This document shows positions 1-64,000 of a DNA stretch of 64,000 nt, piece after piece. Positions within the stretch are counted from its first letter, which is position 1, and every line of letters begins with the position of its first letter. The DNA comes from Clostridia bacterium. Lineage in GTDB: Bacteria; Bacillota; Clostridia; Oscillospirales; CAG-272. The stretch covers positions 92,893 through 156,892 of the forward strand of contig JAFYMF010000010.1 of NCBI GenBank assembly GCA_017556745.1. The letters run 5' to 3'. The translations under genes and the position numbers were made by a program. The notes under the pieces are model-generated. The model saw only the letters and a program-made list of their open reading frames with translations. It was not told the DNA's origin and did no database searches.

Positions 1-44
1 ACACCGCCATCAGTCATTTTTATGTTTTCTGAGTTAAAATCCAT
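1..44 (-). CDS. Start of a gene running off the window edge; tentatively argJ (glutamate N-acetyltransferase)
   Basis: Minus-strand ATG at 44..42 follows an AGGCGGA RBS and encodes MDFNSENIKMTDGG.... It lies directly downstream of argC, as in argCJBD operons. Only 14 codons are visible. Confidence 0.3.
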   Translation of the reverse strand, partial: MDFNSENIKMTDGG

Positions 45-62
45 GTTAGTCCGCCTTTCAAA

Positions 63-1103
63 TCAAAACGCAGGGGGAGGAATAATAAGTCCGATATCCT
101 CACCCAGTGCAAATCTGATATTCATGTTTTGGATAGCCTGTCCTGCTGCACCCTTTACCATATTGTCGATTGCAGAGGAAATGATGAGTGTGTTTGTTCT
201 GCTATCCATGTGTATGGATATGTCGCAGAAGTTGGAGAATTTTACGTTTCTGATATTTGCGTATTCTCCATCAGGAAGGACGCGAACGAATCTTTCGTTT
301 TCGTAAGCATCGGTATATATTTTTCTGACATCAGCTACACTGACGTCGCTTGTAAGCTTGGTGTAAATAGTGGACTCTATACCGCGGTTAACGGGAAGAA
401 GGTGAGGAACAAAGGTAACGGAAACCTTACTGCCTGCAATTTCTGAAAGAGTCTGTTCGATCTCAGGTGTATGTCTGTGATTACCTGCCGCATAAGCAGA
501 GAATGCTTCGTTGGCTTCGGGATAATGGGTGTTCTGCTTGAGACCGCGGCCTGCACCGGTAACACCTGACTTAGAATCAATAATAATGTGGGTTGTGTCA
601 ATTATTCCGGCCTTGATTGCAGGGGTAATACCAAGGGCAATGGATGTTGGATAACAACCGGGATTACCGATAATGGGAACATCCTTTATTCTGTCTCGAT
701 GGAGCTCGGGAATACAGTATGCAGACTTTTCGTGAAGAGTCATATCGGTGTATTCTTTCTTGTACCAGTATGCATACTCTTCCTTGTCATTAAGGCGGAA
801 ATCCGCACCGAGATCAATGAATACGGCACCTGCCTCAAGACACTGCTTCGCAAGCGGCTCGGAAAGACCGTGAGGAAGAGAAGCGAAAACTACGTCACAC
901 TGAGGAATAAACTCCTCGGGAGAGGTGAGGACATCACTGCACCAGCTGTGAAGATTTGGATATACCTGGTCGATACTCTGTCCCTCGAAAGAAACAGAAG
1001 AGAGACCGACAACATCTACATTGGGGTGAGAAATTAACAGACGGAGTAATTCCACTCCTGCATAACCGGTAGCACCGACTATACCTGCTTTTATTTTATT
1101 CAT
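63..1103 (-). CDS. argC: N-acetyl-gamma-glutamyl-phosphate reductase
   Basis: 346-aa ORF with the N-terminal GIVGATGYAGVELLRLL Rossmann motif and full-length ArgC-like sequence, within an arg cluster. Confidence 0.95.
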   Translation of the reverse strand: MNKIKAGIVGATGYAGVELLRLLISHPNVDVVGLSSVSFEGQSIDQVYPNLHSWCSDVLTSPEEFIPQCDVVFASLPHGLSEPLAKQCLEAGAVFIDLGADFRLNDKEEYAYWYKKEYTDMTLHEKSAYCIPELHRDRIKDVPIIGNPGCYPTSIALGITPAIKAGIIDTTHIIIDSKSGVTGAGRGLKQNTHYPEANEAFSAYAAGNHRHTPEIEQTLSEIAGSKVSVTFVPHLLPVNRGIESTIYTKLTSDVSVADVRKIYTDAYENERFVRVLPDGEYANIRNVKFSNFCDISIHMDSRTNTLIISSAIDNMVKGAAGQAIQNMNIRFALGEDIGLIIPPPAF

Positions 1104-1118
1104 GAGAATTCCTCCGGA

Positions 1119-2501
1119 TCAGTTTTTATTGTTTTCTATAAAGCCGTTGAGTATAGAGAGCTGATTGTCAACAGAAGCGGGAGCTGGGCCGCCATATACC
1201 TTACGGTCCGCTACACAGTTCTCGAGATTAACGGCATCGTATACTCCATTCTCAAACTTATCTGAGAATGAGAGATATTCGTCAAGAGTAAGTGTCTCAA
1301 AAGTTTTTGAAGTTTCGATGCAGTAAGCCACCAGCTTACCGGTGATCTTATATGCATCACGGAAGGGAAGACCACGACGAACAAGATAGTCAGCGCAGTC
1401 AGTAGCATTGATGAAACCGCCGGAAGCCGCAGCTCTCATTTTCTCTTTCTTTACGGTAATTGTTGCGAACATTGCGCCGAACACCTCAAGACAGAGTTTG
1501 ACGTTATCAATTGAATCGAATATAGCTTCCTTATCCTCCTGCATATCCTTATTGTATGCAAGGGGTAGAGCCTTCATCATGGTAAATAGTGCGGTCATGT
1601 TTCCGTATACACGGCCGGTCTTGCCTCTGACAAGCTCCGCAACGTCAGGATTCTTTTTCTGTGGCATTATTGACGAACCGGTTGAATAGGCATCGTCAAG
1701 ATCAATAAATGAATATTCGCTTGAGCACCAAAGGATTATTTCCTCGGAAAAACGTGAAAGATGCATCATCAAAATAGAAAGTGCTGATGAAAGCTCAAGA
1801 ACGAAATCACGGTCAGAAACACCGTCAATACTGTTTGCGGTTACATCCGCAAAACCAAGCTGCTCTGCAACAAAATGACGGTCAATAGGATATGTGGTGG
1901 AGGCAAGTGCGCCGGAACCAAGAGGCATAACATCTGTACGACGGTATACGTCATCAAGTCTTGATGCATCGCGCATAAGCATCTGAGCGTATGCAAGTAT
2001 GTAATGTGCAAATGTAAGCGGCTGCGCTCTCTGGAGATGAGTGTAACCGGGCATTACAGTGTCTTTGTTTTCTTTTGCTGTTTCATAGATTATTCCAAGA
2101 AGGTTAATAACAAGCTCCTTGATTTCTTTGATCTCAGCCTTACAGTACATACGAATGTCAAGTGCTACCTGGTCGTTACGGCTGCGCGCGGTGTGCAGGC
2201 GTTTGCCTGCATCACCGATACGCGCCGTCAGTACACTTTCAATGAACATGTGTATATCTTCGGCTTCCGGATCGATTGCAAGAGATCCGTTTTCAATATC
2301 TGCTTTTATATTTTTAAGCTCAGAAACGATCTTCTTGCTGTCCTCTACGTCAATTATGCCGCATTTGCCCAGCATAGTGGCATGGGCAATAGAGCCCTCG
2401 ATATCTTGCGCATACATTCTCGAATCGAAAGAAATAGAAGAATTGAATGCGTTTACGCGGTTGTCCAGCGTTTTGCTGAAACGTCCGTCCCACATTTTCA
2501 T
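1119..2501 (-). CDS. argH: Argininosuccinate lyase
   Basis: 460-aa ORF with the MWDGRF N-terminus and the fumarate-lyase signature GSSIMPQKKNPD. Confidence 0.95.
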   Translation of the reverse strand: MKMWDGRFSKTLDNRVNAFNSSISFDSRMYAQDIEGSIAHATMLGKCGIIDVEDSKKIVSELKNIKADIENGSLAIDPEAEDIHMFIESVLTARIGDAGKRLHTARSRNDQVALDIRMYCKAEIKEIKELVINLLGIIYETAKENKDTVMPGYTHLQRAQPLTFAHYILAYAQMLMRDASRLDDVYRRTDVMPLGSGALASTTYPIDRHFVAEQLGFADVTANSIDGVSDRDFVLELSSALSILMMHLSRFSEEIILWCSSEYSFIDLDDAYSTGSSIMPQKKNPDVAELVRGKTGRVYGNMTALFTMMKALPLAYNKDMQEDKEAIFDSIDNVKLCLEVFGAMFATITVKKEKMRAAASGGFINATDCADYLVRRGLPFRDAYKITGKLVAYCIETSKTFETLTLDEYLSFSDKFENGVYDAVNLENCVADRKVYGGPAPASVDNQLSILNGFIENNKN

Positions 2502-2540
2502 TAGTTTAGATCCTGCCTTTTACTTGTTGTTTGTTATTTA

Positions 2541-3767
2541 TTACTTGTTGTTTTCTCTGCGTGCATCAAGGGTTGCCTTGATCTTTATCGGGAGACCGAA
2601 CAGATTGATAAATCCGTCAGCATCAGCCTGGTTGTAAACTTCATCCTCATCAAAGGTAGCAACCTCTTCATCGTAAAGAGAATAGGGAGAGGTAACAGAT
2701 GCGGTTATTATGTTACCCTTATAAAGCTTGAGCTTTACATCACCGGTAACGGTTTCCTGAGTCTTATCAACGAATGCGGAGAGAGCCTCTCTGCAGGGGG
2801 TGAACCACTGACCAAAGTATACGAGATCTGCAAACTTACCGGAGAGCATCTGCTTGGTGTGCATAGTGTCGCGGTCAAGAGTAAGGTTCTCAAGAGCTTC
2901 GTGAGCAGCGTAAAGGATGGTTCCGCCGGGAGTCTCATAAACACCGCGGCTCTTCATACCTACAAGACGGTTCTCAACGATGTCAATGATACCGATACCA
3001 TTTTCACCGCCGAGACGGTTAAGCTCAGAAACAAGCTCAACAGCACCAAGCTTCTTGCCATCAAGAGAAACAGGAACACCTGCTTCGAAGCCGATGGTAA
3101 CATAAGTTGCCTTGTCGGGCGCTTTTTCGGGAGAAACACCAAGCTCAAGGATCTTATCGTAATCAGGCTCATTTGCAGGATTCTCGAGATCAAGTCCTTC
3201 GTGAGAAAGGTGCCAGATGTTCTTATCCTTGGAGTAGTTTGTCTCGCGGGTAAGTGCGATGGGAACGTTCTTCTCTATAGCGTAGTCGATCTCCTCGTCA
3301 CGGGACTTGATATCCCAGATACGCCAAGGAGCGATTATCTCCATCTCGGGAGCGAATGCCTTGATGGTAAGCTCGAAACGAACCTGGTCGTTGCCCTTAC
3401 CGGTACAGCCGTGAGCGATAGCATCAGCGCCTTCAGCCTTTGCGATTTCAACTATTCTCTTTGCGATAATAGGACGTGCAAAGGAAGTACCGAGAAGATA
3501 GCTGTTCTCATATTTTGCGCCTGCCTTGAGAGTGGGGTAGATGTAGTCCTCGATGAACTCCTTGCGAAGATCCTCGATATAAAGCTTGGATGCACCGGTC
3601 TTAATAGCCTTTTCTTCAAGACCGTCGGTCTCCTTACCCTGACCAACGTCACCGCAAACTGCAATTACCTCACAGCCGGGATAGTTATCCTTGAGCCACG
3701 GAATGATAATGGAGGTATCAAGGCCTCCGGAGTATGCAAGAACTATCTTTTTGATGTCTTTTTTCAT
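2541..3767 (-). CDS. argG: Argininosuccinate synthase
   Basis: 408-aa ORF with the [12 protein letters not shown]-pyrophosphatase motif and ArgG-like sequence throughout. Confidence 0.95.
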
Positions 3768-3889
3768 AGTATATTTACCTCTTTCGTGAGTATTGTTTTA
3801 TGTTACCATAAATTATAATACTTTTATTTGTTTTTTGCAATAGGCAATTTGCACAAGAACGAATAATTATACGCAATAATAAAGATATA

Positions 3890-3978
3890 ATGAATAATAA
3901 TGCATAAATATACAAATAATTTTGCATAAACCATTTATTGCATCGTGTAAATGCTTTGTGAATGCAAATAATTATTAC
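3890..3978. promoter_or_regulatory. Candidate ArgR/AhrC operators (ARG boxes) in the argG / deacetylase divergent region
   Basis: ATGAATAATAATGCATA (3890-3907) resembles the Bacillus ARG box CATGAATAAAAATKCAAK. Two further TGCATAAA / TGAATGCAAAT-type AT-rich half-palindromes lie at 3921-3944 and 3959-3978. Confidence 0.35.
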
Positions 3979-4034
3979 GTGAACAAAAAAACAATGTGTC
4001 GGACAGAGATTTTTATTCTGTCAGAGGTGAGACT

Positions 4035-4832
4035 ATGAAAATAAAAATAACAAAAATTTACGTGTTTATTTTGACACTTTCCGTGCTGTTTTCTACAGTT
4101 ACAGCATATAGTCGGGTGAATGCTGCCGGTCAAAACGGGATTAGTTGGTTTTGTAAGAACAATGTTGAGCACAGACAACCTCAGCTTCCTCAGGAATTAA
4201 GATTTGCGATGGATTATAATGCTGTGTATATAGATGAGAAGCACGGCGATGATAGCAGTGAAAAAGTTATTTATCTGACGTTTGATGCAGGGTATGAAAA
4301 CGGTAATGTTGAAAAAATAATGAATGTAATGGCTGATAACGGTGTTAAAGGTGCGTTTTTTATTCTGGGAAATCTAATTGAAAAAAACACCGAACTAGTG
4401 AAAAGAATGGCTGAAGAAGGACATTTAGTATGTAATCATACGGTAAATCACAGAGATATGACACTTGAATCTCCTGAAGCACTCCAAAAAGAGGTAACAG
4501 AACTTGAAAGCTTATTTCGGGAGAAGACAGGGCACGAGCTTGCAAAATTTTATCGTCCACCCGAAGGAAAGTTTAGCGCTGAAAATCTTGATACAGTAGC
4601 TAAGCTTGGATATACAACCGTGTTCTGGAGTTTTGCTTATGCAGACTGGGACAATAATAAGCAAATGTCGAAGGAAAAGGCAAAGGAAAAGGTGCTGAAA
4701 CACACTCATAACGGTGCCGTTATTCTTCTTCATCCCACATCAAAAACCAACGCAGAAATACTTGATGACCTTATAAAGACTTGGAAGGCGGAAGGATACC
4801 GTTTTGGTACTCTTGACGAACTGATAAAATGA
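4035..4832 (+). CDS. Polysaccharide deacetylase, PdaA-like (delta-lactam-biosynthetic de-N-acetylase family)
   Basis: NodB-type motifs are present (LTFDAGYENG, HLVCNHTVNHRDM, FYRPPEG, LLHP). A signal-like N-terminus is present. GAGGTG RBS precedes the ATG at 4035; the ORF track starts earlier, at 3996. Confidence 0.8.
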   Translation: MKIKITKIYVFILTLSVLFSTVTAYSRVNAAGQNGISWFCKNNVEHRQPQLPQELRFAMDYNAVYIDEKHGDDSSEKVIYLTFDAGYENGNVEKIMNVMADNGVKGAFFILGNLIEKNTELVKRMAEEGHLVCNHTVNHRDMTLESPEALQKEVTELESLFREKTGHELAKFYRPPEGKFSAENLDTVAKLGYTTVFWSFAYADWDNNKQMSKEKAKEKVLKHTHNGAVILLHPTSKTNAEILDDLIKTWKAEGYRFGTLDELIK

Positions 4833-5554
4833 AAAACATCAAAAAAAGAGAAAAAATGTATTTTTATTCATTTTTGCTTGCTTTTCTGCCGTTTTTTATT
4901 TTGATACTGTCATTAAGTGTCAAAGGCGGCGTTGGAGAGAGAAAAGATATTGCCAACGTATACTCTCATAAAGAAAACTGCGACATGAAAATAGCATTGA
5001 CCTTTGACGATGGTCCGCATGGCGTTAAGACCGCGGTTATACTTGATATCCTGAAAAAGTATTCTGTCCCAGCAACATTTTTTGTATTAGGCGAAAATGC
5101 AGAGAAACATCCCGAAATAATAAAAAGGGAAATTAAAGAGGGGCACGAAATAGGAAACCATACCTACAGTCATTTGGCCATATCGGAGAAGAATATATCA
5201 GGTATGAGAGATGAGATAATCAAGACTGAAAATTCTGTATATGAAATAACCGAATATCGTCCAAAGCTGTTCAGACCTCCCGAGGGAAGATGTAATGAGA
5301 ACATTGCTTCTATAGCGGCATCTCTTGATTATTCGGTGATACTTTGGAATATAGATACCAGGGACTGGGCACACACGTCACGTGACTGTATAGTGGATAT
5401 GGTTCTTAATAATATCGAATCAGGTGATATAGTACTGTTTCATGATGCTGTATCAGGCAAATCAAACACAGCAGATGCACTCGAGATCATTATCCCAAAA
5501 CTTAAAGAAAAAGGTTATATATTTGTAACGGTATCCGAACTGCTTGAAAGTTGA
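4829..5554 (+). CDS. Polysaccharide deacetylase family protein (NodB homology domain)
   Basis: Motifs TFDDGPH, HEIGNHTYSH, LFRPPEG and LFHD, with an N-terminal TM segment. Its ATGA start overlaps the upstream stop. Confidence 0.8.
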   Translation: MKNIKKREKMYFYSFLLAFLPFFILILSLSVKGGVGERKDIANVYSHKENCDMKIALTFDDGPHGVKTAVILDILKKYSVPATFFVLGENAEKHPEIIKREIKEGHEIGNHTYSHLAISEKNISGMRDEIIKTENSVYEITEYRPKLFRPPEGRCNENIASIAASLDYSVILWNIDTRDWAHTSRDCIVDMVLNNIESGDIVLFHDAVSGKSNTADALEIIIPKLKEKGYIFVTVSELLES

Positions 5555-5568
5555 TACTAAGGATAAAA

Positions 5569-5606
5569 ACAGTCCGGTTTTTCTCAGAAAAGCCGGACTG
5601 TTTTTA
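5569..5606 (+). terminator. Rho-independent terminator
   Basis: ACAGTCCGG ... CCGGACTGT stem followed by a T-run. Confidence 0.7.
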
Positions 5607-5704
5607 CAGATCATTTTCACCTATAATTTTGTGGATTATATTGACAATATATACCGAATACTGTACACTTGGTTTATAAACGTTTTACCGGAGGCGGACT
5701 TGAT

Positions 5705-7225
5705 ATGAAATTGTTCAAAAGTAGTTTTTTACCATTTGTTCTTGTGTTCTGCATCATTTTTTCTTCATGTTCCGGTGTGGATACCGAGGAGATTACAGAA
5801 GGTTCCGATGCAGATACTACTACTAAAATAGAAGACACGACAGATAATATCTCAAGTGATGAATCCGAGTACAAAATTGATGAAGAATACAGTTACGAAA
5901 CGTGGAGAAAAAACGCGTATGATTATCTTAAGTCTGTAACGATAACTGCAGATGGAGGGTCAATTTACATTTCAGATGATTCAGCCACTCTTGCATGGGG
6001 AACTTCATATATGCTTGATGCACTGTATAAAGGATATTGTGCAACAGGAGATATTGCTTTCCTTGACCAGTTTGCTATATACGCATTCAGGGTATATGAA
6101 CTGATGGCTGACAAGGACGGTGACGGTTTTCTCAACTGGGGTACCGGAAATTATAGCGATAACGGTGAATACAAGGAATATGCAGTTCACTGTGGAATGG
6201 TGACTTCGATAACGGGTAGTTTTGTGTGCCTTGTTAATGCGAACCCTTCACTTGCCGAAAAAGATACTCCTCTCGGCATGACCTATGGTGAGTTTGCGGA
6301 ATACATCATAGACAGAACGGTTAATCACTTGATCCCCACATATGATCGTGATTGGGATGAGGATCTTGGGGTTTACATGGAGCACTACAGAAGAATATCA
6401 CTTCCTCATAATCAATATCTTGTTATGGCTATGGCTATGATGAAATTTGCTGTGGTTTCCCCTGAACACTGCGAAGAATACATACATAGAGCGGAAAAAA
6501 TGCTCGATACTTTTAACCGTTATGTTATTCGTTTTCCGAGTATCGATGCTGTGACTTGGTGTTATGATGACATAATGTTTGATGGAGACGAAAGCGCTCA
6601 GGACACAGAGGATTTTTCTCACGGTATGCTTGACGTAAGAGCGGCTATATTTGGGTATGAAAACGGGTTGGTTTTTTCGCTTGAGGACATAGAAACTTTT
6701 GCAAACAATTATTCTGTTTTCATGCATAGAGATGCCGAAGATTATCCTATGTTATCGTCAAAAGTTGATGGAACGGGAAGTACTACCGGTGATATATACT
6801 ATTGGATATATGATATTGCCATGTACAGAGAAGCAATGATGACAAGAGGAATGGAGTATTTGATAAATTCAGGCACATCGAAATCTCAGGACTCACTTCG
6901 CATACTGGCATATCATCCTTACACACCTACACCCGAGGATTTTTCTCTTACGTACCCCGAAAATCAGGAAGAGTCAGTAAATCCCGATTTTTCTGTATTT
7001 TGTTGGCAGAGAGCACCGTATGCGAATTATTATTGTGTTCAAATAGCAGAAGATGCGGAGTTTGAAAATATTATTGTTAACAGAGATAAAATACAGGACT
7101 CAAGCGTTATTGTCAAAGATCTTCCTGAAGATTCTACTCTTTATTACAGGGTTATTGCAAAGAATATGAGTGGCGAGGAAACTGTAAGTGATACATATTC
7201 CTTTAAAACCGGGGAGGCGAAATAA
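5705..7225 (+). CDS. Lipoprotein of unknown function with a C-terminal Fn3-like module
   Basis: Signal peptide plus lipobox (FSSC) after the ATG at 5705. An acidic linker follows, then a large helical domain. The C-terminal ~90 aa (YYRVIAKNMSGEETVSDTYSFKT) look Fn3-like. Confidence 0.6.
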   Translation: MKLFKSSFLPFVLVFCIIFSSCSGVDTEEITEGSDADTTTKIEDTTDNISSDESEYKIDEEYSYETWRKNAYDYLKSVTITADGGSIYISDDSATLAWGTSYMLDALYKGYCATGDIAFLDQFAIYAFRVYELMADKDGDGFLNWGTGNYSDNGEYKEYAVHCGMVTSITGSFVCLVNANPSLAEKDTPLGMTYGEFAEYIIDRTVNHLIPTYDRDWDEDLGVYMEHYRRISLPHNQYLVMAMAMMKFAVVSPEHCEEYIHRAEKMLDTFNRYVIRFPSIDAVTWCYDDIMFDGDESAQDTEDFSHGMLDVRAAIFGYENGLVFSLEDIETFANNYSVFMHRDAEDYPMLSSKVDGTGSTTGDIYYWIYDIAMYREAMMTRGMEYLINSGTSKSQDSLRILAYHPYTPTPEDFSLTYPENQEESVNPDFSVFCWQRAPYANYYCVQIAEDAEFENIIVNRDKIQDSSVIVKDLPEDSTLYYRVIAKNMSGEETVSDTYSFKTGEAK

Positions 7226-8917
7226 ATGAAGAACTTTAAATATTTTATTGTTTCGTTTATACTGATTATCTGCTTTGTTCTTTTTGCTTGTTCTGAGAAT
7301 AAACCGATAGAAAACAATCCGGACACAACCGATAATACTATAGCTGAAGTACCGAAAAACAATGAAAGAAAGATATATAAACACGTTTTACTTATCGGTG
7401 TAGACGGTGCCGGAGCTTATTTTAAGGATGCAGATACACCTAACCTTGATCGCATTTTTAAAGACGGAAATGTTACGTACGATGTTAGGGCAGAAGCACC
7501 TACTTACAGTTTTTCGAACTGGATCAGTATCTTCCACGGTATAGAATCTAACGTTCACAAAATGTACGATAAGACATATGTACCTTATCCGAGTGAATCC
7601 GATTTCCCCAGTATATTCCGTGCTATTTTAGAGCAGAATCCTGACGCGAGTGTTACCTCTGTTGCGTGGGATACTTTAAATGTCGGTCTGATAGAAAAAG
7701 ACATAAACGTAAATAAGATAACAACACAAGGCGGAGATTTTTTTACCGTCGAGAGTGTTTGTCAGTATCTCGATAACAATGGTGCTCCTACATTTTTGTT
7801 TACGGCTTTTGGTGATGTAGATGTAGTTGCTCATGATGATTCATGGGGCGGTGCCGGACATCTCGGTCTGATAAGAAACACAGATGTTCTTATCGGTGCG
7901 ATATACAACAAGTACGAGGAGCTCGGTATACTTGATGACACATTAATAATGGTTACGTCAAACCACGGAGGTTACGGAAAAGACCACGGCGGTAACAGAG
8001 ATAGTGAAAAATACGTTATGTTTGCCATAAGCGGAGATAGTGTTATCAAAAACGGATGCGCTGAAGATATGGCTATACGCGATGTTGCGGCGATAACAAT
8101 GTATGCCCTGGGGCTTGACTCACCGGAAAACTGGACAGCCCGTGTTCCGGAGGGGATTTTTGATGGTGTTGGCGGAGAAGAGCGAAACGTCTATGTTTTA
8201 GACAGTAATACAAGATATAGAGAGACTTTGCCAACTCCCTATGAAAACAGTGAAAAATATATCACAAATTACATATCCGATAAGACACTTGAATACTATC
8301 TTACCTTTGACGGTGCGGTAGAGGATAAATTCGGAAATGAGATAACTGTAACCGATGATTACCATTATATTGATGGTATCTTCGGAGAGGGTATAAGACT
8401 TGACAACGGATATCTGACTATTCCCGAATATTCAAATGGCGGAGAAGCCTTTACCATTGCTATGTGGCTTCAGATAAAGTCTGATTACGGTAATCCCATA
8501 ATTCTTACCAATAAGGATCAGGCTGACACTAATAGCAAAGGATTTTCAGTAGCTATTGAAAATATAGGTGGCAAGCCTTATATCACGGAAACTATCGGTG
8601 ACGAAAGCTCGTCTGTTTATAAGTTCCAGAAACTCCCGTCAGATTATGTCGATGGATGGGTGCACCTAATATTTGCATACGATCCGAGTGAAGAAACTGC
8701 GAAAATATCTATTGATTTCGGTGAGTTTAAAAACATCAAATTGAATGATGATATGTCTGCGGATTCATTCGAGAGCAATAGCCCTATGTATATCGGTTTC
8801 TACCCGGATAGAGAAGATCTTCACGCCTTTGACGGTGCTATAGATGAGTTTATGCAGTTCAGCGGATGCTTTACCGATGAGGACGTACTTGCACTTGAGG
8901 CATATTACGGTAAATAA
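7226..8917 (+). CDS. Lipoprotein: alkaline-phosphatase-superfamily phosphodiesterase/pyrophosphatase domain plus C-terminal LamG-like domain
   Basis: Lipobox LFAC. The motifs LLIGVDGAG...TYSFSNW...SNHGGYGKDHGG are typical of type I phosphodiesterase / nucleotide pyrophosphatase. The C-terminal ~200 aa have a LamG/concanavalin-like pattern (FDGAIDEF). Confidence 0.65.
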   Translation: MKNFKYFIVSFILIICFVLFACSENKPIENNPDTTDNTIAEVPKNNERKIYKHVLLIGVDGAGAYFKDADTPNLDRIFKDGNVTYDVRAEAPTYSFSNWISIFHGIESNVHKMYDKTYVPYPSESDFPSIFRAILEQNPDASVTSVAWDTLNVGLIEKDINVNKITTQGGDFFTVESVCQYLDNNGAPTFLFTAFGDVDVVAHDDSWGGAGHLGLIRNTDVLIGAIYNKYEELGILDDTLIMVTSNHGGYGKDHGGNRDSEKYVMFAISGDSVIKNGCAEDMAIRDVAAITMYALGLDSPENWTARVPEGIFDGVGGEERNVYVLDSNTRYRETLPTPYENSEKYITNYISDKTLEYYLTFDGAVEDKFGNEITVTDDYHYIDGIFGEGIRLDNGYLTIPEYSNGGEAFTIAMWLQIKSDYGNPIILTNKDQADTNSKGFSVAIENIGGKPYITETIGDESSSVYKFQKLPSDYVDGWVHLIFAYDPSEETAKISIDFGEFKNIKLNDDMSADSFESNSPMYIGFYPDREDLHAFDGAIDEFMQFSGCFTDEDVLALEAYYGK

Positions 8918-8961
8918 AAACATATAGGCAAAAATATTCTGCCTATACATGAATAACAAAA

Positions 8962-9012
8962 GAACCTTCCCGTGGTTCCTCTTGAATCCATGGGAGGGTT
9001 CTTTTTTTTATT
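8962..9012. terminator. Bidirectional terminator between convergent genes
   Basis: AGAACCTTCCCGTGG ... CCATGGGAGGGTTCT stem followed by T8. A second small hairpin (TATAGGCA/TGCCTATA) lies at about 8922-8950. Confidence 0.6.
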
Positions 9013-9044
9013 GAGTATTATTTGTTATACTCGTCAATTACAAT

Positions 9045-10049
9045 TTATACATCATCTCTGCAAATAGGCTCGCTGAGTTCTTCCTCGTCATCGCCCTCGT
9101 TGAAATAACTGTATTCTTCTTCCTTGTAGTAGGGATCGATCATATACTCCTTGATCTTCGGATATGCAGCGTAAGCACCGAGGTATATACAGATAGCAAT
9201 ACCGCAAATAACCACAACCGCGAGAGCCAAAGGCAGATAAACGGTAAGGAATGAATAGGTGAGTATCACAATAACAGCTATACCTATGGTAGCAACAATG
9301 TTTCTCCATACACCGAGAAGAGAGAAAATAAGTGAGTTCTTGAGAATCTTAAAGAGACTGAGCTCAAAAGTAACAAGTATCTGATACATGTAAAAACGCA
9401 TAAAGAAGTAGATAACCGCCATGCAAAGGGAAATGATAAACAGCATGCCCATCATACCGCCTGCTGCAGAATTACTGTAGAAAAACAGTATATCCCAAAC
9501 AAGCATGAAAGAAAGGAATGAATCTATCAGACCGAGGATAAAGCCTTGTTTGAAGTTTCTCTTTACCGCATAGAAGAAATCAGAAAGTACAGAAACAGAC
9601 TCGCCTCTGACAAGGTTTCTGGTAACGTATGCACATCCCGTTGAGATAGGACCGATGAGCAGAACAGAAAGCAGGCCAAGCGCATACAGTACCATAGTTG
9701 TGGTATTGGGAATATGTGATTCAACCTGTATTCCGTATATTCCCCAAAGAGAAGACACGGCAGGGGAGGGTTGATGCTTCATCAAACTGTAAACGGTACC
9801 GAACATATCATATGCAGGTCCTGTTCTGAGTGTGCTGAAGTATCCTGTTGCGGCAATAAGCGGAAAAAGAAGAGGGAAATTGCCGAATAGAACAAGAAGG
9901 TTAAGAGACATAAGCTTACCAAACCTTCTGGGAAGCGTCATAAAGAAATTAATAAAGTTAAGAGGACGTTGTTTTTCTTTTTTTACTCCTTTACCGTCTT
10001 TGCCGGGACGGTAAAACATATTAAACAGACTGTGTTTTTCCTTTGCCAA
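9045..10049 (-). CDS. YesL-like (DUF624) multi-pass membrane protein
   Basis: 334-aa polytopic ORF. The N-terminal pattern FINFFMTLPRRFGKLMSLNLLVLFGNFPLLF resembles DUF624. Confidence 0.5.
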   Translation of the reverse strand: MAKEKHSLFNMFYRPGKDGKGVKKEKQRPLNFINFFMTLPRRFGKLMSLNLLVLFGNFPLLFPLIAATGYFSTLRTGPAYDMFGTVYSLMKHQPSPAVSSLWGIYGIQVESHIPNTTTMVLYALGLLSVLLIGPISTGCAYVTRNLVRGESVSVLSDFFYAVKRNFKQGFILGLIDSFLSFMLVWDILFFYSNSAAGGMMGMLFIISLCMAVIYFFMRFYMYQILVTFELSLFKILKNSLIFSLLGVWRNIVATIGIAVIVILTYSFLTVYLPLALAVVVICGIAICIYLGAYAAYPKIKEYMIDPYYKEEEYSYFNEGDDEEELSEPICRDDV

Positions 10050-10079
10050 TTTTTTATCCTTCCTTTGCAGAGTAGTTTT

Positions 10080-10709
10080 CTAAAAAATACAGTAGTAAAG
10101 GAGATGGACTCCTGCGCTTACTGCTGATATTCCAACATTAATGAATGCGATATAAATATATTTTTTCAGCATCCCGCAGGAGACCATTTGTTTGGGTGAA
10201 AATCCTGTACGGCGCAGTTCTGCTGAAAAACGAAAAGATGCTGATGCTGAAAGTGATAGAGCTATAAAAGATAAAATAAAAGCAACCGAAAGTATCAGAA
10301 ACGGTATAATGGTTTCTGAAGAAATATAACCGGATGAAATAGTTATTCCGGCCGCAATCCCTGTAACAACCCCTCTGTAAAAAAGTATAGGCACGAGACC
10401 GATGAGAGGGAACACGCACAGCCCAAAAAGAAAAGTCAAGATAACCAGAATCATGTCTGTACGCATTATTGACAAAAAAGCAGTAAAAACTTCCTCAAAA
10501 GAAGATGCCGGATCATACGACAGATAATTATCAACCGTACTTTTTGCGCCTGGATTTGTACTGAGATCAAACAGTGCACTTGTTGCTGTCCCCACGAGAA
10601 ATGAAAAAACAATAAAACAGATAAACACGAATGTTAAACCTGTGCTTGTTACTGCGGTTCTCGGTGACGGCAGAAAATATTCAGTTGTTTTCTCTTTTAC
10701 AGCATTCAC
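10080..10709 (-). CDS. Stage II sporulation protein M-like membrane protein
   Basis: About 210 aa with multiple TM segments. The central FPLIGLVPILFYRGVVTGIAAG resembles SpoIIM IGLPVIF..KGVVVGFTVG. The start is probably the GTG at 10709, which follows a GAGAGGT RBS; the track starts at the TTG at 10724. Confidence 0.5.
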   Translation of the reverse strand: MNAVKEKTTEYFLPSPRTAVTSTGLTFVFICFIVFSFLVGTATSALFDLSTNPGAKSTVDNYLSYDPASSFEEVFTAFLSIMRTDMILVILTFLFGLCVFPLIGLVPILFYRGVVTGIAAGITISSGYISSETIIPFLILSVAFILSFIALSLSASASFRFSAELRRTGFSPKQMVSCGMLKKYIYIAFINVGISAVSAGVHLLYYCIF

Positions 10710-10786
10710 TTTTATACCTCTCAAAAGAAATAATGTTCTCTCTAAAATTCTATTTAAGAGGTGTCCTTATTATTACTTACAGATGA

Positions 10787-11614
10787 TCAGATACTGTCTC
10801 GAAACTCCTTTGCAAGTTCCTCAGCGCGAATGGTACAACGGTGCATAGCATCCTTGATTCCATCTGAGAACCCGTGTTCTTCCAAAGCGATCATTGCTTT
10901 TTCGGTGGTGCCCCTGGGGGATGTAACCATCTTTATGAGTTCCCCCGGTGTTTTGCCGGATTCTTTTACCATCTGCGCAGAACCGATTACGGTATCGCAT
11001 ATTACTTCAAGTATACCGTCAGGATCTATACCCTCAGAGAGAGCTCCCTCGTAAAGTGCCTCTATCATCTTGTAGATGTATGCAGGTGATGATCCGGTAA
11101 CGGATATTATGGGATTCATTTTGTCTTCGGGGAGAAGAAACGCCGTTCCTCTTGACGCAAACAGTCCGCGTACGGTTTCGAGAGCTTCATCTGAAACCAA
11201 TGCATTGGGACAGAGTGCTGTAACACCGTACCCGACGAGCATGGGGGTGTTTGGCATTGTCCTTACGATTGCAACATTTTTTTCGAGACACTGTTCTATT
11301 GTTTCAGTGGAGATTCCTGCAGCAAGAGAAATAAAGACTTTACCGTCAAGTATAATGCCGGACTCCTTTATTTCTGTGAGAACATCTTTATAGTTCTGCG
11401 GCTTTACTGCAAGAACGATAAAATCAGAAAAATCTACAGCTTCCGTAACGGTGGCGGCTTTTACAAATGAGTAATTACTATATTTTTCGTACTGTGAAGG
11501 GATTTTATCAAAAAGACAAATGTTCTCTGGGTTAAAACTTCCTGCAGCAACTATACCGCCGAGTATAGCACTTGCCATATTTCCAACGCCTACAAAGGCT
11601 ATTTTGTTTTTCAT
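10787..11614 (-). CDS. proC: Pyrroline-5-carboxylate reductase
   Basis: 275 aa with the FVGVGNMASAI NAD(P)-binding N-terminus and a ProC-like C-terminus (SPRGTTEKA). Confidence 0.9.
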   Translation of the reverse strand: MKNKIAFVGVGNMASAILGGIVAAGSFNPENICLFDKIPSQYEKYSNYSFVKAATVTEAVDFSDFIVLAVKPQNYKDVLTEIKESGIILDGKVFISLAAGISTETIEQCLEKNVAIVRTMPNTPMLVGYGVTALCPNALVSDEALETVRGLFASRGTAFLLPEDKMNPIISVTGSSPAYIYKMIEALYEGALSEGIDPDGILEVICDTVIGSAQMVKESGKTPGELIKMVTSPRGTTEKAMIALEEHGFSDGIKDAMHRCTIRAEELAKEFRDSI

Positions 11615-11874
11615 GTGGATGACTCCCTATTGAAAGAAACGATAATTTGGTAACTTTGATTCAGTTTGACTATCTTTCATTATAACACAATATGTTGACT
11701 AAAGCAATTAAAATAATAAAAATATATAGAAATAATTATTCGGTTATAAGAGAGTATTTTACGTAAAACTGCTTGAAAAAAACAGCTTCTTGCGATATAA
11801 TATTATCTGTATAGTTATATATACGTGTATACGTGCATAACGTAATTTCTTCGGCGATGAAACAGGAGGTAATA

Positions 11875-12861
11875 ATGGATATCAAAAAAATTGATGTAGC
11901 CGACATTAATCTCAAAAAGGTCAAGAGAGTTACTTTAATTGCGGTTTTGATTATCATTTTTGTGTGGATAGGTTCAACGTGTTGGTATACTGTAAACGAT
12001 ACTCAGCAGGCGGTTGTTACTACTTTTGGTAAGGTAACCTCTCTTAATTCTGCAGGTATGCATTTTAAGTTACCATTCGGAATACAGAAGGTCGAGAAGG
12101 TTGACGTTAATGTTTTTCGTAAGATTGAGCTTGGTTACAGAAGTTCTTCTGTCGGTACAGGCTATGATACTTATGAGAAAGAAAGTAAGATGATCACCGG
12201 AGACTATAACATAGTAAACGTGGATTTCTTTATCGAATATAAGGTATCAGACCCTGCAAAGTATCTTTATAATTCAGATGCTCCTGAGGATATACTCACA
12301 AATCTTATTCAGAGTCAAATACGAAATGTCATCGGTTCAGAGGAAGTCGATAAAATACTCACAACCGGTAAAAATGAGATACAGACGAGGGTTAAAGAAT
12401 TGGTTGCGGCAGAGCTTGAAGTATACGACATCGGTCTGATGATTACGGATGTCAAGATTCAAGATGCAGAGCCGCCTACTGTGGCTGTAATTGAGGCATT
12501 TAAAGCAGTTGAAACTGCCAAGCAGATCGCAGAAACTGCCGTTAACAAGGCTAAAGCGTATCAAAACGCAGAGCTTCCCAAGGCAAATGCAGAGGCTGAT
12601 AAGCTTATACAGAATGCAGAGTACCTCAAACAGAACAGAATAAATGATGCTACAAAGATGATAGCACGTTTTGAAGCTATGTACAAAGAATACAGCAATA
12701 ACCCCGGTATAACCAAAATCAGAATGTACTATGAAGCGATAAGCGATGTTCTCTCTGGTGTGAAAATATATATCGATTGTTCTGACGGAACAACTCAGAA
12801 GCTTTTACCCATTGATAATTTTGTGCAAGGGACAAGTTCAGTGAATGGAGGTGCAGAATAA
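11875..12861 (+). CDS. hflK: SPFH/band-7 protein, FtsH modulator HflK-like
   Basis: N-terminal TM segment plus an SPFH domain. GGAGG RBS precedes the ATG at 11875. TAATG overlap with the downstream hflC-like gene. Confidence 0.8.
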   Translation: MDIKKIDVADINLKKVKRVTLIAVLIIIFVWIGSTCWYTVNDTQQAVVTTFGKVTSLNSAGMHFKLPFGIQKVEKVDVNVFRKIELGYRSSSVGTGYDTYEKESKMITGDYNIVNVDFFIEYKVSDPAKYLYNSDAPEDILTNLIQSQIRNVIGSEEVDKILTTGKNEIQTRVKELVAAELEVYDIGLMITDVKIQDAEPPTVAVIEAFKAVETAKQIAETAVNKAKAYQNAELPKANAEADKLIQNAEYLKQNRINDATKMIARFEAMYKEYSNNPGITKIRMYYEAISDVLSGVKIYIDCSDGTTQKLLPIDNFVQGTSSVNGGAE

Positions 12862-13760
12862 TGAAAAAGGCAGTAACATTGTTTTTTGTTGCTATTGTTG
12901 CTCTCGTTTTAGTTGTTTGTGCATTCTCATCTTTTTACTCGGTTGCCGAAAATGAATATGCTTGTGTTCTCAGATTTTCAAAGGTTATTAATACTGTTGA
13001 TGAGGCCGGAATTCATTTTAAACTTCCGTTTATCGATTCCGTGCGAGTTCTTCCTCGTACGATACAACACTATGATATTCCTCCGTCAGAGGTACTTACT
13101 GCCGATAAGAAAAATATGACTGTTGACAGTTATGTTCTTTGGTCGATTGAGGATCCGCTGACCTTTATCAAAACTCTTGGATCGATCGGTGAGGCGGAAA
13201 AGCGTCTTGATGCAGTTGCATATAACTCTCTCAAGAATGTTATGGGTACTCTTGAACAGAACAAGATCATAAATCAGGACGATGGCGGTGAACGCAACGA
13301 GATTTATAAACAGATTACCGATGGTGTTTCTGAAGTTGCCGTAGCATACGGTATCGAGATCGTTGATGTTAAGGTAAAAAGACTTGATTTGCCCGAAGAT
13401 AACGAGGACGCCGTATACAACCGTATGATTTCCGAAAGAAATCAGATGGCAGAGAAGTACCGTGCAGACGGTGAGCTTGAAGCATCTAAGATAACAAATG
13501 ATGTTGACAGAGAAGTGAATATCATAGTTTCCAATGCATCTGCTACTGCCGCACAGCTTGAGGCTGAGGGTGAGCAGGAATATATGAGACTTATTGCGGA
13601 AGCTTTTAACACCGACGATAAAAAAGAGTTCTATGAGTTTATTATAGCGCTTGATGCACTGAAGAAATCTCTTTCCGGTGGAGCGACGACAGTTATACTC
13701 GGTCAGGATTCCGCTCTTGCAAGTATTCTTACCGGCCCTAATTTTAATATTGGTGGGTGA
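12861..13760 (+). CDS. hflC: SPFH/band-7 protein, HflC-like
   Basis: N-terminal TM segment plus an SPFH domain, paired with the hflK-like gene. Confidence 0.8.
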   Translation: MKKAVTLFFVAIVALVLVVCAFSSFYSVAENEYACVLRFSKVINTVDEAGIHFKLPFIDSVRVLPRTIQHYDIPPSEVLTADKKNMTVDSYVLWSIEDPLTFIKTLGSIGEAEKRLDAVAYNSLKNVMGTLEQNKIINQDDGGERNEIYKQITDGVSEVAVAYGIEIVDVKVKRLDLPEDNEDAVYNRMISERNQMAEKYRADGELEASKITNDVDREVNIIVSNASATAAQLEAEGEQEYMRLIAEAFNTDDKKEFYEFIIALDALKKSLSGGATTVILGQDSALASILTGPNFNIGG

Positions 13761-14365
13761 CAGTCTTGTTGACAGACGAGAAAATACACGGTTTTTTTAG
13801 TCCAATGCCGCGTATAGTTACAGAAAGACTGGTTTTCAGACCGCTTAAACGAAGTGACTACAGCGATATGTATGAGTATTCATCAAGGGAAGAGGTAACG
13901 AGGTATCTTCTTTGGAATCCCCATTCAGATGCAGGTTATACCTATGACTATCTCAAATATGTTGAGAAAAAATACAAAGAAAATGATTTCTTTGACTGGG
14001 CGCTTGAGCTCAGAGATACAGGAAAGATGATAGGTACCTGCGGCTTTAATTACTTTGATAAGCATAATAATTCAGCGGAGATAGGTTATGTTATTAACCC
14101 CGCATACTGGAATATGGGATATGCTACCGAAGCGGTAGGTACTATCATACGGCTTGGTTTTATAGAGCTTGATCTTAACCGTATCGAGGCGCGTCATATG
14201 ATAGGCAACGATTCAAGCGGACGTGTTATGGAAAAATGCGGTATGTCTCACGAGGGGATATTACGCTCTGCAATATATGTTAACGGTGAATATAAAACTG
14301 TTTCGGTTTATTCTATTCTTTACCGTGACTATATTAAGACACAGATGGCCGGCAAAGGGAATTAA
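13757..14365 (+). CDS. GNAT family N-acetyltransferase (RimJ/RimL-like)
   Basis: TERLVFRPL ... GTCGF ... IGYVINPAYWNMGYATEA ... RVMEKCGM pattern. The start is ambiguous: GTG at 13757 or ATG at 13805. Confidence 0.8.
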   Translation: MTVLLTDEKIHGFFSPMPRIVTERLVFRPLKRSDYSDMYEYSSREEVTRYLLWNPHSDAGYTYDYLKYVEKKYKENDFFDWALELRDTGKMIGTCGFNYFDKHNNSAEIGYVINPAYWNMGYATEAVGTIIRLGFIELDLNRIEARHMIGNDSSGRVMEKCGMSHEGILRSAIYVNGEYKTVSVYSILYRDYIKTQMAGKGN

Positions 14366-14426
14366 GGGAAATGTCTTACTCGAAACGTAGACTATCGAAG
14401 CCAATGTGACGGATAAATATTTTTAA

Positions 14427-14460
14427 AATCAAGAGAGGCCGTGAAACATCCGACCTCCTA
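14427..14460 (+). promoter_or_regulatory. Candidate PyrR-binding hairpin in the pyrB leader
   Basis: AAUCAAGAGAGGCC resembles the PyrR recognition motif UCCAGAGAGGCU, within the hairpin GAGGCCG-N9-CGACCUC. No strong downstream terminator was seen. Confidence 0.35.
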
Positions 14461-14551
14461 AAAACCTATAAAGAACAATTCAAAATGTACTGAGGAACTT
14501 TGCCGTTTGTTTTTATACGGTATGACCCCAGGTGGAAAAGGAAGGAAAAAA

Positions 14552-15625
14552 ATGAAAGCAAGACACCTGATCGATTCACGCGATTACTCCGTTGAAGAAA
14601 TAAAAGAACTTTGTGCATCTGCAGCTCAGATCAAAAATAATCTTGATGACTACAGCGATGCCTGCAGAACTAAAATAATGGCAACACTTTTCTATGAGCC
14701 CAGTACAAGAACTCAGCTGTCATTCCAAACCGCTATGCTCAGACTTGGCGGTAAGGTAATTGGATTTTCAGATGCATCAAGCTCTTCTGTTTCAAAGGGT
14801 GAGAGCTTGAGAGATACTGTAAAGATCGTATCCGGCTACTCTGATATTACGGTTATTCGTCATCCTGTTGAGGGTGCAGCTTATGCGGCTTCTCTTTATA
14901 GCCGTACTCCTGTTATAAATGCCGGTGACGGTGGACATCAGCATCCTACACAGACTCTTACAGACCTTTTCACAATATCTCTCAGTAAGGGATCTCCGGA
15001 CGGCCTTACCGTAGGCCTTTGCGGTGACCTTCTTAACGGAAGAACTGTTCATTCACTTATAAATGTTCTTCTCAGATATTCTGTTAAGGAAATAATTTTG
15101 ATATCAACAGAGGAGCTTAAGATTCCTGAATATCTTAAAGCTCAGATCGTAATGAAGGGAATAAAGTATACCGAGACAGGAGATCTTGAAGAGGTTATTC
15201 CTTATCTGGATGTTCTGTACATGACCAGAATACAGAAGGAACGCTTCCGTAGTGTAGAGCAGTACGAACAGCAATCAGGTGTATTTGTTCTTACCAAGAA
15301 GAAACTTGAAAGAGCTAAAAAGGATCTTCTCATTCTTCATCCACTTCCTAAAGTTGATGAGATCGATTATGATGTTGATGATGATCCTCGCGCTATGTAC
15401 TTTGAACAGGCTGAGAACGGTATGTACATACGTATGGCGCTTGTCCTTGAACTTCTCAAGAACAAAAAGAATAGCGGACATCCTGTATACGAGGCTGCAG
15501 GACACAGATACTGTACTAACCCTCGTTGTATTTCAAATCACGAAAAATATCTTCCCAAGCTTACATATAACGAAGAAACTGTGGAAAAGACCCATTGTGT
15601 TTACTGTGATGCAGTAATTCAGTAA
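14552..15625 (+). CDS. pyrB: Aspartate carbamoyltransferase catalytic chain with a C-terminal PyrI-type zinc-domain extension
   Basis: STRTQLSF, HPTQ and the HPLP(K) region are typical of PyrB. The last ~45 aa, CTNPRCISNHEKY...HCVYCD, match the CxNxxCI(S/T)...CxYC zinc domain of the regulatory chain. Confidence 0.9.
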   Translation: MKARHLIDSRDYSVEEIKELCASAAQIKNNLDDYSDACRTKIMATLFYEPSTRTQLSFQTAMLRLGGKVIGFSDASSSSVSKGESLRDTVKIVSGYSDITVIRHPVEGAAYAASLYSRTPVINAGDGGHQHPTQTLTDLFTISLSKGSPDGLTVGLCGDLLNGRTVHSLINVLLRYSVKEIILISTEELKIPEYLKAQIVMKGIKYTETGDLEEVIPYLDVLYMTRIQKERFRSVEQYEQQSGVFVLTKKKLERAKKDLLILHPLPKVDEIDYDVDDDPRAMYFEQAENGMYIRMALVLELLKNKKNSGHPVYEAAGHRYCTNPRCISNHEKYLPKLTYNEETVEKTHCVYCDAVIQ

Positions 15626-15633
15626 AAAACATA

Positions 15634-16440
15634 ATGAAAGCAAAAAACAGCTTTATAGTCGCGACATTTAATCTGCGTAGAGACTGTTATTCTGATGGTA
15701 AAAGACGTTGGAAACACAGAATAGATGCCGTCATATCGATAATTCGCAGTATAGGTGCTGACGTTATTGGTGTTCAGGAGCTTACTCCTAAAATGAAAAA
15801 GGATATCGAGTCACTTTTACCGGAATATCTTTTCGTTGGACGCCCCAGATGTGCTGGATTGTTTTCAGAACATAATGATATCCTTGTAAGGCGAGAAAAG
15901 TTTTCTGTTGTATCTGAGGAGACATTTTGGCTTTCCGACAAACCCGATAAATTCGGAAGTCGTCTTTTTGGTGTACTTTATCCACGCATTTGTACTTGTG
16001 TCAATCTTAAAGATACTGATGGTGGATGTGTAAATGTGCTCAATACACACTATGATCACAGATCATCAAGATCAAGAGTTTTTTCTTCCTGCCTCATAAA
16101 AGATACTCTTGACAGAACAGAAACTGTTACACCAACCGTTGTTATGGGGGATTTGAATTCGTCTCCCGACAGTAATCCTCTCAAGGTTCTTTTCAGTAGG
16201 GGACGTACGATGCTTCGGGACGCAGTGCTTGAAGGGATGGAAAAACTTGGAGACAAAATTGAGAACAAGTATTTTACCTTTCATTTGTTCAAAGGTAAAT
16301 CCGCAAAACGAGGAAGCGTTCTTGATTATATTCTCGTAAGCCCTGAAATCGGTGTCGAAAACGCCTTTCCTGCTGAAGAGTCTGTAAACGGTGTTTTTCC
16401 CTCAGATCATTTTCCTCTCATTGCAGAGTTAACTTACTGA
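15634..16440 (+). CDS. Endonuclease/exonuclease/phosphatase (EEP) family protein
   Basis: 268 aa with FNLR ... GVQE ... GDLNS ... SDHFP motifs. Confidence 0.75.
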   Translation: MKAKNSFIVATFNLRRDCYSDGKRRWKHRIDAVISIIRSIGADVIGVQELTPKMKKDIESLLPEYLFVGRPRCAGLFSEHNDILVRREKFSVVSEETFWLSDKPDKFGSRLFGVLYPRICTCVNLKDTDGGCVNVLNTHYDHRSSRSRVFSSCLIKDTLDRTETVTPTVVMGDLNSSPDSNPLKVLFSRGRTMLRDAVLEGMEKLGDKIENKYFTFHLFKGKSAKRGSVLDYILVSPEIGVENAFPAEESVNGVFPSDHFPLIAELTY

Positions 16441-16500
16441 GAAGTATATTTTGAAGTATAAAAATGTTATTTTAACATTGTAAAATTACGGAGACTAATT

Positions 16501-17859
16501 ATGAATATAATTGTTGCGGGACTCGGAAAGGTTGGCCTTGAAGTAGTTGAACAGCTTTCTTCAGAGGGGCATTCCGTCACGGTAATAGATATTGATGCGA
16601 AAAAAGTTGATGTGGCAGTCGGATCACACGATATAGGCGGTGTTGTAGGAAGTGCTACAGATTACAGAGTGTTGCTCGAAGCCAATATCGGAGAGGCTGA
16701 ACTTCTTATTGCGCTCACCGGTAATGATGAGATAAATCTGACAACATGTCTTCTCAGTAAAAAACTGGGCGCAAAAAGTACTATAGCCAGAGCAAGAAAT
16801 CCTGAATATAGGGATGGTATATATATCATACGTGATGATCTTGGTCTCTCTATGTGTATAAACCCGGAAATGGAAACGGCAAGAGAAATTGCAAGAGTTT
16901 TAAAATTCCCCCTTGCAAAAAATGTTGAGCCGTTTGCGAAAGGTAAAATAGAGATGATTCAGTATGTCGTTAAGTCTTCTGATTCATTATGTGGCAGAAC
17001 AGTTAATTCTGTTTTCTCAAAGTTAAAAAACCCTGTGCTTGTTTGTGCGGTTGAGAGAAAAGATCGTGTCATTATTCCTTACGGTGACTTTGTTTTTGAT
17101 GAAGGTGATGAGCTAATGCTCATATCATCTCCTGAGAAATTGGGTGCTTTCTTCAGAGAAGTCGGGATTAAAACTACTACCGTACGCGATATAATAATAA
17201 TCGGAGGCGGACGTACATCGTACTATCTTGCTGAACAGCTTAGTAAAGAGCGTCTTAACATCACGATAATCGAGATCGACAGAGCTGTTGCTGAGGAAAT
17301 ATCCGATCTCTTGCCGAATGTTAACGTTATTTGCGGTGATGGTACCGATCAGCAGATACTTGCTGAGGAAGGACTCAGAGAAAAAGATGCTCTTTGCTGT
17401 ATGACCGGAATCGATGAAGAAAATATAATTGCTTCTTTATATGCTAATAACGTATGTGAAGATATAAAGACGATTACTAAGGTTAGCCGTGCTGAACTGA
17501 CATATCTTGGACGTTCACTTGGCCTTGACAGTATCGTTACTCCCAAGAAGATTGCTGCTAATCTTATTCTACAGTATGTAAGAGCTAAACAGAATTCGGA
17601 AGGGAGTAATGTTCTTACTCTCTATAAGCTTGCAGGCGATAAGGCGGAGGCACTGGAGCTTGCAGTAAATGAGGATAGTAGTCTTATAGGTGTTCCACTT
17701 AAAGACCTTAATACTTCAAGCGATGTCATTCTTGCCAGCATAAACAGACAGGGAACAATTATTATTCCGCGAGGTTCCGATGCTCTTAAGGCAGGCGATA
17801 CAGTAATTGTAGTTACTACCCGCTTAGGTCTCGATAATTTGGAGGATATTAGGGGGTAG
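16501..17859 (+). CDS. trkA: Trk potassium uptake system NAD-binding subunit
   Basis: 452 aa with two tandem RCK/Rossmann modules (GLGKVG, GGGRTS). Confidence 0.9.
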   Translation: MNIIVAGLGKVGLEVVEQLSSEGHSVTVIDIDAKKVDVAVGSHDIGGVVGSATDYRVLLEANIGEAELLIALTGNDEINLTTCLLSKKLGAKSTIARARNPEYRDGIYIIRDDLGLSMCINPEMETAREIARVLKFPLAKNVEPFAKGKIEMIQYVVKSSDSLCGRTVNSVFSKLKNPVLVCAVERKDRVIIPYGDFVFDEGDELMLISSPEKLGAFFREVGIKTTTVRDIIIIGGGRTSYYLAEQLSKERLNITIIEIDRAVAEEISDLLPNVNVICGDGTDQQILAEEGLREKDALCCMTGIDEENIIASLYANNVCEDIKTITKVSRAELTYLGRSLGLDSIVTPKKIAANLILQYVRAKQNSEGSNVLTLYKLAGDKAEALELAVNEDSSLIGVPLKDLNTSSDVILASINRQGTIIIPRGSDALKAGDTVIVVTTRLGLDNLEDIRG

Positions 17860-17862
17860 AAT

Positions 17863-19302
17863 ATGAATAGACGAATGATAGTTTATTCTCTTGGTTTGCT
17901 GTTGTTACTTGAAGGTATACTTATGCTTTTTCCTTCGCTTGTAGCTTTTATATACCGTGAGAATATACTTAAATATTATCTGGCCACCGCAATTGTTCTC
18001 GTGGCTATCGGATTGCTTTTACGTTGCGTAAAAACCAAGGACAGAATGATATTTTCTCGAGAAGGACTTATAACGGTTGCTCTTGGTTGGATAGTAATGA
18101 GTTTGTTCGGCGCCATACCGTTTACACTGTCAGGCGAATTTCCGACTTACGTGGATGCGTTTTTTGAAATGGTATCAGGATTTACAACTACCGGTGCAAC
18201 TGTTTTGTCTGACGTAGAAGCTCTTAGTCATGCATCATTGTTTTGGAGATGCTTCTCCCATTGGATTGGCGGTATGGGAGTCCTTGTGTTTGTTATTGCT
18301 ACTGTAAAGCTTGCAAGTGGGGGAGGAAACATTTATCTTCTCCGTGCGGAAAGCTCAGGGTCCGAGGTATCAAAACTTGTTCCCAGTTCGAAAGGCACTG
18401 CCAAGATTCTTTATATTATATATGTGTCTATGTCTGCGGCAGAGTTTATAATCTTACTTTTTTGCGGAATGGATGCTTTTGAATCTATAACAATGACTTT
18501 TGCGAATGCAGGTACCGGTGGTTTTGGTATTTACAATGACTCCTTTGCGAGCTTTAGTGTTGCAGCACAGATTGTTGTGGCGGTGTTTATGGCTTTGTTC
18601 GGGGTAAATTTCGGTTGTTATTACCTTATTATTGTTCGAAGATTCAAAGAATTTTTTAAAAACGAAGAGCTTAGAGTATATGTAATTATAATGCTCGCAG
18701 CTTCTGTGGCTATAGCTATAAATATTGTTAACATGTGTTCTAGTGTCGGAGAGGCATTCCGAGGAGCTTTTTTTCAGGTTTCCAGTGTTATGACATCGAC
18801 CGGATTTTCTACCATGGATTTTAATCTGTGGCCTGAATTTTCAAGAATAATAATGATGGTTGTAATGTGTATCGGTGCGTGCGGAGGAAGTACCGGCGGT
18901 GGTCTTAAGGTATCCAGATTTATTCTTCTAGGTAAAATTGCAATAAGAGAAATACGTCGCGTTGCTAAGCCAAATGCTGTAAGCACTGTAAGATTTAACG
19001 GTAAGACAGTAAGTGAAAGTATGGTTAATAATATTTCCTCATATTTTATTCTGTATGTTATCGTTATTATTGTTTCAATTGTTTTGATTTCATTTAATGG
19101 ATTAGATACTGTGAGCAATGTTACCGGAGTTATTACATGTGTTAATAACATTGGCCCCGGGCTTGGAGACGTTGGTCCTTCCGGAAATTTTGGAAGCTAC
19201 AGTCTTTTTTCAAAACTTGTTTTTTCGTTGGATATGCTGTTTGGACGTCTTGAGCTGTTCCCGCTATTTGTTCTCTTTTCGCCGAGAACATGGAGAAAAT
19301 GA
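17863..19302 (+). CDS. trkH: TrkH family potassium transporter
   Basis: 479-aa polytopic ORF with repeated selectivity-filter-like (S/T)GFxT motifs (SGFTTTG, TSTGFST), adjacent to trkA. Confidence 0.9.
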   Translation: MNRRMIVYSLGLLLLLEGILMLFPSLVAFIYRENILKYYLATAIVLVAIGLLLRCVKTKDRMIFSREGLITVALGWIVMSLFGAIPFTLSGEFPTYVDAFFEMVSGFTTTGATVLSDVEALSHASLFWRCFSHWIGGMGVLVFVIATVKLASGGGNIYLLRAESSGSEVSKLVPSSKGTAKILYIIYVSMSAAEFIILLFCGMDAFESITMTFANAGTGGFGIYNDSFASFSVAAQIVVAVFMALFGVNFGCYYLIIVRRFKEFFKNEELRVYVIIMLAASVAIAINIVNMCSSVGEAFRGAFFQVSSVMTSTGFSTMDFNLWPEFSRIIMMVVMCIGACGGSTGGGLKVSRFILLGKIAIREIRRVAKPNAVSTVRFNGKTVSESMVNNISSYFILYVIVIIVSIVLISFNGLDTVSNVTGVITCVNNIGPGLGDVGPSGNFGSYSLFSKLVFSLDMLFGRLELFPLFVLFSPRTWRK

Positions 19303-19371
19303 AAATATCTTTAATTTTTGTTTAGCTACACATGCTTTGATGTACTTGTGATTTTTGATGGAGGTTGTGAT

Positions 19372-20022
19372 ATGCCGCATAACGAACGGTATTTATCTTT
19401 TCATTGTCCTCGATGGGGGGAGCTTCCTGAGCTTGAGCTTTATATGGATCAGGTTCTCTTTGTTCTTGAGAAGAATCTTCATTTGTTTGGTGAATCCGTG
19501 GACGATGAAAACAAAAAGGAAGATGATGATTCCAAGAATATGACTGTTATTACTCAAACAATGGTTAATAACTATGTCAAAAATAAGCTTATTCCTCCTC
19601 CGGAAAAAAAGAAATATTCACGGCTTCATCTTGCATATCTTCACATTATTTGTTTTGGCAAGAGAATTCTTTCAATGACAGAGATCAAGTCGGTGCTTGA
19701 CATACTTACCGGTGCTTATACTCCGGAAGAAGCATATGATCTTTTCTGTGATGAGATTGAACACGCACTCAAGTACACATTCGGTGGTGAGTCACCTGTA
19801 AATGCGGACGAGTCTTTAGAGGGAGCTCGCAGAGTTTTGTCTGCGTTTGCAAAAGCATTTTCATATAAGATATACGCTCAAAATGCTATCAATGAGATAA
19901 AACCCGAAGAAATGGAAGAAACTGTGAAATCAAAAGAAAAAAATAAAGACAAAGATAAAAATAAAGAGAAGAACAAGGAAAAAGAAAAGGACAATAGCAA
20001 ACAAAAAAACTCTGCCGAATAG
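19372..20022 (+). CDS. DUF1836-like protein with a K/E/N-rich tail
   Basis: YMDQVLFVLEK ... MVNNYVKNKLIPPPEKKKYSRLHLAYL pattern. GGAGG RBS precedes the ATG at 19372. Confidence 0.55.
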   Translation: MPHNERYLSFHCPRWGELPELELYMDQVLFVLEKNLHLFGESVDDENKKEDDDSKNMTVITQTMVNNYVKNKLIPPPEKKKYSRLHLAYLHIICFGKRILSMTEIKSVLDILTGAYTPEEAYDLFCDEIEHALKYTFGGESPVNADESLEGARRVLSAFAKAFSYKIYAQNAINEIKPEEMEETVKSKEKNKDKDKNKEKNKEKEKDNSKQKNSAE

Positions 20023-20053
20023 TATTGACAGAGCTTTTGATTGTTTTATTTAG

Positions 20054-20350
20054 TTATACCAGAGCAATGCTTTCCTCATCAATTGCATCAGCTTCTGCAA
20101 GGGCGTTTTCATACGCTTCGAGCACGGACTTTTCGAGCATGCTTCTGAAGTCTGCGTTTATCGGATGAACGATATCGCGATAGGTAGCATCGGGATTTTT
20201 TCTGCTGGGCATTACTATAAACAATTTATCGCGTGTGTTGATAACTTTTATATCGTGAACTGCCAGCTGATCGTCAAAAGTTACAGACACAATGGCTTTC
20301 ATTGGTCCATCACTAAACATCTTTCGAATTTTGATATCGGTTATTGTCAA
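20054..20350 (-). CDS. spoVG: Septation/sporulation regulator SpoVG
   Basis: 98 aa; MTITDIKIRKM...AIVSVTFDDQLAVHDIKVI is the canonical SpoVG N-terminus. Confidence 0.9.
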   Translation of the reverse strand: MTITDIKIRKMFSDGPMKAIVSVTFDDQLAVHDIKVINTRDKLFIVMPSRKNPDATYRDIVHPINADFRSMLEKSVLEAYENALAEADAIDEESIALV

Positions 20351-20544
20351 TTTGATTCCCTCCCAATCAAAGTTGTCCGAAAAAGCATTGCTTTATTCAT
20401 TTCCTTGCAGAATATATTCTATAACTTTATTGTGAAAATTATACCCACGTTAATGTGTTTTTTTCTTGATTATTTTTTGATAAAAAGCATAAACATTTAA
20501 GTAGTCTAAAAAAGATAACAATTTATCGGAAAGGTGAGATTGTT

Positions 20545-21942
20545 TTGTCACTTGGAAATACCGCGTACGGGAAAGAAAGATTATCAGTTCTTCTTCGTGA
20601 CGTTAAAAGTATATATTTCCTTGGAATCGGTGGAATAAATATGTCCGCTCTTGCTCGTATGACTGTTGCACAAGGAATTCGAGCAGGCGGTTACGACCGA
20701 ACACGAAGCGCTATAACCGAGAAGCTCGAGAATTTGGGCATGGAGGTTTTTTATGAACTCGATACCGAGCATTTAAATGGATATGGTGCGTTGGTTTATA
20801 CGGTAGCTATCGGAGAGGATAATATTGAGTATCTGCGTGCTGTTGAGCTTGGTATACCTGTTATATCACGTGCTGACTATATGGGTTATATTATGAGTGG
20901 TTATACCGAGAGGATCGGTGTGTCAGGCATGCATGGTAAGAGTACAACTACTGCAATGGTTGCTTCGGTTTTTGAGTATGGCGGAGGTGATCCAACAGTA
21001 CTCTCAGGCGCAGAGCTAAAGGGGATAGAGAGCTCATATAGGGGTGGCGGTATTGATAACCTCGTCTTTGAGGCGTGTGAGTATAAGGACTCATTCCTTG
21101 AATTTTATCCTTCGGTTGCTCTTATTCTTAACATTGATCTTGATCATCTTGATTATTTTTCAGGTATTGAACACATTCGTTCATCATTTTCTAAGTTTTT
21201 AAATAAATGTGATGATACAGGAACCGCTGTTCTTAATTTTGATGATAAAAACATTAGAATGGTTGCTGATGAATATAAAGGCAACATAGTAACCTTTGGT
21301 GTTGATTCGGAGGACGTTGACTACAGAGCCGTTAATATAGAATATAACGGAAAAGTTTGCGGATTTGATCTTTTATATAAGTGCGAATTTTACTGCCACA
21401 TTGACCTTTCCGTTTCCGGTGAACATTATGTTCGAGATGCCCTTGCTGCTGCTGCGGCCGCTGCCTCTTGCGGTATAGGAAAGGACGGTATTATAAAAGG
21501 TCTTGCGACATTTACCGGTGTACACAGACGTATGGAGTACAGAGGAAAGTATTTTGGCGCAGATGTTTTTGATGATTATGCTCATCATCCGAAGGAGATA
21601 AGAAGTACCTTCTCGGCTATTGAAAAAATGGGATATAATAATGTGTGGTGTGTTTTCCAACCACATACTTATTCCCGAACGGCAACACTCTATGATGATT
21701 TTGTTTCAGCTTTTTCCGAATACAATATTAACGTGATTCTTTCTGATATCTATGCCGCAAGAGAAACCAACCAGTGGGGTGTGTCCTCGGAAAAACTTGC
21801 GGATGATATTTCAAATGCACATTATTTTGGTACGTACAATGAAATCCTTTCTTTCCTTAAGAATGGAATTAAGGAAGGGGATTCCATAATAATAATGGGA
21901 GCAGGCGATATTTGTTCTATTTTAGGAGAAATGGGTTTATAA
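20545..21942 (+). CDS. murC: UDP-N-acetylmuramate--L-alanine ligase
   Basis: GIGGINMSALA and GVSGMHGKSTTT P-loop motifs, with Mur ligase middle and C-terminal domains. TTG start is tentative. Confidence 0.9.
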   Translation: MSLGNTAYGKERLSVLLRDVKSIYFLGIGGINMSALARMTVAQGIRAGGYDRTRSAITEKLENLGMEVFYELDTEHLNGYGALVYTVAIGEDNIEYLRAVELGIPVISRADYMGYIMSGYTERIGVSGMHGKSTTTAMVASVFEYGGGDPTVLSGAELKGIESSYRGGGIDNLVFEACEYKDSFLEFYPSVALILNIDLDHLDYFSGIEHIRSSFSKFLNKCDDTGTAVLNFDDKNIRMVADEYKGNIVTFGVDSEDVDYRAVNIEYNGKVCGFDLLYKCEFYCHIDLSVSGEHYVRDALAAAAAAASCGIGKDGIIKGLATFTGVHRRMEYRGKYFGADVFDDYAHHPKEIRSTFSAIEKMGYNNVWCVFQPHTYSRTATLYDDFVSAFSEYNINVILSDIYAARETNQWGVSSEKLADDISNAHYFGTYNEILSFLKNGIKEGDSIIIMGAGDICSILGEMGL

Positions 21943-21987
21943 TCGGTAAATAATAACCGATACAGAAGAGAAAAACGGAGGAAGTTT

Positions 21988-23631
21988 ATGCAGATATCGA
22001 ATTATTTAAGTTTGCTTGGTGGTCTCGCGTTATTCCTTTACGGAATGCAGATGATGAGTGATGGTCTTGAAGATGCTGCCGGCAACAAAATGAAAAAGAT
22101 ACTTGAGAAGCTTACTACGAACAGATTCCTGGGTATTCTTGTGGGTGCGGGAATAACTGTTGCTATTCAGTCCTCATCAGCTACGACTGTCATGGTTGTT
22201 GGATTTGTTAACTCAGGCATGATGACTCTCCGCCAGGCTGTGTGGATTATCATGGGTGCTAATATCGGTACAACGGTAACAGGTCAGCTTATTGCTCTTG
22301 ATGTCGGTATGCTTGCACCTCTTGTTGCATTCCTCGGCGTTGCTCTTATTGTGTTCCTCAAGATGCCCAAGGTACATCATATAGGCAGGATTATGGCAGG
22401 TCTTGGCATATTGTTTATTGGTATGGAAATGATGAGTGCATCAATGAACCCGTTGCGTGATGCGGAGTGGTTTGTTGATATAGTCAAAAACTTTTCCAAT
22501 CCTCTTGTCGGTATACTTGTAGGTGCGTTGTTTACAGCTATCATTCAGTCTTCTTCTGCTTCTGTCGGTATTCTTCAGGCCTTGGCTGTATCGGGGGTAA
22601 TTGGGCTTCCTACAGCAGTATACGTGCTTTTCGGTCAGAATATCGGTACTTGTATTACAGCGCTTCTTGCATCTATCGGTGCAAATAAAAGTGCTAAAAG
22701 AACTACCGTTATTCACTTAATGTTTAATATATCCGGTACAATATTGTTTACCCTTATTTGCATGCTTACACCTTTTACCGCATTTATGGAATCAATTACT
22801 GCAGACCCGGCATCACAAATAGCAAATATGCATACTGTGTTTAATATAGTTACAACCGTATTGCTTATCCCGTTTGGTAATGTTATGGCATCTTTGGCAG
22901 TTAAAATACTTCCTGATGCAGGTGAAAACATGGATGAGGGAGAGCTTTCACTTGCTTCCCTCAATGCAGAGTACCGTATAGGTGGTCGTACAGGTCTTGG
23001 TGCAACTGCGGTTCATATTGATTTGCTCCGTAAAGAAGTAGAGAATATGGTATCTCTTGCTGGCGAGAACGTTAATCTTTGTTATCAGGTTATAATTGAT
23101 AAAAATACTGATTTACTTCCTGCCATAGAACAGACAGAAGAAACTATCGATTCCATGAACAAGGAGATATCTCAGTATATTTCCAAAATTCTTGCAGGAA
23201 ATCATGCAGGTCAAAATGTTGCTTCCATTGAGGAATATTTCCTTATTTCAGGAAATGTAGAGCGTATAGGTGACCATGCGGTTAATATCAGTGATTATAT
23301 AGAGGTCATTAACAGAAAGTCGATTAACTTTTCTGTAGAAGCAATAACCGAGATCAAGGAAATGCAGCTTATCACTAAAAAAGCGATCGATAAGGTTCTT
23401 AACAGAGATTCTGATCCAGCTGAGTGGCTCTCAAAAATTGCGGCTATGGAACAGCTGATAGATGACATGACAAAGACTTACCGCGAGGACCATCTCGAAA
23501 GAATGCGTAAGGGACTTTGTTCAGAAGAAGCATGTGTTTTGTTCTCGGAGCTTCTTATTGACTTCGAGCGTATTGGTGACCATGTGCTCAATATTGCACA
23601 GTCATATTCAAAGATATTTATAAATGAATAA
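21988..23631 (+). CDS. Na/Pi cotransporter family protein with a C-terminal PhoU-like domain
   Basis: Duplicated QSSSAT / QSSSAS motifs in the membrane domain. The C-terminus carries paired ERIGDH PhoU repeats. Confidence 0.85.
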   Translation: MQISNYLSLLGGLALFLYGMQMMSDGLEDAAGNKMKKILEKLTTNRFLGILVGAGITVAIQSSSATTVMVVGFVNSGMMTLRQAVWIIMGANIGTTVTGQLIALDVGMLAPLVAFLGVALIVFLKMPKVHHIGRIMAGLGILFIGMEMMSASMNPLRDAEWFVDIVKNFSNPLVGILVGALFTAIIQSSSASVGILQALAVSGVIGLPTAVYVLFGQNIGTCITALLASIGANKSAKRTTVIHLMFNISGTILFTLICMLTPFTAFMESITADPASQIANMHTVFNIVTTVLLIPFGNVMASLAVKILPDAGENMDEGELSLASLNAEYRIGGRTGLGATAVHIDLLRKEVENMVSLAGENVNLCYQVIIDKNTDLLPAIEQTEETIDSMNKEISQYISKILAGNHAGQNVASIEEYFLISGNVERIGDHAVNISDYIEVINRKSINFSVEAITEIKEMQLITKKAIDKVLNRDSDPAEWLSKIAAMEQLIDDMTKTYREDHLERMRKGLCSEEACVLFSELLIDFERIGDHVLNIAQSYSKIFINE

Positions 23632-23646
23632 AAGGAAAAATAAAAA

Positions 23647-24435
23647 ATGGGAAAGTTTTCAGGATATTTATTCTGTAGCGATATTGATGGCACTATAGTA
23701 GGGCAGGATGGTAAAATATCCTCGGAAAATGAGGAAGCTATAAGATATTTTCAGGAGAATGGCGGTTTGTTTACCCTTGCGACCGGTCGTTGGTTTGATT
23801 ATATACACAAATTCAAACCCGGATTTACTCCTAATACTCACGTAATATGCCTCAACGGTACGGTTTTATGTCATAAGGACACCGGAGATATTATAGTCTC
23901 AAGACCGTTTCACAAAACCGATGCTACTGCAGATAATATAAAAAGAATACTTACTGAGTTTCCGGAGATATGTGCCATAGATGTATTTCTTGATAGCGGT
24001 AATGACGGTATGAGTATTTCTGCAGAGGAACTACTTGCTACAGATATGGCTGAACTGAGAAAAATTGCAGATGAACAAACTATCTATAAGATGCTGCTTA
24101 TCCATTCTACGATTGATACCAGCAGAGTTGACAGTATGAATGAAAAGTTCGGCGATAAGTATGTGTTTGGAAGAAGTTGGCCTGAGGGTACAGAGGTTGT
24201 ATCGTACGATTCGGGAAAAGGGGCAATGATAGACATTTTAAGGGAAATGGCTGATACCCATATACACACAACAATTGCAGTCGGCGACTATGAGAATGAT
24301 ATCCAAATGGTAAAACACGCGGACATAGGTTACGCAGTTTTAAACGCAGCAGACGCTTTAAAAAAGGTTGCAGACAAAATAACTGTACATCATAATGACA
24401 GTGCAATAGCAAAAATAATAGCAGATCTGGACTAA
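23647..24435 (+). CDS. Cof-type HAD-IIB hydrolase
   Basis: CSDIDGT motif I and GDYENDIQM motif IV. Confidence 0.8.
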   Translation: MGKFSGYLFCSDIDGTIVGQDGKISSENEEAIRYFQENGGLFTLATGRWFDYIHKFKPGFTPNTHVICLNGTVLCHKDTGDIIVSRPFHKTDATADNIKRILTEFPEICAIDVFLDSGNDGMSISAEELLATDMAELRKIADEQTIYKMLLIHSTIDTSRVDSMNEKFGDKYVFGRSWPEGTEVVSYDSGKGAMIDILREMADTHIHTTIAVGDYENDIQMVKHADIGYAVLNAADALKKVADKITVHHNDSAIAKIIADLD

Positions 24436-24438
24436 ATA

Positions 24439-24478
24439 ATAACCGGTATGTCCCGTGATTACGGGACATACCGGTTAT
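24439..24478. terminator. Bidirectional terminator
   Basis: Perfect 18-bp stem ATAACCGGTATGTCCCGT / ACGGGACATACCGGTTAT with loop GATT, between convergent genes. Confidence 0.8.
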
Positions 24479-24672
24479 CTGTTTCTTTTTGCTATATCGC
24501 TTACAATGGCTATCATTTCTGCTTTTGTGGTCGTCCGTCTTGCTTTATCAAGAACGCTGGCCCTCTCCTCCTTAGTTAAAAGAGAAAAGTTGTTTACGGC
24601 ATCAATATTTTGCGCCAAGGAAACAGCCAGACCGATAGGCATACATTCATGTGAGTTTTGATCTTCTGTCAT
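24475..24672 (-). CDS. Small hypothetical protein (65 aa)
   Basis: ORF with a GGAGGGG RBS just upstream on the minus strand. No recognisable family. Confidence 0.4.
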   Translation of the reverse strand: MTEDQNSHECMPIGLAVSLAQNIDAVNNFSLLTKEERASVLDKARRTTTKAEMIAIVSDIAKRNR

Positions 24673-24726
24673 ATTACACCCCTCCTTGTTTATAGTGTTA
24701 CAGAGAAAAAGGTGTTTTATACAGAT

Positions 24727-25443
24727 TTAATCATTCATACTGTCATGATCTCGCCTTATCAGGAGATTGTCAAGCCATCCTTTTTTGAATTTTAATGCGG
24801 CATACCCAAACAGAGATGCAGAGAAAGCCCCTATAGTATCAACGATAATATCCTTCATTGTGTCTGCAAGAGCATTTCTTCCTATCAGATCTGTACCGTC
24901 ACTGAGAGCAAATTTCTGCATATTAACTCCCATAATACCGTCTACTGCAAATTCATATATCTCCCACAACGCACCAAGGGTAACACCAAAACAAAAGGCG
25001 AACAGAGCAACAAAAACAGGGGAGAGAATAAGATCAATTTTGGGCTCTTTATTAAGTAATGAAATAAAGGAGAATCCAAGTGCACCAAGCATAGCACCAC
25101 TAAAAGTGTGGAGAATAGTGTCAAAATGAGGAACAATATAGTAGAAGTTTCTGATCTCACCAAGAAAAATTGCACAATAGAGAAACAACCAGTATATGAG
25201 GTACATAGTTGATGGAATCTCAAGGCGGAGTTTTTTTGTAATTATACTCGGCAGGACCATGACAATGACTCCGAGCAGGCACTGTACAAGCATCAGTACG
25301 TAGTCACTGTAACTTCTTGAAACTGTATTATCGTATTTGTAGGTAACGAGTCTGATTATAAGAAAAACGATCGGTATAATAAAACTGAAGAAGACGAAGC
25401 TGCTGACGATCTTAATCCATCTGTCTTTAGTTTTATATTCCAT
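24727..25443 (-). CDS. Multi-pass membrane protein of unknown function
   Basis: 238 aa with about 6 hydrophobic segments. Conserved-looking WEIYEF motif. Confidence 0.5.
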   Translation of the reverse strand: MEYKTKDRWIKIVSSFVFFSFIIPIVFLIIRLVTYKYDNTVSRSYSDYVLMLVQCLLGVIVMVLPSIITKKLRLEIPSTMYLIYWLFLYCAIFLGEIRNFYYIVPHFDTILHTFSGAMLGALGFSFISLLNKEPKIDLILSPVFVALFAFCFGVTLGALWEIYEFAVDGIMGVNMQKFALSDGTDLIGRNALADTMKDIIVDTIGAFSASLFGYAALKFKKGWLDNLLIRRDHDSMND

Positions 25444-26705
25444 TATTTTTTGTTAATCTCCTTAAGTAATTCTTCTGCTGCAGACATTATACCTATTTTC
25501 CCGCTTTCATAAGTAAGTCCACCCTGGAAAAAAGCAGTATAAGGAGGTCTCATGGGACCATCTGCAGAAAGTTCTATTGATGCACCCTGAACAAATGTTC
25601 CTGCGGCCATAATGACCTGATCATTGTATCCGGGCATATCCCAAGGCTCAGGTGTAACAAAAGAATCAACCGGAGAACCGTACTGTATACCACGGCAGAA
25701 AGCACACAGAAGCTCAGGGGCATTCAGTTTAACTGCTTGAATAATATCGGCACGTTCCTCAAAGGGGGAAGGTTCAACCTCGTATCCGAGTGCATCAAAA
25801 ATATAAGCGGCAAAATGAGCTGTTTTGAGTGCCTGAGCGACGGTATGAGGCGCATAGAAAAGACCCTTGTAAAGGCTCTTGTTCTGACCGAGGGTAGCAC
25901 CAACCTCGCATCCCACACCGACAGAGGTGAGTCTATACGAGGCGAGTTCTACTGCTTTTTTGCTACCTGCAATATATCCGCCTGACTCTGCAATTCCGCC
26001 GCCGGGATTCTTTATGAGAGAACCCACAACAAGATCCGCTCCGTAAGATGAGGGCTCACACACGTCAACAAATTCGCCATAGCAGTTATCTGCTATAATG
26101 TATGCCTTTGTGTTTGATCTTACAAAATCAATGAGTTCCTTCATTTCTGCGGTTGTGAGAGTTCTTCTGTTTAGATACCCTTTTGAACGCTGGAAAAACA
26201 CAGCCTTAAGCTTACTTCCGCATTCATCAATGGCTTTTTTTACAGCAGGGAAATCGACTTTGCTATCCGGAGTCATTGCTACTTCTCTGTATTCAACTCC
26301 AAAGTCCGCAAGAGAACCGTCTCCATTTTTTGTGTTGCTTCCTATAACCTCATCAAGAGTATCATAAGGTTTTCCTGTTACCGAGAGAAGAATATCACCG
26401 GGACGAAGAATTCCGAAAAGAGCTATTGTAAGAGCGTGTGTTCCTGATACGATATTGTGTCTGACAAATGCGGCATCCGCACCAAACAGGTCTGCATAAA
26501 TGAGATCAAGAGTGTCACGACCGCGGTCATCGTATCCGTATCCGCTTGTACCGGCAAAAAGTGAATCACTTACTTTGTATTTCGCAAAGGTGTCCATAAC
26601 ACGGGCGGTGTTCTCGGTGGATTTTGCATCGATATTTTTAAAAACGGGCGCAAGAGCCTCTTCTGCTTTTTGCGAGAGTTCAAGTATTTTATCAGAAAAA
26701 AACAT
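25443..26705 (-). CDS. Methionine gamma-lyase family / aluminium-resistance (YnbB-like) PLP enzyme
   Basis: 420 aa. GTSGYGYDDRGRD ... VSGTHAL ... the IKNPGGG region is typical of the YnbB family. Confidence 0.8.
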   Translation of the reverse strand: MFFSDKILELSQKAEEALAPVFKNIDAKSTENTARVMDTFAKYKVSDSLFAGTSGYGYDDRGRDTLDLIYADLFGADAAFVRHNIVSGTHALTIALFGILRPGDILLSVTGKPYDTLDEVIGSNTKNGDGSLADFGVEYREVAMTPDSKVDFPAVKKAIDECGSKLKAVFFQRSKGYLNRRTLTTAEMKELIDFVRSNTKAYIIADNCYGEFVDVCEPSSYGADLVVGSLIKNPGGGIAESGGYIAGSKKAVELASYRLTSVGVGCEVGATLGQNKSLYKGLFYAPHTVAQALKTAHFAAYIFDALGYEVEPSPFEERADIIQAVKLNAPELLCAFCRGIQYGSPVDSFVTPEPWDMPGYNDQVIMAAGTFVQGASIELSADGPMRPPYTAFFQGGLTYESGKIGIMSAAEELLKEINKK

Positions 26706-26730
26706 TTTTATTATCCTGTACCTTTAGTTA

Positions 26731-27651
26731 TCAATAGTTTATTTTAATAAGTGCTTTTATTGTATCAGAGATAGCTTCTGCTGCAGGTGAATACACCTTC
26801 TCACTGTCTTTTCCTATGTTCTGTGTGGGTAGAGCAAGAGAAAGTGTTGGTATACCAATGTCCGAGAGATTTACTGACATAGCATCTCTCTTGGTATCAG
26901 TTACGGCACCCAGAGTATGATCTATCCTTTCTGAGCTGAGCATATCTGCGGCCTTTCTGAACATTTCTGTGTCAGAAAGTGTGATACCGTCCTTAGCAAG
27001 AAGTATAGGCAATTCCTTTGTACTCTCAAGTGTTCTCAGGACAATTGCTTTATCGGGCGAGGCTGTGTTCCAAACAGTTTTTAGCCCTCTGCCACCGGGT
27101 ATACCGCATACGGCAAATACTACAGTTACAGTGTTGTGTACATCGTAGTTATTGATACAATCAATGAGAGCTGAAATAATACATGCTATTCCCACTCTTC
27201 TACCGAGTAAATAACCTTCTTCTTCATTTACCGATGAAACAAAAGAGAGGTGATCACCGATATTAGGCGCAGCTTGATCTTCATCAGGTTCAAAATATAT
27301 GTCGGAAAGAGTGATATCTTTTTCTTTCTCAGAACAAACAGTACCTGTTATGCCACATCCTTTCAGCTTTGAGCCAACTATAGTACTGTAGTCTGTAACA
27401 GAGAAGGTTGGAGCTATTCTTATTTTTTCTTCGGGAAATGAGTAATTGACAAAAAATCCTTCGCTATCAATACTTACTGCGAGAAGAATGCTTTTGCAAC
27501 CATCACCGTCTTTTTTGATGTAAAGATTTCCCATCACGTCATAGCTTATCTTTGCTGACGGAGTAACTTTTTTTTCGATTAATGAGAGCAATTCTTTTTC
27601 TCTGCCGGAGACCGATATTGCATCGACTATATCCATCAAACGTTCCTTCAT
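26731..27651 (-). CDS. M42-peptidase-like protein, apparently catalytically degenerate
   Basis: 306 aa, colinear by eye with the two upstream M42 paralogs. However, SIDSEG replaces H-x-DEVG, and the DDR, EE, D and H metal-ligand motifs are not recognisable. Confidence 0.6.
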   Translation of the reverse strand: MKERLMDIVDAISVSGREKELLSLIEKKVTPSAKISYDVMGNLYIKKDGDGCKSILLAVSIDSEGFFVNYSFPEEKIRIAPTFSVTDYSTIVGSKLKGCGITGTVCSEKEKDITLSDIYFEPDEDQAAPNIGDHLSFVSSVNEEEGYLLGRRVGIACIISALIDCINNYDVHNTVTVVFAVCGIPGGRGLKTVWNTASPDKAIVLRTLESTKELPILLAKDGITLSDTEMFRKAADMLSSERIDHTLGAVTDTKRDAMSVNLSDIGIPTLSLALPTQNIGKDSEKVYSPAAEAISDTIKALIKINY

Positions 27652-28736
27652 CGGTTACCTCCTTTTGCGACTTCAGAAAGCTGAATGACGTCGCTTTTTA
27701 TTATAGCAAGAATAAGATCTTTAGTTGAATAGTAATCTTCCTCTGCAATTACACATGATGCAGAATGAAGATATCTGGTGGGGATAGATATTGCCGCGGT
27801 AGCGATTCCTCCAAGAGCGGAATGAACGGATGCCGCATCATTGCCTCCAGATACAAATCGCTTGGGTTGTGCTTTTATACCGTTTGATTTTGCGGTTTTG
27901 AGAACAAAGTCGTATACTGCAGACTGATATATAGTACCTCTGTCCATAAAGGAAATAGCAGGGCCTTCTCCTGTATATGCTACACGGGAATGATGAGGAA
28001 TATCAGCCAGGTCAGCAACTGCGGTTGATTCAAGAACAAGCGCAATATCGGGAGAAATTTGCTCGGTTGTGGTAAGAATTCCCGAGAAACTTATTTCCTC
28101 GCGAGTTGTAAAGGCAAAATACACATCGCAGTCAAATGTGGTATTATCGTTTTCACGGATTATATCACACATAACAGCACAACCAAATCTGTCATCTATG
28201 GCTTTTCCTCTTAACATCTTTCCGTCACCAAAACGAACAAAATCAGATGCAAAGGTTCCAACAGTTCCTACAGAAACAAAATTTTCAGCATCTTCTTTTG
28301 ATTTGGCACCAATATCTATTCTGAGATCGTTTGCGGAGGATACTGTTTTTTTCTCATCAGGAGAGAGGAGGTGAATGGGTTTGACTGATATTACACCATT
28401 GATAATACCGTTTGAAGAGATAAGCTTAACTGCTCTTGCACCGAGAACTGAGCCGTCTATTCCGCCGGCGGTCGCAAATGAAAGGCGGCCATCATCATCG
28501 ATCCCGGTAATGATAAATCCAACCTCATCCATGTGTGCGGATACCATTATTTTAAGATCAGATTTTCCGTTGCCTTTTTTTAACGCGACCACGTTTCCGA
28601 CTTTGTCACGGGTGATTTCCACAGAAGTTCCTTTAAGTATATCACAGATTGCATCTGCAACCGGAGCTTCGGCGCTTGATGGAGCAATGATATCACAAAG
28701 TTCTCTCAAAAGTTCAGTTCCGTATAAATTTTTCAT
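27648..28736 (-). CDS. M42 family metallopeptidase (TET/FrvX/YsdC-like aminopeptidase)
   Basis: SAHMDEVGF, AIDDRFGC, TTREEISF and TRYLHS motifs. 4-nt overlaps with both neighbours. Confidence 0.85.
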   Translation of the reverse strand: MKNLYGTELLRELCDIIAPSSAEAPVADAICDILKGTSVEITRDKVGNVVALKKGNGKSDLKIMVSAHMDEVGFIITGIDDDGRLSFATAGGIDGSVLGARAVKLISSNGIINGVISVKPIHLLSPDEKKTVSSANDLRIDIGAKSKEDAENFVSVGTVGTFASDFVRFGDGKMLRGKAIDDRFGCAVMCDIIRENDNTTFDCDVYFAFTTREEISFSGILTTTEQISPDIALVLESTAVADLADIPHHSRVAYTGEGPAISFMDRGTIYQSAVYDFVLKTAKSNGIKAQPKRFVSGGNDAASVHSALGGIATAAISIPTRYLHSASCVIAEEDYYSTKDLILAIIKSDVIQLSEVAKGGNR

Positions 28737-29770
28737 TTTGCGTTACCTCCAATTAGAGAGTTGTCGGTTATAATTGCAGATAACAATTCGGACATGGACT
28801 CGGCATCATCCATTGAGATTACTTCGACGGGGGTATGCATATTATAAAGCGGTAAGCTGAGAAGAACTGCAGGAACACCTGCCGCAAACTGAATATATTC
28901 GGCATTTGTTCCGGGGGCAGGGTTCTCAACAATTGTCTGGAGCTGAAGTCCTCGCTTGTTTGCAATTCTGACTATATTTTGTGTCATAGGTCTGTCAAGT
29001 GCAGATGAATAGGATATTGCGGCGCCACTATCAACCGCAATACACTTCTTTGAATCAATATCAGGTGATGCACCAAAGCCTACGTCAAGAACAATGGCCG
29101 CATCCGGAGAAATACGTTTTGCGGCAAGACGAGCCCCTACACATCCACCCTCTTCTTTGGCGGAAAGAACTACACATACATTGTATGGCATAAGCTCTTT
29201 TTCAAGGTTTGAAACTGTATACAAAGCAATAGCTACGGTAGACTTGTTATCAAGACCCTGTGCATAAAATTTGCCGTTCAGAAGATTTCCCTGCGACTTT
29301 GCATAGGATATTCTGTCACCGACACGGATGAGCTCACGCGCTCTTTCTTTAGTAAGACCGGTATCTATCAGTAATTCTTCGGGCGTTATAAGCTTATTTT
29401 CGGAATTTATGCTTCTAAGATGTGGCGGAGTAGATGCGGCAACCGCAAAAATATCTTCTTTTCCGTGTACTATGAGAGGTGCTGCGGGGAGTGCACGCAT
29501 ATCAGGTTGCCCCGATGTAACTACTCTGAGAAACCCATTTTCAAGTATTTCTGAAACAACAAGCCCCACCTCATCAAAGTGAGCATCGATCATAAGTAAA
29601 GGGGCATTGTCACGAGCTGAATACTTATAGAAGTATCTGTTTCCGATATCGTCTTTTTCAACTTTATCAAACAGATCTGAGGGGAACAGTGAGTCGTCTG
29701 CAAGAAGCTCTGTTCCGGACACTGTGGATACACTGCAGAGTGATAAAATAAAATCTTTAAGACTAAGCAT
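28733..29770 (-). CDS. M42 family metallopeptidase
   Basis: DAHFDEVGL, GLDNK, SAKEEGG, IVLDVG and YNMHTP motifs. Confidence 0.85.
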   Translation of the reverse strand: MLSLKDFILSLCSVSTVSGTELLADDSLFPSDLFDKVEKDDIGNRYFYKYSARDNAPLLMIDAHFDEVGLVVSEILENGFLRVVTSGQPDMRALPAAPLIVHGKEDIFAVAASTPPHLRSINSENKLITPEELLIDTGLTKERARELIRVGDRISYAKSQGNLLNGKFYAQGLDNKSTVAIALYTVSNLEKELMPYNVCVVLSAKEEGGCVGARLAAKRISPDAAIVLDVGFGASPDIDSKKCIAVDSGAAISYSSALDRPMTQNIVRIANKRGLQLQTIVENPAPGTNAEYIQFAAGVPAVLLSLPLYNMHTPVEVISMDDAESMSELLSAIITDNSLIGGNAK

Positions 29771-29782
29771 TTTTTTAATTCC

Positions 29783-31216
29783 TTATATTATTTCATTTAC
29801 TATCTTTTTGAATAATCGTCCACGTTCCTCGAAATTGTTAAATCTGTCAAAACTGGTAAATGCAGGAGAAAGAATAACAACATCTCCCGGAGCTGCTTCC
29901 TTGTATGCAGTGATAACTGCATTTTCAAAATCATCACATATAACGGCTTTTAGTCCGGAGCTATGGTATGAATGACATTTTTCAAGAGCTTCCTCTACCA
30001 TTTTTGTAGACTCTCCTGTGAGTATTGCTACTTTTGAACGAGCGCAAAGCGTTTCCGCGAGAGGGGCAAGATCAAGATGCTTATCTCTTCCGCCGATAAT
30101 TACGACGACATTACCGTTGAAGGAAGATAACGCCGCGGCGGTTCGGGTGGGAGATGAGTCTATTGAACTGTTGTAAAAACGCACACCGTTAACTTCACGA
30201 ACAAATTCGCATCTGTGCTCAACACCTGTGAATGTTGTTGCGATCTGCTTTATGGCTTCGATGGATACGTAGTCTGACACGGCAGATATTGCTGCCATAT
30301 AATTTTGCACGTTGTGTTTACCGGGAATAATGATATCGTCAGAGGACATAATGGGAGTGTTTACCCCGTCTTTTCTCATGATTATATCTTTTCCGTCAAG
30401 ATACACTCCACTTTTGTCTTTTGGCAGAGGGAATGAAGAAAAATATACTGTTTCATTTCCAGGAGTGTTCAGAAGTTCTGCTGTTTCTTCGCAGTCAAAA
30501 TTTACGGTGAGCTTGTGTGAATTACCGGGTGAAAAAATATTGAACTTAGCATTTTTATATTCTTCCATATCGATATGCCAGTTAAGATGATTTGGGGATA
30601 TGTTGGTGATGACCGAAACAAGAGGTGATTTTGTCATAGTCATAAGCTGGAAGCTTGAAAGCTCTACTACGGCAAAATCATTTTCCGTCATTTTTTCAGA
30701 TAGTGGAAGTAACGGAGAACCTATATTTCCGCCAACGAAAACCTGGCCAAGTTTTCGTTTCTCGCATTCGAGAGAGAGCATTTTATATATCAGTGTTGTG
30801 GTTGTTGTTTTTCCGTCACTGCCGGTTACACCTATTATCTTTGCCGGGCAGACCTCAAAGAAGAGTTCCATTTCAGAAGACAGAACACATCCTCTATCTA
30901 ATGCTGACGAGATCTCTTTGATGTCCGGGCGAATTCCCGGGGAACGAAATATTACAAAGTCACCACTGTCAAGAGCAGAAAGATAGTTGTCGCCCAGAGA
31001 AAGCTTTACACCCAGCGACTGTAATTTATCAGCACAAGAAAGGGAAGTGAGATCCTTTTTATCACATGCGGTTACCTCTATTCCCATATCGCAAAGTATA
31101 TTGATAAGCGGAAGATTTGAAACACCTATACCTAAAACTACCGCTTTTTTCTTTTCTTTTAGAATTTTCAACGTTTCGCTGTTATTTACGCAAAAAGACA
31201 ATGTTATCATCTCCAA
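29783..31216 (-). CDS. murD: UDP-N-acetylmuramoylalanine--D-glutamate ligase
   Basis: GVTGSDGKTTTT P-loop, Mur ligase architecture, and an N-terminal Rossmann-like VLGIGVSN. Confidence 0.9.
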   Translation of the reverse strand: MEMITLSFCVNNSETLKILKEKKKAVVLGIGVSNLPLINILCDMGIEVTACDKKDLTSLSCADKLQSLGVKLSLGDNYLSALDSGDFVIFRSPGIRPDIKEISSALDRGCVLSSEMELFFEVCPAKIIGVTGSDGKTTTTTLIYKMLSLECEKRKLGQVFVGGNIGSPLLPLSEKMTENDFAVVELSSFQLMTMTKSPLVSVITNISPNHLNWHIDMEEYKNAKFNIFSPGNSHKLTVNFDCEETAELLNTPGNETVYFSSFPLPKDKSGVYLDGKDIIMRKDGVNTPIMSSDDIIIPGKHNVQNYMAAISAVSDYVSIEAIKQIATTFTGVEHRCEFVREVNGVRFYNSSIDSSPTRTAAALSSFNGNVVVIIGGRDKHLDLAPLAETLCARSKVAILTGESTKMVEEALEKCHSYHSSGLKAVICDDFENAVITAYKEAAPGDVVILSPAFTSFDRFNNFEERGRLFKKIVNEII

Positions 31217-31311
31217 CTGTAAAATATCTCAATATATTATATACCAATCATATCTCTTATGCAAGCAAGATGGTAAAAAATAACACATGTTTAGGCAATA
31301 AATTATTCTGC

Positions 31312-31340
31312 TTGAAAATATTACGTATTTATGATATAAT
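31312..31340 (+). promoter_or_regulatory. Sigma-A-type promoter for nadA
   Basis: TTGAAA (31312-31317), 17-bp spacer, TATAAT (31335-31340). Confidence 0.5.
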
Positions 31341-31378
31341 CACACTGTATTAATTTTTGAGCAAGAGGAAAAAACGAG

Positions 31379-32290
31379 ATGATAAAAGATATACAGGAAG
31401 AAATAATCAGACTGAAAAAAGAGAAGAATTTTTGTATTCTTGCACATAGTTATCAGTCCCGTGAAATAGTTGAAATCGCAGACTTTGTCGGGGACTCATA
31501 TGCCCTTAGCGTTAAAGCCGCAAAGGCAGAGTATGATAATTTTCTAATGTGCGGTGTCCGTTTTATGGCAGAAACAGTTAAAATACTGTCTCCTGATAAA
31601 AAGGTAATACTTTCAAACTCTACTGCAGGATGTCCGATGGCCGAACAGCTTACACCAGCAGAGCTTTCAGCTATGAAGAAAAAATATCCGGGATACGCTG
31701 TTGTAGCGTATATTAATACTACCGCAGAGCTGAAGACTCTGTGTGATGTGTGTGTAACATCTTCCTCTGCTTTAAACGTAGTAAAGAAAATTGAAAATGA
31801 TAATATTATTTTCATTCCGGATATAAATCTCGGCAGATATGTAAAGAAGATGCTTCCTGAAAAGAATATAGTTCTTTTTAACGGCGGATGTCCTCGTCAT
31901 GCGGCAGTTACTGCAGAGGAAGTATCTGCGGCAAAAGCCATGCACCCAAGTGCACTTTTTCTTGTACATCCCGAGTGTACTCCTGATGTAACTGCAATGG
32001 CAGACTACGTGGGGTCTACTGCAGGAATAATGGATTACGCAAAGTCAAGTGATGTTAAAGAATTTATAATAGGTACCGAGAACAGTATAGTTACTCATCT
32101 TCAGTTTGAGTGTCCCGACAAGAAGTTTTATCCTGTATCAAAGAATCTGATATGTTCTGATATGAAAGCTACTACTCTTAGTGATGTGCTTGACGCACTC
32201 AAGGGAGAGGGCGGGGAAGAAATAATTCTCGATAAAGAGACTATTGAATTAGCCAGAAAATCTATTGATGAAATGATTCGTCTGGGTTAA
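31379..32290 (+). CDS. nadA: Quinolinate synthase
   Basis: 303 aa. ILAHSYQ ... AGCPMA ... the HPEC region is typical of NadA. Confidence 0.9.
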   Translation: MIKDIQEEIIRLKKEKNFCILAHSYQSREIVEIADFVGDSYALSVKAAKAEYDNFLMCGVRFMAETVKILSPDKKVILSNSTAGCPMAEQLTPAELSAMKKKYPGYAVVAYINTTAELKTLCDVCVTSSSALNVVKKIENDNIIFIPDINLGRYVKKMLPEKNIVLFNGGCPRHAAVTAEEVSAAKAMHPSALFLVHPECTPDVTAMADYVGSTAGIMDYAKSSDVKEFIIGTENSIVTHLQFECPDKKFYPVSKNLICSDMKATTLSDVLDALKGEGGEEIILDKETIELARKSIDEMIRLG

Positions 32291-32323
32291 AAAGGTAAAA
32301 CAAAATAAATTTTAATATAACTA

Positions 32324-32437
32324 TTGACTTTTAATTTTGTAAATGTTATAATAGTATGCCGCATAATGTAAGGTTGACAAAATGTCCTTTGTGACTGCCT
32401 TACTTAGCGAGTCGTAAATGAAAGAGAGGTGCTTTTC
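32324..32437 (+). promoter_or_regulatory. Promoter plus 5' leader of the L21-Prp-L27 operon (possible L21 r-protein leader)
   Basis: TTGACT (32324-32329), 17 bp, TATAAT (32347-32352), then an ~85-nt leader. Firmicute rplU operons carry an autoregulatory leader, but I cannot confirm the fold by eye. Confidence 0.4.
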
Positions 32438-32749
32438 GTGTTCGCAATTATTGAGACGGGCGGAAAGCAGTATAAGGTCAACGAAGGCGATATTCTCTTC
32501 GTTGAAAAGCTTGATGCTGAAGAAGGCAGCACTGTCACTTTTGACCGTGTGCTTGCAATGTCCACTGCAGACGGATTCGTCGCAGGCGCTCCCGTAGTTG
32601 AGGGTGCCACCGTTACCGCAAATGTCGTTAAGAACGGCAAGGGTAAGAAAATTCACGTTCTTAAGTATAAGTCTAAGAAGAACGAGAAGAAGAAGATCGG
32701 TCACAGACAGCCTTACACTAAGATCCAGATCGAGAAGATCAGTCTTTGA
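32438..32749 (+). CDS. rplU: 50S ribosomal protein L21
   Basis: (M)[13 protein letters not shown]... The GTG at 32438, about 10 nt after a GAGAGG RBS, is preferred over the track start at 32429. Confidence 0.9.
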
Positions 32750-32766
32750 TTTTGAGGTAACTGCAA

Positions 32767-33123
32767 ATGACTAAGGTCATTTTTTACCGTGCGGATGGGG
32801 TCTATTACGGTTTTGAGGAGCAGGGACATACTGGGTTTGCCGAATCGGGGAACGATATTCTTTGTTCTGCGTTATCCGCAATGACTATGTTGATCATTAA
32901 TACTATCGAGGTCACATACGCTACTAATGTAGAGTATACCATTGATGATGAGACGACAGATATCAAGGTTATGGCACATTCGATTCTTCCTGAATATAAC
33001 GGAGATGAGAAAAAGCGATACGCGGTGTCTGGTCTTATTGAAGGTTATTATTATCAGCTTAGTGATATGATTGAGGATTATTACGACTATCTCGATGTCG
33101 AGGTTACCGACGAATTTAAATGA
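32767..33123 (+). CDS. Ribosomal-processing cysteine protease Prp
   Basis: 118 aa between rplU and rpmA. GHTGFAESGNDILCSALSAM is the Prp catalytic-region pattern. Confidence 0.85.
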   Translation: MTKVIFYRADGVYYGFEEQGHTGFAESGNDILCSALSAMTMLIINTIEVTYATNVEYTIDDETTDIKVMAHSILPEYNGDEKKRYAVSGLIEGYYYQLSDMIEDYYDYLDVEVTDEFK

Positions 33124-33157
33124 TCCCGTAAAAATTAATTAACGGAGGTATAATAAC

Positions 33158-33436
33158 GTGTTAAAGCTTAGCTTACAGTTTTTCGCTCATAAAAAGGGTG
33201 TTGGTTCTACTAAGAACGGACGTGACAGTGAGTCCAAGCGTCTTGGCGTAAAGCGTGCAGACGGACAGGTTGTTCTTGCAGGTAATATTCTTGTAAGACA
33301 GCGTGGTACTAAGATCCATCCCGGCAAGAATGTTGGTATTGGTTCTGATGACACACTGTTTGCTCTTATCGATGGCAGAGTAAAGTTCGAGCACATTTCT
33401 AAGGATAAGAAGTGTGTAAGCGTTTACGCTGACTAA
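33158..33436 (+). CDS. rpmA: 50S ribosomal protein L27 (with Prp-cleaved N-terminal extension)
   Basis: [24 protein letters not shown]...; the propeptide ends at the FF|A motif. GTG start. Confidence 0.95.
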
Positions 33437-33460
33437 TCGAAGCCTTATATTAACATCTAA

Positions 33461-33491
33461 AAAAGACACTGTGATTTCAGTGTCTTTTTTA
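33461..33491 (+). terminator. Rho-independent terminator
   Basis: AGACACTG / CAGTGTCT stem plus T-run. Confidence 0.8.
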
Positions 33492-33630
33492 TTATCCTTT
33501 GACCTATTTGTTTATACTTTGTGCAAAGAGGTAATAATTAAAATATCTGTCAAATATTTGAATAAAACTTGATTATCCTTTTTATTTATGATAAACTATT
33601 TTAACCAATTTGGAAAGAAGGTTGATGCGA

Positions 33631-34836
33631 ATGAAGAAAAAATTGTTATTCGTCGGGATAACTATGAACTGTGCTGGTACAGAGAGGTCATTCCTGTCAT
33701 TTATAAACAGTCTTGATACAGAGCAATACGAAGTTGACCTTCTGCTCGCCAAAAGAGAAGGAGAGTTTCTTGATCTCCTTCCGAGTTATGTAAGAGTTTT
33801 AAAGATGCATGATTACGGCGATATGTTTACTATGACCGGAAAAAATGCTTCAAGTGTAATTTGGAAGTGCTTTGGAAGAAAAAATCCTTTTATATTATTT
33901 AAGATGCTCCCTTATGCCGTGAAAATGGCATTTAACAAAAAGAACAGATCTAAAATAGCAATGAGATTATGGTGTTCTTTTCTTAAAAAAATGCCTATGT
34001 TTGATGCTTCAGCGTATGAAGCTGTAATTTCTTACTGGGGCGATAAGACCATGTTTTATATGGTAGATAGGATAAAAGCTAAAAAGAAGATAACGTGGCT
34101 TCATTTTGATTATGCAACTCCCACACGTGATGACGAACTGTATCATAAATATTTTTCTGCCTGCGATAATGTCATCACTGTATCAAATTCATTGTGTCAG
34201 TCTTTAACCGAAAGATTTTCTGACATTAAAGATAAGTTTTCTGTTATTGAAAATATCATCGATCCTAATCTTATTCGCGATCTTGCACTCAGAGGCGATG
34301 AATTTCCCGATGTACACTTTAAGGGAACAAGAATACTTTCTGTCGGAAGAATGGCATATCAAAAGGGCTTTGACAAGATAGCTCCTGTTCTTGCCGGACT
34401 CAGGGCGGATGGATATGATGTCAGGTGGTATATAGTCGGTGATGGAGAGGAACATGATTCTCTAATCGCTGATGCAATGGCGGCGGGTGTTCCTGATATT
34501 CTTATCTTTCTTGGCACAACGCAGAATCCATATTCTTATATTCGAGATTGCGATCTCTTTGTTTTGCCGTCTCGTTACGAGGGTAAACCGATAACTGTTG
34601 AAGAGGCGAAGGTGCTTTATAAGCCGATAATTGTAACTGATTATCTTTCTGCAAAAGAACAGCTAAGTGGCGGAAAACTTGGAATGATATGCGGAATGGA
34701 ACCGGAGGATATTTACCATGCGGTTAGGTGTGTGCTTGACGATCCAAAGGTAGGAGAAGCGTATTCACATACGCTTACAAACGAGAAAATCGGTAACCCC
34801 GAAGAAATAGAAAAATTTTATAAAATTTTAGGATAA
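33631..34836 (+). CDS. Glycosyltransferase family 4 (GT-B, group 1)
   Basis: The C-terminal half has the GT4 EX7E-region pattern (LPSRYEGKPITVEEA). Start is ATG at 33625 or 33631. Confidence 0.8.
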   Translation: MKKKLLFVGITMNCAGTERSFLSFINSLDTEQYEVDLLLAKREGEFLDLLPSYVRVLKMHDYGDMFTMTGKNASSVIWKCFGRKNPFILFKMLPYAVKMAFNKKNRSKIAMRLWCSFLKKMPMFDASAYEAVISYWGDKTMFYMVDRIKAKKKITWLHFDYATPTRDDELYHKYFSACDNVITVSNSLCQSLTERFSDIKDKFSVIENIIDPNLIRDLALRGDEFPDVHFKGTRILSVGRMAYQKGFDKIAPVLAGLRADGYDVRWYIVGDGEEHDSLIADAMAAGVPDILIFLGTTQNPYSYIRDCDLFVLPSRYEGKPITVEEAKVLYKPIIVTDYLSAKEQLSGGKLGMICGMEPEDIYHAVRCVLDDPKVGEAYSHTLTNEKIGNPEEIEKFYKILG

Positions 34837-34850
34837 AAAAGAAAAAAGAC

Positions 34851-34968
34851 TTGCAAATTTATATACTTCATGATATAATACATCTTGTATGCGATTTAGT
34901 CGCTATTATTTTAGAACAGTCCTCTGCGAATGCTCCGCATGAATGTTCGGTATAAGGAGGAGCCAACA
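34851..34968 (+). promoter_or_regulatory. Promoter plus 5' leader of rplS (possible L19 leader)
   Basis: TTGCAA (34851-34856), 17 bp, TGaTATAAT (-10 at 34874-34879), then a ~90-nt leader. Confidence 0.4.
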
Positions 34969-35316
34969 ATGGATTTAATCAAGGCTTTTACAAATGAGCA
35001 GCTTAAAGAGAGCGTACCTCAGTTCAAAATCGGTGATACCGTTAAGGTTCACAACCGTATCAAAGAGGGTTCTCGCGAGAGAATTCAGATCTTTGAGGGT
35101 ACTGTAATCGCTCGTCACGGTGGCGGAATCTCCGAGACCTTTACCGTTAGAAAGGTTTCTTACGGTTGTGGTGTTGAGAAGACATTCCCCCTCCATTCTC
35201 CTAACGTTGATAAGGTTGAGGTTGTTCGTCTCGGTAAAGTTCGCCGTGCGAAGCTCTACTATCTTCGTGGCAGAGTGGGCAAGAGCTCTAAGGTTAAAGA
35301 GCAGACCCAGGCGTAA
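34969..35316 (+). CDS. rplS: 50S ribosomal protein L19
   Basis: [13 protein letters not shown]...[10 protein letters not shown]...[21 protein letters not shown]. Confidence 0.95.
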
Positions 35317-35328
35317 GTCAAATGAAAT

Positions 35329-35356
35329 CAGCCCTGCTTTTTGCAGGGCTTTTTCA
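35329..35356 (+). terminator. Rho-independent terminator
   Basis: AGCCCTGC tttt GCAGGGCT followed by TTTT. Confidence 0.8.
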
Positions 35357-35535
35357 TTTTAAGGTAGTAATTTGTTATGAAAGTAAAGTGCATTTAACGT
35401 AACACAATTATTTTAGGGGGATACTCTGATAGGTATTATTTGCTCTATCATTATTGCTGTATATGCTTTTTCAATGTAAGACTAAAGAGGCTCCCATTGT
35501 ATCAGCATTTATATTCTTTAAATAATATTAATGAG

Positions 35536-35566
35536 ACCTCGACACAATTTGTGTTGAGGTTTTTTC
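35536..35566 (+). terminator. Orphan rho-independent terminator
   Basis: ACCTCGACACA att TGTGTTGAGGT plus T6. No annotated gene lies between the rplS terminator and this one. Confidence 0.5.
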
Positions 35567-35580
35567 CAAGTACTATATGG

Positions 35581-35609
35581 TTGACAGCCGGTGAAATAAA
35601 TGATAAAAT
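35581..35609 (+). promoter_or_regulatory. Sigma-A-type promoter for mnmA
   Basis: TTGACA (35581-35586), 17 bp, TGaTAAAAT (-10 at 35604-35609). Confidence 0.45.
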
Positions 35610-35631
35610 AACCGATAGGAAAGAGGTGTAG

Positions 35632-36687
35632 TTGTTAGTGGAAAAGGCTATAATTGCGCTGAGCGGCGGTGTTGACAGTTCTGTATGTGCTCATATTATG
35701 AAAACTCGTGGCTATGGGTGTGAAGGCGTGATGTTCCGTCTCTACGATAAGCACGGCGAAAATGTGGCTGATAGCGATATTTCAGATGCAGAGAAAGTTG
35801 CTGAAAAAGTAGGGATACCGTTTTCTGTCATAGACTATAGGGATGATTTCAAACGTAAGGTTATTGATGAGTTTGTGGCGGTTTATGAGAAGGGCGGAAC
35901 TCCTAATCCCTGTATTGTGTGCAATCGTGTCATAAAGTTTGAACTTCTTTTCAACAGATTAAAGGAAAAAAACGCAGACAAAGTTGTCACCGGTCACTAT
36001 GCAAGGGTAGAGTACGATAGTAAAGCAGGTAGATATCTTCTAAAAAAGGCTGTTGATGATTCAAAAGATCAAAGCTACGTACTGTATAATTTAAAAAAAG
36101 ACCAGTTAAAGAATATAATTTTCCCCCTTGGTGAGTTAAGCAAAAGCGAGGCAAGACACATAGCTGAAAAAGAGGGCTTTGTTAATGCGGCTAAACGCGA
36201 TAGTCAGGATATATGTTTTGTTCCGGATGGTAATTACGGTAAGTTTATTGAGGAATACCGAGGAAAAAGTTTTCCCTCGGGTGATTTTGTCAGTGAATCA
36301 GGACATGTAATCGGCCAGCACAAGGGAATTATACATTACACGATAGGACAACGTAAAGGACTTGGACTTGCATTACCGTGTCCTATGTATGTTGTGAAGA
36401 AAGATGTTTTTGAAAACAAGGTAGTACTCGGATATAACGACGAGTTGTTTTCAGATTCTCTTACTGCAAAAGATGTAAATCTTATTTCGGTCGATTCTAT
36501 TGATACCCCCATGAGAGTTGATGCTAAAGTTAGGTACAGTCAGAAGGCTCAACCGGCTTATGCTGTGCTACTTCCTGACGGTAGATTATCGGTTAAATTT
36601 GATCAGCCGCAGAGGGCAATAACACCAGGACAGTCAGTTGTGCTGTATGATGGTGATATTGTTGTTGGTGGCGGTGTAATAGAATAA
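35632..36687 (+). CDS. mnmA: tRNA 2-thiouridine(34) synthase
   Basis: ALSGGVDSSV PP-loop and the CNRVIKF region. Start is TTG at 35632 or GTG at 35638. Confidence 0.9.
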   Translation: MLVEKAIIALSGGVDSSVCAHIMKTRGYGCEGVMFRLYDKHGENVADSDISDAEKVAEKVGIPFSVIDYRDDFKRKVIDEFVAVYEKGGTPNPCIVCNRVIKFELLFNRLKEKNADKVVTGHYARVEYDSKAGRYLLKKAVDDSKDQSYVLYNLKKDQLKNIIFPLGELSKSEARHIAEKEGFVNAAKRDSQDICFVPDGNYGKFIEEYRGKSFPSGDFVSESGHVIGQHKGIIHYTIGQRKGLGLALPCPMYVVKKDVFENKVVLGYNDELFSDSLTAKDVNLISVDSIDTPMRVDAKVRYSQKAQPAYAVLLPDGRLSVKFDQPQRAITPGQSVVLYDGDIVVGGGVIE

Positions 36688-36704
36688 AATATATCACGGT
36701 AGAG

Positions 36705-36744
36705 AGAACCATAATTATTGTCTATAATTATGGTTCTTTTTTTC
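36705..36744 (+). terminator. Rho-independent terminator
   Basis: Perfect 14-bp stem AGAACCATAATTAT / ATAATTATGGTTCT plus T7. Confidence 0.85.
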
Positions 36745-36762
36745 TTAAAGAGAAAAAGGAAC

Positions 36763-37071
36763 TTGACAATATCGAATTAGTGTGATATAATTATGGAAAT
36801 TTTTCAAATGCGATGAAGCGGCGCGAAAATATTCTTTGTATCTTCAGAGAGCTGTTGAATGGTGAAAAACAGTGTTACATTTTATTTTCTACTCCCCGCT
36901 GAGCGGTTGTGCCGAAAAAGTGAATTTAGTAGGTGCAGACGGGTTCTCCCGTTATAGAGAAGGGCATTTGTTGATGCTGTAAAGTGGGCATGTTATATGT
37001 CAAACAGAGTGGTACCGCGGAAGTTTACGCTTTCGTCTCTTGTGTTAACGGAGGGACGACGGCGTTTTTTT
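36763..37071 (+). promoter_or_regulatory. Promoter plus T-box leader (tRNA-sensing riboswitch) with intrinsic terminator
   Basis: TTGACA, 17 bp, TGaTATAAT promoter (36763-36791). Stem I elements are present: K-turn GCGAUGAAG (36810), AG bulge CAGAGAG (36845) and distal loop GGUGAAAA (36861). The T-box sequence AAACAGAGUGGUACCGCGG lies at 37002-37020. The terminator at 37027-37071 ends in U7. Confidence 0.8.
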
Positions 37072-37111
37072 ATTTCTTTCGTCTCTCAGAAAAAGAAAGA
37101 GAGGATATTAT

Positions 37112-39643
37112 ATGAAACTTGCATTTTCAACACTTGGCTGTCCCGATTTTGATTGGGCAGACATATATTCAATGGCAAAGGATTTTGGCTTTTCCGGCAT
37201 CGAGATGCGTGGTCTCGGTGGCGATATTTTCTCGGTTAAGGCTCGTCCTTTTAAGCCGTCTAACATTAAAAACACTAAAGCTGAGCTCGAAAAGCGCCGT
37301 CTTGAAATTCCTTGTCTTTCCTCTGGTTGTGCATTAAAATATGCAGACAGGAAGGAAAGCAACATAGCGGAGATACGTGATTATATAGATCTTGCCCACG
37401 AACTTGGATCAATGTACATCAGAATACTTGGTGATGAGCATGCTGACGTACACGGTGATGTTGATGACAGTGTTGTCGTGGACACAATGCGAGAGCTTAT
37501 CCCTTACGCAGAAGAGAAGGGGGTCACCCTTCTTATCGAGACCAACGGTGTTTATGCGGATACAAAACGTCTTGCTGAACTTTTATTTGAACTTAAGAGT
37601 GAATGTGTAGGCGCTCTTTGGGATATACACCATCCATACCGTTTTATGGGTGAGACACCTGAACAGACCATTACTAATCTCGGTGTTTATATAAAGTATA
37701 CACACATCAAGGATTCGGTAATGGAGGATGGTAAGGTTAAATATCGTCTTATGGGTGAGGGTGATCTTCCAATTGAGGATGCAATGCTTGCTCTCCGTTC
37801 CATTAACTATGAGGGCTATGTTTCCCTTGAGTGGGTAAAGAATTATGCGCCTGATATCCAGGCAGCCGGTATAGTTTTCCCTCATTTTGCAAACTACATG
37901 ACACGTTTTCTCGGTACCGCATCCGGTAACGGAAGACTTATAGATAATATTCGTGGTACCGGTAAATATGTATGGCCCAAAAACCACTTGATTGATCTTA
38001 CTTTCCCTCAGGTTCTTGATAAAATGGTTGATGAATTTCCTGATCAGTATGCGTTCCGTTATACTGAACTTGACTATACCAGAACCTATTCCGAGTTCCG
38101 CGATGACGTTGATACCTTTGCGCGTTCTCTTATCGCTATGGGCGTAAAACCCGGTGATCACGTTGCAATATGGGCTACCAACGTTCCTCAGTGGTATATT
38201 ACGTTTTGGGCAACAACAAAGATAGGTGCTGTTCTTGTTACTGTTAATACTGCATATAAGATACACGAGATCGAATATTTGCTTCGCCAGTCCGATACAC
38301 ATACTCTCGTTATGATTGACGGATATAAGGATTCCGACTATGTTTCAATTATCAATGAGATCTGTCCCGAGCTTGAGAATCACGACAAGAACATGCCTCT
38401 CTATACCAAGAGATTGCCGTTCCTTCGTAATATTATTACATGTGAGTCATCTCAGAAGGGTTGTTATACTTGGGATGAGGCTATTGCATGTAGCGATAAG
38501 GTTCCTGTAACCGAGGTTTATCGCCGCGCCGCCGCTATATCCAAGGATGATGTATGTAACATGCAGTACACATCCGGAACCACCGGATTCCCCAAGGGTG
38601 TTATGCTCACCCACTATAACGTTGTTAACAACGGTAAGGCAATCGGTGACTGTATGGATCTTTCTACTGCTGATCGTATGATGATCCAGGTTCCAATGTT
38701 CCACTGTTTTGGCATGGTACTTGCAATGACTGCATCAATGACTCATGGTGTTACCATGTCTCCTATTCCCGCATTTTCCCCCTCAAAGGGACTTAGGTGC
38801 ATCAACATGGAGAAGATCACCTGCTTCCACGGTGTTCCTACCATGTTTATCGCTATGATGAATCATCCTGATTTTGAGAAAACTAATTTTGAATACATGC
38901 GTACCGGTATAATGGCAGGTAGTCCTTGTCCTATTAAGTACATGCAGGATGTTATCGAGAAGATGAACATGAAGGAAATCTGTATTACCTACGGACAGAC
39001 AGAGGCATCTCCCGCTACTACTATGTCAAAAACTACTGACTCTATCGAAGTTAGAGTTAATACTGTCGGTGCGGCGATGTTTGCTGTTGAATGTAAGATC
39101 GTTGACCCTGAAACCGGCGAGGAGCTGCCTGACAATACTGATGGTGAGTTCTGTGCACGCGGTTATAATATAATGAAGGGTTATTATAAGATGCCCGAAG
39201 CAACTGCTGCAGTTATTGATAGCGATGGTTGGCTTCATTCAGGAGACCTTGCACGACGTGATGAGAATGGTTATTTCAAGATTACCGGACGTATCAAGGA
39301 TATGATTATTCGTGGTGGTGAAAATATATATCCTAAGGAGATTGAGGACTTTATTTACACCTATCCCAAGGTATCTGATGTTCAGGTTATTGGTGTACCG
39401 GACAAGGAATATGGTGAGGAGATATGCGCTTGTATTATCCTCAAAGAAGGAGAAACTGCTACCGAAGAGGAGATCAAGGCATTTGTTCGAGACCATATGG
39501 CAAAGCACAAGACTCCCAGATACGTTATGTTTGTTGACTCATTCCCGATGAATGCGGCTGGTAAGATACTTAAATACAAGATGAGACAGAATGCTGTCGT
39601 AGATCGTGGTCTTCAGGCTCATACAAATATTCCTACAGCATAA
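37112..39643 (+). CDS. Fusion protein: N-terminal xylose-isomerase-like TIM barrel (sugar phosphate isomerase/epimerase family) plus C-terminal AMP-dependent acyl-CoA synthetase/ligase
   Basis: 843 aa. Residues 1 to about 275 have the AP-endonuclease-2/TIM pattern (FSGIEMR, LLIETN, WDIHH, SLEW). Residues from about 290 to 843 have the adenylate-forming motifs YTSGTTGFPKGV, GYGQTE-like ITYGQTE, GWLHSGD and GRIKDMIIRGGENIYP. Confidence 0.85.
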   Translation: MKLAFSTLGCPDFDWADIYSMAKDFGFSGIEMRGLGGDIFSVKARPFKPSNIKNTKAELEKRRLEIPCLSSGCALKYADRKESNIAEIRDYIDLAHELGSMYIRILGDEHADVHGDVDDSVVVDTMRELIPYAEEKGVTLLIETNGVYADTKRLAELLFELKSECVGALWDIHHPYRFMGETPEQTITNLGVYIKYTHIKDSVMEDGKVKYRLMGEGDLPIEDAMLALRSINYEGYVSLEWVKNYAPDIQAAGIVFPHFANYMTRFLGTASGNGRLIDNIRGTGKYVWPKNHLIDLTFPQVLDKMVDEFPDQYAFRYTELDYTRTYSEFRDDVDTFARSLIAMGVKPGDHVAIWATNVPQWYITFWATTKIGAVLVTVNTAYKIHEIEYLLRQSDTHTLVMIDGYKDSDYVSIINEICPELENHDKNMPLYTKRLPFLRNIITCESSQKGCYTWDEAIACSDKVPVTEVYRRAAAISKDDVCNMQYTSGTTGFPKGVMLTHYNVVNNGKAIGDCMDLSTADRMMIQVPMFHCFGMVLAMTASMTHGVTMSPIPAFSPSKGLRCINMEKITCFHGVPTMFIAMMNHPDFEKTNFEYMRTGIMAGSPCPIKYMQDVIEKMNMKEICITYGQTEASPATTMSKTTDSIEVRVNTVGAAMFAVECKIVDPETGEELPDNTDGEFCARGYNIMKGYYKMPEATAAVIDSDGWLHSGDLARRDENGYFKITGRIKDMIIRGGENIYPKEIEDFIYTYPKVSDVQVIGVPDKEYGEEICACIILKEGETATEEEIKAFVRDHMAKHKTPRYVMFVDSFPMNAAGKILKYKMRQNAVVDRGLQAHTNIPTA

Positions 39644-39686
39644 AAGCCTGCTCTTATAATAGTTCTGTGGAACAGATAAATATAGA

Positions 39687-39725
39687 AGAGGTCAATCCCA
39701 TATTTTGGGGATTGACCTCTTTTTG
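39687..39725. terminator. Bidirectional terminator
   Basis: AGAGGTCAATCCC / GGGATTGACCTCT stem plus T-run, between convergent genes. Confidence 0.8.
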
Positions 39726-39734
39726 TATCACAAA

Positions 39735-40565
39735 TTATTTTGAATCAGAAGATGTATAAGAAATAATGTCTCTAAAGACTTCAACGTGATGTGCATGAGC
39801 GGCTTTGACTTTTTCTATACCCTTGAATATACCCATAGTCGAAACCTTTCTTACACAGATAAGGGTATCATACGGAAGTTCGTTTACACCACTGAATTTT
39901 TTTCCAAAATCAGTGGATGAAAGAACGATGGCGCAGTCATCATATGCCTCTACATTCTCGGGCAGTTCTCCGAAAATTTCACTGAGTGGCATAAAACCAC
40001 CTGCTGTATACACAGATTCGTACATGTTAGGGTCAAGCAAACAAATAACTGTATCTCCGGTGGTTATCTCAGCACTAAAACGCTGACGAGCGGTATAAAT
40101 TGTTTGCGTGTTAAAGACTATAGGTTCTTTCTTTTCAACAGATTCTGCTCTTAGCTCATCGATTTGTTCATTGGTATAAACAACCAGATCAAGCAGGGAA
40201 GCAACACTTTTACCGTCACTGTTATAATCTGAATCAAACGTTTCAAAAGATTCCTCAACGAGAGCGATACCTTGAGGTGTAAGTGATGCGGGACCGGCAT
40301 ACATAATGTAGAGATCAGGCTTTTCTTTGGTAAAAATCTGAACAACACAGAATATAATAACTACCGCCAAAAAACCGGATACTACGAAAGGCCATTTAAA
40401 ATGATACCAGAAATTTGATATCTTGTCTCCGATAGTCTTTGGAGCATAAAGTGCAGAGATATCCTCGGCTGGTTCTTCCTCACCTTCAAGCGATCTTATT
40501 CTCTTTGAAAGATTGGATTCTTCTATTTCTTCAGTTTCATTCAATTTTTTTTCGTTGTTATCCAT
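39735..40565 (-). CDS. Membrane-anchored hypothetical protein
   Basis: 276 aa with an acidic N-terminus, a single TM segment (FVVSGFLAVVIIFCVVQIF) and an extracytoplasmic domain. No family recognised. Confidence 0.5.
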   Translation of the reverse strand: MDNNEKKLNETEEIEESNLSKRIRSLEGEEEPAEDISALYAPKTIGDKISNFWYHFKWPFVVSGFLAVVIIFCVVQIFTKEKPDLYIMYAGPASLTPQGIALVEESFETFDSDYNSDGKSVASLLDLVVYTNEQIDELRAESVEKKEPIVFNTQTIYTARQRFSAEITTGDTVICLLDPNMYESVYTAGGFMPLSEIFGELPENVEAYDDCAIVLSSTDFGKKFSGVNELPYDTLICVRKVSTMGIFKGIEKVKAAHAHHVEVFRDIISYTSSDSK

Positions 40566-40596
40566 TTAATACCTCTCTGGCAAAAACGTGTAAACA

Positions 40597-41745
40597 TCAA
40601 AGGAGAGATCTGTAAAGCTCTGCGATCTCTTCCTCGCTTGTATCACGGGGATTACCGGGACGACATGCATCTGCAAAAGCTGACTTGGAAAGAAAATCGA
40701 CATCCTCTTCCTTAACTATATCCTTAAGTGTAGCGGGAATACCTACGTCAGCGGAAAGCTTCTTGACAGCATCGATGGCTGCTTTTCTGTACTCTTTCTG
40801 AGACATGGAATCGGTACCCTCAACGCCCATTGCACGCGCAATATCGCGGTATTTCTCGCCTGTCATGGGAGCGTTATACTCCATAACGGTAGGAAGGATT
40901 ATTGCGTTTGCAATACCATGAGGGGTATCATAGAGTGCACCGAGAGGATGAGCCATTGAGTGAACAATTCCGAGACCGACGTTGGAGAAACCCATACCTG
41001 CAACATACTGACCGAGAGCCATTCCCTCGCGGCCGGACTGCTTATTTTCAACTGCATCTCTGAGGGATTTTCCAATGATTTCGATAGCTTTAATATGAAA
41101 CATATCGGAAAGCTCCCAAGCACCCTTTGTGATATAACCTTCTATAGCATGGGTAAGTGCATCCATTCCGGTAGCGGCAGTAAGTCCTTTAGGCATAGTA
41201 TCCATCATAGCTGGGTCAACAACCGCAACAATAGGAATGTCATGAATGTCAACACAAACCATCTTGCGATTGTTCTTTTCATCGGTAATAACGTAATTTA
41301 TGGTAACCTCTGCCGCAGTACCTGCAGTTGTGGGAACAGCAATTATCGGAACGCACTTGTTCTTAGTAGGCGCAACACCTTCGAGACTGATAACATCCTC
41401 AAATTCAGGATTTGTAATTATAATACCAATAGCCTTTGCGGTATCCATAGAGGAACCGCCGCCTACTGCAACTATACAGTCAGCATCTGCTTTCTTAAAA
41501 GCAGTAACACCACCCTGAACATTTTCAACAGTAGGATTGGGCTTTATATTTGAATATACAGTGTAGGGAATAGATGCGGAGTCAAGTACGTCAGTGACCT
41601 TCTTGGTAACACCGAATTTGATCAGATCGGGATCTGAACAGAGAAAGACCTTCTTAAAGCCGCGGGCATTTATTTCCTCGGCAATAGCGGTAATGGCGCC
41701 GTACCCGTGATAGGATGTTTCGTTGAGAACGAAGCGATTAAACAT
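40597..41745 (-). CDS. Iron-containing alcohol dehydrogenase (lactaldehyde/1,2-propanediol oxidoreductase-like)
   Basis: 382 aa. GGGSSMDTAK and the H-rich metal site region (HAIE, HSMAHPLG) are typical of group III ADH / FucO-like enzymes. Confidence 0.85.
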   Translation of the reverse strand: MFNRFVLNETSYHGYGAITAIAEEINARGFKKVFLCSDPDLIKFGVTKKVTDVLDSASIPYTVYSNIKPNPTVENVQGGVTAFKKADADCIVAVGGGSSMDTAKAIGIIITNPEFEDVISLEGVAPTKNKCVPIIAVPTTAGTAAEVTINYVITDEKNNRKMVCVDIHDIPIVAVVDPAMMDTMPKGLTAATGMDALTHAIEGYITKGAWELSDMFHIKAIEIIGKSLRDAVENKQSGREGMALGQYVAGMGFSNVGLGIVHSMAHPLGALYDTPHGIANAIILPTVMEYNAPMTGEKYRDIARAMGVEGTDSMSQKEYRKAAIDAVKKLSADVGIPATLKDIVKEEDVDFLSKSAFADACRPGNPRDTSEEEIAELYRSLL

Positions 41746-41881
41746 AACTTAGAACTCCTTTGTTATTTTTTCTCAGTATAGCATTTATTTGTGTAAAAAT
41801 CAAGTGTTAACTATGATGCCTAGGTAAAGTGAATGTGAATATAAAATGACATAAATATATTTGCACTTTACTATGCTGAAC

Positions 41882-41910
41882 TTGACAAAAAACAGTTAAT
41901 TTGTTATAAT
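41882..41910 (+). promoter_or_regulatory. Sigma-A-type promoter
   Basis: TTGACA (41882-41887), 17 bp, TATAAT (41905-41910). Confidence 0.5.
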
Positions 41911-41968
41911 TATTTATCTTATAAATGAGGCGCGAACGCCCCGATAAAAGAAAGTAGGTATTTTTATT

Positions 41969-42916
41969 ATGAAGGTTGCACTTTGTGGTGTATGGCACGT
42001 ACATGCAGGCGGATATGCAAAGACCGCTAAGGAGTTTTCCGATGTTATCGGTGTTTGGGAAGCAGATAGCGAGAGAAAAGCTAATTTTGCAGAGAAGCAT
42101 GAGATTCCCGCTTTCGATACCTTTGAGGATCTTCTCGCATCCGATGCTGAAGGCGTAATCGTTTGCGCTTCTACCGATATGCACGCTGATCTTATGGTCA
42201 GAATAGCTGATGCAGGTAAGCATATCTTTACCGAAAAAGTTCTTACCCTTACCGACGAGGATGCCGACAGAGTTGCTGATGCTGTTAAGAGAAACAACGT
42301 TAAATTCGTTATTTCCTATCCCTGGAAGAAGAATGCCGGTGTTATTACCCTTAAGAACATGGTTGATGCAGATGAGATCGGCGTAATTAATTTCTTCCGT
42401 TTCCGTAACTGCCATTCCGGTAGTAGCGCTAACTGGCTTCCCAAGCACTTCTATAACGCTAAGGAGTGCGGCGGCGGTGCTATGATCGACCTTGGTGCTC
42501 ACGGTATGTATCTTACCGACTGGTTCTGCGGTGAGCCTGTTACTTACAAGTCTGTATTTACTAACGCTTGTATTAACGAGGATGCTAATGTTATCAACGT
42601 TGACCGTGTTGAGGATAACGCTGTTACCGTTATGGGATTTGCAAACGGTTGTATAGCCATAAACGAGACCGGTTTCGTTTCAAAGCACTATCCTTGCGTT
42701 CTTGAAATCGGTGGCAGTACCGGTTCTCTTATGTGGTACGGTGGAGATACTATCATCAAGCGTACTGAGGCAGGTGTAGAGGAAATCAAGGTTGACGAAA
42801 GTGTTGCTACTCTTTCTCCCCTCAAGCAGTTCCTTACCACTGACGACATACTTCCCGGTTACGGCATAGAGGAAGCAAAGAGACTCACTCACATGATGGT
42901 TGAAGCATATAAATAA
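41969..42916 (+). CDS. Gfo/Idh/MocA family oxidoreductase
   Basis: 315 aa with an N-terminal Rossmann fold and the EKVL/EKP-type motif (FTEKVL). Confidence 0.8.
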   Translation: MKVALCGVWHVHAGGYAKTAKEFSDVIGVWEADSERKANFAEKHEIPAFDTFEDLLASDAEGVIVCASTDMHADLMVRIADAGKHIFTEKVLTLTDEDADRVADAVKRNNVKFVISYPWKKNAGVITLKNMVDADEIGVINFFRFRNCHSGSSANWLPKHFYNAKECGGGAMIDLGAHGMYLTDWFCGEPVTYKSVFTNACINEDANVINVDRVEDNAVTVMGFANGCIAINETGFVSKHYPCVLEIGGSTGSLMWYGGDTIIKRTEAGVEEIKVDESVATLSPLKQFLTTDDILPGYGIEEAKRLTHMMVEAYK

Positions 42917-42945
42917 TTTTATATAAAGTATCATAAAACATGATT

Positions 42946-43000
42946 AAGACGGGGTTTGAAGCAATTAGCAATTGTTTTGACTCCGTCTTTTGTTTTTTCT
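42946..43000 (+). terminator. Rho-independent terminator
   Basis: AAGACGGGG ... CTCCGTCTT stem followed by a T-rich tract. Confidence 0.55.
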
Positions 43001-43103
43001 TAAAACCGCCGGTGCTGCCCCTTGTATCTATTCTTTCGGATTTGACATACTATGTAGATGAGGAGGAAAACTCTTCACTAATGACAATGAAAGGATCGAC
43101 ATA

Positions 43104-43424
43104 ATGTATACGGAAGAAAACAATATGATGTCACGTGAAATGATCGGTAACGAGTATCTTTTGCATGCGGCTGACAATAGAGGGCACAAATGTGATATGC
43201 CAAATAACAGATGTAACAGAAATACAGATAACGGCATAAGATGTACACCAAGCAAGACCTTTGGTCTTGATGGCTATCCTCTTGCCTCGATGTATGCTCC
43301 GCTTCAGGAATTCAGAAATCTATACGATAAGGAGACTGCTCTTATGGATGGCACTCTTTTTGCAGAGCTTAATCTTCCTTTTATGGGTGCAAGTGTTACA
43401 AAAGGAAGGTGTTTACATGATTAA
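43104..43424 (+). CDS. cotJA: Spore coat-associated protein CotJA
   Basis: GYPLASMYAPLQEFRNLYDKETALMDGTLFAELNLPF matches the CotJA family core. First gene of the cotJ operon. The exact start is uncertain. Confidence 0.75.
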   Translation: MYTEENNMMSREMIGNEYLLHAADNRGHKCDMPNNRCNRNTDNGIRCTPSKTFGLDGYPLASMYAPLQEFRNLYDKETALMDGTLFAELNLPFMGASVTKGRCLHD

Positions 43425-43746
43425 TTCCGGTAGACTAGATAGACGTGATTTATCAGCGGTGCGAAGATGTTCTGGGACAAATATCACGCCAAAGGAGACA
43501 AGAAAGCTCATCCATGAACTTCAACTCATAGATTTTTCGCTGATTGATACAATACTGTATCTTGATGCATATCCTTGCTCGGCAGAGGCACTTGATCACT
43601 ATCATAAACTACTTGCCGAAAAGAAGAAGATAGAAGAACTGCTGAGTCAAAGTGGATATCCCATAACAGCTAAAAACAATATATCCACATCTGCTTGGAA
43701 ATGGACAGATGGTCCATGGCCCTGGGAACTTGACGCTAACATGTGA
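43417..43746 (+). CDS. cotJB: Spore coat protein CotJB
   Basis: IDFSLIDTILYLDAYPCSAEALDHYH...GPWPWE. The ATG at 43417 follows an AAAGGAAGG RBS and overlaps the cotJA stop. Confidence 0.85.
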   Translation: MINSGRLDRRDLSAVRRCSGTNITPKETRKLIHELQLIDFSLIDTILYLDAYPCSAEALDHYHKLLAEKKKIEELLSQSGYPITAKNNISTSAWKWTDGPWPWELDANM

Positions 43747-43766
43747 GGAAAGGACGGACATACAGC

Positions 43767-43953
43767 ATGTGGATTTATGAAAAGAAACTTGAATATCCCG
43801 TTAAGATAAAGCACCCAAATTTACAAATTGCTAATATAGTGGTATCACAGCTTGGTGGACCGGATGGGGAACTCGGTGCATCTATGAGGTATCTTCATCA
43901 AAGATATTCCTGCCCCAATGCAAAAATAAGCGGAATACTGACAGATGTCGGTA
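43767..43953 (+). CDS. cotJC: cotJC 5' segment (codons 1-62 of a split manganese-catalase-family spore coat gene)
   Basis: MWIYEKKLEYPVKIK...GGPDGELGASMRYLHQRY...ILTDVG is colinear with the CotJC N-terminus. Homology stops at 43953. The ORF then reads 9 unrelated codons and stops at 43980-43982. Confidence 0.85.
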
Positions 43954-43985
43954 TAGAGGATATAAATTGTGCATTTATGTGATAA

Positions 43986-44220
43986 AAAATATTTATGAGG
44001 AAAAATCTCCTTTAAAAAAATCTTTCATACTTATTATGTAAACTTACATGAGTGAGTTTCGAAAAATATTTTTAATAAAGGAGAAAATTTTTTATGGAAA
44101 AAAATTTCATTTTCAATGGCGCTACTTATAATACTCGCGAGGAAGCAGAAGAGGCAGTATTTAACTATGCTACCGAAACATACGATGATATGTTGGATGA
44201 ATGCAATGAAGAGGTCAAAA
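43986..44220 (+). repeat. Repeat A, copy 1 (5' regulatory region plus first codons of orf93)
   Basis: Near-identical to 44577-44764: AAAATATTTATGAGGAAAAATCTCC...TCTTTCATACTT...AAACTTAC-N4-GT(G/A)AGTTT...AAGGAGAAA..ATGGAAAAAA. The coding part is alignable except for a 45-nt indel. Confidence 0.85.
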
Positions 44221-44375
44221 TCGGTAGTTTATCCTATCCTGTGTCATATGTTTTCAAAAGAGTTGATGAAATCGCTTATCGTTGTGGTTTGAACGATTAT
44301 GCTGATAGTTTGTTGTATGACATTGAAACAGAAGAGGTTGAACCAGAGGAAGACGAAATTGACGAAGAAAGATAA
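44094..44375 (+). CDS. Small acidic hypothetical protein (93 aa)
   Basis: AAAGGAG RBS. Highly acidic C-terminus (EEVEPEEDEIDEER). Shares its first ~12 codons and the DMLDEC-EEVK block with the downstream methyltransferase gene. Confidence 0.6.
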   Translation: MEKNFIFNGATYNTREEAEEAVFNYATETYDDMLDECNEEVKIGSLSYPVSYVFKRVDEIAYRCGLNDYADSLLYDIETEEVEPEEDEIDEER

Positions 44376-44407
44376 TACCAAGAAATGAACTAACCTAATA
44401 CAGAAAG

Positions 44408-44439
44408 AACGAGATGTCTCCGGGACATTTCGTTTTTTC
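44408..44439 (+). terminator. Rho-independent terminator
   Basis: AACGAGATGTC / GACATTTCGTT stem (one G-U pair) plus T6. Confidence 0.7.
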
Positions 44440-44467
44440 TGTTTACTACTGAATTTTATTCTGTCAC

Positions 44468-44546
44468 GCTTTGTTTGGATGTGTGCCGTATGGAGTAGGT
44501 TGGTGCTGTTATGTCTTGTTAAGTTCGGTTCTGCGAAAAAAACGGA
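44468..44546 (+). repeat. Repeat B, copy 1 (79 bp)
   Basis: GCTTTGTTTGGATGTGTGCCGTATGGAGTAGGTTGGTGCTGTTATGTCTTGTTAAGTTCGGTTCTGCGAAAAAAACGGA. It differs from copy 2 by 2 substitutions and 1 A-run indel. Confidence 0.9.
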
Positions 44547-44576
44547 TTTCCGTGAAGGATCCATCAAAAAACCAAC

Positions 44577-44764
44577 AAAATATTTATGAGGAAAAATCTC
44601 CTTTTATAAAATCTTTCATACTTTTCATGAAAACTTACACCAGTAAGTTTGTGAAAAATATATTTTATAAGGAGAAATTTCTATGGAAAAAATTTTTGTT
44701 TTTAATAACAGTCCTTACAACACATGCGAGGATATGCTGGATGAATGCTATGATGAGGTCAAAA
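44577..44764 (+). repeat. Repeat A, copy 2 (5' regulatory region plus first codons of the methyltransferase gene)
   Basis: See copy 1. It contains the perfect inverted repeat AAACTTAC-acca-GTAAGTTT (44631-44650). Confidence 0.85.
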
Positions 44765-45390
44765 CACCGAAAAAAGCAACGAAAGTTCCAGAGAGTAAGA
44801 CGAACAATAATATTTTCACTCCCTTGGGGGCAAGTAACCATTCGAACAAAAAACGAGAAGAACATGACTATTATGCAACTGACCCAAAGGCGTTGGAACT
44901 CTTGTTAGAACTTGAATCCTTTTCCAATTATGTATGGGAGTGTGCTTGCGGTGGCGGACATTTAAGTGAAGTCCTAAAAAAACACGGTCACGATGTAAAG
45001 TCAACAGATATTATTGACCGCGGTTATGAGGGAACAGAACTCATGGACTTTTTGACTGTAACCAAAGAAGACATAGCAAACGAGCACTCAAGAGATATTA
45101 TCACAAACCCACCTTACAAGTATGGAAAAGAGTTTGTAGAGCATGCATTGAACATTTCCCCAGAGGGAACAAAAATTGCCATGTTCTTAAAAGTACAATT
45201 CCTTGAGGGGAAAGCACGCAAAGCACTGTTCAACAAGTACCCACCCAAAACAATCTATGTATCGTCAAGTAGATTGCTGTGTGCCAAAAATGGTGTGTTT
45301 AAAGAAGACGAAAGTTCCGCTATAGCGTATGCTTGGTATATTTGGGAAAAGGGTTATGCCGGTGACACCATAATCAAATGGTTTAACTAA
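44683..45390 (+). CDS. Orphan DNA methyltransferase (NPPY, N6-adenine/N4-cytosine type) with an N-terminus borrowed from the orf93 family
   Basis: HDYYATDPKALELLL, VWECACGGGHLSEVL (SAM-binding) and IITNPPYKYG (catalytic) motifs. There is no adjacent restriction endonuclease gene. Confidence 0.75.
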   Translation: MEKIFVFNNSPYNTCEDMLDECYDEVKTPKKATKVPESKTNNNIFTPLGASNHSNKKREEHDYYATDPKALELLLELESFSNYVWECACGGGHLSEVLKKHGHDVKSTDIIDRGYEGTELMDFLTVTKEDIANEHSRDIITNPPYKYGKEFVEHALNISPEGTKIAMFLKVQFLEGKARKALFNKYPPKTIYVSSSRLLCAKNGVFKEDESSAIAYAWYIWEKGYAGDTIIKWFN

Positions 45391-45417
45391 AACAAAGGCG
45401 AAAGTTCTAATCTGCCT

Positions 45418-45497
45418 GCTTTGTTTGGATGTGTGCCGTATGGAGTAGGTTGGTGCAGTTATGTCTTGTTAAGTTTGGTTCTGCGAAAAAAAACGGA
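45418..45497 (+). repeat. Repeat B, copy 2 (80 bp)
   Basis: See copy 1. It starts 28 bp after the methyltransferase stop. Confidence 0.9.
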
Positions 45498-45591
45498 ATT
45501 TTTGCAATTTTCCGATTTTCAATCAAACTTGTCATACTTATATCGTAACAAAATACATAGTTCCCACGAATATGGGAAGAAAGGAAAAGTC

Positions 45592-45807
45592 ATGAAAGAA
45601 TTAAAAAAGTATATGGAATGTCTAAACGATGAAGAGTTCGGGCGACTTGTCAAAACATATTTTTATTATATGACACATCAAGACATTCCACCGAATATTG
45701 ATAGTCGCGCAGAACAGATATTTAGAACGACCATCAAAGCAAAATGTGATGTTCAACTTAAAGACAGAATAAGAAAAAGAAAGGGGAAAACAAATGCGAG
45801 AGGTTAA
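45592..45807 (+). CDS. Small hypothetical protein (72 aa), phage/plasmid replisome-organiser-N-terminal-like motif
   Basis: AAGGAAAAG RBS with ATG at 45592. LNDEEFGRLVKTYFYY resembles the L(S/T)DEExGxL motif of DnaD-like / DUF6291-type proteins. Basic C-terminus. Confidence 0.5.
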   Translation: MKELKKYMECLNDEEFGRLVKTYFYYMTHQDIPPNIDSRAEQIFRTTIKAKCDVQLKDRIRKRKGKTNARG

Positions 45808-46375
45808 AGACACGTTGGGAATAAAATATGATAAGTATGCTCTGTTGTATAATATGGATGACAGAGATGCCGGAAAACTGATAAAGTATTTGTTGTGGCA
45901 CTTTGGAAAGGACTGCATTTTAGAAAACTTGACAGCAGTATCAAAGAAGAAAATCACAGAGTATTCGAACAAGTTGGAAAAAGATGTTGAGGATATGCTG
46001 GATGATTTTCTGTTTGATAAGATATTTACAGAAATGACACAGCAAGTAACTAAATCACATAAATGTTGGCAAACTCTCAAAGATAACTTGGAAAAAAACA
46101 AAGGCAAAAATAAAGATACAGTAGAGAATCAAGGAACTGAACCACCGTGGGAACCGCCGTGTGTCCCCAATATGCATGTTATAGACATATACATAGAGGA
46201 AACCGGGGAAATTGAAACGATTATCGTGGAGGAAGAATACAAGAACAACACACCGTCCGGTGAGGAGTTAAATGCACACTTTTTATCTGATGATATTAAA
46301 TATATTATTATGAACGGGAATGGAAACGGATGGGTGGAACATTGGAGCGAATATGAACCATGTTCAAATAGTTAA
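45794..46375 (+). CDS. Hypothetical protein (193 aa)
   Basis: Overlaps the upstream stop by 14 nt. Contains the MDDRDAGKLIKYLLWH motif, similar to the previous ORF, and YDKYALLY, shared with the next ORF. Confidence 0.55.
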   Translation: MREVKDTLGIKYDKYALLYNMDDRDAGKLIKYLLWHFGKDCILENLTAVSKKKITEYSNKLEKDVEDMLDDFLFDKIFTEMTQQVTKSHKCWQTLKDNLEKNKGKNKDTVENQGTEPPWEPPCVPNMHVIDIYIEETGEIETIIVEEEYKNNTPSGEELNAHFLSDDIKYIIMNGNGNGWVEHWSEYEPCSNS

Positions 46376-46396
46376 TAGAAGAAAGGAGAACAAAAC

Positions 46397-46636
46397 GTGA
46401 GAACAGTTAAAAACAGTAGCGGTCATACATATCTAATACTTGCGGAATACGATAAATACGCCCTGCTGTATTGTCAACACTATAACGAGTACATTGTTGC
46501 ATATGGCATGGAAAATCAATTGTGTAACACAATAAAATGGCAGCAAGGTAGGTATTTCCAAAACGACCAAATCGCTGCTATAAACTACTTCAACGAAAAA
46601 ACACTAGAAAAGAAAGGAGAAACAATCAATGGATGA
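46397..46636 (+). CDS. Hypothetical protein (79 aa)
   Basis: GAAAGGAG RBS with GTG start. Shares the MRxVK...YDKYALLY pattern with the 193-aa ORF, with synonymous third-position differences. Confidence 0.5.
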   Translation: MRTVKNSSGHTYLILAEYDKYALLYCQHYNEYIVAYGMENQLCNTIKWQQGRYFQNDQIAAINYFNEKTLEKKGETING

Positions 46637-46814
46637 TAAAATCACTTGGGAAGATTTAGAGATTATCTTCACAAAAGAATTCGTTGACACCCTTAAACTG
46701 ATATATCAAAACAAAGACAGCATACTGCGATTAGCGAAAAAAAGGCAATCAGCACTCAAAGATATCGAAAATATGCTGAAAGATATCGAAGAGAAAAAGT
46801 ACAAAGATGATTGA
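46629..46814 (+). CDS. Hypothetical protein (61 aa)
   Basis: GAAAGGAG RBS. Overlaps the upstream gene by 8 nt. Predicted helical and charged. Confidence 0.45.
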   Translation: MDDKITWEDLEIIFTKEFVDTLKLIYQNKDSILRLAKKRQSALKDIENMLKDIEEKKYKDD

Positions 46815-46946
46815 CAGATACACACAGAAATCACTGTCGGTAGACCTTGCGGACTTGGTACAAGTCGTAGTAAGTCATATTTCTGCGAAATGGAAACAGT
46901 TTCGCTCATACTGTTATCATTAGAGCAGAGATATGACCGCACGAAG

Positions 46947-47050
46947 AAATACCCTCGTCGGATCGACGAGGGTATTTTGCAGTAAGGTTTAACGGCAACA
47001 ACTACCGCTTTCTGTTGCCGTTCCTTTGCTCCCACAATTTTGAGCAAAGG
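46947..47050. other. Three consecutive perfect hairpins upstream of the relaxase gene (candidate oriT region)
   Basis: Hairpin 1 is AAATACCCTCGTCG-gat-CGACGAGGGTATTT (46947-46977). Hairpin 2 is AACGGCAACA-N12-TGTTGCCGTT (46991-47022). Hairpin 3 is CCTTTGCTC-N10-GAGCAAAGG (47023-47050) and overlaps the mob RBS. Confidence 0.4.
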
Positions 47051-47061
47051 AGATTTTTGAC

Positions 47062-47754
47062 ATGAGCAGATATGCAATCATGCGATTTCAAAAATATAAG
47101 GTGGGTTCGGTCGCAAACATCGAGCGACACCAAAACCACCGTGACCGCCTCCGCAATCGCAAGTACCCAGAGCGAGAGGGCGAAAACTACACTTGGAAAC
47201 GATATGATGAAACAATGACGCAGACAGTCCGCAAAGCGATAAAAGCACAGGAGCAGGAGACTGGGCGAAAAGTCCGCAAGGATGTAAATGTGATATGTGA
47301 GTTGGTGCTGACATTCTCCCCCGAAATGGAACACGAGGTTGATTTAGTGGAATGGATGAAAGCAAACATCCGATGGGTTGGCAGAACATTCGGCAAAGGG
47401 AAAACCTTGAGAGTTGACCTAAACCGAGACGAAACCACCACTCATATACATTGCTTCGTGATAATGACCGATGAGCAAGGGAGATTCAATTCTTCGCGAT
47501 TCTTCAACAAGAAAAAACAAGTCATAGAAATGCAAGACAGTTATGCCGAAGCAATGAAACAATTTGGACTTGAAAGAGGACAGAGCAAGGATATTACTAG
47601 TGCAAGACATAAAACTTTACAAGAATGGAGAACGGAGGAGTGTGAGCGGTTGGAAAAGGAACTTTCTCATATTGCGGATAGAATATTTGCAGATAAACCG
47701 AAAATCGAATACAAAGGAACGATTGATACCGATGTGTTAAATGATGAACGATAA
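47062..47754 (+). CDS. MobV-family (Mob_Pre) relaxase, short form
   Basis: MSRYAIMRFQKYKVGSVANIERHQNHRDR resembles the N-terminus of pMV158 MobM (M..ARMQK.K.G.L....H..R). RDETTTHIHCFV corresponds to the HxDExxPHxH motif. It is only 230 aa. Confidence 0.8.
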   Translation: MSRYAIMRFQKYKVGSVANIERHQNHRDRLRNRKYPEREGENYTWKRYDETMTQTVRKAIKAQEQETGRKVRKDVNVICELVLTFSPEMEHEVDLVEWMKANIRWVGRTFGKGKTLRVDLNRDETTTHIHCFVIMTDEQGRFNSSRFFNKKKQVIEMQDSYAEAMKQFGLERGQSKDITSARHKTLQEWRTEECERLEKELSHIADRIFADKPKIEYKGTIDTDVLNDER

Positions 47755-47811
47755 AAAGGTGCTGTTTTTAACATTTCTCTAAAATGGCTTTACTTTTATG
47801 GGAATATGTGC

Positions 47812-47984
47812 TATAATAGTTATGCCACACAAACCGAATACTTATGCTCGTTTAGGGGGAGATTACCTTGGCAAAAGGTGCTCTCCTTAATCCCCTATGC
47901 GAGTAGAGCGGAGGTTTGTGTGGCAACGAACGAGGATGTAGCACTTTTTCGGTGTGTACGACCTCGGTCGTGCACACTTTTTTT
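47812..47984 (+). ncRNA. Candidate structured RNA or single-strand DNA element: ~100-nt rod-like hairpin with its own promoter-like -10 and terminator
   Basis: TGcTATAAT at 47809-47817. The 12-bp closing helix GCCACACAAACC (47824-47835) / GGTTTGTGTGGC (47913-47924) encloses nested helices CTCG/CGAG, TAGGGG/CCCCTA, GAGA/TCTC and CCTT/AAGG. A 12-bp terminator stem at 47952-47977 is followed by T7. Confidence 0.45.
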
Positions 47985-48004
47985 ATTATACTGGAGGAAA
48001 TCAA

Positions 48005-48706
48005 ATGAAAACCAAAACATTAGTAACACTGTTACTCACAATAGTGATGATACTGTCACTCGCATCTTGTAACAAAAATCAACTAAGCGAACAGCCCACC
48101 GAAACCGAAAATGATATTCCCGAAACTAGCAATCAATCTGTATCCCCAACAGATATCGATGATACAAGTTCTATTACCCCCTTACCTACTGATACGGATG
48201 ATTCAACAGAAACTGCTGATGATAGTATTTTGTATTCTGGTCGAGAAATGTATGAAGAAATCATTTATGCATTTATAGAAGCAGATGATGAACTTTCTAG
48301 AGGTTGGTTCGACAAAGATGCTCAAAATTTAGTTCGGTTAATTAAAGGTGATACTATATCTTCTGATGCATCAGTAACAGATTTATTAAAGGTTTACAGA
48401 GGTTTTGATGATATAATTGAATTTACTGATTATTGTATTAGAGATTTTTTCACTGTGACAAATTCTTATGAATCAACAAATGGTGGTGTATACAATTTTT
48501 TTGAGGCAATAAATCAGTTGGAAGATGAAAAACTAAACAATTGCGATGTTATTAAGACCAATTCGAATGGAAATGTAATAGGTTTTGATTTCGATATTGC
48601 TGGTGGAGATAAGGCAATTGCACAGGCATTGGGAGTAAGCGAAGAATTTGTAAATATTATGATACATGCTGCTTCCGATGCAGGATTCAACGTGACATTT
48701 GATTAG
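48005..48706 (+). CDS. Lipoprotein of unknown function (element cargo)
   Basis: GGAGGAAA RBS. MKTKTLVTLLLTIVMILSLASC signal peptide with lipobox. A T/D/E/S-rich linker is followed by a ~170-aa globular domain. Confidence 0.65.
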   Translation: MKTKTLVTLLLTIVMILSLASCNKNQLSEQPTETENDIPETSNQSVSPTDIDDTSSITPLPTDTDDSTETADDSILYSGREMYEEIIYAFIEADDELSRGWFDKDAQNLVRLIKGDTISSDASVTDLLKVYRGFDDIIEFTDYCIRDFFTVTNSYESTNGGVYNFFEAINQLEDEKLNNCDVIKTNSNGNVIGFDFDIAGGDKAIAQALGVSEEFVNIMIHAASDAGFNVTFD

Positions 48707-48765
48707 TTTACATACAAAAGATATGGGAGAAAAGAAAAATCTCTCATATCTTTTTTAACAATGTT

Positions 48766-49521
48766 TTATTTTTGCTTACATTGAGATAATAATTCTGCAA
48801 GGATATTTTGGAATGGAACAATACTTGCTAATGCTTTTTTACTATCAAACCACCCGTGCATTAGATTGTTTGCTTTACAAAACCACATTGAGGAAATATG
48901 ATTTAGAAAAATATCGTTCTTAATTTTTTCGGTAAAATCATTTGCGTACATTTCGCAAATAGAGCGGATTCCCCAATAATTGTATAAAACTCCTACTGCC
49001 ATTTTTAATGTTTCGAAATCATTTGGAAAATCTGTTTTACTAAATAAATCAATAGCAAGTTGTTGTTTTTCCTCTATGTATTCTAACACTGTTTTACTTA
49101 TTGAAAATGGTTTGATAAGGGTATTCATCGTAAAATTAGGAACATCGTCAATCGTATTTGCTCCAAGTAATTTTACCAACCCTACTTGTGATGCATGGTA
49201 TTCGCTAAATCCTGTAATACCCAAATATATAATTTTATTTCCTTGGGCAAATTGATGTGCATCAAGTATATGGGTAAATTCATGAAAAATCAAAAAATCG
49301 GAATTTAAAACATTTCTATTGACCGTAAGTGTGTGTGAATTTGTATCAACTTTGTAATCTGCGGCAGCAATAGAACCAGCACCAAATGAATCAATCTCGC
49401 TTTGAGATACCTCGTCTATTTTAATCATATATGTAGGGAAATCTTTGATTTCCATAAACCGCATATATTCTTTTTCAAGATTTCTAATTTTTAACTCTAA
49501 TCTATCTATTTTAACTTTCAT
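48766..49521 (-). CDS. HExxH-motif protein (putative zinc metallopeptidase; distant ImmA/IrrE-like?)
   Basis: 251 aa, cytoplasmic. FLIFHEFTHILDAH contains HExxH, with a downstream EYH. It lies 23 nt downstream of the recombinase gene on the same strand. Confidence 0.55.
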   Translation of the reverse strand: MKVKIDRLELKIRNLEKEYMRFMEIKDFPTYMIKIDEVSQSEIDSFGAGSIAAADYKVDTNSHTLTVNRNVLNSDFLIFHEFTHILDAHQFAQGNKIIYLGITGFSEYHASQVGLVKLLGANTIDDVPNFTMNTLIKPFSISKTVLEYIEEKQQLAIDLFSKTDFPNDFETLKMAVGVLYNYWGIRSICEMYANDFTEKIKNDIFLNHISSMWFCKANNLMHGWFDSKKALASIVPFQNILAELLSQCKQK

Positions 49522-49544
49522 TCCTCAAATCTTCCTAACTCATC

Positions 49545-51302
49545 TTAAATCTTTTCAAATCCGTTTTTAGGTGCTTTTCCAAGCATTTCGACAAACTGTT
49601 CTTTTGAAAGAACAGTAAACTCTGCCGTGTAGTCCTCGCCCCTGCCTGTGGTCTTATATTGCAGATAGATAGGCATAGGAATGAACGACAAGTGAAACTC
49701 AAGCAAATTGTCGGGATATACAAAAATCTGCTTTGTCGCTCTCTCATAGTAGACGTCGTTCAAATCATCGGCAGAGAGGTCAACCATTTCTTGCAGTTGC
49801 TTTATGTAGTCCTCGTATATCCGTATCTCTGCTTCAGTAGTGTCTGATATCTGTAAATTTTTCAGTTCGGTCTGCAATTGTTCAAATTCATCATTTACCG
49901 TTACGATTGTTGCTTGATAAGCACTTTCTGGAACAATGCCACTTATCCATCCCTGTGTGAGTTTGGCAAGTTGCTCCTGTTTCTTTGATATTGCCTTTTC
50001 CAATTCTGCGATTTTCGTGGTGTTGTCCTTGGGTTTGGAAAGTTCCTCTATATCCCTTTGCAATTCTGCGAGAATGATGTCTTTGTTCGGGATGAGGTAA
50101 TCTGCCACAATATCATGAACGGCAGTTTTAAGCACTCTGTCATTCACTCTCAAAGCATTACAACCAACAGTAGTGATTTCGCCCGTGTCAAGTGTTATTT
50201 GCTTGTAGCGACCTCTCTGGTGGTTCTCAAAGCATACCCAAGCACGATACGGAATATTCTTCTGCTTCTTTACGTAACTGACATACCGCCGACCGCACAA
50301 ACCGCAGTAAACCTTGCCACTCGTCCAGTATCGGTTGGAGTGCTTCGCCTTGATTTCTTCGCTCGGTGCTTTCTCTTCAAGTATGGTCTGTACCTTGTTC
50401 CAAAGTTCTCGGTCGATGATAGCACTTTCCGGGTGGTGGTCTTGTATGTAAAACATATGTGATTCGCCACGGTTGTATTTCTTTTTATGGGTGAGTGCAT
50501 TTGGTGTATATGTCTTACCTTGTGCCAAATCTCCTACATATTTCTCATTTCGCAGTATACGAAGAATAACGGTATTACTCCAACCGTTTTTGTATCTTTT
50601 TGTGGTTATTCCTTGCTGTTCCAATCGCCTTGCAATACGGTGTGTGCCTTCGCCTGCTGCAAACCATTCGAACATGTTCTTGATGACCTTTGCTTCCTCT
50701 GGAACGATTTCAAAGTGCTGTATACCAAGTTCATCTTTAACAATATTGTAACCGTACATCTCTTTTCGACCGAAAACCGTACCAAGTTCCATCTGTTGTT
50801 GGTGTCCCCATTTGACACGGCGAGATGTTCGCAAACTCTCTTGCTCTGCATTTGTTGCGATTTGAGTGAGTCGCTCTCGATAGTCGTTGCTCTCCGTATT
50901 GATGTCATCCGACAAGAACCAGATATAAACTCCTTTGGCGCGGAGTTCTTCGACAATATTCAAAAGGTGCTGAACATTTCGTGAAAAACGCGAAACCTCT
51001 TTTGTGAGGATGATGTCTATACCGCCACTACGAGCAAGGTGGAGCATACGAATGAAACCATCTCTTTTTTCAAGAGAGGTGCCAGAAAGTCCCTCATCCG
51101 CAAAAATTCCAACATTGCTCCAATTCTTGTGAGAATTGAAATACCGAGCGAAAAACTGCTTTTGTGCTATCAGAGAGTTCTTTTGGTCGCTCTCATCGGT
51201 AGATACACGGCAGTAGGCACAAACACGGTGCGGTTCGTTATCATTTGTTTTGAGTGGTCGTTTTGCGGGTTCTATTACTGTTGTTGTTCCCATTTTGCAC
51301 AT
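49545..51302 (-). CDS. Large serine recombinase
   Basis: The N-terminal resolvase domain carries the catalytic-Ser context AYCRVSTDESDQ. Further features are SRFSRN, a recombinase domain, a zinc-ribbon (CGLCGRRY...WVCFENH...VGC) and a C-terminal coiled coil. 585 aa, as in SpoIVCA/SprA-type enzymes. Confidence 0.9.
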   Translation of the reverse strand: MCKMGTTTVIEPAKRPLKTNDNEPHRVCAYCRVSTDESDQKNSLIAQKQFFARYFNSHKNWSNVGIFADEGLSGTSLEKRDGFIRMLHLARSGGIDIILTKEVSRFSRNVQHLLNIVEELRAKGVYIWFLSDDINTESNDYRERLTQIATNAEQESLRTSRRVKWGHQQQMELGTVFGRKEMYGYNIVKDELGIQHFEIVPEEAKVIKNMFEWFAAGEGTHRIARRLEQQGITTKRYKNGWSNTVILRILRNEKYVGDLAQGKTYTPNALTHKKKYNRGESHMFYIQDHHPESAIIDRELWNKVQTILEEKAPSEEIKAKHSNRYWTSGKVYCGLCGRRYVSYVKKQKNIPYRAWVCFENHQRGRYKQITLDTGEITTVGCNALRVNDRVLKTAVHDIVADYLIPNKDIILAELQRDIEELSKPKDNTTKIAELEKAISKKQEQLAKLTQGWISGIVPESAYQATIVTVNDEFEQLQTELKNLQISDTTEAEIRIYEDYIKQLQEMVDLSADDLNDVYYERATKQIFVYPDNLLEFHLSFIPMPIYLQYKTTGRGEDYTAEFTVLSKEQFVEMLGKAPKNGFEKI

Positions 51303-51552
51303 CCTCTCTCTTAATACCCATAACGTCTCTTATGTACTTCTTGAACTCTTCAACGAAAACTGCTTGTGCTTCCGGTGTCTTAAAAAGTGCATCTGGGTTT
51401 GTAATCACAAAGGTGTGCTCCTTGCTATGTGTATTTACATAGCAAGCATATGATTCTGCGATGTATTTTAGTAATTCATCCTCATTTGTAATTGTGGAAG
51501 CAACCGTGAATTGTTCTGCGGTCATGTACTCTTTATAGTTATAAAAGTCCAT
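51241..51552 (-). CDS. Small hypothetical protein (103 aa), first gene of the recombinase operon
   Basis: GGAGGG RBS lies 6 nt before the ATG at 51552; the track ORF starts further upstream, inside cotJC sequence, which is implausible. Its 3' end overlaps the recombinase start by about 60 nt in another frame. Confidence 0.5.
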   Translation of the reverse strand: MDFYNYKEYMTAEQFTVASTITNEDELLKYIAESYACYVNTHSKEHTFVITNPDALFKTPEAQAVFVEEFKKYIRDVMGIKREDVQNGNNNSNRTRKTTTQNK

Positions 51553-51574
51553 TTTCATCCCTCCTGTCATATCT

Positions 51575-51603
51575 ATTATATCATGCACAATTTTATTCGT
51601 CAA
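51575..51603 (-). promoter_or_regulatory. Near-consensus sigma-A promoter of the recombinase operon, embedded in the right att arm
   Basis: On the minus strand: TTGACG (51603-51598), 17 bp, TGaTATAAT (-10 at 51580-51575). The -35 box ends 2 bp from the GGTA core. Confidence 0.55.
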
Positions 51604-51609
51604 TAGGTA

Positions 51610-52031
51610 CCGAAGAACTCGCCCACCTTGAGATTGTGGCGGCAATACTTCACCAGCTAACACGTGACCTTACCCCCGATCAGATAGCAGGTACTCCTTT
51701 TGCTACATATTTTGTAGATCATACCGCTGGAGTATACCCAGTAGCTGCCTCGGGAGTACCGTTTGATATGAAATACGTAGGAGTAAAGGGCGATCTTCTC
51801 ACCGACCTTAATGAAGATCTTGCGGCAGAACAAAAAGCGAGAACGACCTACGATAATATTCTTCGCCTCGTTGACGATCCTGACGTAAGAGATCCGATAA
51901 AATTCCTTCGTGCGAGAGAGATCGTTCACTATCAGAGGTTTGGCGATGCCCTGCGTATAGCACAGGATAATTTGGACCACAAGAACTTTTACGCTTGCAA
52001 TCCTTCATTTGACAAAAACTGCGGGAAATAA
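51610..52031 (+). CDS. cotJC: cotJC 3' segment (codons 63-202)
   Basis: In-frame (T)EELAHLEIVAAILHQLT...GVPF...LAAEQKARTTYD...FLRAREIVHYQRF is colinear with the CotJC/Mn-catalase C-terminal part. There is no RBS or ATG of its own. Confidence 0.85.
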
Positions 52032-52035
52032 AACA

Positions 52036-52070
52036 AAGAGCAGATGCTTTTGCATCTGCTCTTTCTATTC
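52036..52070 (+). terminator. Rho-independent terminator of the cotJ operon
   Basis: AAGAGCAGATGC tttt GCATCTGCTCTT stem followed by a T-rich tail. Confidence 0.75.
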
Positions 52071-52110
52071 GACATATTGGAATTTATAGACAGAAAGGAA
52101 TACCGCTTTC

Positions 52111-52242
52111 TTACTTATTGTTACCCTTGTTTTTGATTTTACATATCATTTGTGTCATTGTTCCCATTGGGCAGAAAGCACACCAAGAACGAGGCTTAAG
52201 CAACGCCATAACAACAAGGCCAATCAATGTGGATGTGAGCAT
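52111..52242 (-). pseudogene. Possible remnant or small ORF with a 4Fe-4S-protein-like C-terminus
   Basis: The minus-strand frame encodes ...MLTSTLIGLVVMALLKPRSWCAFCPMGTMTQMICKIKNKGNNK*. The R-x-W-C-x-x-C-P-x-G motif resembles membrane 4Fe-4S binding proteins. The open frame extends only ~72 codons and has no convincing start or RBS. Confidence 0.25.
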
Positions 52243-52396
52243 TAAACTGTAAAAACCAAAAGCAAATTGTGCTACCCAGTAGGGAACAAGACCTGCGATA
52301 TTTGAGGAAATTCTTTTTTTGTTTTTTTCTATTGCTTTTTGTATTCGTTAAGTATATAATTGAGTTACATAAAAATAGTAGGAAGGATTTTTTACC

Positions 52397-52993
52397 ATGA
52401 ATAAGGAAAAAATTTATCTTTTTGACGGTTCTGATCTTAATGACTGGACTACCCGTGGTACAGGAGAAATTCCCAACTGGAAGGTAGAGGACGGTATCTT
52501 TACTGTTGGTAACGGTGATATCATTTCTAACTATCAGTTCGGTGATGCACATATTCACGTTGAATTCAGAACTCCCGATATGCCCGAGGCAACCGGACAG
52601 GGCAAGGGTAACAGTGGTGTGTATGTACACGGTTGTTACGAGATTCAGGTTCTTGATTCCTACGGTATTGAGGAGCCCCAGAGTAACGATTGTTCCGGTA
52701 TATATAAAATGCATACCCCTCTTTTCAATGCATGCCTTCCTCCTATGGAGTGGCAGACATATGATATAATCTTCCGTGCGCCTCGTTTCAATAAGTACGG
52801 CGAGATTGCTGAAAACAGCAGAGTCACCGTTATTCAGAACGGAATTGTTGTTCACAACAACGTTGATCTTATCAGTGTTACTCCCGGTGGAATCACCGAC
52901 GGTAAGAGACCCGAGCGCGGTCCTCTTATGCTTCAGGATCACGGCAATGCAGTTTCATACAGAAACGTTTGGGTTATGCCTCTTAGCGAGTAA
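52397..52993 (+). CDS. DUF1080 (3-keto-disaccharide hydrolase-like) domain protein
   Basis: 198 aa. LFDGSDLNDW...W.VEDG...GNSGVY..YEIQVLD...GPLMLQDHGN.V.YRN(V)W pattern. Confidence 0.85.
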   Translation: MNKEKIYLFDGSDLNDWTTRGTGEIPNWKVEDGIFTVGNGDIISNYQFGDAHIHVEFRTPDMPEATGQGKGNSGVYVHGCYEIQVLDSYGIEEPQSNDCSGIYKMHTPLFNACLPPMEWQTYDIIFRAPRFNKYGEIAENSRVTVIQNGIVVHNNVDLISVTPGGITDGKRPERGPLMLQDHGNAVSYRNVWVMPLSE

Positions 52994-53013
52994 AATTAAA
53001 AAACGCAGGATTT

Positions 53014-53274
53014 TGAAGTGAACCCAAAAGTTTAGACAAAATTAAATATTAAATTGCTTGTGAATGAGCTCGGTATTGAACTGGGCTCATTCCTTTTAAT
53101 TTGAGAGAAATTCTCTCGTTGTTGTAGTAATGTATGTATTTCCCAAGTGGTTGTCTCGCATATCCATTATAACATGAATTTTGAATTCTGCCGAGTATTT
53201 TTTGTTTTTTCTGCCTGTTTTGCCCATAAAAAATATGCACCTCCAAAAGTGTCTAACTTTTGAGATGCATATCA
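53014..53274 (-). mobile_element. Internally deleted IS3-family (IS150-like) remnant, 261 bp
   Basis: Terminal inverted repeats TGAAGTGAACCCAAAAGTTTAGACA (53014-) and TGATATGCATCTCAAAAGTTAGACA (complement of -53274). The interior fuses an OrfA-like start (MGKTGRKNKKYSAEFKIHVI) to an OrfB C-terminal end (YIHYYNNERISLKLKGMSPVQYR). Flanked by TTT/TTT. Confidence 0.7.
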
Positions 53275-53290
53275 TTTTTCCTGCGTTTTT

Positions 53291-54454
53291 TTAATTTTGT
53301 GACGGGGGATCAAATGTTATTACTGCGGTATATTTCTTACCTGCCGAATCGCGGAGACGGACAGAAAGATAATTCTCTATTTCTCTGCGTTTTTTATACA
53401 GAGAATCTGGGAGATGAACATCAAATATAAGCTTTGTTCGTTTATTACCTGGGGCCATTCTGAAATCGTGCAGATCAAGGCTCGGATCATAGCTTATAAG
53501 TATATCCTTGATAGTAGATTTCATAGATGCGAGCTCTTTATTGTCTGTAACTATTGGATCATAGTGTATAACAAGATTTGTGTTAAGGACCTCATGACAT
53601 TCACGTTCGATGGAGTCGATTATTTCATGACAGAACATTGGATCATTGTCGTGATCCATTTCTACATGAATACTTGCAAAGCAGTTACCCGGGCCGTAAT
53701 CGTGTACCAGAAGATCGTGATAACCGAGTACTTTATCGTATTTACATACTATTTGGGTGATAGAATCTCTGAGTTCCGGAGTACCGGCCAGACCGATAAG
53801 AGGGTTAATTGTGTCTTTAATAAGCATAACACCGCTGTATATAATGAAAAGCGAAACCGCGAGACCGAAATAGCCGTCAACAGGAACGCTGAATACACCC
53901 TCAGCGATTGCCGCGGCGAGAACAGCCGTTGTTGTTATAACGTCGTTAAAGCTATCTTTTGCAGTAGCATTAAGAGCCTGTGAATCTATCTGCTTTCCGA
54001 TATGATTATTATATATTGCCATAAATAGCTTAACAGCTATTGAAAGCACAAGTACAATTATTGTCAGAACAGAGAACTTAACCGGTGTTGGATCAAGAAC
54101 CTCGCTAAATGAACTTTTAATGAGTTCAAAGCCGATAAAGAGTATCATTGCGGCAACGACCATGCCGGAAATATATTCAGATCGTCCGTGACCGAAGGGA
54201 TGTTCTTTGTCGGCCGGCTTTTGTGACATTTTAAATCCAAATAGAGTAACAACAGAACTTGATGCATCGGACAAATTATTGACTGCATCTGCAGTTATTG
54301 ATATGGCCCCGAATAATAGACCTACAGTTAATTTTAGAAAGAACAGTATAACATTACATATAATGCCGATAACTGATGAAAATGCACCTTTTTTTGCCCT
54401 CTCAGACGGTGTTACTGTTATGCTCGACACGGGAACGTCTTTTTTTCTTGACAT
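53291..54454 (-). CDS. Cation diffusion facilitator family transporter
   Basis: 387 aa with 6 TM segments and the HGHxR-type pattern FGHGRSEY, plus a C-terminal cytoplasmic domain. Confidence 0.85.
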   Translation of the reverse strand: MSRKKDVPVSSITVTPSERAKKGAFSSVIGIICNVILFFLKLTVGLLFGAISITADAVNNLSDASSSVVTLFGFKMSQKPADKEHPFGHGRSEYISGMVVAAMILFIGFELIKSSFSEVLDPTPVKFSVLTIIVLVLSIAVKLFMAIYNNHIGKQIDSQALNATAKDSFNDVITTTAVLAAAIAEGVFSVPVDGYFGLAVSLFIIYSGVMLIKDTINPLIGLAGTPELRDSITQIVCKYDKVLGYHDLLVHDYGPGNCFASIHVEMDHDNDPMFCHEIIDSIERECHEVLNTNLVIHYDPIVTDNKELASMKSTIKDILISYDPSLDLHDFRMAPGNKRTKLIFDVHLPDSLYKKRREIENYLSVRLRDSAGKKYTAVITFDPPSQN

Positions 54455-54506
54455 AATTCCTCCACATAAAGTTGTAAAGTGATTATAATATTTTCTGCAT
54501 TAATTG

Positions 54507-55208
54507 TCAATTATGGTTACCGTTTTTCTGCTTTTTCTCCATTTTTAGCCAACTTATAAATCCGTATAGATCATTAAAAAGAAAAACAATAAAACAGATA
54601 ATAACAGATAGATATGATATATCCTCAAGTGCCGCAAAAATCCACAGTATAATAAGTACAATATCATTCGTAGCATATGCCAGAGCAAAAAAGGGACTTC
54701 GTCTGAATGTAAGATATGCCGCAAAAAAACTTGTTGTTACAGAAAATGTGCTTGTGATAAGGTTTGCGGTACCGAGCTCTTTTAATATAAAAGCAAATAT
54801 TAAGGTTACGATGAGTGTGAGAAAAACTGAGAAAACAGTTTCCTTTAAGGATATATTATTTACTCTTACCTCTGAAACTCTTCCGTTATATGGATTCCTT
54901 AACCATGAGATAAGGGAAAATACCGCCATGGGAAGGGTCATGCAAAGATATGTTATCATCTCACCGTAATAGGAAAACGAATATGAGATTATACCGTACA
55001 GTATACTAAAAATTATCATGAGTATCTGTCCGATAGGATTTCCTTTTGCACAAAATATCAGTGATGTCGCACCGATAATAGATGCACACAGTGAAAGAAT
55101 ATCAGATGTTTTGAAAACAAAGTGAGAAATAAGTATGAGAAGCAGCGATCCTGTCCATAAAGAAATCTCAAAAAGAGAAAAGTATCTTAGTAATGCGATT
55201 TTTTTCAT
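54507..55208 (-). CDS. pnuC: Nicotinamide riboside transporter PnuC family
   Basis: 233 aa with 7-8 TM segments. The pattern KGNPIGQ ... W(L/I)RN ... NDxxLxxLW is typical of PnuC. Confidence 0.75.
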   Translation of the reverse strand: MKKIALLRYFSLFEISLWTGSLLLILISHFVFKTSDILSLCASIIGATSLIFCAKGNPIGQILMIIFSILYGIISYSFSYYGEMITYLCMTLPMAVFSLISWLRNPYNGRVSEVRVNNISLKETVFSVFLTLIVTLIFAFILKELGTANLITSTFSVTTSFFAAYLTFRRSPFFALAYATNDIVLIILWIFAALEDISYLSVIICFIVFLFNDLYGFISWLKMEKKQKNGNHN

Positions 55209-55342
55209 TATGACCTCATTATAAAAAAATATGCATTCGTGACACGTCTTCTAAGACCTAACGACGCATCAACGAATGCAAACGCACTCACTACCCGGTG
55301 GCAGCATATGTATATTATATCATAGCAGAAAAAAATAGTCAA
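55209..55342 (-). promoter_or_regulatory. Promoter plus ~95-nt leader with intrinsic terminator upstream of pnuC (candidate riboswitch/attenuator)
   Basis: On the minus strand: TTGACT (55342-55337), 17 bp, TGaTATAAT (55319-55314). The leader ends in the hairpin UGCAUUCGU...ACGAAUGCA (55280-55232) plus U7, immediately before the RBS. Confidence 0.45.
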
Positions 55343-55370
55343 GGCAAATGAATATTCATTTGCCTTGACT
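55337..55370 (-). terminator. Rho-independent terminator after the pseudouridine synthase gene
   Basis: AGTCAAGGCAAATGAATATTCATTTGCCTTGACT palindrome, followed by a T-run on the minus strand. Confidence 0.7.
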
Positions 55371-55380
55371 CGGTTTTCGC

Positions 55381-55983
55381 TTATCTACAATACCATTCGG
55401 GAAGAGCTTCAAATGACAGTTCTTTATTTTTTAACGTAAAAGATATTCTTGAAGAAAAAAGTCGTGGATCTTTTTGATCATCTTTGGAACCGTATTTATG
55501 ATCGCCTACAAGAGGAAAACCGCGACTTGAGAATTGAACTCTTATCTGATGACTTCTGCCTGTATGAAGTCTGATCTTGACAATCGATTTTTCTCCGCTT
55601 TCGAGCCGGGTGAATTCAAGTCTCGCTTCTTTAACACCTTTTCGCGGTCGGTTTACAACAAAAACTTTATTCTTGGATGAATCCTTAAAAAGAAGATCTG
55701 TCCAGTCTCCTGCGTCCGGTGGGGTACCGTGTATCTCAGCGATATATTCCTTGACCATCTGTCCATCCTGAATAATCTTGGACAAAACGGCTGCTGCGGA
55801 CTTGTTACGTGCAAATACAATTACACCGCCTACATTTTTATCAATACGGTGAACTGTGAAAAACTCTCCGCCCAGTTCTGATTCAAGAATCGCGGGCAGA
55901 TCTTTTTCGGAATCAACACCGACCGGCTTTATAACCGCAGCAATATCCTTATCATGGTATAAAATATTCATATTAATCTTCAA
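55381..55983 (-). CDS. RluA family pseudouridine synthase (short form)
   Basis: HRIDKNVGGVIVFA (catalytic Asp) and LHTGRSHQIRVQ motifs. Confidence 0.85.
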   Translation of the reverse strand: MKINMNILYHDKDIAAVIKPVGVDSEKDLPAILESELGGEFFTVHRIDKNVGGVIVFARNKSAAAVLSKIIQDGQMVKEYIAEIHGTPPDAGDWTDLLFKDSSKNKVFVVNRPRKGVKEARLEFTRLESGEKSIVKIRLHTGRSHQIRVQFSSRGFPLVGDHKYGSKDDQKDPRLFSSRISFTLKNKELSFEALPEWYCR

Positions 55984-57046
55984 TCATAATCTTTCTGATT
56001 GTGTTTATTTGCTCCTCCGTTATTCCACAGGAAATAAGATAATTGTAGATTCTATCGTGAAAGTTATCTCCGTAGGGCTTAAGCTGATTAAGAACGGCAT
56101 CGAACGTCCATTCATGACGAGTTCTGTTACCGTCAGGGAAGGAGATGGTTGATTGCTCATATTCTTCTGTCAAATCCTTTTCTGTCATTCTAAGAAGTCC
56201 GCAAATAACCAGAATAAGAGAACCTGTTCTGTCCGCGCCCACAGCGCAGTGTATGTACATCGGATAGTTTTCTCTGTCGGTGAGGAACTCAATGAATTTT
56301 TTCGTGTTTGATTTCCATCCGATGAATTCGCCGTATGATTCTGACGGAATGTTTACATATTTTACATCATCACCTATAGGGCTTTGTTTTTTAGTTACTT
56401 CTCCGGAACTCCTGAGATCAAGATCAAATCTTATTCCGAGATCCTCACGAAGCGCTCTTCTTCCTTCATCGGTTATGACCCTGCCTTCTGCATAACCGTC
56501 AAGCTCAGCACCGCGGTAGATCATACCTTGCTTTATTTTTTTACCGTCTAAATTTGTATATCCGCCGATATCACGAACATTCCATGTTCCTTCGACCATA
56601 AGCCATCTGGGGGTACTCATTTCTACGGTAAAAGAGCGTATTTCGCTATCGTTTACCTTCCAGTAATAGGTTTTTCCCAGCAAAAGATTATAAATATCAC
56701 ATTGATTTGTACAACCTATTCTACGGATTATATGATCGAATTCTATGGTATCGGAGAGTGAAAAAATATTATTTTCCTCATCGGATTCCCAAGAAAAATG
56801 AACAGGTGCAGGGAAACTGCAAACACCGAATTCATTACTTTTACGTGTACACCAGTAAGGAATTTGAGCATTTGCTTCAATGTCGCTCTCAAATTCAAGC
56901 TGTATCGGTGTTTTAAGAGAAATTATAGAATTGTTCTCAGGTGAAATGAGCTGTATCATTTTATTACACTCCAAAACAAGATTTTTAATATATTTACTAT
57001 CTATCGGAGTGTAACACATTTTTGTAAAAGTGTCAATACTTGCCAT
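55973..57046 (-). CDS. Tyrosine-protein phosphatase family protein with an N-terminal accessory domain
   Basis: HCAVGADRTGS is a CX5R(S/T) active-site loop. NVRDIGG is typical of the Y_phosphatase3-type family. Confidence 0.7.
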   Translation of the reverse strand: MASIDTFTKMCYTPIDSKYIKNLVLECNKMIQLISPENNSIISLKTPIQLEFESDIEANAQIPYWCTRKSNEFGVCSFPAPVHFSWESDEENNIFSLSDTIEFDHIIRRIGCTNQCDIYNLLLGKTYYWKVNDSEIRSFTVEMSTPRWLMVEGTWNVRDIGGYTNLDGKKIKQGMIYRGAELDGYAEGRVITDEGRRALREDLGIRFDLDLRSSGEVTKKQSPIGDDVKYVNIPSESYGEFIGWKSNTKKFIEFLTDRENYPMYIHCAVGADRTGSLILVICGLLRMTEKDLTEEYEQSTISFPDGNRTRHEWTFDAVLNQLKPYGDNFHDRIYNYLISCGITEEQINTIRKIMIED

Positions 57047-57194
57047 TTATTTACACCAAAACTATAAATGACACAAAATTTGACATTAACTTCTAAAAAG
57101 GGTATAATATTACAGATTATAAAAAGCACATGACTACTAATAAAGAATGATGTATTCTTTCAAATATAAAATTGCGGTAATTTTGGGAGTTATA

Positions 57195-59078
57195 ATGAAT
57201 ATATTCAAAAAGATTAAAACTGCTGTTTTACCAAAGATAAAAAAATATATTTCTTTATCTTTGGTTTATTCTTTTCTTGTTTTCATATCTTTTTTTATAG
57301 TTTCCTGGTTTTCGGTCTTTTCTCTTGAAACACAGGATAATTATCATTTTGTTTCATTGATATTTACATTGCTTTGGAGCTGTGTTTTCACGGCAATAAT
57401 ACTTGTTCTGCCAAAAAAGATGGGACAAATCGTCTATGGCGTGGTATATATGTTCCTGTTAACCTATGGTATATGCGAACATGTTTACCATAACATTTTT
57501 GATAAGATGTTTTCTTTTACAGTAATCGCCAATATCAAAGAGGGGGCAGGTTACGTTAAAGATATTTTATCATTTATAGGAATTTGGCAGATAACAGTAT
57601 ATTTGCTCCTTGTAATATTTGGAATTATTGTAATCAGGTTGATAGGAAAAATCTCCTCTATACCATTTATGCTTCGTATTTCTGCTGTTCCGGTCACTGT
57701 TTTACTAATTGTTATATCTCAGTATTTTGTACCTCCATTACTGGGCGAATATACCGAAAAAACCACTTGGAATTCATTTGAAGATTCAAGATATGTATAT
57801 GAAAAATATACCGATCCACATAAATGTGTTGGTATGGTAGGATATTATCAGTATCTTTGGATGGATTTTCATAATTGCTTTATTCGTCCCTATACAATTG
57901 ATACCGCGGAACAAAAAAAACAGGTCGATGTGTTTTTTTCGGAATACCGCAAGGATCATGTCGAGAACGAATTTACCAGTTTGTTAAAAGGGAAGAGTGC
58001 AATTGTTGTAATGCTTGAGAGCATTGACTGGCTTGCTGTTTCTCCGGAAAATACTCCTACAATCAGCATGATGATGGATAATGGTATCTCTTTTACAAAT
58101 TATTATGCATCTGTATTTGGTGACGGAGCTACTTTTTCTAATGAGTTTGTTTTAAACACGGGTATATATTCTCCATCAAACGGAACAGCTGCTTATTCAT
58201 TTAAAGACAATGCTTTCCCCAATAGCTTGCCGAATCTGTTTAGGGCTGCCGGATACAGTGTAGAATCATTCCATCATAACTACGGTTGGTTTTATAACAG
58301 ATCGCTTATGCATATGGGATTTGGTTATGAGCGATATAATTCGTATTATGATTATGGCGGAAGTTGGGAGGAGGTAATCGTCGATACATATCTTACAAGA
58401 ACAGAACCTCTTGTATCAGATGTTTTTGGCTCCGGCACACAACCGTTTCTTAGTTTTGTGATTACGTATTCTGCTCATCTCGGCTACACATATGATGCTG
58501 AACTTGCTGAATATGCATTTGACACTTATGTAGGAGAAAACGGAACAGGAGCTGATAGCGAAGATATTGATGTTCTGCGCGCCAAAGCACGTATCACTGA
58601 TGCTATGCTGAAAGATCTTGTACAAAAAGCTGACAAGGATACCGTAATAATATGTGTTACTGATCACTATGCATACGGATTGACCGAAGAGACACTTAAC
58701 GAAACTCACGATACAGAATGGGCGCTCAGACAAAGAGTACCGTTCTTTATTTACTGCAACGACCCAAGTATTCCGTCAATGAAGGTCGATAAGATATGCT
58801 CAAATGCTGATTTCCTTCCTACTATTGCTAATCTCTTCGGACTTGATCTTTCTTACGACGTAATAGGTAATGATATATTTGACCCGGAATATGAGGGGTA
58901 TGCCGTTTTCTCAAATTATTCATTTTTGACTAATGATGTGTATTGGCACGACGAGGTTGTACGGGTGTATAACGAGGATTACTCGGAAAGTGACGTACAC
59001 GACATGATCAGATACGTATACAATCTTATTCCCACAAATGATAATATTCTGGAGTGTAATTATTACAAGAAGAAATGA
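57195..59078 (+). CDS. LTA synthase / sulfatase family membrane protein
   Basis: 5 N-terminal TM segments plus an extracytoplasmic alkaline-phosphatase-superfamily domain (VVMLESID, TNYYA, SAHLGY, TDH). The ATG at 57195 follows a GGGAG RBS. Confidence 0.75.
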   Translation: MNIFKKIKTAVLPKIKKYISLSLVYSFLVFISFFIVSWFSVFSLETQDNYHFVSLIFTLLWSCVFTAIILVLPKKMGQIVYGVVYMFLLTYGICEHVYHNIFDKMFSFTVIANIKEGAGYVKDILSFIGIWQITVYLLLVIFGIIVIRLIGKISSIPFMLRISAVPVTVLLIVISQYFVPPLLGEYTEKTTWNSFEDSRYVYEKYTDPHKCVGMVGYYQYLWMDFHNCFIRPYTIDTAEQKKQVDVFFSEYRKDHVENEFTSLLKGKSAIVVMLESIDWLAVSPENTPTISMMMDNGISFTNYYASVFGDGATFSNEFVLNTGIYSPSNGTAAYSFKDNAFPNSLPNLFRAAGYSVESFHHNYGWFYNRSLMHMGFGYERYNSYYDYGGSWEEVIVDTYLTRTEPLVSDVFGSGTQPFLSFVITYSAHLGYTYDAELAEYAFDTYVGENGTGADSEDIDVLRAKARITDAMLKDLVQKADKDTVIICVTDHYAYGLTEETLNETHDTEWALRQRVPFFIYCNDPSIPSMKVDKICSNADFLPTIANLFGLDLSYDVIGNDIFDPEYEGYAVFSNYSFLTNDVYWHDEVVRVYNEDYSESDVHDMIRYVYNLIPTNDNILECNYYKKK

Positions 59079-59182
59079 TAACCCCCTAACCCCACAAAAC
59101 AACCTTGGTTTATTTGTTCATAAATATATGATAAAATATAATAAAGGGTGTGTTTACCTAAAATTTATGAAAGAGGTTTTTT

Positions 59183-61366
59183 ATGGACATTAACAAAAGG
59201 ATTATTGCGCTTTTATTTGCTTGCTTTTTCTGCTTTTCGTCTCTTGTTGCTTGTTCCGGTGATTCCACCGTTTCAACAGATACAACTGTAGATAACGGTG
59301 AAAATACAGATATTTCCGAACCCGACGGTAACTATATTTACGTTGATGCTGCCGCCAATGAAGACGGTGACGGTAGCAAAACGGCACCTTTCAAAACAAT
59401 TTCCGAAGCTCAGAATAAGATCCGTGAGATGAAGAACGGTGACGGACTTCCCGAAGGCGGAATTACCGTTCTTCTTGCATCAGGTGAATATGATGCAAGA
59501 AGCGGTATCATATTTACCGAAGAGGACTCCGGTACAGAATCCTCACCTATAACATACGCTGCTGCAGACGGTGACGGTGTGTTTTTACTTGGTGGTATTA
59601 AGCTTTCCGCTGACGATTTTGTCCCGCTTAGTGACGAAGAGAAGAATATGCTGAATGATGATACTGCAAAGGGAGCAGTACTTAAGGTTGATCTTTCAAA
59701 GTACGGTATTACCTCAGAAGATATTGGAAAAAGATATTCAAACGGTTCTGTTTCATCTGCTTACAAAGGAATGGGTACCGCAGAGCTTTTTATTAATAGC
59801 GAGAGAATGACTGTTTCTCGTTATCCTAACGTAGAAAGCTTACGTACAGGTTATAGCGACGGAGAAACAGTTTTTGATATATTCAGTGCGTTTGAGTTTG
59901 AGGCAAATGCTTTGGCGCTCAAGGAACGTGCTCCTAAATGGAATCTCAGCGAGCTTTTCGCATGCGGTTATTTCTATTACGGTTGGTCAAATTCGTCTCT
60001 CCCTGTATCCGATTTTGATATTGAACAGTTAAGAGTAACTCTTGCACATAATATAAGTTATGGTATCAAAGCAATGAAGCCTTTCTATTTCTTCAATATT
60101 TTTGCGGAAACAGACATGCCCGGTGAGTATTATATCGATCGTAACAATCTGATACTCTATGTTTATCCAACTGAAGATTTTTCTAATAGTTCTATAGTTA
60201 TTTCTACAACTCAAAATAATATTATTTCAGCCGGCAATCTTTCCTACGTTACTTTTAAAGGTATCGATTTAGCTGCTACCAGAGCAAACGGTTTTGCGAT
60301 CAGCGGTCACCATATCACAATCGATAATTGTAAAATATATGATATCTGCGTTAACGGTATTAATGCTGTAGGTAGCGATATCACTATCCAAAACTGTGAG
60401 ATATTTAATATAGGCGAAGATGCAATCGACCTTCGCGGCGGTGATGCTGATACTGTAGAAGAGTCAAACGATCTTATATATAACAACTATATACACCACT
60501 GGGGTCAGAACAGAAAAACCAGTAAATATGCTGTTAAGATAGAGGGATGTGCTATCACTGTATCACATAATGAAATGCACGATACACCTCATCAGGCAGT
60601 TATTTGGAACGGTCCTAACCATGTAATAGAATACAATGAGGTTTATAATGTTTGCCTTGAAACTGATGACTGTGGTGCGCTCTACGCAGGACGCTGTCTC
60701 GATGCATACGGAAGTACCGTCAGATACAATTTCATTCACGATATAGGAAGCGGCACAGCAAAAGCTCAGGCAATATATTTTGATGACGCGGTTTCGGGAC
60801 AGACTGCATACGGTAATGTTATAGCTAACGTTACAGGATATGGAATTCAGGTTGGCGGAGGACGTGATAATGTTGTTGAAAACAATCTTATCATTAATTC
60901 CGGTGACAATGCAGTTATTTACGATACCCGTGCTCGTGACGGTATGATTGATGGAGAGGGAAGTTGGTTCTATGAGCACACCGTAGAAATGCCCATACGT
61001 CTTGTAGAGCTTCAGGCAAAGCCGGAGTGGATTGAAGCTTTCCCTGATTACAAGAATATCATACCTTATACCGTAGACTATTCCGGTGATATTGATGATC
61101 CTAATCTGTCATGTAATCCTGCAAAGAGTACGGTTAAAAACAATATGCTGTATATTACTCACGACGGTAAGTATTCCGGATTTGCTATATCTGATGAAGT
61201 AGGAAAGATGGGTACTGTTGAATCTAATAACGTAGTTGTTGATACTGCACTTGAACAGATCCCGGGTTATGAAAACGGAGATTATACACTTACTGATAAC
61301 GCAGATGCTTTTGGTTTCGGTTTTGTTAAGCTTCCCTTTGAAGAGATGGGACGAATTATAACCTAA
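59183..61366 (+). CDS. Right-handed parallel beta-helix repeat lipoprotein
   Basis: Lipobox LVAC. Repeated (N/D)xxI.(N/H)N...I..G units (ITIDNCKIYD, ITIQNCEIFN, VSHNEMHD, VVENNLIIN) are typical of the pectate-lyase fold. Confidence 0.7.
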   Translation: MDINKRIIALLFACFFCFSSLVACSGDSTVSTDTTVDNGENTDISEPDGNYIYVDAAANEDGDGSKTAPFKTISEAQNKIREMKNGDGLPEGGITVLLASGEYDARSGIIFTEEDSGTESSPITYAAADGDGVFLLGGIKLSADDFVPLSDEEKNMLNDDTAKGAVLKVDLSKYGITSEDIGKRYSNGSVSSAYKGMGTAELFINSERMTVSRYPNVESLRTGYSDGETVFDIFSAFEFEANALALKERAPKWNLSELFACGYFYYGWSNSSLPVSDFDIEQLRVTLAHNISYGIKAMKPFYFFNIFAETDMPGEYYIDRNNLILYVYPTEDFSNSSIVISTTQNNIISAGNLSYVTFKGIDLAATRANGFAISGHHITIDNCKIYDICVNGINAVGSDITIQNCEIFNIGEDAIDLRGGDADTVEESNDLIYNNYIHHWGQNRKTSKYAVKIEGCAITVSHNEMHDTPHQAVIWNGPNHVIEYNEVYNVCLETDDCGALYAGRCLDAYGSTVRYNFIHDIGSGTAKAQAIYFDDAVSGQTAYGNVIANVTGYGIQVGGGRDNVVENNLIINSGDNAVIYDTRARDGMIDGEGSWFYEHTVEMPIRLVELQAKPEWIEAFPDYKNIIPYTVDYSGDIDDPNLSCNPAKSTVKNNMLYITHDGKYSGFAISDEVGKMGTVESNNVVVDTALEQIPGYENGDYTLTDNADAFGFGFVKLPFEEMGRIIT

Positions 61367-61382
61367 TAAATAGTTTTTGAAA

Positions 61383-61433
61383 AATAATGCCTACCCATAT
61401 TGCTTTGGACAACAGGGTAGGCATTATTTTTGT
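61383..61433. terminator. Bidirectional terminator
   Basis: AATAATGCCTACCC / GGGTAGGCATTATT 14-bp stem plus T-run. Confidence 0.8.
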
Positions 61434-61481
61434 TTGTATATAATTTTATTTTGACAACTTGTAAAATTATTTTTTCGGATT

Positions 61482-62753
61482 TTACTGTAATATATCAATC
61501 AGTCCGTATTCTTTTGTGATTTCATCAAGCGTTTTTTGGTAATTGTCGATCTTATCAAAGTCAATATCAACAGGACGTGAAGAACACCTTACTGTAGGTT
61601 CACTTCCGTCAGATCCGTAAAATGGTGACAAATTATCATTTTCAAACTTCTTTTTGTCATCTTCAAGTCGGAAGTCCGGGATATCCATCGGGATACCGTT
61701 TCCCATTTGACTGCGATGTGCAAGAATTGCAACGGATGCACACGCAGTTGCGGAATATACATCAAAGATAGGTCTTCTGTTTTCTCTGATACTGCCGATA
61801 AACTCTCTGATGGTAATGAAATCTCCTCCGTCATGACCCGCTTGCTCTAAAAATTCCTTATCCTCGTCCTCGATAATCGGTTTATAGAAATTCGTATCCT
61901 CCATACCGTCAGGCTTTTGCCAACGGTTATATCTAAGCATTATTTTTCCGTCGGTTCCCATTACGTTTTCAATCTGTCCCTTTGTTCCGCATACACGGTA
62001 ATGCTCTCCGTCTCCGCCGAACTGTGCCCATCCTGTAAAACGGAATACAGAGTCATCATCATTGAGTGTGGTAATTGCGGCGGCTCTGTCGTGATGAAAA
62101 ATTCCGTTTGTTCCGTCTTTTTTTCCGTATTCGGCATATACGGGCATTGCGGTAACTCTTTTTGGTGTGGCACCTGTAAACAGCATCAGGGGAGCCAGAG
62201 AATGTGTTACGTAGTATGTTGCGGGAATCATGTTACGCCAGTGGTATGCATAAGGCTTATAAAGAACAGATTCCTGCGGCCAGAACGGATGATTATACTC
62301 TCCCTCTGCAAACAGTATTCTTCCGAGTGTGCCACCGTCACATATTCTTTTGATCTCTCGGTTGAACGAGGTGAAGAGATAATTTTCTTCAAGCATATAG
62401 ATTGCATTGCTTTTTTCAGCAGCTCTGACTAATGCCACACCCTCAGCCATTGTTACGTTTGATAAACATTCGCTGAGAACGTGAATATTCTTTTCTAATG
62501 CTTTGATAGCGTATTTGGCATGTTCATGGAAGAAATTACATATAATTACCGCTTCCATTCCTTCATGTTCAATAAAAGAATCAAAATCGGTATAAGTTGC
62601 TACTGTGTCTAGTCCTGAGTTTGCTTTTACATCCTCAAGTCTTTTACTGTTCATATCACACAGGGCAACGACATCTGCTTTATTTAATATAGCGTTCCGC
62701 AGAAGAGAAATTCCTCTGCTAAGACCGAATATACCCAATTTAACAGGTTTCAA
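61482..62753 (-). CDS. Gfo/Idh/MocA family oxidoreductase
   Basis: 423 aa with the N-terminal Rossmann fold KLGIFGLSRG and a family-typical alpha/beta C-terminal domain. Confidence 0.8.
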   Translation of the reverse strand: MKPVKLGIFGLSRGISLLRNAILNKADVVALCDMNSKRLEDVKANSGLDTVATYTDFDSFIEHEGMEAVIICNFFHEHAKYAIKALEKNIHVLSECLSNVTMAEGVALVRAAEKSNAIYMLEENYLFTSFNREIKRICDGGTLGRILFAEGEYNHPFWPQESVLYKPYAYHWRNMIPATYYVTHSLAPLMLFTGATPKRVTAMPVYAEYGKKDGTNGIFHHDRAAAITTLNDDDSVFRFTGWAQFGGDGEHYRVCGTKGQIENVMGTDGKIMLRYNRWQKPDGMEDTNFYKPIIEDEDKEFLEQAGHDGGDFITIREFIGSIRENRRPIFDVYSATACASVAILAHRSQMGNGIPMDIPDFRLEDDKKKFENDNLSPFYGSDGSEPTVRCSSRPVDIDFDKIDNYQKTLDEITKEYGLIDILQ

Positions 62754-62906
62754 AATTTGTAACCTCCAGTTTATAATGTTGTTTTTTAAAATTGTACTGT
62801 AGAAGACCTTTGTTACATTATTGAATGTACAGAGGTTGAATTTTTAAAAATTGATAAATAATCAATGTGTAAGAAGTAACATTGCAATGAAAAGAAACGC
62901 AATGAT

Positions 62907-64000
62907 TCAGGAGCTTACCTTAACTTTTTTAAAATCACCGCAGAAAATACTTATTACTATGTAAGATATAAGACCGAAGGCTATACCGTAGGATATATTG
63001 TACGTAAATGGCATTATTGAGAGAGTCATAAATGCGGGAACTGCCATCTTTGTGTCACACCAGTCAATGTTTTTGATCGACATAATCATAAGATAACCCA
63101 CGTAGATAAGTGCCGCCGCAGTTGTGCAACTCGGGACGAGCTGGGCTATTGGACTGAGAAACATTGCAATAAAGAAGAATGCTCCGCAGAAAACCGAGGT
63201 AAGACCGGTACGTCCTCCTGCCGCAACACCGGCGTTTACTTCGCTGAAAGTTGTAACGGTAGAGGTCCCGCATATAGCACCGGTAGTGGTTGCAATGGCA
63301 TCTGATAGCATACCCTTATTCATGTTGATTGTCTCTCCGTTTTCATCAAGGAGATTGGCGCGCTCGCAAGCCGCGTAAAGAGTACCGAGAGTGTCAAACA
63401 TATCTACCATACAAAATGCGAGAGCAGATGTAACGATAGTAAGAATAAGGTTTGCTGTTCCGTGTTTTTCACAGAAAGCAGAGAAATCAAATCCGTCGGT
63501 AAACACTTTAAAAAGTGATTGACTGCTAAATTCCTTAAATGCCTGAACAGGGCTGACGATGTCTATATTAAATTCTGTGTAGAAATTGCTAACAGTGAAT
63601 CCAAAGACGTAGTAAAGAGCCATACCGCCAATAATTCCGATAAGTACCGCACCCTTAACATTCTTGTGGCTCATAATCACTATGGCAAGAAATGTTATTA
63701 CGGTAACCACCATAGGCATTATATCTCCCCAATTCTGAGTAAGGAGATTGAATGAACCCAAGTCAACGGCGGTAGAACTGTTGGGAACAACGATGCCCGC
63801 GTTTTGAAGACCAAGCAATGCAATAAACAGCCCGATTCCTGCAGGAATAGCGGCCCGGACAGCAGTAGGAAGAGAATCAAATATTTTTTTACGAAGTCCG
63901 GTAACTGTCAGAAGAACAAAAACAACACCCTCAAAAAGAATCAGCACGAGTGCATTGGAATATGAAAGGCCAAAGCCGATACAGACTGTATAAACAAAGA
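62907..64000 (-). CDS. NCS2 family purine permease (AzgA/PbuG-like), 5' end outside the window
   Basis: Polytopic sequence with AIPAGIGLFIALLGLQNAG and ATTTGAICGTSTVTTFSE motifs. The reading frame stays open to the window edge. Confidence 0.8.
   Translation of the reverse strand, partial: FVYTVCIGFGLSYSNALVLILFEGVVFVLLTVTGLRKKIFDSLPTAVRAAIPAGIGLFIALLGLQNAGIVVPNSSTAVDLGSFNLLTQNWGDIMPMVVTVITFLAIVIMSHKNVKGAVLIGIIGGMALYYVFGFTVSNFYTEFNIDIVSPVQAFKEFSSQSLFKVFTDGFDFSAFCEKHGTANLILTIVTSALAFCMVDMFDTLGTLYAACERANLLDENGETINMNKGMLSDAIATTTGAICGTSTVTTFSEVNAGVAAGGRTGLTSVFCGAFFFIAMFLSPIAQLVPSCTTAAALIYVGYLMIMSIKNIDWCDTKMAVPAFMTLSIMPFTYNISYGIAFGLISYIVISIFCGDFKKVKVSS

Follow-up and report, generated by a model that had tools for sequence, protein, structure and literature searches.

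A probable integrative mobilizable element in the spore-coat gene cotJC of a Clostridia bacterium

The spore-coat gene cotJC is split by a discrete element carrying a large serine recombinase (LSR) in the window, the whole 64,000-nucleotide stretch of a Clostridia bacterium contig (JAFYMF010000010.1) analyzed here. The element is probably a site-specific integrative mobilizable element (IME), with a recombinase from a family that uses the conserved metal-site stretch of cotJC as its attB.

The split cotJ operon and its empty counterpart

The operon and the two ends of the insertion are laid out as follows.

43104..43424, plus strand: cotJA (Pfam CotJA, E 2.1e-12)
43417..43746, plus strand: cotJB (Pfam CotJB, E 5.5e-19)
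43767..43953, plus strand: cotJC 5' segment (codons 1-62 and base 1 of codon 63)
43950..43951: attL crossover dinucleotide GG (positions 1-2 of the Gly62 codon)
43952..43974: LSR-distal att arm, inverted-repeat partner of 51583-51605
43954..51609: inserted element, 7,656 bp (43952-51607 counting from the GG crossover)
51583..51605: LSR-proximal att arm (terminal inverted repeat)
51606..51607: attR crossover dinucleotide GG
51610..52031, plus strand: cotJC 3' segment (bases 2-3 of codon 63 to the stop)
52035..52064: hairpin terminator 3' of cotJC

CotJC homology ends after ..ILTDVG (GGT at 43950-43952) and restarts at 51610. Joined, the two segments amount to 187+422 = 609 nt, enough for 202 codons and a stop; A|CC at the junction reads as Thr and restores the motif TDVG-T-EELAHLE. 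The coordinates and arithmetic bear out the split after codon 62 put forward in the original prediction, which had also staked its reading on the joined frame aligning colinearly with CotJC homologues. The 202-aa product matches the Pfam Mn_catalase profile in a single colinear stretch (E 4.6e-52, residues 1-183 against profile positions 1-197), and intact CotJC proteins of about 200 aa match it with up to 97% identity and 98-100% coverage.

An identical 202-aa CotJC is present in a public collection (P0268), from two other public samples. Its locus is uninterrupted, the DNA there shares 99.1-99.4% identity with the window flanks, and the sequence at the join is GATGTCGGTACCGAAGAAC; with 99% flank identity the locus is, going by that identity, the empty site of the same species, as had been sought in close relatives. 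The element shows a presence/absence polymorphism at this level of flank identity, and intact cotJABC is also found in a related species. Precise excision would restore the full-length conserved cotJC exactly, as predicted: the in silico join encodes the protein of the uninterrupted locus.

The possibility of an assembly chimera or misjoin, named beforehand as something that would undo the claim, has a negligible probability and was rejected. The same junctions recur on at least seven independently assembled contigs, from several samples and different assemblers, and related elements occupy the same cotJC codon in about 70 other genomes.

The recombinase, the crossover and the other genes of the element

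The element (37.7% GC, against 40.5% in the flanks) carries the following features.

44094..44375, plus strand: cargo ORF, 93 aa, acidic (PHROG 9294; not conserved in the family)
44683..45390, plus strand: cargo orphan DNA methyltransferase (PHROG 799, E 1.2e-64; PADLOC mad2, E 1e-6)
45592..46814, plus strand: four small cargo ORFs (45592-45807, 45794-46375, 46397-46636, 46629-46814) without family match
46947..46977: candidate oriT, with perfect 14-nt palindromic arms around a 3-nt loop (I13), 85 nt ahead of the relaxase gene
47062..47754, plus strand: MobV-type relaxase (Mob_Pre; PF01076, E 6.2e-27)
48005..48706, plus strand: cargo ORF, 233 aa; its N-terminal hydrophobic stretch terminates in Cys
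48766..49521, minus strand: cargo ORF, 251 aa
49545..51302, minus strand: LSR, ORF of 585 aa (Pfam Resolvase, Recombinase, Zn_ribbon_recom)
51241..51552, minus strand: conserved 103-aa ORF, next upstream of the LSR gene, with which it overlaps
51575..51603, minus strand: sigma-A-type promoter TTGACG-17 nt-TATAAT with TG extension (best match in 9.5 kb, 11/12)

The recombinase has the catalytic domain, the Recombinase and zinc-ribbon domains and the coiled-coil region of a large serine recombinase. Its Pfam domains (PF00239, E 4e-28; PF07508, E 3.6e-24) confirm the 585-aa LSR predicted near one end of the element; Zn_ribbon_recom scores 23.6 bits, slightly below the 25.3-bit cut-off, and the database form of the protein is 582 aa long, starting at 51293. 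R32-V33-S34, which contains the serine nucleophile S34, is invariant across 31 homologues, and Cys333, 336, 357 and 381 are invariant in the homologue alignment. The AF2 model contains long paired helices at 428-485, the coiled-coil region, and aligns over its full length with the phiC31, Bxb1 and LI-type integrases (E 1e-18 to 1e-13); the catalytic domain matches 3g13.

The crossover was mapped in silico from about 60 related attL/attR junctions. attL reads GGT in 58 of 61 loci, the T being contributed by the element, and the base that follows GG in attR is the host wobble position (T24, C12, A11, G1), so that the crossover core is GG. The GGTA noted earlier at both breakpoints is indeed present at both ends, but only its GG is shared core. 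The att arms form an imperfect terminal inverted repeat (I4; 23 nt, 78% complementary). Related elements lie in all three possible arrangements relative to cotJ transcription (class counts 35, 15 and 23). On the LSR-sense strand, class A has CC-TATTGA.. and class B has GG-TATTGA..; oppositely oriented elements thus have the same arms with the central dinucleotide flipped. A 2-bp core that appears to set polarity, with imperfectly inverted half-sites flanking it, is what a serine integrase would use. The LSR would take as attB the metal-site coding stretch ..TDxG|TEELxHLE.. of cotJC and exchange strands at GG within the Gly62 codon. An attP of about 50 bp, with two imperfectly inverted arms around GG, would recombine with this attB to place the element inside cotJC, and the orientation would be fixed by the central dinucleotide alone, CC in place of GG (LSR-sense strand) giving insertion the opposite way.

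The core of the element is the LSR, the 103-aa ORF and the MobV relaxase, and the remainder is variable cargo. In the cargo, the leader and N-terminus of the 93-aa ORF are duplicated at 44577-44732 (direct repeats D1/D4), and the 233-aa ORF has, judged by eye, what looks like a lipoprotein-like signal. Matches to the 103-aa ORF were found by tblastn in 35 related loci, each just upstream of the LSR. It has 27 database homologues, none with a Pfam match, and a conserved LITNPDALF motif, and the AF2 model is of too low confidence for use; the protein is a candidate accessory or directionality factor (RDF).

No phage structural genes were found among the element ORFs with Pfam and PHROG, and none of the 11 ORFs matched a type IV secretion system or coupling protein in the same collections. 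The element has its own integration and excision module (LSR and att arms), together with Mob_Pre and an oriT-like palindrome in the absence of mating-pore genes. The MobV relaxase and this palindrome, with no phage genes, therefore point to an IME. The relaxase and palindrome would allow a helper conjugative element, of which none was identified here, to mobilize the excised circle between hosts. The original prediction had likened the element to skin and SPbeta; the part of this that stands is the precise splitting of a spore-coat gene by a discrete LSR element, and the part that does not is a likeness in content, the element having no phage genes and carrying a MobV relaxase.

A family of elements that target cotJC

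The element is one member of a very large family, made up of small transferable elements of gut Clostridia whose insertion target is cotJC. Among 80 relatives of the LSR (40-85% identity, from many Clostridia families), 77 adjoin cotJC fragments, and nearly all of these break the gene at residues 59-66, at the Gly62 codon. The related elements span 3-9 kb. Relaxase homologues occur in 25 related loci. Mob_Pre was found in 22 of 34 complete elements; the other 12 are without a recognizable relaxase, an observation that counts against the IME reading.

Hosts whose CotJC proteins share only 60-70% identity can carry LSRs with 98-99.8% identity, and between hosts with CotJC at 96% identity the LSRs can be only 59% identical. 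The near-identical LSRs in distant hosts indicate that the insertions are recent and horizontally acquired, and transfer between hosts, as expected of an IME, appears to have occurred. About 30 of 34 split cotJC genes keep intact halves, which would also fit selection for reconstitution; however, given recent horizontal acquisition, the intact halves are no proof of it.

These data also bear on whether the element is an immobile remnant that has permanently inactivated cotJC in the lineage. A circular (attP) junction gave no matches with exact and degenerate patterns in JGI metagenome contigs, and every contig with element genes shows the integrated form, as a dead insertion would. This absence, which also counts against the IME reading, is weak evidence, because assembled contigs rarely capture rare circles. 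Loss of the gene could be tolerated, cotJC being dispensable in B. subtilis. C. difficile mutants in the cotJC homologues have no major coat defect (PMC11222575). A dead insertion is nevertheless very improbable, as the LSR is full length with invariant catalytic residues, its promoter and ribosome binding site are conserved, both att arms are intact, the element is polymorphic between loci with 99% identical flanks, and nearly identical LSRs are found in distant hosts.

Control of the recombinase and comparison with known elements

The sigma-A-type promoter lies within the LSR-proximal att arm, and 2 nt separate the start of its -35 box from the crossover. In about 35 related loci, TTGA(C/A)G-17 nt-TATAAT begins at a distance of 2 nt from the core, with AGGAGG and the small ORF after it. 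The module of the 103-aa protein and the LSR would be transcribed from this promoter, the location of which within the arm suggests that the operon is probably autoregulated by LSR binding. A simple regex scan of the element gave no sigma-E match, a weak negative as the consensus is crude, and in the equally crude sigma-K scan a single sigma-K-like match on the minus strand, inside an opposite-strand ORF, with none upstream of the LSR operon. The sole conserved promoter evident for the operon is of sigma-A type, rather than sigma-E or sigma-K.

An alternative to a simple IME is a developmental intervening element, which would be excised specifically in the mother cell to rebuild cotJC for coat assembly, the forespore keeping the integrated copy; either the 103-aa protein would act as RDF, or the operon would be expressed more strongly in response to a sporulation signal. 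This reading is possible but unlikely. The cotJ operon is sigma-E dependent and expressed in the mother cell in B. subtilis, and a sigma-E-like -10 box, CATACTAT, is found about 50 nt upstream of cotJA in the window. Reconstitution can be precise, and most split genes have the intact halves that it would need, although horizontal transfer accounts for these without selection. No terminator was found separating the 5' part of cotJC from the element. The 15 class B elements have the LSR operon immediately after the 5' part of cotJC and in its orientation, so that cotJ read-through could boost the operon. However, the three arrangements relative to cotJ transcription leave no common route for host control, which argues against conserved read-through control. 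The small ORF and LSR beside an att site resemble the attL-rdf-int-attR order of phi3T and girX/girC of gin (PMC6957869, PMC5595907), and in SPbeta, phi3T and C. difficile skin sporulation controls the RDF alone, the integrase being made constitutively (PMC5595907, PMC6957869). Here, in contrast, one near-consensus sigma-A promoter apparently drives both the candidate RDF and the LSR, and the other conserved function of the element is conjugative mobilization.

Sporulation-timed excision is plausible but finds no support in the sequence, and excision is probably not tightly coupled to sporulation. In the IME reading, cotJC would be mainly a conserved safe-harbor target, silent in vegetative cells, and excision in the mother cell would rebuild it at no cost to the germ-line copy of the element. 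The genes that IMEs disrupt by means of a site-specific serine recombinase are typically dispensable ones (PMC5704250). That a mobilizable family doubles as a developmental switch, with the 103-aa protein as a new type of RDF and cotJC as a general docking gene, is a rather doubtful proposal. If true, hundreds of gut Clostridia species would have their cotJC rebuilt by excision in the mother cell, and mobile elements would be exploiting the terminally differentiated mother cell through this docking gene.

Known sporulation gene-intervening elements include skin (sigK/SpoIVCA), SPbeta (spsM/SprA-SprB), phi3T (kamA), vfbin (spoVFB), vrin (spoVR) and yin (yabG). The cotJC element is like the skin/SPbeta group in having an LSR gene at its edge, in splitting a sporulation gene, of the mother-cell class in B. 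subtilis, within its coding region, and in having short att sites with imperfect inverted repeats from which precise excision would restore the frame. The skin/SPbeta group differs in consisting of prophages or their remnants, typically much larger than the cotJC elements (3-9 kb), and in that excision during sporulation and sporulation control of the recombinase or RDF have been demonstrated experimentally, whereas the cotJC element has a relaxase, a sigma-A promoter and no phage genes. The sporulation-regulated unit of phi3T resembles the rdf-int-att layout of the cotJC element (PMC6957869), which counts against a purely IME interpretation. The gin element in gerE of Bacillus cereus ATCC 10987 (GirC/GirX; PMC5595907) is likewise non-phage with an LSR and a small factor, but it is 28.6 kb long, carries three recombinases and no relaxase, targets a different gene and has demonstrated sporulation-specific excision (PMC5595907).

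Tn4451/Tn4453 of Clostridium (TnpX and TnpZ; PMC5704250) are alike in size (about 6 kb), LSR, MobV relaxase, cargo and 2-bp core, and TnpX of Tn4451 works without an RDF (PMC5704250). However, Tn4451 has low target specificity, against the one cotJC codon used by this LSR family, and the similarity of the LSR to TnpX is confined to the catalytic domain (E 1.7e-6); membership in the Tn4451/Tn4453 family was rejected on these grounds. The tnpX promoter of Tn4451 is assembled only at the circle joint, whereas that of the cotJC element lies wholly within one arm. Streptococcal serine-integrase IMEs, such as those in rumA (PMC5704250), are also site-specific and disrupt a conserved dispensable gene, but their hosts, targets and recombinase lineages are different, and the targets are unlinked to a terminally differentiating cell.

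The original prediction had left open whether a cotJC-splitting element had been described before, and the literature answers that it has. Elements interrupting cotJC are mentioned in bioRxiv 10.1101/2021.11.22.469490, citing Abe et al. 2013, and one is found in Laceyella sacchari (bioRxiv 10.1101/2022.02.25.481979). These share the target and a recombinase, and are genome-survey mentions in Bacilli and other taxa, termed skin-like or phage/transposon-related. The available texts do not describe the family as a whole in gut Clostridia, a crossover at GG or an IME character. cotJC is also struck by other recombinase elements at two or more further positions.

The split cotJC gene and its empty site

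In the window, similarity to CotJC stops after ..ILTDVG (GGT at 43950-52) and restarts at 51610. Joining 43767-43953 to 51610-52031 gives 609 nt, that is, 202 codons plus a stop, with Thr as the junction codon (A|CC) and the motif TDVG-T-EELAHLE across the join. The original prediction of a split cotJC that rejoins in frame is borne out by the joined 202-aa protein, which aligns with Pfam Mn_catalase in a single colinear stretch (E 4.6e-52, residues 1-183 on profile positions 1-197) and is matched over its full length by thousands of intact CotJC proteins of ~200 aa (up to 97% identity, 98-100% coverage). P0268, a protein from a public collection, is the exact joined sequence. Two Logan contigs encode it, uninterrupted across the join (GATGTCGGTACCGAAGAAC), on DNA that shares 99.1-99.4% identity with the flanks in the window. 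They are the empty site in another strain of the same species (21 mismatches in 2.4 kb). Uninterrupted cotJABC is also found in a more distant relative (81% nucleotide identity), and there is no second cotJC copy within the 64-kb window. Independent assembly of the interrupted form, on at least 7 contigs and in several samples, excludes an assembly artefact and disposes of the earlier worry about a chimera. The carrier samples are SRR12529252, SRR12529258 and the runs from which ERZ28653764 and ERZ28653795 derive.

Features of the cotJ locus and of the element, the insert that splits cotJC
43104-43424, cotJA
43417-43746, cotJB
43767, start of cotJC
43952-43974 and 51583-51605, element ends, 23-nt imperfect inverted repeats
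44683-45390, orphan DNA methyltransferase, cargo of the insert
46947-46977, candidate oriT, a perfect 14-nt palindrome 85 nt upstream of the relaxase gene
47062-47754, MobV-type relaxase (Mob_Pre, E 6e-27)
49545-51302 (-), large serine recombinase (LSR), 585 aa, with Resolvase, Recombinase and Zn-ribbon domains
51241-51552 (-), 103-aa ORF directly upstream of the LSR gene and overlapping it
attB (empty-site) junction, GATGTCGGTACCGAAGAACTC
predicted attP (circle) junction, TTCGTCAATAGGTATAGAGGAT

The insert is 7,656 bp long, with a GC content of 37.7% against 40.5% in the flanks, and of its ORFs eight run in the direction of cotJ and three against it. The AlphaFold model of the LSR (mean pLDDT 73) shows long paired helices in addition to catalytic, recombinase and zinc-ribbon domains, and aligns over its full length with phiC31, Bxb1 and other serine integrases (E 1e-18 to 1e-13). 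In sequence comparison, the closest relative with a solved structure covers just the catalytic domain, from a C. difficile transposon recombinase. The 103-aa ORF has no Pfam, PHROG or PADLOC match, and its model (mean pLDDT 55) is too poor for a fold search. No phage-structural genes were found in the insert by PHROG comparison, the matches being limited to the methyltransferase and families of unknown function, and a prophage origin was ruled out.

A 75-nt direct repeat (97% identical) lies on either side of the methyltransferase gene (44468-44542 and 45418-45492), and a ~150-nt leader with RBS and N-terminus is duplicated between a 93-aa ORF and the methyltransferase (43986-44143 and 44577-44732). 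Neither the 75-nt repeat nor any other part of the element has an Rfam match to an RNA gene or riboswitch at E up to 0.1. One independent assembly breaks within the element at about window position 45935, ~440 bp past the second repeat copy. Just downstream of the cotJ locus, two short overlapping ORFs (53049-53275, minus strand) look, on inspection, like fragments of an IS3-type transposase.

The recombinase family and its crossover site

When an alignment of recombinase homologues was run against one genome per bacterial species, at least 573 loci with LSR relatives came up. Among the best 80, which were examined, cotJC fragments adjoin the LSR in 77, with the break at residues 59-66 in nearly all of these, and the association persists down to recombinases only 40% identical. 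Rather than an isolated case, a split cotJC is the hallmark of an LSR family that is very widespread in uncultured gut Clostridia. Carriers include Lachnospiraceae, Acutalibacteraceae, Faecousia, Ruminococcus, Roseburia, Acetatifactor and others, and the elements are 3.3-9.3 kb in size (median 6.1 kb). Across 34 complete elements, the only recurrent genes are the recombinase (34/34), the small upstream ORF (22/34 by clustering; 35 loci by tblastn) and the Mob_Pre relaxase (22/34), the remainder being variable cargo. Three family loci have a ~460-aa ORF (4885-6015 in the L011 element), the N-terminus of which is taken for a candidate rolling-circle-type replication initiator; if it is one, it would hint at plasmid ancestry or at replication of the excised circle.

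With the junctions compared in register, attL, at the cotJC 5' part, reads ..GG-T|A.. throughout (GGT in 58 of 61 loci), and attR, at the 3' part, reads ..AGG-N|ACN GAR GAR, where N is T in 24, C in 12, A in 11 and G in 1. Because this base is fixed as T in attL and varies in attR, it comes from the element in the former and from the host wobble position in the latter. These different origins map strand exchange to GG, the first two bases of the Gly62 codon. The tetranucleotide GGTA noted at the breakpoints is thus present at both ends, but only its GG is the core, and the other two bases agree by chance in the window. Both element arms have an inner part, TAT(T/A)GA(C/G)GA, that is similar to the host half-site TACCGAAGAA. 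At three loci, L072 (~4806), L077 (~4355) and L073 (~11668), a ~41%-identical LSR lies beside the cotJC 5' part with a divergent junction, GGC|ACAGGTGATTCGCTGGTGCCCCAYAGGGTGC.., which may mean that the crossover point, or the structure, is not the same.

The circle junction has no match in JGI metagenome contigs, either as an exact 24-mer or as a degenerate family pattern; this is weak evidence either way, uninformative rather than negative. Contigs with the exact LSR or the first element ORF protein all have the integrated form, with no circular or alternative contexts among them.

Other recombinase elements split cotJC at other positions, so that the gene looks like a multi-site hotspot. In L045 (4468-9650), a 4.7-kb insert interrupts the 3' part once more, near residue 135, and carries two additional serine recombinase genes that share 33% and 26% identity with the window LSR. 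In L052 (11731-20879), it is the 5' part that is interrupted, near residue 31, by an insert of ~9 kb with a different LSR (25% identical), and in L059 (4754-5017) the 3' part ends at residue 136.

Orientation classes and the promoter in the att arm

Three arrangements of the recombinase gene are found at cotJC.

Orientation classes of the recombinase gene
Class A: recombinase 5' end beside attR, antisense to cotJC, 35 loci, window included
Class B: recombinase 5' end beside attL, sense to cotJC, 15 loci
Class C: recombinase 3' end beside attL, antisense to cotJC, 23 loci, the ~40%-identity clade

Classes A and B have their arms in common, and on the recombinase strand they start with CC-TATTGA.. 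(A) versus GG-TATTGA.. (B); therefore, the central dinucleotide is inverted relative to the arms. Insertion polarity in phiC31 and Bxb1 is set by the central dinucleotide alone, and the flip between A and B matches this rule. Three class C carriers, L059, L063 and L066 (QZDW01000010.1, RAYM01000033.1 and RAZE01000004.1), are entered as named strains (1XD42-76, 1xD42-87 and 1XD8-76), not as MAGs, and are presumably cultured isolates.

At ~35 loci, the recombinase-proximal arm contains TTGA(C/A)G-17 nt-TATAAT with a TG extension. This motif begins 2 nt from the core, and AGGAGG and then the small ORF come after it. The promoter of the window is the best sigma-70-type match in 9.5 kb (11/12 positions). 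In a more divergent class A/B sub-clade, whose LSRs are 46-50% identical to that of the window (L036, L037, L039, L043 and L044), TTGAC-17-TATAAT lies slightly further in, and no such sigma-A-type promoter was detected in class C arms. A simple pattern scan of the element gave no sigma-E match and a single sigma-K-like match, on the minus strand within an opposite-strand ORF, which does not place it in front of the recombinase operon. The region ahead of cotJA has a -10 box alone that is sigma-E-like, CATACTAT. The recombinase operon looks vegetatively expressed. It is probably also autoregulated, as the -35 box lies inside the recombinase binding site.

Mobilization versus developmental excision

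The element is best supported as a site-specific integrative mobilizable element (IME), the recombinase of which would use as attB the metal-ligand motif, where cotJC is most conserved. The skin/SPbeta-like developmental element of the original prediction holds in geometry but not in content, a MobV relaxase standing in place of phage-structural genes. Sporulation-specific excision from cotJC would fit this geometry and the order of small ORF, integrase and att site, which resembles phi3T and gin, where the regulated component is the small directionality factor (PMC6957869, PMC5595907). However, three observations make it less probable: the candidate directionality factor of the element, the 103-aa ORF, shares one sigma-A promoter with the integrase, the arrangement relative to cotJ transcription is inconsistent across the family, and the other conserved function of the element is conjugative mobilisation.

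The IME reading is accompanied by signs of mobility. Recombinases that are 98-99.8% identical occur in hosts with CotJC proteins only 60-70% identical, and where host CotJC proteins share 96% identity, the recombinases share only 59%. This decoupling, the relaxase and the presence/absence polymorphism between loci with 99% identical flanks jointly indicate that the family has recently spread horizontally. About 30 of 34 split cotJC genes rejoin into full-length ORFs. The intact halves were rejected as proof of selection for reconstitution given the decoupled divergence, and since the spread is recent they are no evidence that reconstitution is maintained.

Split sporulation genes are a classic programmed DNA rearrangement. 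The window locus is a further, well-delimited example, and its empty site is known exactly. In many MAGs, cotJC will be mis-annotated by gene callers as two pseudogene fragments. The family offers dozens of natural LSR/attP/attB sets with one common attB core, including natural pairs that differ solely by an inverted central dinucleotide, useful for integrase engineering, and a testable system for whether mother-cell genes serve small mobilizable elements as safe harbours, the way they do prophages.

The window element is real and cleanly delimited, and elements of comparable kind are already known. Dispensable genes are known to be disrupted by IMEs that have site-specific serine recombinases, and Tn4451-type elements combine an LSR with a MobV relaxase (PMC5704250); membership of Tn4451 was rejected on target specificity and weak homology. 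Gin is a known non-phage intervening element (PMC5595907). As an element target, cotJC has two prior mentions, bioRxiv 10.1101/2021.11.22.469490, citing Abe et al. 2013 (Mol Microbiol 90:415), and bioRxiv 10.1101/2022.02.25.481979 (Laceyella sacchari). In the texts consulted, no earlier account was found of the family scale, the crossover at GG, the flip in orientation, the att-arm promoter or the IME nature. In C. difficile R20291, the phi027 prophage directly adjoins a third CotJC-like manganese catalase gene, CDR20291_1465 (PMC11222575), another association of a mobile element with a cotJC homologue.

Follow-up and report, generated by a model that had tools for sequence, protein, structure and literature searches.

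In the DNA analysed here, the spore-coat gene cotJC appears as two pieces that lie several kilobases apart, which raises the question of what came between them and at which bases the exchange took place. The window, by which we mean the whole stretch of 64,000 nt, comes from a Clostridia bacterium of the Oscillospirales, CAG-272 (assembly GCA_017556745.1, contig JAFYMF010000010.1, positions 92,893–156,892). We find that the two pieces border an integrated element that encodes a large serine recombinase, and we consider it probable, at roughly 85%, that this is an integrative mobilizable element of 7,656 bp lying within cotJC, with serine-recombinase att sites that cross over at GG (Table 1).

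Joining positions 43767–43953 to 51610–52031 gives a 202-amino-acid open reading frame (ORF) without interruption (...ILTDVGTEELAHLEIV...), which lies downstream of cotJA and cotJB and matches Pfam Mn_catalase (E = 4.6e-52). The exact rebuilt protein is found as an intact called gene (P0241) in public assemblies, on two Logan contigs from different runs. In the empty-site contig L090, positions 1–1460 align with window positions 42494–43953 at 99.4% identity and positions 1457–2444 align with 51606–52594 at 98.7% identity, and these two flank alignments overlap by exactly 4 nt, GGTA. Because the same-species empty site overlaps the flanks by GGTA only, the element is precisely bounded at 7,656 bp, with no other duplication or deletion. 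The species has genomes both with and without the element, and all seven contigs that carry an identical recombinase show the integrated context. A search of JGI metagenomes for the exact 31-nt attB pattern gave no match; the empty site differs from that pattern by one synonymous base. Base composition was of no help in placing the boundaries, the GC content of the element (0.31–0.46) being not sharply unlike that of the flanks.

Table 1. Window positions of the interrupted cotJ operon, the integrated element, its att sites and its main genes.
Feature	Positions	Strand	Basis or remarks
cotJA	43104–43424	+	Pfam CotJA, E = 2.1e-12
cotJB	about 43426–43746	+	Pfam CotJB, E = 5.1e-19
cotJC 5' fragment	43767–43951	+	Codons 1–61 and GG of Gly62
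cotJC 3' fragment	51608–52031	+	Third base of Gly62 to the stop codon; contains the ExxH segment (E65, H68)
Integrated element, 7,656 bp	43952–51607 from the GG crossover; equally 43954–51609 from the 4-nt overlap		Empty-site contigs L090 and L091; intact rebuilt ORF
attL	43927–43974	.	Host B arm to 43949; GG 43950–43951; distal P' arm TATAGAGGATATAAATTGTGCAT 43952–43974
attR	51583–51630	.	Proximal P arm ATGCACAATTTTATTCGTCAATA 51583–51605; GG 51606–51607; host B' arm from 51608
DNA methyltransferase-like cargo gene, orphan, with NPPY	44683–45390	+	phrog_799, E = 1.2e-64
Mob_Pre (MobV-type) relaxase	47062–47754	+	Pfam PF01076, E = 6.2e-27
Predicted lipoprotein cargo gene	47954–48706	+	
251-aa cargo protein with HExxH motif (HEFTH)	48766–49521	-	
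Large serine recombinase, 585 aa from the first ATG (database copy P0001, 582 aa)	49545–51302	-	Pfam domains and invariant residues
Conserved small ORF, about 103 aa	51241–51555	-	Upstream of the recombinase gene, overlapping its start
Sigma-70-like promoter, TTGACG-17-TATAAT with TG extension	51575–51603	-	Within the recombinase-proximal att arm

As integrated, the ORF of the cotJC 5' fragment continues past the junction into element sequence and ends at 43982. The break falls inside a conserved D-[VI]-G-T-E-E-L-x-H segment (D-V-G-T-E-E-L-A-H in the window). E65 and H68 of the window CotJC align to Glu66 and His69 of 1JKU (the Mn catalase of L. plantarum), residues that we take to coordinate the dimanganese centre of that catalase, and the codon that is broken, Gly62, lies three codons upstream of the Glu66 equivalent and six upstream of the His69 equivalent. 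A sequence-only reading of this DNA had set the insertion exactly in the codons of the metal-binding Glu/His segment; the conserved segment is indeed split, but the 1JKU alignment moves the break itself out of the ligand codons and into Gly62. Because the break parts the N-terminal portion from the ExxH segment and the rest of the protein, we may fairly infer that the split cotJC is non-functional.

GGTA stands at 43950–43953 in attL and at 51606–51609 in attR, and when the junctions are aligned in register it is their sole contiguous identity, in agreement with the earlier reading, whose quoted strings all lie where it had placed them. That reading had also proposed that attP carries imperfect inverted half-sites. 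The rebuilt attP, ATGCACAATTTTATTCGTCAATA-GG-TATAGAGGATATAAATTGTGCAT, is about 48 bp long (23 nt, GG, 23 nt) and has 18 of 23 positions complementary between its arms, as the proposal implied. This degree of inverted symmetry greatly exceeds what chance would give: none of 200,000 random pairs of 23-mers drawn from the element reached 18 complementary positions, and of the 63,952 contiguous 23-2-23 dyads across the window only 3 do so. Within the 64 kb, a perfect AATTGTGCAT motif is found just twice, once in each arm. On the left, TTGTGCAT (43967–43974) begins 13 nt past GGTA, and on the right, ATGCACAA (51583–51590) is 15 nt ahead of it; the spacings of 13 and 15 nt given previously are correct as counted from GGTA, but the asymmetry is not real, since both motifs are 15 nt from GG. 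A third arm-like site at 46269–46287 (inverted repeat I11) was rejected as a chance occurrence, one-mismatch matches to the motif being no commoner than in shuffled sequence.

Homologues of the recombinase number in the thousands. We scanned one genome per species and kept the best 80 loci, mostly from Oscillospirales and Lachnospiraceae metagenome-assembled genomes (MAGs); in about 75 of these 80 the recombinase lies within cotJC, and the gene is interrupted at that very codon. Junctions were extracted in the cotJC sense and anchored on the Gly62 codon, which gave 110 junction fragments and 34 elements with both junctions present (that of the window and 33 relatives). GG is at the anchor in every one of the 110 fragments. 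The sequence shared by attL and attR contains GG in 34/34 elements and is GG alone in 13 of them, and the best attP dyad symmetry is centred on GG in all 34, with 12–21 of 23 arm positions complementary. For example, L002, which has near-identical arms and a recombinase 84% identical to that of the window, reads ..ATT-GG-TATAGAGG.. at attL and ..CAATA-GG-AACCGAA at attR, and only GG is common to the two. The host Gly62 codon varies across loci (GGT 25, GGC 12, GGA 10, GGG 1), and attB dyad symmetry is at chance level, typically 4–8 of 23 positions. From the sharing of GG alone in 13/34 elements and the symmetry centre in 34/34, we therefore place the crossover at GG. The sequence-only reading had regarded GGTA as the core, which the junctions of relatives narrow to GG; the check that it had suggested, a comparison of att sites among homologous elements, picks GG from among GG, GT and TA and finds the arms symmetric about it.

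In the mechanism that we propose, the 585-aa recombinase would have recombined an attP of roughly 48 bp with the cotJC site, cleaving and rejoining at the GG of Gly62. This GG would be unchanged whichever glycine codon the host uses, at a place where the gene is best conserved, and such constancy could let one type of recombinase target many families of spore-forming Clostridia. Excision would leave the joints ...TTCGTCAATA-GG-TATAGAGGATA... (attP) and ...GATGTC-GG-TACCGAAG... (attB), both of which would read GGTA in this strain. Neither the excised circle, recognized by its attP junction, nor the lineage-level attP pattern was found in viral contigs or JGI metagenomes; relatives in the viral contigs showed no attP-like dyad, and several of them abut cotJC fragments.

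At least four recombinase lineages, 39–100% identical to the recombinase of the window, cross over at the same GG. In the window lineage, the consensus read outward from the core is TATnGArGA....aTTGnnnAT in both arms. All four lineages have TAT at arm positions 1–3 and ATTG..AT at positions 15–23, and the inner block varies: that of lineages A and B (TATTGAAGA) is like the host B' arm, or right half (nACnGArGA), and that of lineages C and D (TATATCGGT) is like the host B arm, or left half (nATATCnGT). By analogy with the structure of the LI/A118 integrase, the recombinase domain would contact the inner block (TATnGArGA), and the zinc-ribbon domain the outer block (ATTGnnnAT, positions 15–23). 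A position weight matrix of the outer block, applied to attB, has a peak in B' that is 4 bp nearer the core and weak (mean of -3.6 bits versus about -20 elsewhere, confounded by coding constraint), and B has no clear copy. The model of the LI integrase places the ZD motif at bp 16–24 in attP and 5 bp inward in attB (PMC3783163); with its shift of 4 bp, weak and in one arm only, the window family is compatible with that model, which is not proof of it. This mimicry of the host site by the inner blocks was noted in L035–L039, L043, L044, L051 and L052–L080, and in some loci it gives junction identities of up to 9–14 nt.

Taken as a whole, the sites resemble those of A118/LI, Bxb1 and phiC31, with an attP of about 50 bp that has imperfect inverted arms, a non-palindromic 2-bp crossover, an outer (ZD-type) attP motif at about bp 15–23 and an attB with little symmetry. 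What sets the window element apart from them is that its recombinase shares no more than 36% identity with any integrase of the phage collection and that a promoter is built into its att arm.

Elements in the opposite orientation also occur in cotJC (L004–L012, L014, L041 and others), with recombinases that are 70–77% identical. Read in the recombinase sense, L013 and L040, in which the recombinase is antisense to cotJC, have 'CC TATTGAAGAATAAAATTGTTTATG.TATAAT', and L004 and L006, in which it has the same sense as cotJC, have 'GG TATTGAAGAATAAAATTGTTTATGTTATAAT'. The proximal arms of L013 and L004/L006 are identical over 31 nt, and that of L040 has one difference. PMC3783163, citing Ghosh 2003 and Smith 2004, attributes orientation solely to the central dinucleotide. 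The combination of matching proximal arms with complementary cores indicates, as far as sequence comparison can, that the non-palindromic GG sets the orientation of insertion, and the orientation-flipped lineage argues against a role for a palindromic attB. In L004–L012, L014 and L041 the cotJC 5' fragment ends three codons on (G-I-E-E-stop; for example, L007 7915–8320). The cotJ operon of this same-sense lineage then runs directly into the operon of the small ORF and the recombinase, an arrangement that could couple expression of the recombinase to sporulation.

The recombinase contains Resolvase (PF00239, E = 4e-28, residues 28–172) and Recombinase (PF07508, E = 3.6e-24) domains, together with a Zn_ribbon_recom domain (PF13408, E = 6.7e-5) whose score of 23.6 is slightly below the gathering cutoff of 25.3. 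The catalytic residues R32, V33, S34 and T35 and the cysteines C333, C336, C357 and C381 are invariant across 31 homologues. These three domains bear out the earlier assignment of attL and attR to an element of a large serine recombinase. The protein matches the phrog_95 integrase family (E = 1.7e-110) but has no close annotated relative, the best match reaching 36% identity among the collected phages and 34% among the collected plasmids, and the closest PDB entry, 3g13, is a catalytic-domain fragment.

The promoter in the proximal arm scores 11/12, the top score in the region; its -35 hexamer begins 2 nt from the core and its spacer contains the outer arm motif. It is kept in 31 of 39 proximal arms, 29 of which also have the TG extension. 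Given the position of this promoter inside the proximal arm, the recombinase probably acts as a repressor of its own gene when it occupies attR or attP. The small ORF that precedes the recombinase gene, and whose 3' end overlaps the start of that gene, belongs to a family of 24 homologues of about 103–113 aa with invariant ITNPDALF and YIRD..GIKRE.VQ motifs, and it adjoins the recombinase in 34 loci. It has no match in Pfam or PHROG and its AlphaFold model has a pLDDT of 60; we regard it as a candidate regulator or directionality factor.

The element also encodes a Mob_Pre relaxase, homologues of which are present in 23 related loci. A scan of ten ORFs of the element gave no match to type IV secretion system (T4SS) families, and no oriT was identified in the element. 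Because it has a recombinase and a relaxase without genes for a conjugation pore, the element looks like an integrative mobilizable element (IME). The intact recombinase and the matching att sites form an integration and excision module of its own. After excision, the relaxase would let the circle transfer by way of a co-resident conjugation system. IMEs with a serine recombinase and a MobV relaxase have been catalogued in streptococci and other Firmicutes (PMC5704250, PMC5357655). The window element has the same modules and size class as these IMEs, which depend on a helper conjugative element for transfer, and differs from them in its target gene and host group. Besides the cargo genes listed in Table 1 there are several small ORFs, and the related elements have none of these cargo genes.

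Could the crossover instead fall at TA or GT, with the palindrome in the rebuilt site as the recognised attB core, its symmetry permitting either orientation? The sequence-only reading had pointed to this 10-bp palindrome, TCGGTACCGA, and it is indeed present, perfect and found again in the empty site of the same species; both orientations are known in the family. Taken by itself the palindrome carries little weight, and in the window such perfect 10-bp sequences arise at about 0.0011 per position. The junctions of the window element alone fit GG, GT and TA alike, so that its GG is assigned through homology and symmetry. TA and GT go unshared in the 13 elements, L002 included, that have only GG in common, and attP symmetry is on GG in 34/34. 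The palindrome recurs in just 2 of the 34 rebuilt sites and is missing from the other 32; the intact cotJC genes of the closest other species, gapless across the site, read GTTGGTACCGAG, GTGGGCACGGAG and GTAGGTACCGAA, none of which contains it. Its centre, TA, is 2 bp off the GG centre. The additional TA comes on the attR side from the wobble base of the host GGT and the A of the Thr codon, and on the attL side from the two bases with which the element arm begins (TAT...). On the sequences compared, the palindrome is incidental, a product of the codon choice GTC GGT ACC GAA and not a recognition feature. A palindromic TA would also abolish polarity (PMC3783163). Among the closest lineages the distal arm is particular to the orientation class, with a CC core in one class and GG in the other, and we give a TA or GT core very little credence. 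Least likely of all, in our view, is a mobilizable transposon with relaxed target choice that came to lie in cotJC by chance. Tn4451 and Tn4453 are small elements that encode TnpX and the Mob/Pre protein TnpZ and use a 2-bp crossover, and circle formation in Tn4451 puts together the tnpX promoter across the joint. The gene set is of the same type, a large serine recombinase and a Mob_Pre relaxase in an element of 5–8 kb, and the N-terminal domain of TnpX is a detectable homologue (E = 1.7e-6), but this resemblance is remote and confined to the catalytic domain. A transposon of this type would insert at many sites defined by a short core, whereas roughly 75 of the best 80 genomic relatives occupy a single dinucleotide of cotJC; unlike Tn4451, the window element is strictly specific to cotJC Gly62, has GG as its core and carries both promoter hexamers in one arm. 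It is also improbable that the element is an immobilised remnant, with relic sites on which the recombinase no longer acts: the identical recombinase is seen in integrated copies only and no attP junction was found in the collections searched, but the full-length recombinase ORF has kept every invariant residue, the arms and the promoter show no damage, and same-species genomes with flanks about 99% identical are without the element.

A different possibility would add to the preferred reading, a site-specific mobilizable element with a GG crossover, rather than replace it: the element may be a developmentally regulated intervening element of the skin, SPbeta or gin type, with excision in the mother cell rebuilding cotJC and the forespore keeping the element. 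Serine-recombinase elements of other sporulation genes do excise during sporulation (PMC5595907, PMC5499854). The elements in sigK (skin/SpoIVCA), spsM (SPbeta/SprA–SprB) and gerE (gin, B. cereus) are well described, vfbin and vrin are of the same kind, and gin is small and not a prophage (PMC5595907). Like skin, SPbeta and gin, the window element is a serine-recombinase element in the coding sequence of a mother-cell sporulation gene, here of the spore-coat operon cotJA–cotJB–cotJC, and its precise excision would restore the frame, as the rebuilt ORF and the empty site indicate. A bioRxiv text (10.1101/2021.11.22.469490) cites cotJC as an insertion locus from Abe et al. 2013, and in the opposite-orientation lineage the cotJ operon reads into that of the small ORF and the recombinase. 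Unlike skin, SPbeta and gin, however, the window element carries a Mob_Pre relaxase, and its hosts are uncultured gut Clostridia, not Bacilli. The sole recognisable promoter of the recombinase is of the vegetative sigma-70 type, and neither a sporulation-sigma promoter nor a known directionality factor was identified in the window element. Ordinary horizontal mobility suffices to explain a relaxase together with element-free genomes in the species. The pressure to restore the gene may also be weak, given that mutants of two CotJC homologues in C. difficile had no significant spore-coat defect (PMC11222575); the same source reports that phi027 of C. difficile adjoins a CotJC homologue. On balance, we think developmental excision possible but doubtful.

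These results bear on the annotation of gut genomes, in which paired 'Mn_catalase' fragments in these MAGs are two parts of a single gene that a mobile element has split, rather than pseudogenes, in at least 75 species-level genomes. For the biology of recombinases and their use as tools, the family provides dozens of natural attP/attB pairs for related enzymes at one conserved target, and includes a natural core flip, from GG to CC, that reverses orientation, as well as arms that are like either attB half-site. Such a set of natural att pairs could help to show how attB and attP are recognised by enzymes of this kind. In spore biology, cotJC emerges as a gene in which insertions are frequent among uncultured gut Clostridia, which raises the question of whether excision restores the catalase at sporulation. 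cotJC was already known as an insertion locus, and current understanding is not overturned. A literature search found no account of the att anatomy, spread, recombinase lineages or mobilizable nature of cotJC elements, and we see modest added interest in the breadth of the family, in the way several recombinase lineages have converged on a single dinucleotide and in the core flip that occurs in nature.

Taken jointly, and as a tentative proposal that we hold to be possible rather than probable, the observations could mean that cotJC Gly62 serves a whole set of mobilizable elements as a common landing pad in spore-formers of the gut. No fewer than four lineages, only about 40% identical to one another, would have converged on GG, with arms that mimic either half of the host site and with insertion in either orientation according to core polarity, and some of the elements may be wired for excision in the mother cell. 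If so, the spore-coat catalase would be a switchable trait, and the window lineage would repress itself through the promoter in its att arm.

Several loci depart from the common pattern. Among IMG/VR contigs L093–L106, several lineage-C relatives lie on contigs classed as viral, some of which abut cotJC 5' fragments, and some cotJC-targeting elements may be prophages rather than mobilizable elements. At the cotJC 5' junctions of three distant relatives with about 41% identity, L072, L073 and L077, host sequence is kept through GGCACAG or GGCACCGAGGA before it diverges; the break seems to fall a number of bases downstream of GG, and these loci may form a separate lineage with another crossover. 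For the pair L049/L092, L049 is without a cotJC 3' fragment beside the recombinase, and L041 and L045 have extra cotJC 3' pieces. The irregular contexts of L049, L041 and L045 hint at tandem or nested insertions or at rearrangements at the site.

The left part of the window element contains internal direct repeats, which might be promoters, operators or recombination scars. One pair (43986–44089 and 44577–44680; 104 nt, 81% identity) lies upstream of two paralogous small genes (MEKNFIFNG.. and MEKIFVFNN..), and another (44468–44542 and 45418–45492) extends over 75 nt at 97% identity. Contig L088 ends within this direct-repeat region. The motif ..TCATACTTAT.. occurs three times, at 44011–44041, 44602–44632 and 45518–45548, upstream of plus-strand genes.

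Follow-up and report, generated by a model that had tools for sequence, protein, structure and literature searches.

Sporulation genes interrupted by an intervening element have hitherto been interpreted as hosts of domesticated prophages, whereas the cotJC family described here carries relaxase modules instead. The initial annotation of this locus likewise took the known intervening elements to be prophages or their relics, which is incomplete, as a non-viral element, gin in gerE, has been published, and its authors describe the route of transfer as unknown (PMC5595907). In Laceyella sacchari, cotJC has been noted to contain a 'skin-like' element, without the present analysis (bioRxiv 10.1101/2022.02.25.481979), and no earlier description of relaxase-bearing sporulation intervening elements or of mobilizable cotJC elements was found in the literature. 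A related architecture is seen in Tn4451/Tn4453 of Clostridium perfringens and C. difficile, in which the large serine recombinase TnpX excises a circle, TnpZ is a MobV/Pre-type relaxase, and the element is mobilized in trans; the pairing of recombinase and MobV in the cotJC element is of this known type (PMC5704250). In pMV158, a plasmid with a relaxase of the same family, the nick region has the IR1+8 arrangement of a hairpin, 8 nt and the nick, ATAGTGTG/T (PMC5863519, PMC5090054).

The present locus lies in a 64-kb window, the whole stretch of Clostridia DNA that was analysed, and consists of a cotJ operon whose third gene is split as follows:

43104-43424, + strand, cotJA (Pfam CotJA, E=2e-12)
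43261-43746, + strand, open reading frame of cotJB, with the CotJB domain in its last 75 codons (Pfam CotJB, E=1.4e-18)
43767 (ATG) to 43953, + strand, 5' fragment of cotJC (Pfam Mn_catalase, profile positions 1-67), the reading frames of cotJA, cotJB and this fragment together spanning 43104-43982
43950-43953, attL core GGTA, junction taken from the sequence
43954-51609, intervening element, 7,656 bp core to core
51606-51609, attR core GGTA, junction taken from the sequence
to 52031, + strand, 3' fragment of cotJC, with its open reading frame part at 51636-52031 (Pfam Mn_catalase, profile positions 108-198)

The insert is probably (with a probability of about 0.72) a Tn4451-type integrative mobilizable element that resides in a sporulation gene. 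An intact short MobV relaxase together with a conserved oriT-like site makes a small self-excising, helper-transferred element the most likely reading, rather than a phage relic. The GGTA core is identical at both junctions, and joining attL and attR there in silico yields the in-frame sequence ...TDVG/TEELAHLEIV... within an unbroken Mn-catalase open reading frame of CotJC length that runs through the TDVGTEELAHLE motif; the earlier claim that excision repairs cotJC thus holds in silico. The target is a very conserved GGTACC (Gly-Thr of TDxGTEELAHLE), and both the insertion codon and the element ends are kept in 9 other loci with related elements. Many Clostridia MAGs have a relative at this very codon of cotJC, and MAGs with the element family bear the labels Acutalibacteraceae, Acetivibrionales, Faecalimonas, Faecousia and Avilachnospira. 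Searches of metagenome contigs for exact copies of the attP 24-mer TTCGTCAATAGGTATAGAGGATAT and the attB sequence GATGTCGGTACCGAAGAACTCGC returned no match and are uninformative.

Apart from the non-coding module upstream of mob, which is listed separately below, the element contains the following features:

44094-44375, 44683-45390, 45421-45807, 45794-46375, 46397-46636 and 46629-46814, + strand, cargo open reading frames
47062-47754, + strand, mob, 230-aa MobV relaxase
47789-48706, + strand, cargo cassette 3' of mob, with promoter, structured leader, terminator and a lipoprotein-like open reading frame (ATG 48005)
48716-48756, bidirectional terminator-like palindrome of 41 bp, ~90% conserved and flanking mob modules in other loci
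48766-49521, - strand, 251-aa open reading frame without a family match
49545-51302, - strand, large serine recombinase on the attR end of the element, acting as integrase/excisionase by family (Pfam Resolvase, Recombinase and Zn_ribbon_recom)
51241-51552, - strand, 103-aa open reading frame directly upstream of the recombinase and conserved beside it
51575-51603, - strand, near-consensus vegetative-type promoter TTGACG-17-TGaTATAAT, abutting the attR core

The recombinase matches the integrase family phrog_95 in PHROGs with E=1.7e-110. The 103-aa product has no family match in Pfam or PHROGs searches, is recovered by tblastn at 32-83% identity, adjoins the recombinase in most cotJC-type loci, and is a candidate directionality factor or regulator. 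The vegetative-type promoter reads into this small-ORF/recombinase operon and is conserved in related elements; it is of the sigmaA type, and no sporulation promoter for the operon was recognised by eye. The idea that developmental excision is coupled to transfer, put forward at the outset, finds no support in the sequence. Among the cargo open reading frames at 44094-46814, the one at 44683-45390 is DNA-methyltransferase-like by a partial match, and the other matches are weak only (PADLOC, PHROGs, NCBIfam, Pfam). None of them is a structural phage gene by PHROGs, Pfam, NCBIfam or PADLOC, and PHROGs finds no such gene anywhere in the element, as had been read from the sequence initially; no tblastn match to this cargo at E <= 1e-5 was obtained in related loci. 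Searches of Pfam, NCBIfam and PHROGs recognised no replication gene in the element and, besides mob, no conjugation-family protein (mating-pore or coupling-protein), and the 10 largest other open reading frames of the window include no helper conjugation gene, all being metabolic or transport proteins.

In the mob product a relaxase domain (residues 1-190) is followed by one helix (186-209) and a short acidic C-terminal tail, which is conserved. The match to Pfam Mob_Pre (PF01076) covers positions 1-194 of the 196 in the profile, with E=6.2e-27 and 95.1 bits (cutoff 25.5 bits), and NCBIfam NF041497, 'MobV family relaxase', is matched with 114.4 bits (cutoff 100 bits). A PDB sequence match to the MobM relaxase domain (E=3e-10) aligns query residues 4-190 with chain residues 2-192, and a Foldseek search with the AF2 model (pLDDT 85.4) gave MobM structures (4lvk etc.) as all of the top 7 PDB matches, with E=3e-11 to ~1e-11 and a target TM of 0.70-0.76. 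Family and fold thus indicate that this is a genuine MobV relaxase, in agreement with the identity first assigned by eye. The MobM-like N-terminus noted at that stage is likewise confirmed by the motif alignment, in which H23 falls on the catalytic H22 of MobM; the Arg of motif I is shifted by one position (HQNHR vs HxxR). H23 is invariant in 45 family members, as are RKD72-74, E80, D123, H128 and H130 in the mob family. In motif III, N121-R-D-E-T-T-T-H128-I-H130 vs HxDExxPHxH, the D and the two His are conserved, the E is nearly invariant and the Pro is not conserved, so that the proposed correspondence stands for DE and HxH but fails at the first His, which is Asn, and at the Pro, which is Thr. 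Asn121 takes the place of the first metal-ligand His (MobM His126) and, as Asn is present in nearly all subfamily members, the replacement is a subfamily trait.

The product ends at residue 230, and the C-terminal dimerisation/coupling region of the MobM/MobSag type, which occupies ~200-300 aa in MobM, is absent. In MobM this region serves dimerisation and probably coupling. Lengths of 200-275 aa are also seen in about one third of the 150 nearest Mob representatives, so the C-terminal region is not universal in the MOBV family. The short length had at first been taken as a possible sign of a decaying gene, however the homologues are consistently intact at this size: more than 100 clusters at 90% identity are of 228-243 aa, and mob is an intact open reading frame in 21 of 21 loci (228-242 aa), with no homologue set consistently frameshifted or truncated. 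Across loci dN is 0.19-0.39 with dS saturated, and fourfold sites are ~30% identical, which equals random expectation. A decaying or truncated gene is ruled out by the conserved length, the low dN with saturated dS and the invariant catalytic residues; on these figures, the small size is itself conserved, in a gene that purifying selection maintains.

Directly upstream of mob lies a non-coding module with these parts:

46834-47061, + strand, conserved non-coding module, candidate oriT and leader, 228 bp with five hairpins on the mob-sense strand
46846-46877, + strand, H0, with outer stem CTTGC/GTAAG and inner stem GACTTG (46852-57) / CAAGTC (46861-66)
46874-46937, + strand, HA, long imperfect hairpin GTCATATTTCTGC / GCAGAGATATGAC with a nested stem at 46889-46921
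46947-46977, + strand, H1, 14-bp perfect stem with a 3-nt loop
46991-47022, + strand, H2, 10-bp perfect stem with a 12-nt loop
47022-47051, + strand, H3, apparent anti-Shine-Dalgarno hairpin, 10-bp perfect stem with a 10-nt loop

Nucleotide homology to more than 20 loci begins sharply at 46834/46842, and the module is ~80% identical across loci, compared with ~60% for the Mob proteins and 30% for fourfold sites. Its fold of 65 pairs is 93.9% paired across loci vs ~41% in slid controls, with compensatory changes at 17 pairs and a covariation score of 0.189 vs 0.04-0.05 in the controls. Wobble pairs occur only on the + strand, the one-sided changes being G.T wobbles, and the five hairpins are on this comparative evidence strand-specific. 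The 231-nt region is unusually stable (z = -8.8 as DNA, z = -9.8 as RNA). The initial annotation had recognised H1 to H3 as three perfect hairpins and as a candidate oriT; they are perfect, with the stems of 14 and 10 bp as described and a third of 10 rather than 9 bp, and the upstream region is indeed a strong candidate, but the three form only the 3' half of the 228-bp module. Of 20,000 dinucleotide shuffles of the 115 nt, 0 contained three perfect stems of 9 bp or more and only 0.6% contained as many as one, and the cluster is the only one of its kind in the 64-kb window. An Rfam search of this region and of the leader downstream of mob gave chance-level matches only and no family.

The individual hairpins differ in what is conserved. 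The outer helix of HA is 99.6% paired across loci. H1 varies in sequence with its structure kept (9 pairs with compensatory changes) and is followed by a conserved GTAAGGT at 46982-46988; in the window a run of four T also follows H1. As a plain terminator of upstream genes H1 was rejected, since most loci have an A/T-stemmed or 17-bp hairpin that is not terminator-shaped. H2 has in most relatives the MOBV1-nick-like loop-to-arm junction CGTGTGTG/TTGCC, and the loop in the window is 4 nt shorter in its GT-repeat (TTTCTGTTGCC). The 3' arm of H3, GAGCAAAGGA, includes the Shine-Dalgarno AAAGGAG (47046-47052), 10 nt before the mob ATG, as had been noticed at the start; 22 loci keep the stem while differing in the loop, and a distant clade (L023-L030) has analogous anti-SD pairing of different sequence. 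H3 looks like a translational anti-Shine-Dalgarno device.

The most likely nick position lies in H0, ~70 bp upstream of the three hairpins recognised initially. The inner stem of H0 is 100% paired across loci, with compensatory changes at 4 of 6 pairs, and directly 3' of it stands the 8-nt GTAGTAAG (46867-46874). This is the beginning of an invariant 11-mer, GTAGTAAGTCA, at 46867-46877, which occurs exactly once per locus in 31 loci, on the mob strand and 185-230 nt upstream of mob, even in clades with only ~50% Mob identity. The best candidate for the nick is most likely the position after GTAGTAAG, between G46874 and T46875. Compared with the MOBV1 oriT motif GTGTG/T, the site differs at two positions, and it lies 187 nt upstream of mob rather than immediately before it. 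The H2 loop, GTGTG/TT, was rejected as the main nick site as its GT-repeat differs in length between loci and is a short version in the window, in contrast to the unvarying GTAGTAAGTCA; it is kept as a second candidate only, and were it the real nick site, the window copy could be impaired.

In the proposed mechanism, the large serine recombinase, probably aided by the small upstream open reading frame, would excise a circle at the GGTA cores and thereby restore cotJC. The 230-aa MobV would bind the structured site that directly precedes its gene, on the mob-sense strand, and nick it, most likely at G46874/T46875, 8 nt 3' of the hairpin, using His23 and an Asn/His/His metal site. It would then guide the single strand out via a secretion system encoded by a conjugative element in the same cell. 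With the predicted nick on the 5' side of mob, entry into the recipient would begin with the hairpins and mob. HA, H1 and H2 could plausibly act in relaxase binding, termination or second-strand priming, and H3 would hold mob translation low by sequestering the ribosome-binding site. In a new spore-former the recombinase would integrate the circle into the conserved GGTACC of cotJC.

Ten elements were sampled through their recombinase for relaxase content, and seven carry one: several divergent MobV types and a single PF03432 relaxase, the latter accompanied by a NikA-like protein (L049). The remaining 3 of 10 have no relaxase at all, including a minimal element of 2.7 kb, and L034 carries only a Mob remnant. 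The several relaxase types indicate that one integration module has repeatedly acquired different mobilization modules. This recurrence bears on the purpose of the relaxase, which together with its site might replicate the excised circle by the rolling-circle route or maintain it, or act in site-specific 'Pre' recombination, with the hairpins as a single-strand origin and transfer not the purpose. Relaxase-driven replication occurs in ICEBs1. The lack of a recognisable replication gene in the element would suit such a role, as would the strand-specific multi-hairpin region 3' of the predicted nick, which resembles the nick-hairpins-gene layout of rolling-circle systems, and the MobV module of IMESag-rpsI is paired with ssoA (PMC5863519 / PMC5090054). 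However, replication of this type is compatible with mobilization, no ssoA consensus was recognised by eye, and the presence of unrelated relaxases (PF03432 with the NikA-like protein) on one integration module is a better fit to selection for transfer; such a role in place of transfer is considered unlikely.

In another reading the structured region would mainly be a 5' leader through which the mob mRNA is regulated, at the level of translation or by attenuation; oriT would then be missing or located outside it, and Mob would bind DNA in a domesticated or regulatory role. The sequestering of the ribosome-binding site by H3 in every clade, one-sided changes that are all G.U-compatible on the sense strand, the RNA fold stability given above and the four-T run after H1 in the window are all consistent with a leader, however the most invariant part is a hairpin and 11-mer matching the MOBV nick geometry, H1 is not terminator-like in most loci, and no conserved promoter was found 5' of 46834, where homology starts abruptly. 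No conserved sigma-70 promoter for mob was identified, and one promoter-tool match (46891-46920) is specific to the window copy. In pMV158 the promoter overlaps oriT, which indicates that leader and oriT can coexist (PMC5863519 / PMC5090054), and a leader in place of an oriT is judged distinctly improbable, though some of the structured region may belong to an mRNA leader. A reading of the element as an intervening sequence that is fixed in the lineage and cannot move, with mob an intact functionless passenger and the hairpins leftovers, is very hard to credit, for the relaxase-free and remnant-bearing relatives and the exact-match searches that gave neither circle nor empty site would fit it, but purifying selection is strong on the protein and stronger still on the non-coding site, and the family spans the five MAG labels listed above.

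The integrative mobilizable element remains the preferred reading, and its relaxase and oriT-like site would explain in concrete and testable terms how non-viral intervening elements are transferred, the site accompanying the relaxase with very strong conservation in the clade of the window. The analysis also defines an abundant, uncharacterised class of ~230-aa MobV proteins of gut Clostridia and predicts their nick site precisely, which helps when mobilizable elements are annotated in microbiome genomes and raises the question of how a relaxase that lacks the usual C-terminal domain is recruited to a coupling protein. A broader reading, which is rather unlikely, is that the cotJC elements of gut Clostridia are widespread integrative mobilizable elements, a family not described before, for which a sporulation gene serves as a safe harbour. 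Their excision in mother cells, vegetative cells or both would then yield a transferable circle, placing development and conjugative spread on one recombination switch, and the 230-aa MobV, with its Asn metal site and tandem hairpin-GTAAG(G)T module, would represent a new functional relaxase subclass able to work without the usual C-terminal domain.

In comparing the locus with known systems, the mob product and MobM of pMV158 have the same fold and share H23/H22 and the RKD, E, D and HxH residues, yet identity to the MobM domain is only 20-24%, with Asn for the first metal His and Thr for the Pro of PHxH. MobM is 494 aa in length. MobSag of IMESag-rpsI has 418 aa (PMC5863519 / PMC5090054), and the two share the C-terminal dimerisation region that the mob product lacks. 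The candidate nick resembles that of pMV158/MobSag in its placement: it falls at G/T on the mob-coding strand, before the start of mob and 8 nt 3' of a hairpin; the motif nTAGTnnG/T reads TAGTGTG/T and TAGTGCG/T in the known cases and TAGTAAG/T in the cotJC element, and the 3-nt bulge in the right arm of the hairpin is GTA here and ATA in pMV158. The cis region is much longer than that of pMV158, having a second hairpin with a GTAAGGT unit and an anti-SD hairpin. The carriers also differ, as pMV158 is a plasmid, IMESag-rpsI uses a tyrosine recombinase and the cotJC element is integrated through a serine recombinase.

Like skin (sigK), SPbeta (spsM) and gin (gerE), the element splits a mother-cell sporulation gene, has a large serine recombinase and a small open reading frame at its edge, and would restore the reading frame by exact excision. 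It is non-viral like gin, in contrast to skin and SPbeta, which are prophages or prophage-like, and where sporulation-specific expression of the recombinase or directionality factor has been demonstrated for skin, SPbeta and gin, a vegetative-type promoter is seen here. With Tn4451 it shares the form of a small Clostridia element (Tn4451 being of the ~6 kb class) with a large serine recombinase and a MobV, short identical cores and no secretion-system genes. In Tn4451 the TnpZ site is upstream of the tnpZ gene. Tn4451 alone integrates with low specificity and carries catP, and it is not known to target a sporulation gene. The cotJC element, likened to Tn4451 by architecture, is distinguished by its one-codon site specificity, its ~230-aa relaxase and its 228-bp five-hairpin cis site.

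The 230-aa protein described in the initial annotation as a Mob_Pre/MobV-type relaxase is the product of the ORF at 47062-47754 (plus strand; mob), and this assignment holds in both sequence and fold. The Pfam Mob_Pre profile (PF01076), proposed there as a check, matches significantly over profile positions 1-194 of 196 (E=6.2e-27), and NCBIfam NF041497 ('MobV family relaxase') scores 114.4 bits, above its curated cutoff of 100. The sole significant PDB sequence match is the relaxase domain of pMV158 MobM (4lvi, E=2.9e-10; query 4-190, chain 2-192). An AlphaFold model of Mob, with 45 family members as input, has a mean pLDDT of 85.4; in a PDB fold search MobM takes the first seven places (E about 1e-11, target TM 0.70-0.76) and the NES relaxase comes next.

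The short length of Mob had been read as possible gene decay. Characterised MobV proteins are longer, MobM being 494 aa. MobSag has 418 aa (PMC5090054), and the nearest plasmid relatives of Mob are 322 aa at 31% identity. Short MobV proteins are common in metagenomes, however: phmmer, run exhaustively against 1.84 billion representatives, gave 3,574 relatives at E<=1e-3, and about a third of the closest 150 have 200-275 aa. A word-indexed search with Mob returned 155 clusters, nearly all of 228-231 or 242-243 aa, one of which is 100% identical to the window protein and labelled as coming from a Clostridia MAG. The ORF is intact in 21 genomic loci (228-242 aa), with dN of 0.19-0.39 from the window copy and saturated dS. 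His23, the counterpart of MobM catalytic His22 in the alignment, is invariant, as are R72-K73-D74, E80, D123, H128 and H130; an Asn at the position of MobM His126 is nearly invariant throughout the subfamily and is thus a lineage trait, not damage. The last 40 residues are also conserved (ECERLEKEL ... D/E-I-F-D-D/E-L-R), and the C-terminal part of the model contains a long predicted helix (186-209) and a short terminal helix. Decay of mob in the window is rejected on these grounds. Decay can occur in some copies, as the 4.2-kb cotJC element of the related locus L034 keeps just a 45-codon mob remnant (8207-8341; residues 128-172).

The non-coding DNA upstream of mob is more constrained than the gene itself. 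In blastn of the element against 35 related loci, nucleotide homology starts sharply at 46834/46842 and continues through mob; the window and 19 loci share about 80% identity over the 228 non-coding bp (46834-47061), whereas Mob from the same loci is about 60% identical and fourfold-degenerate sites about 30%, as at random. An alignment of this cis region from 22 loci supports five hairpins on the mob-sense strand, named in order toward mob.

Hairpins of the cis region
46846-46874, plus strand, H0 (22-locus alignment)
46852-57/46861-66, plus strand, inner stem of H0, then GTAGTAAG (46867-74), then TCA
46874-46937, plus strand, HA (22-locus alignment)
46947-46977, plus strand, H1, perfect inverted repeat, 14 bp
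46991-47022, plus strand, H2, perfect inverted repeat, 10 bp
47022-47051, plus strand, H3, perfect inverted repeat, 10 bp

Over 65 proposed pairs, 93.9% of cells are paired (40-43% in controls with partners slid by 1-3 columns), 17 pairs show two-sided changes (3-9 in controls) and the covariation score is 0.189 (0.04-0.05 in controls). Among loci the H0 inner stem has five versions, each perfectly complementary, and H1 is wholly different in sequence between sub-clades, yet the hairpin is retained. Where only one side of a pair in HA, H2 or H3 has changed, the result is nearly always a G.T/G.U wobble on the plus strand, equivalent to a C.A mismatch on the opposite strand; the structure is thus selected single-stranded with mob-sense polarity. 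The selected form could be the transferred DNA strand or mRNA, and the region may also serve, wholly or in part, as an mRNA leader. Downstream of H1 the H0 flank recurs as GTAAGGT, a motif able to pair with ACCTT(A/G)C 5' of H0 and to give alternative structures that recall the overlapping repeats of pMV158.

H1, H2 and H3 are the three perfect hairpins noticed initially; all are perfect and the stems of 14 and 10 bp stand, but the third stem is 10 bp, not 9. Three such hairpins arose in 0 of 20,000 dinucleotide shuffles of the 115 nt, and the cluster occurs once within the 64-kb window. The last hairpin sequesters the mob ribosome-binding site, as had been claimed, with the Shine-Dalgarno sequence AAAGGAG in its 3' arm; H3 is kept as an anti-Shine-Dalgarno stem even in a clade in which both arms differ in sequence, and limiting mob translation would most simply be its role. 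Three Logan contigs from independent runs (L038, L039, L040; mob 87% identical to the window gene) all start at the H1 palindrome, exactly 112 nt before mob, probably an assembly break from this hairpin.

An oriT had been placed in these three hairpins; a conserved structured candidate site does lie upstream of mob, but the best nick candidate is upstream of all three. The most invariant cis element is the sequence after H0. Its 11-mer GTAGTAAGTCA occurs exactly once per locus in 31 loci and once in the window, invariably on the mob strand, 185-230 nt ahead of the gene, and persists behind hairpins of differing sequence in clades (L022-L031, L041, L047) with Mob only about 50-55% identical. 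The minimal oriT of pMV158 is hairpin IR1 plus 8 nt, ATAGTGTG/T, and in the extended hairpin IR3, which ends at the nick, the right arm carries a 3-nt ATA bulge (PMC5863519); the MobSag nick is at TAGTGCG/T (PMC5090054). A pMV158-like geometry is seen at the candidate site here: hairpin, GTA bulge, 5-bp outer stem and 8 nt (GTAGTAAG) before T. Together with the invariant 11-mer, this pMV158- and MobSag-like geometry leads to a predicted nick between G46874 and T46875. Other MobV types in cotJC elements have a hairpin followed by TAGTGTG/T (L043) or ATAGTAAG/C (L050). The H2 loop-to-arm junction, CGTGTGTG/TTGCC in most relatives, would be a weaker second candidate; the window has just TTTCTG/TTGCC in the 22-locus alignment, the (GT)n run of the loop being reduced to TCTG at 47009-47015 (alignment columns 196-205), a 4-nt deletion relative to the consensus. 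The length of this run varies among loci (GTGTGTG, GTGTG, TGTG).

The element carrying this module splits cotJC. On one side cotJA, cotJB and a first cotJC fragment (Mn_catalase profile 1-67) extend to near 43953; the remaining cotJC fragment (profile 108-198) continues from near 51606. In silico removal of the 7,656 bp between the cores joins ...TDVG in frame to TEELAHLEIV..., the conserved metal-binding motif of the family.

Element ends and recombinase module
43950-43953 and 51606-51609, GGTA cores, junctions read from the sequence
49545-51302, minus strand, large serine recombinase, 585 aa, at the attR end
51241-51552, minus strand, conserved 103-aa ORF just upstream of the recombinase
51603-51575, minus strand, near-consensus vegetative-type promoter with extended -10 (TTGACG-17-TGaTATAAT), abutting the att core

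This promoter reads into the small-ORF/recombinase operon and is kept throughout the element family, holding the same position in L001, L009-L012, L014 and L042. A vegetative promoter at the att core would be unexpected if excision were restricted to sporulation, and no sporulation promoter was recognised for the operon; the suggested coupling of developmental excision to transfer is unsupported. Neither attP nor attB had an exact match in the metagenome collection searched.

The lack of phage structural genes was confirmed, as the other ORFs of the element gave no structural-phage, conjugation or clear defence matches in Pfam, NCBIfam, PHROGs or PADLOC, and a scan of the window's 10 largest remaining ORFs showed no helper genes. 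One ORF is similar to a portion of a DNA methyltransferase. This ORF, 44683-45390, overlaps ORF 44471-44908 in another frame and matches just the middle of phage DNA-methyltransferase family phrog_799 (positions 194-380 of 458), and the gene at 44471-45390 may be frameshifted or truncated. Downstream of mob, 47789-48005 (plus strand) contains a promoter-like TTTACT-17-TGcTATAAT and a leader of ~160 nt closed by a perfect 12-bp stem (47824-35/47914-25); an intrinsic terminator (47951-47978) comes next, then a ribosome-binding site and a gene for a lipoprotein-like product (48005-48706). This layout is riboswitch- or attenuator-like (RNA fold z = -9.7), gave no Rfam match, and is conserved with changes in L038, L034 and L017. 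A 41-bp palindrome at 48716-48756 (AAAAGATATGrGAGA...TCTCTCATATCTTTTTT), bidirectional-terminator-like, is about 90% identical between otherwise saturated loci (L003, L005, L006, L016 and ~11 others); in several loci two copies bracket a ~1.3-kb mob module, at ~420 bp upstream and ~160 bp downstream of mob, and the palindrome may be a module boundary or recombination hot spot.

Among the loci found through Mob, ten have conserved element ends and a cotJC interrupted at the very same pair of Gly-Thr codons. To avoid bias, a second sample of ten was drawn through recombinase homologues (62-82% identity), and all ten are in cotJC. A relaxase is encoded in seven: MobV of 224 aa (two), 272 aa (two) or 339 aa (one), a 346-aa protein with a weak Mob_Pre match (one), and a PF03432 relaxase with a NikA-like protein (one). 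The other three lack one, including a minimal element of ~2.7 kb with only the recombinase, a 55-aa ORF and one 170-aa ORF (L048, 9241-12667). The recombinase module, usually with the adjoining small ORF, is constant while mobilization modules are exchanged, which argues that transfer is under selection in this family. Host labels are Acutalibacteraceae, Oscillospiraceae, Acetivibrionales, Faecalimonas, Faecousia and Avilachnospira; the sampled hosts have sporulation genes nearby. Elements in L042 (9640-9700, 15180-15200) and L049 are reversed, with the recombinase on the side of the 5' fragment; as a palindrome, the attB core GGTACC would allow integration in both orientations. Tandem accretion at the cotJC site is seen in L044 (1-17700), where a prophage-like block (RecT, RusA, YqaJ and repressor-like HTH genes) that has a 512-aa serine recombinase of its own adjoins the cotJC-type recombinase together with genes for MobV and RepL.

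A literature search found nothing that connects relaxases with intervening elements or mobilizable elements with cotJC, and a skin-like element in cotJC has been mentioned for Laceyella sacchari (bioRxiv 10.1101/2022.02.25.481979). What appears new from sequence comparison is a putative integrative mobilizable element that has a sporulation gene as its specific target, encodes a minimal MobV and carries a well-defined oriT-like module of unusual complexity. Its pairing of a large serine recombinase with a MobV relaxase is that of Tn4451/Tn4453 (PMC5704250), and gin in gerE is a known non-prophage intervening element whose transfer mechanism its authors call unknown (PMC5595907); the cotJC element is thus best regarded as a variant on these.
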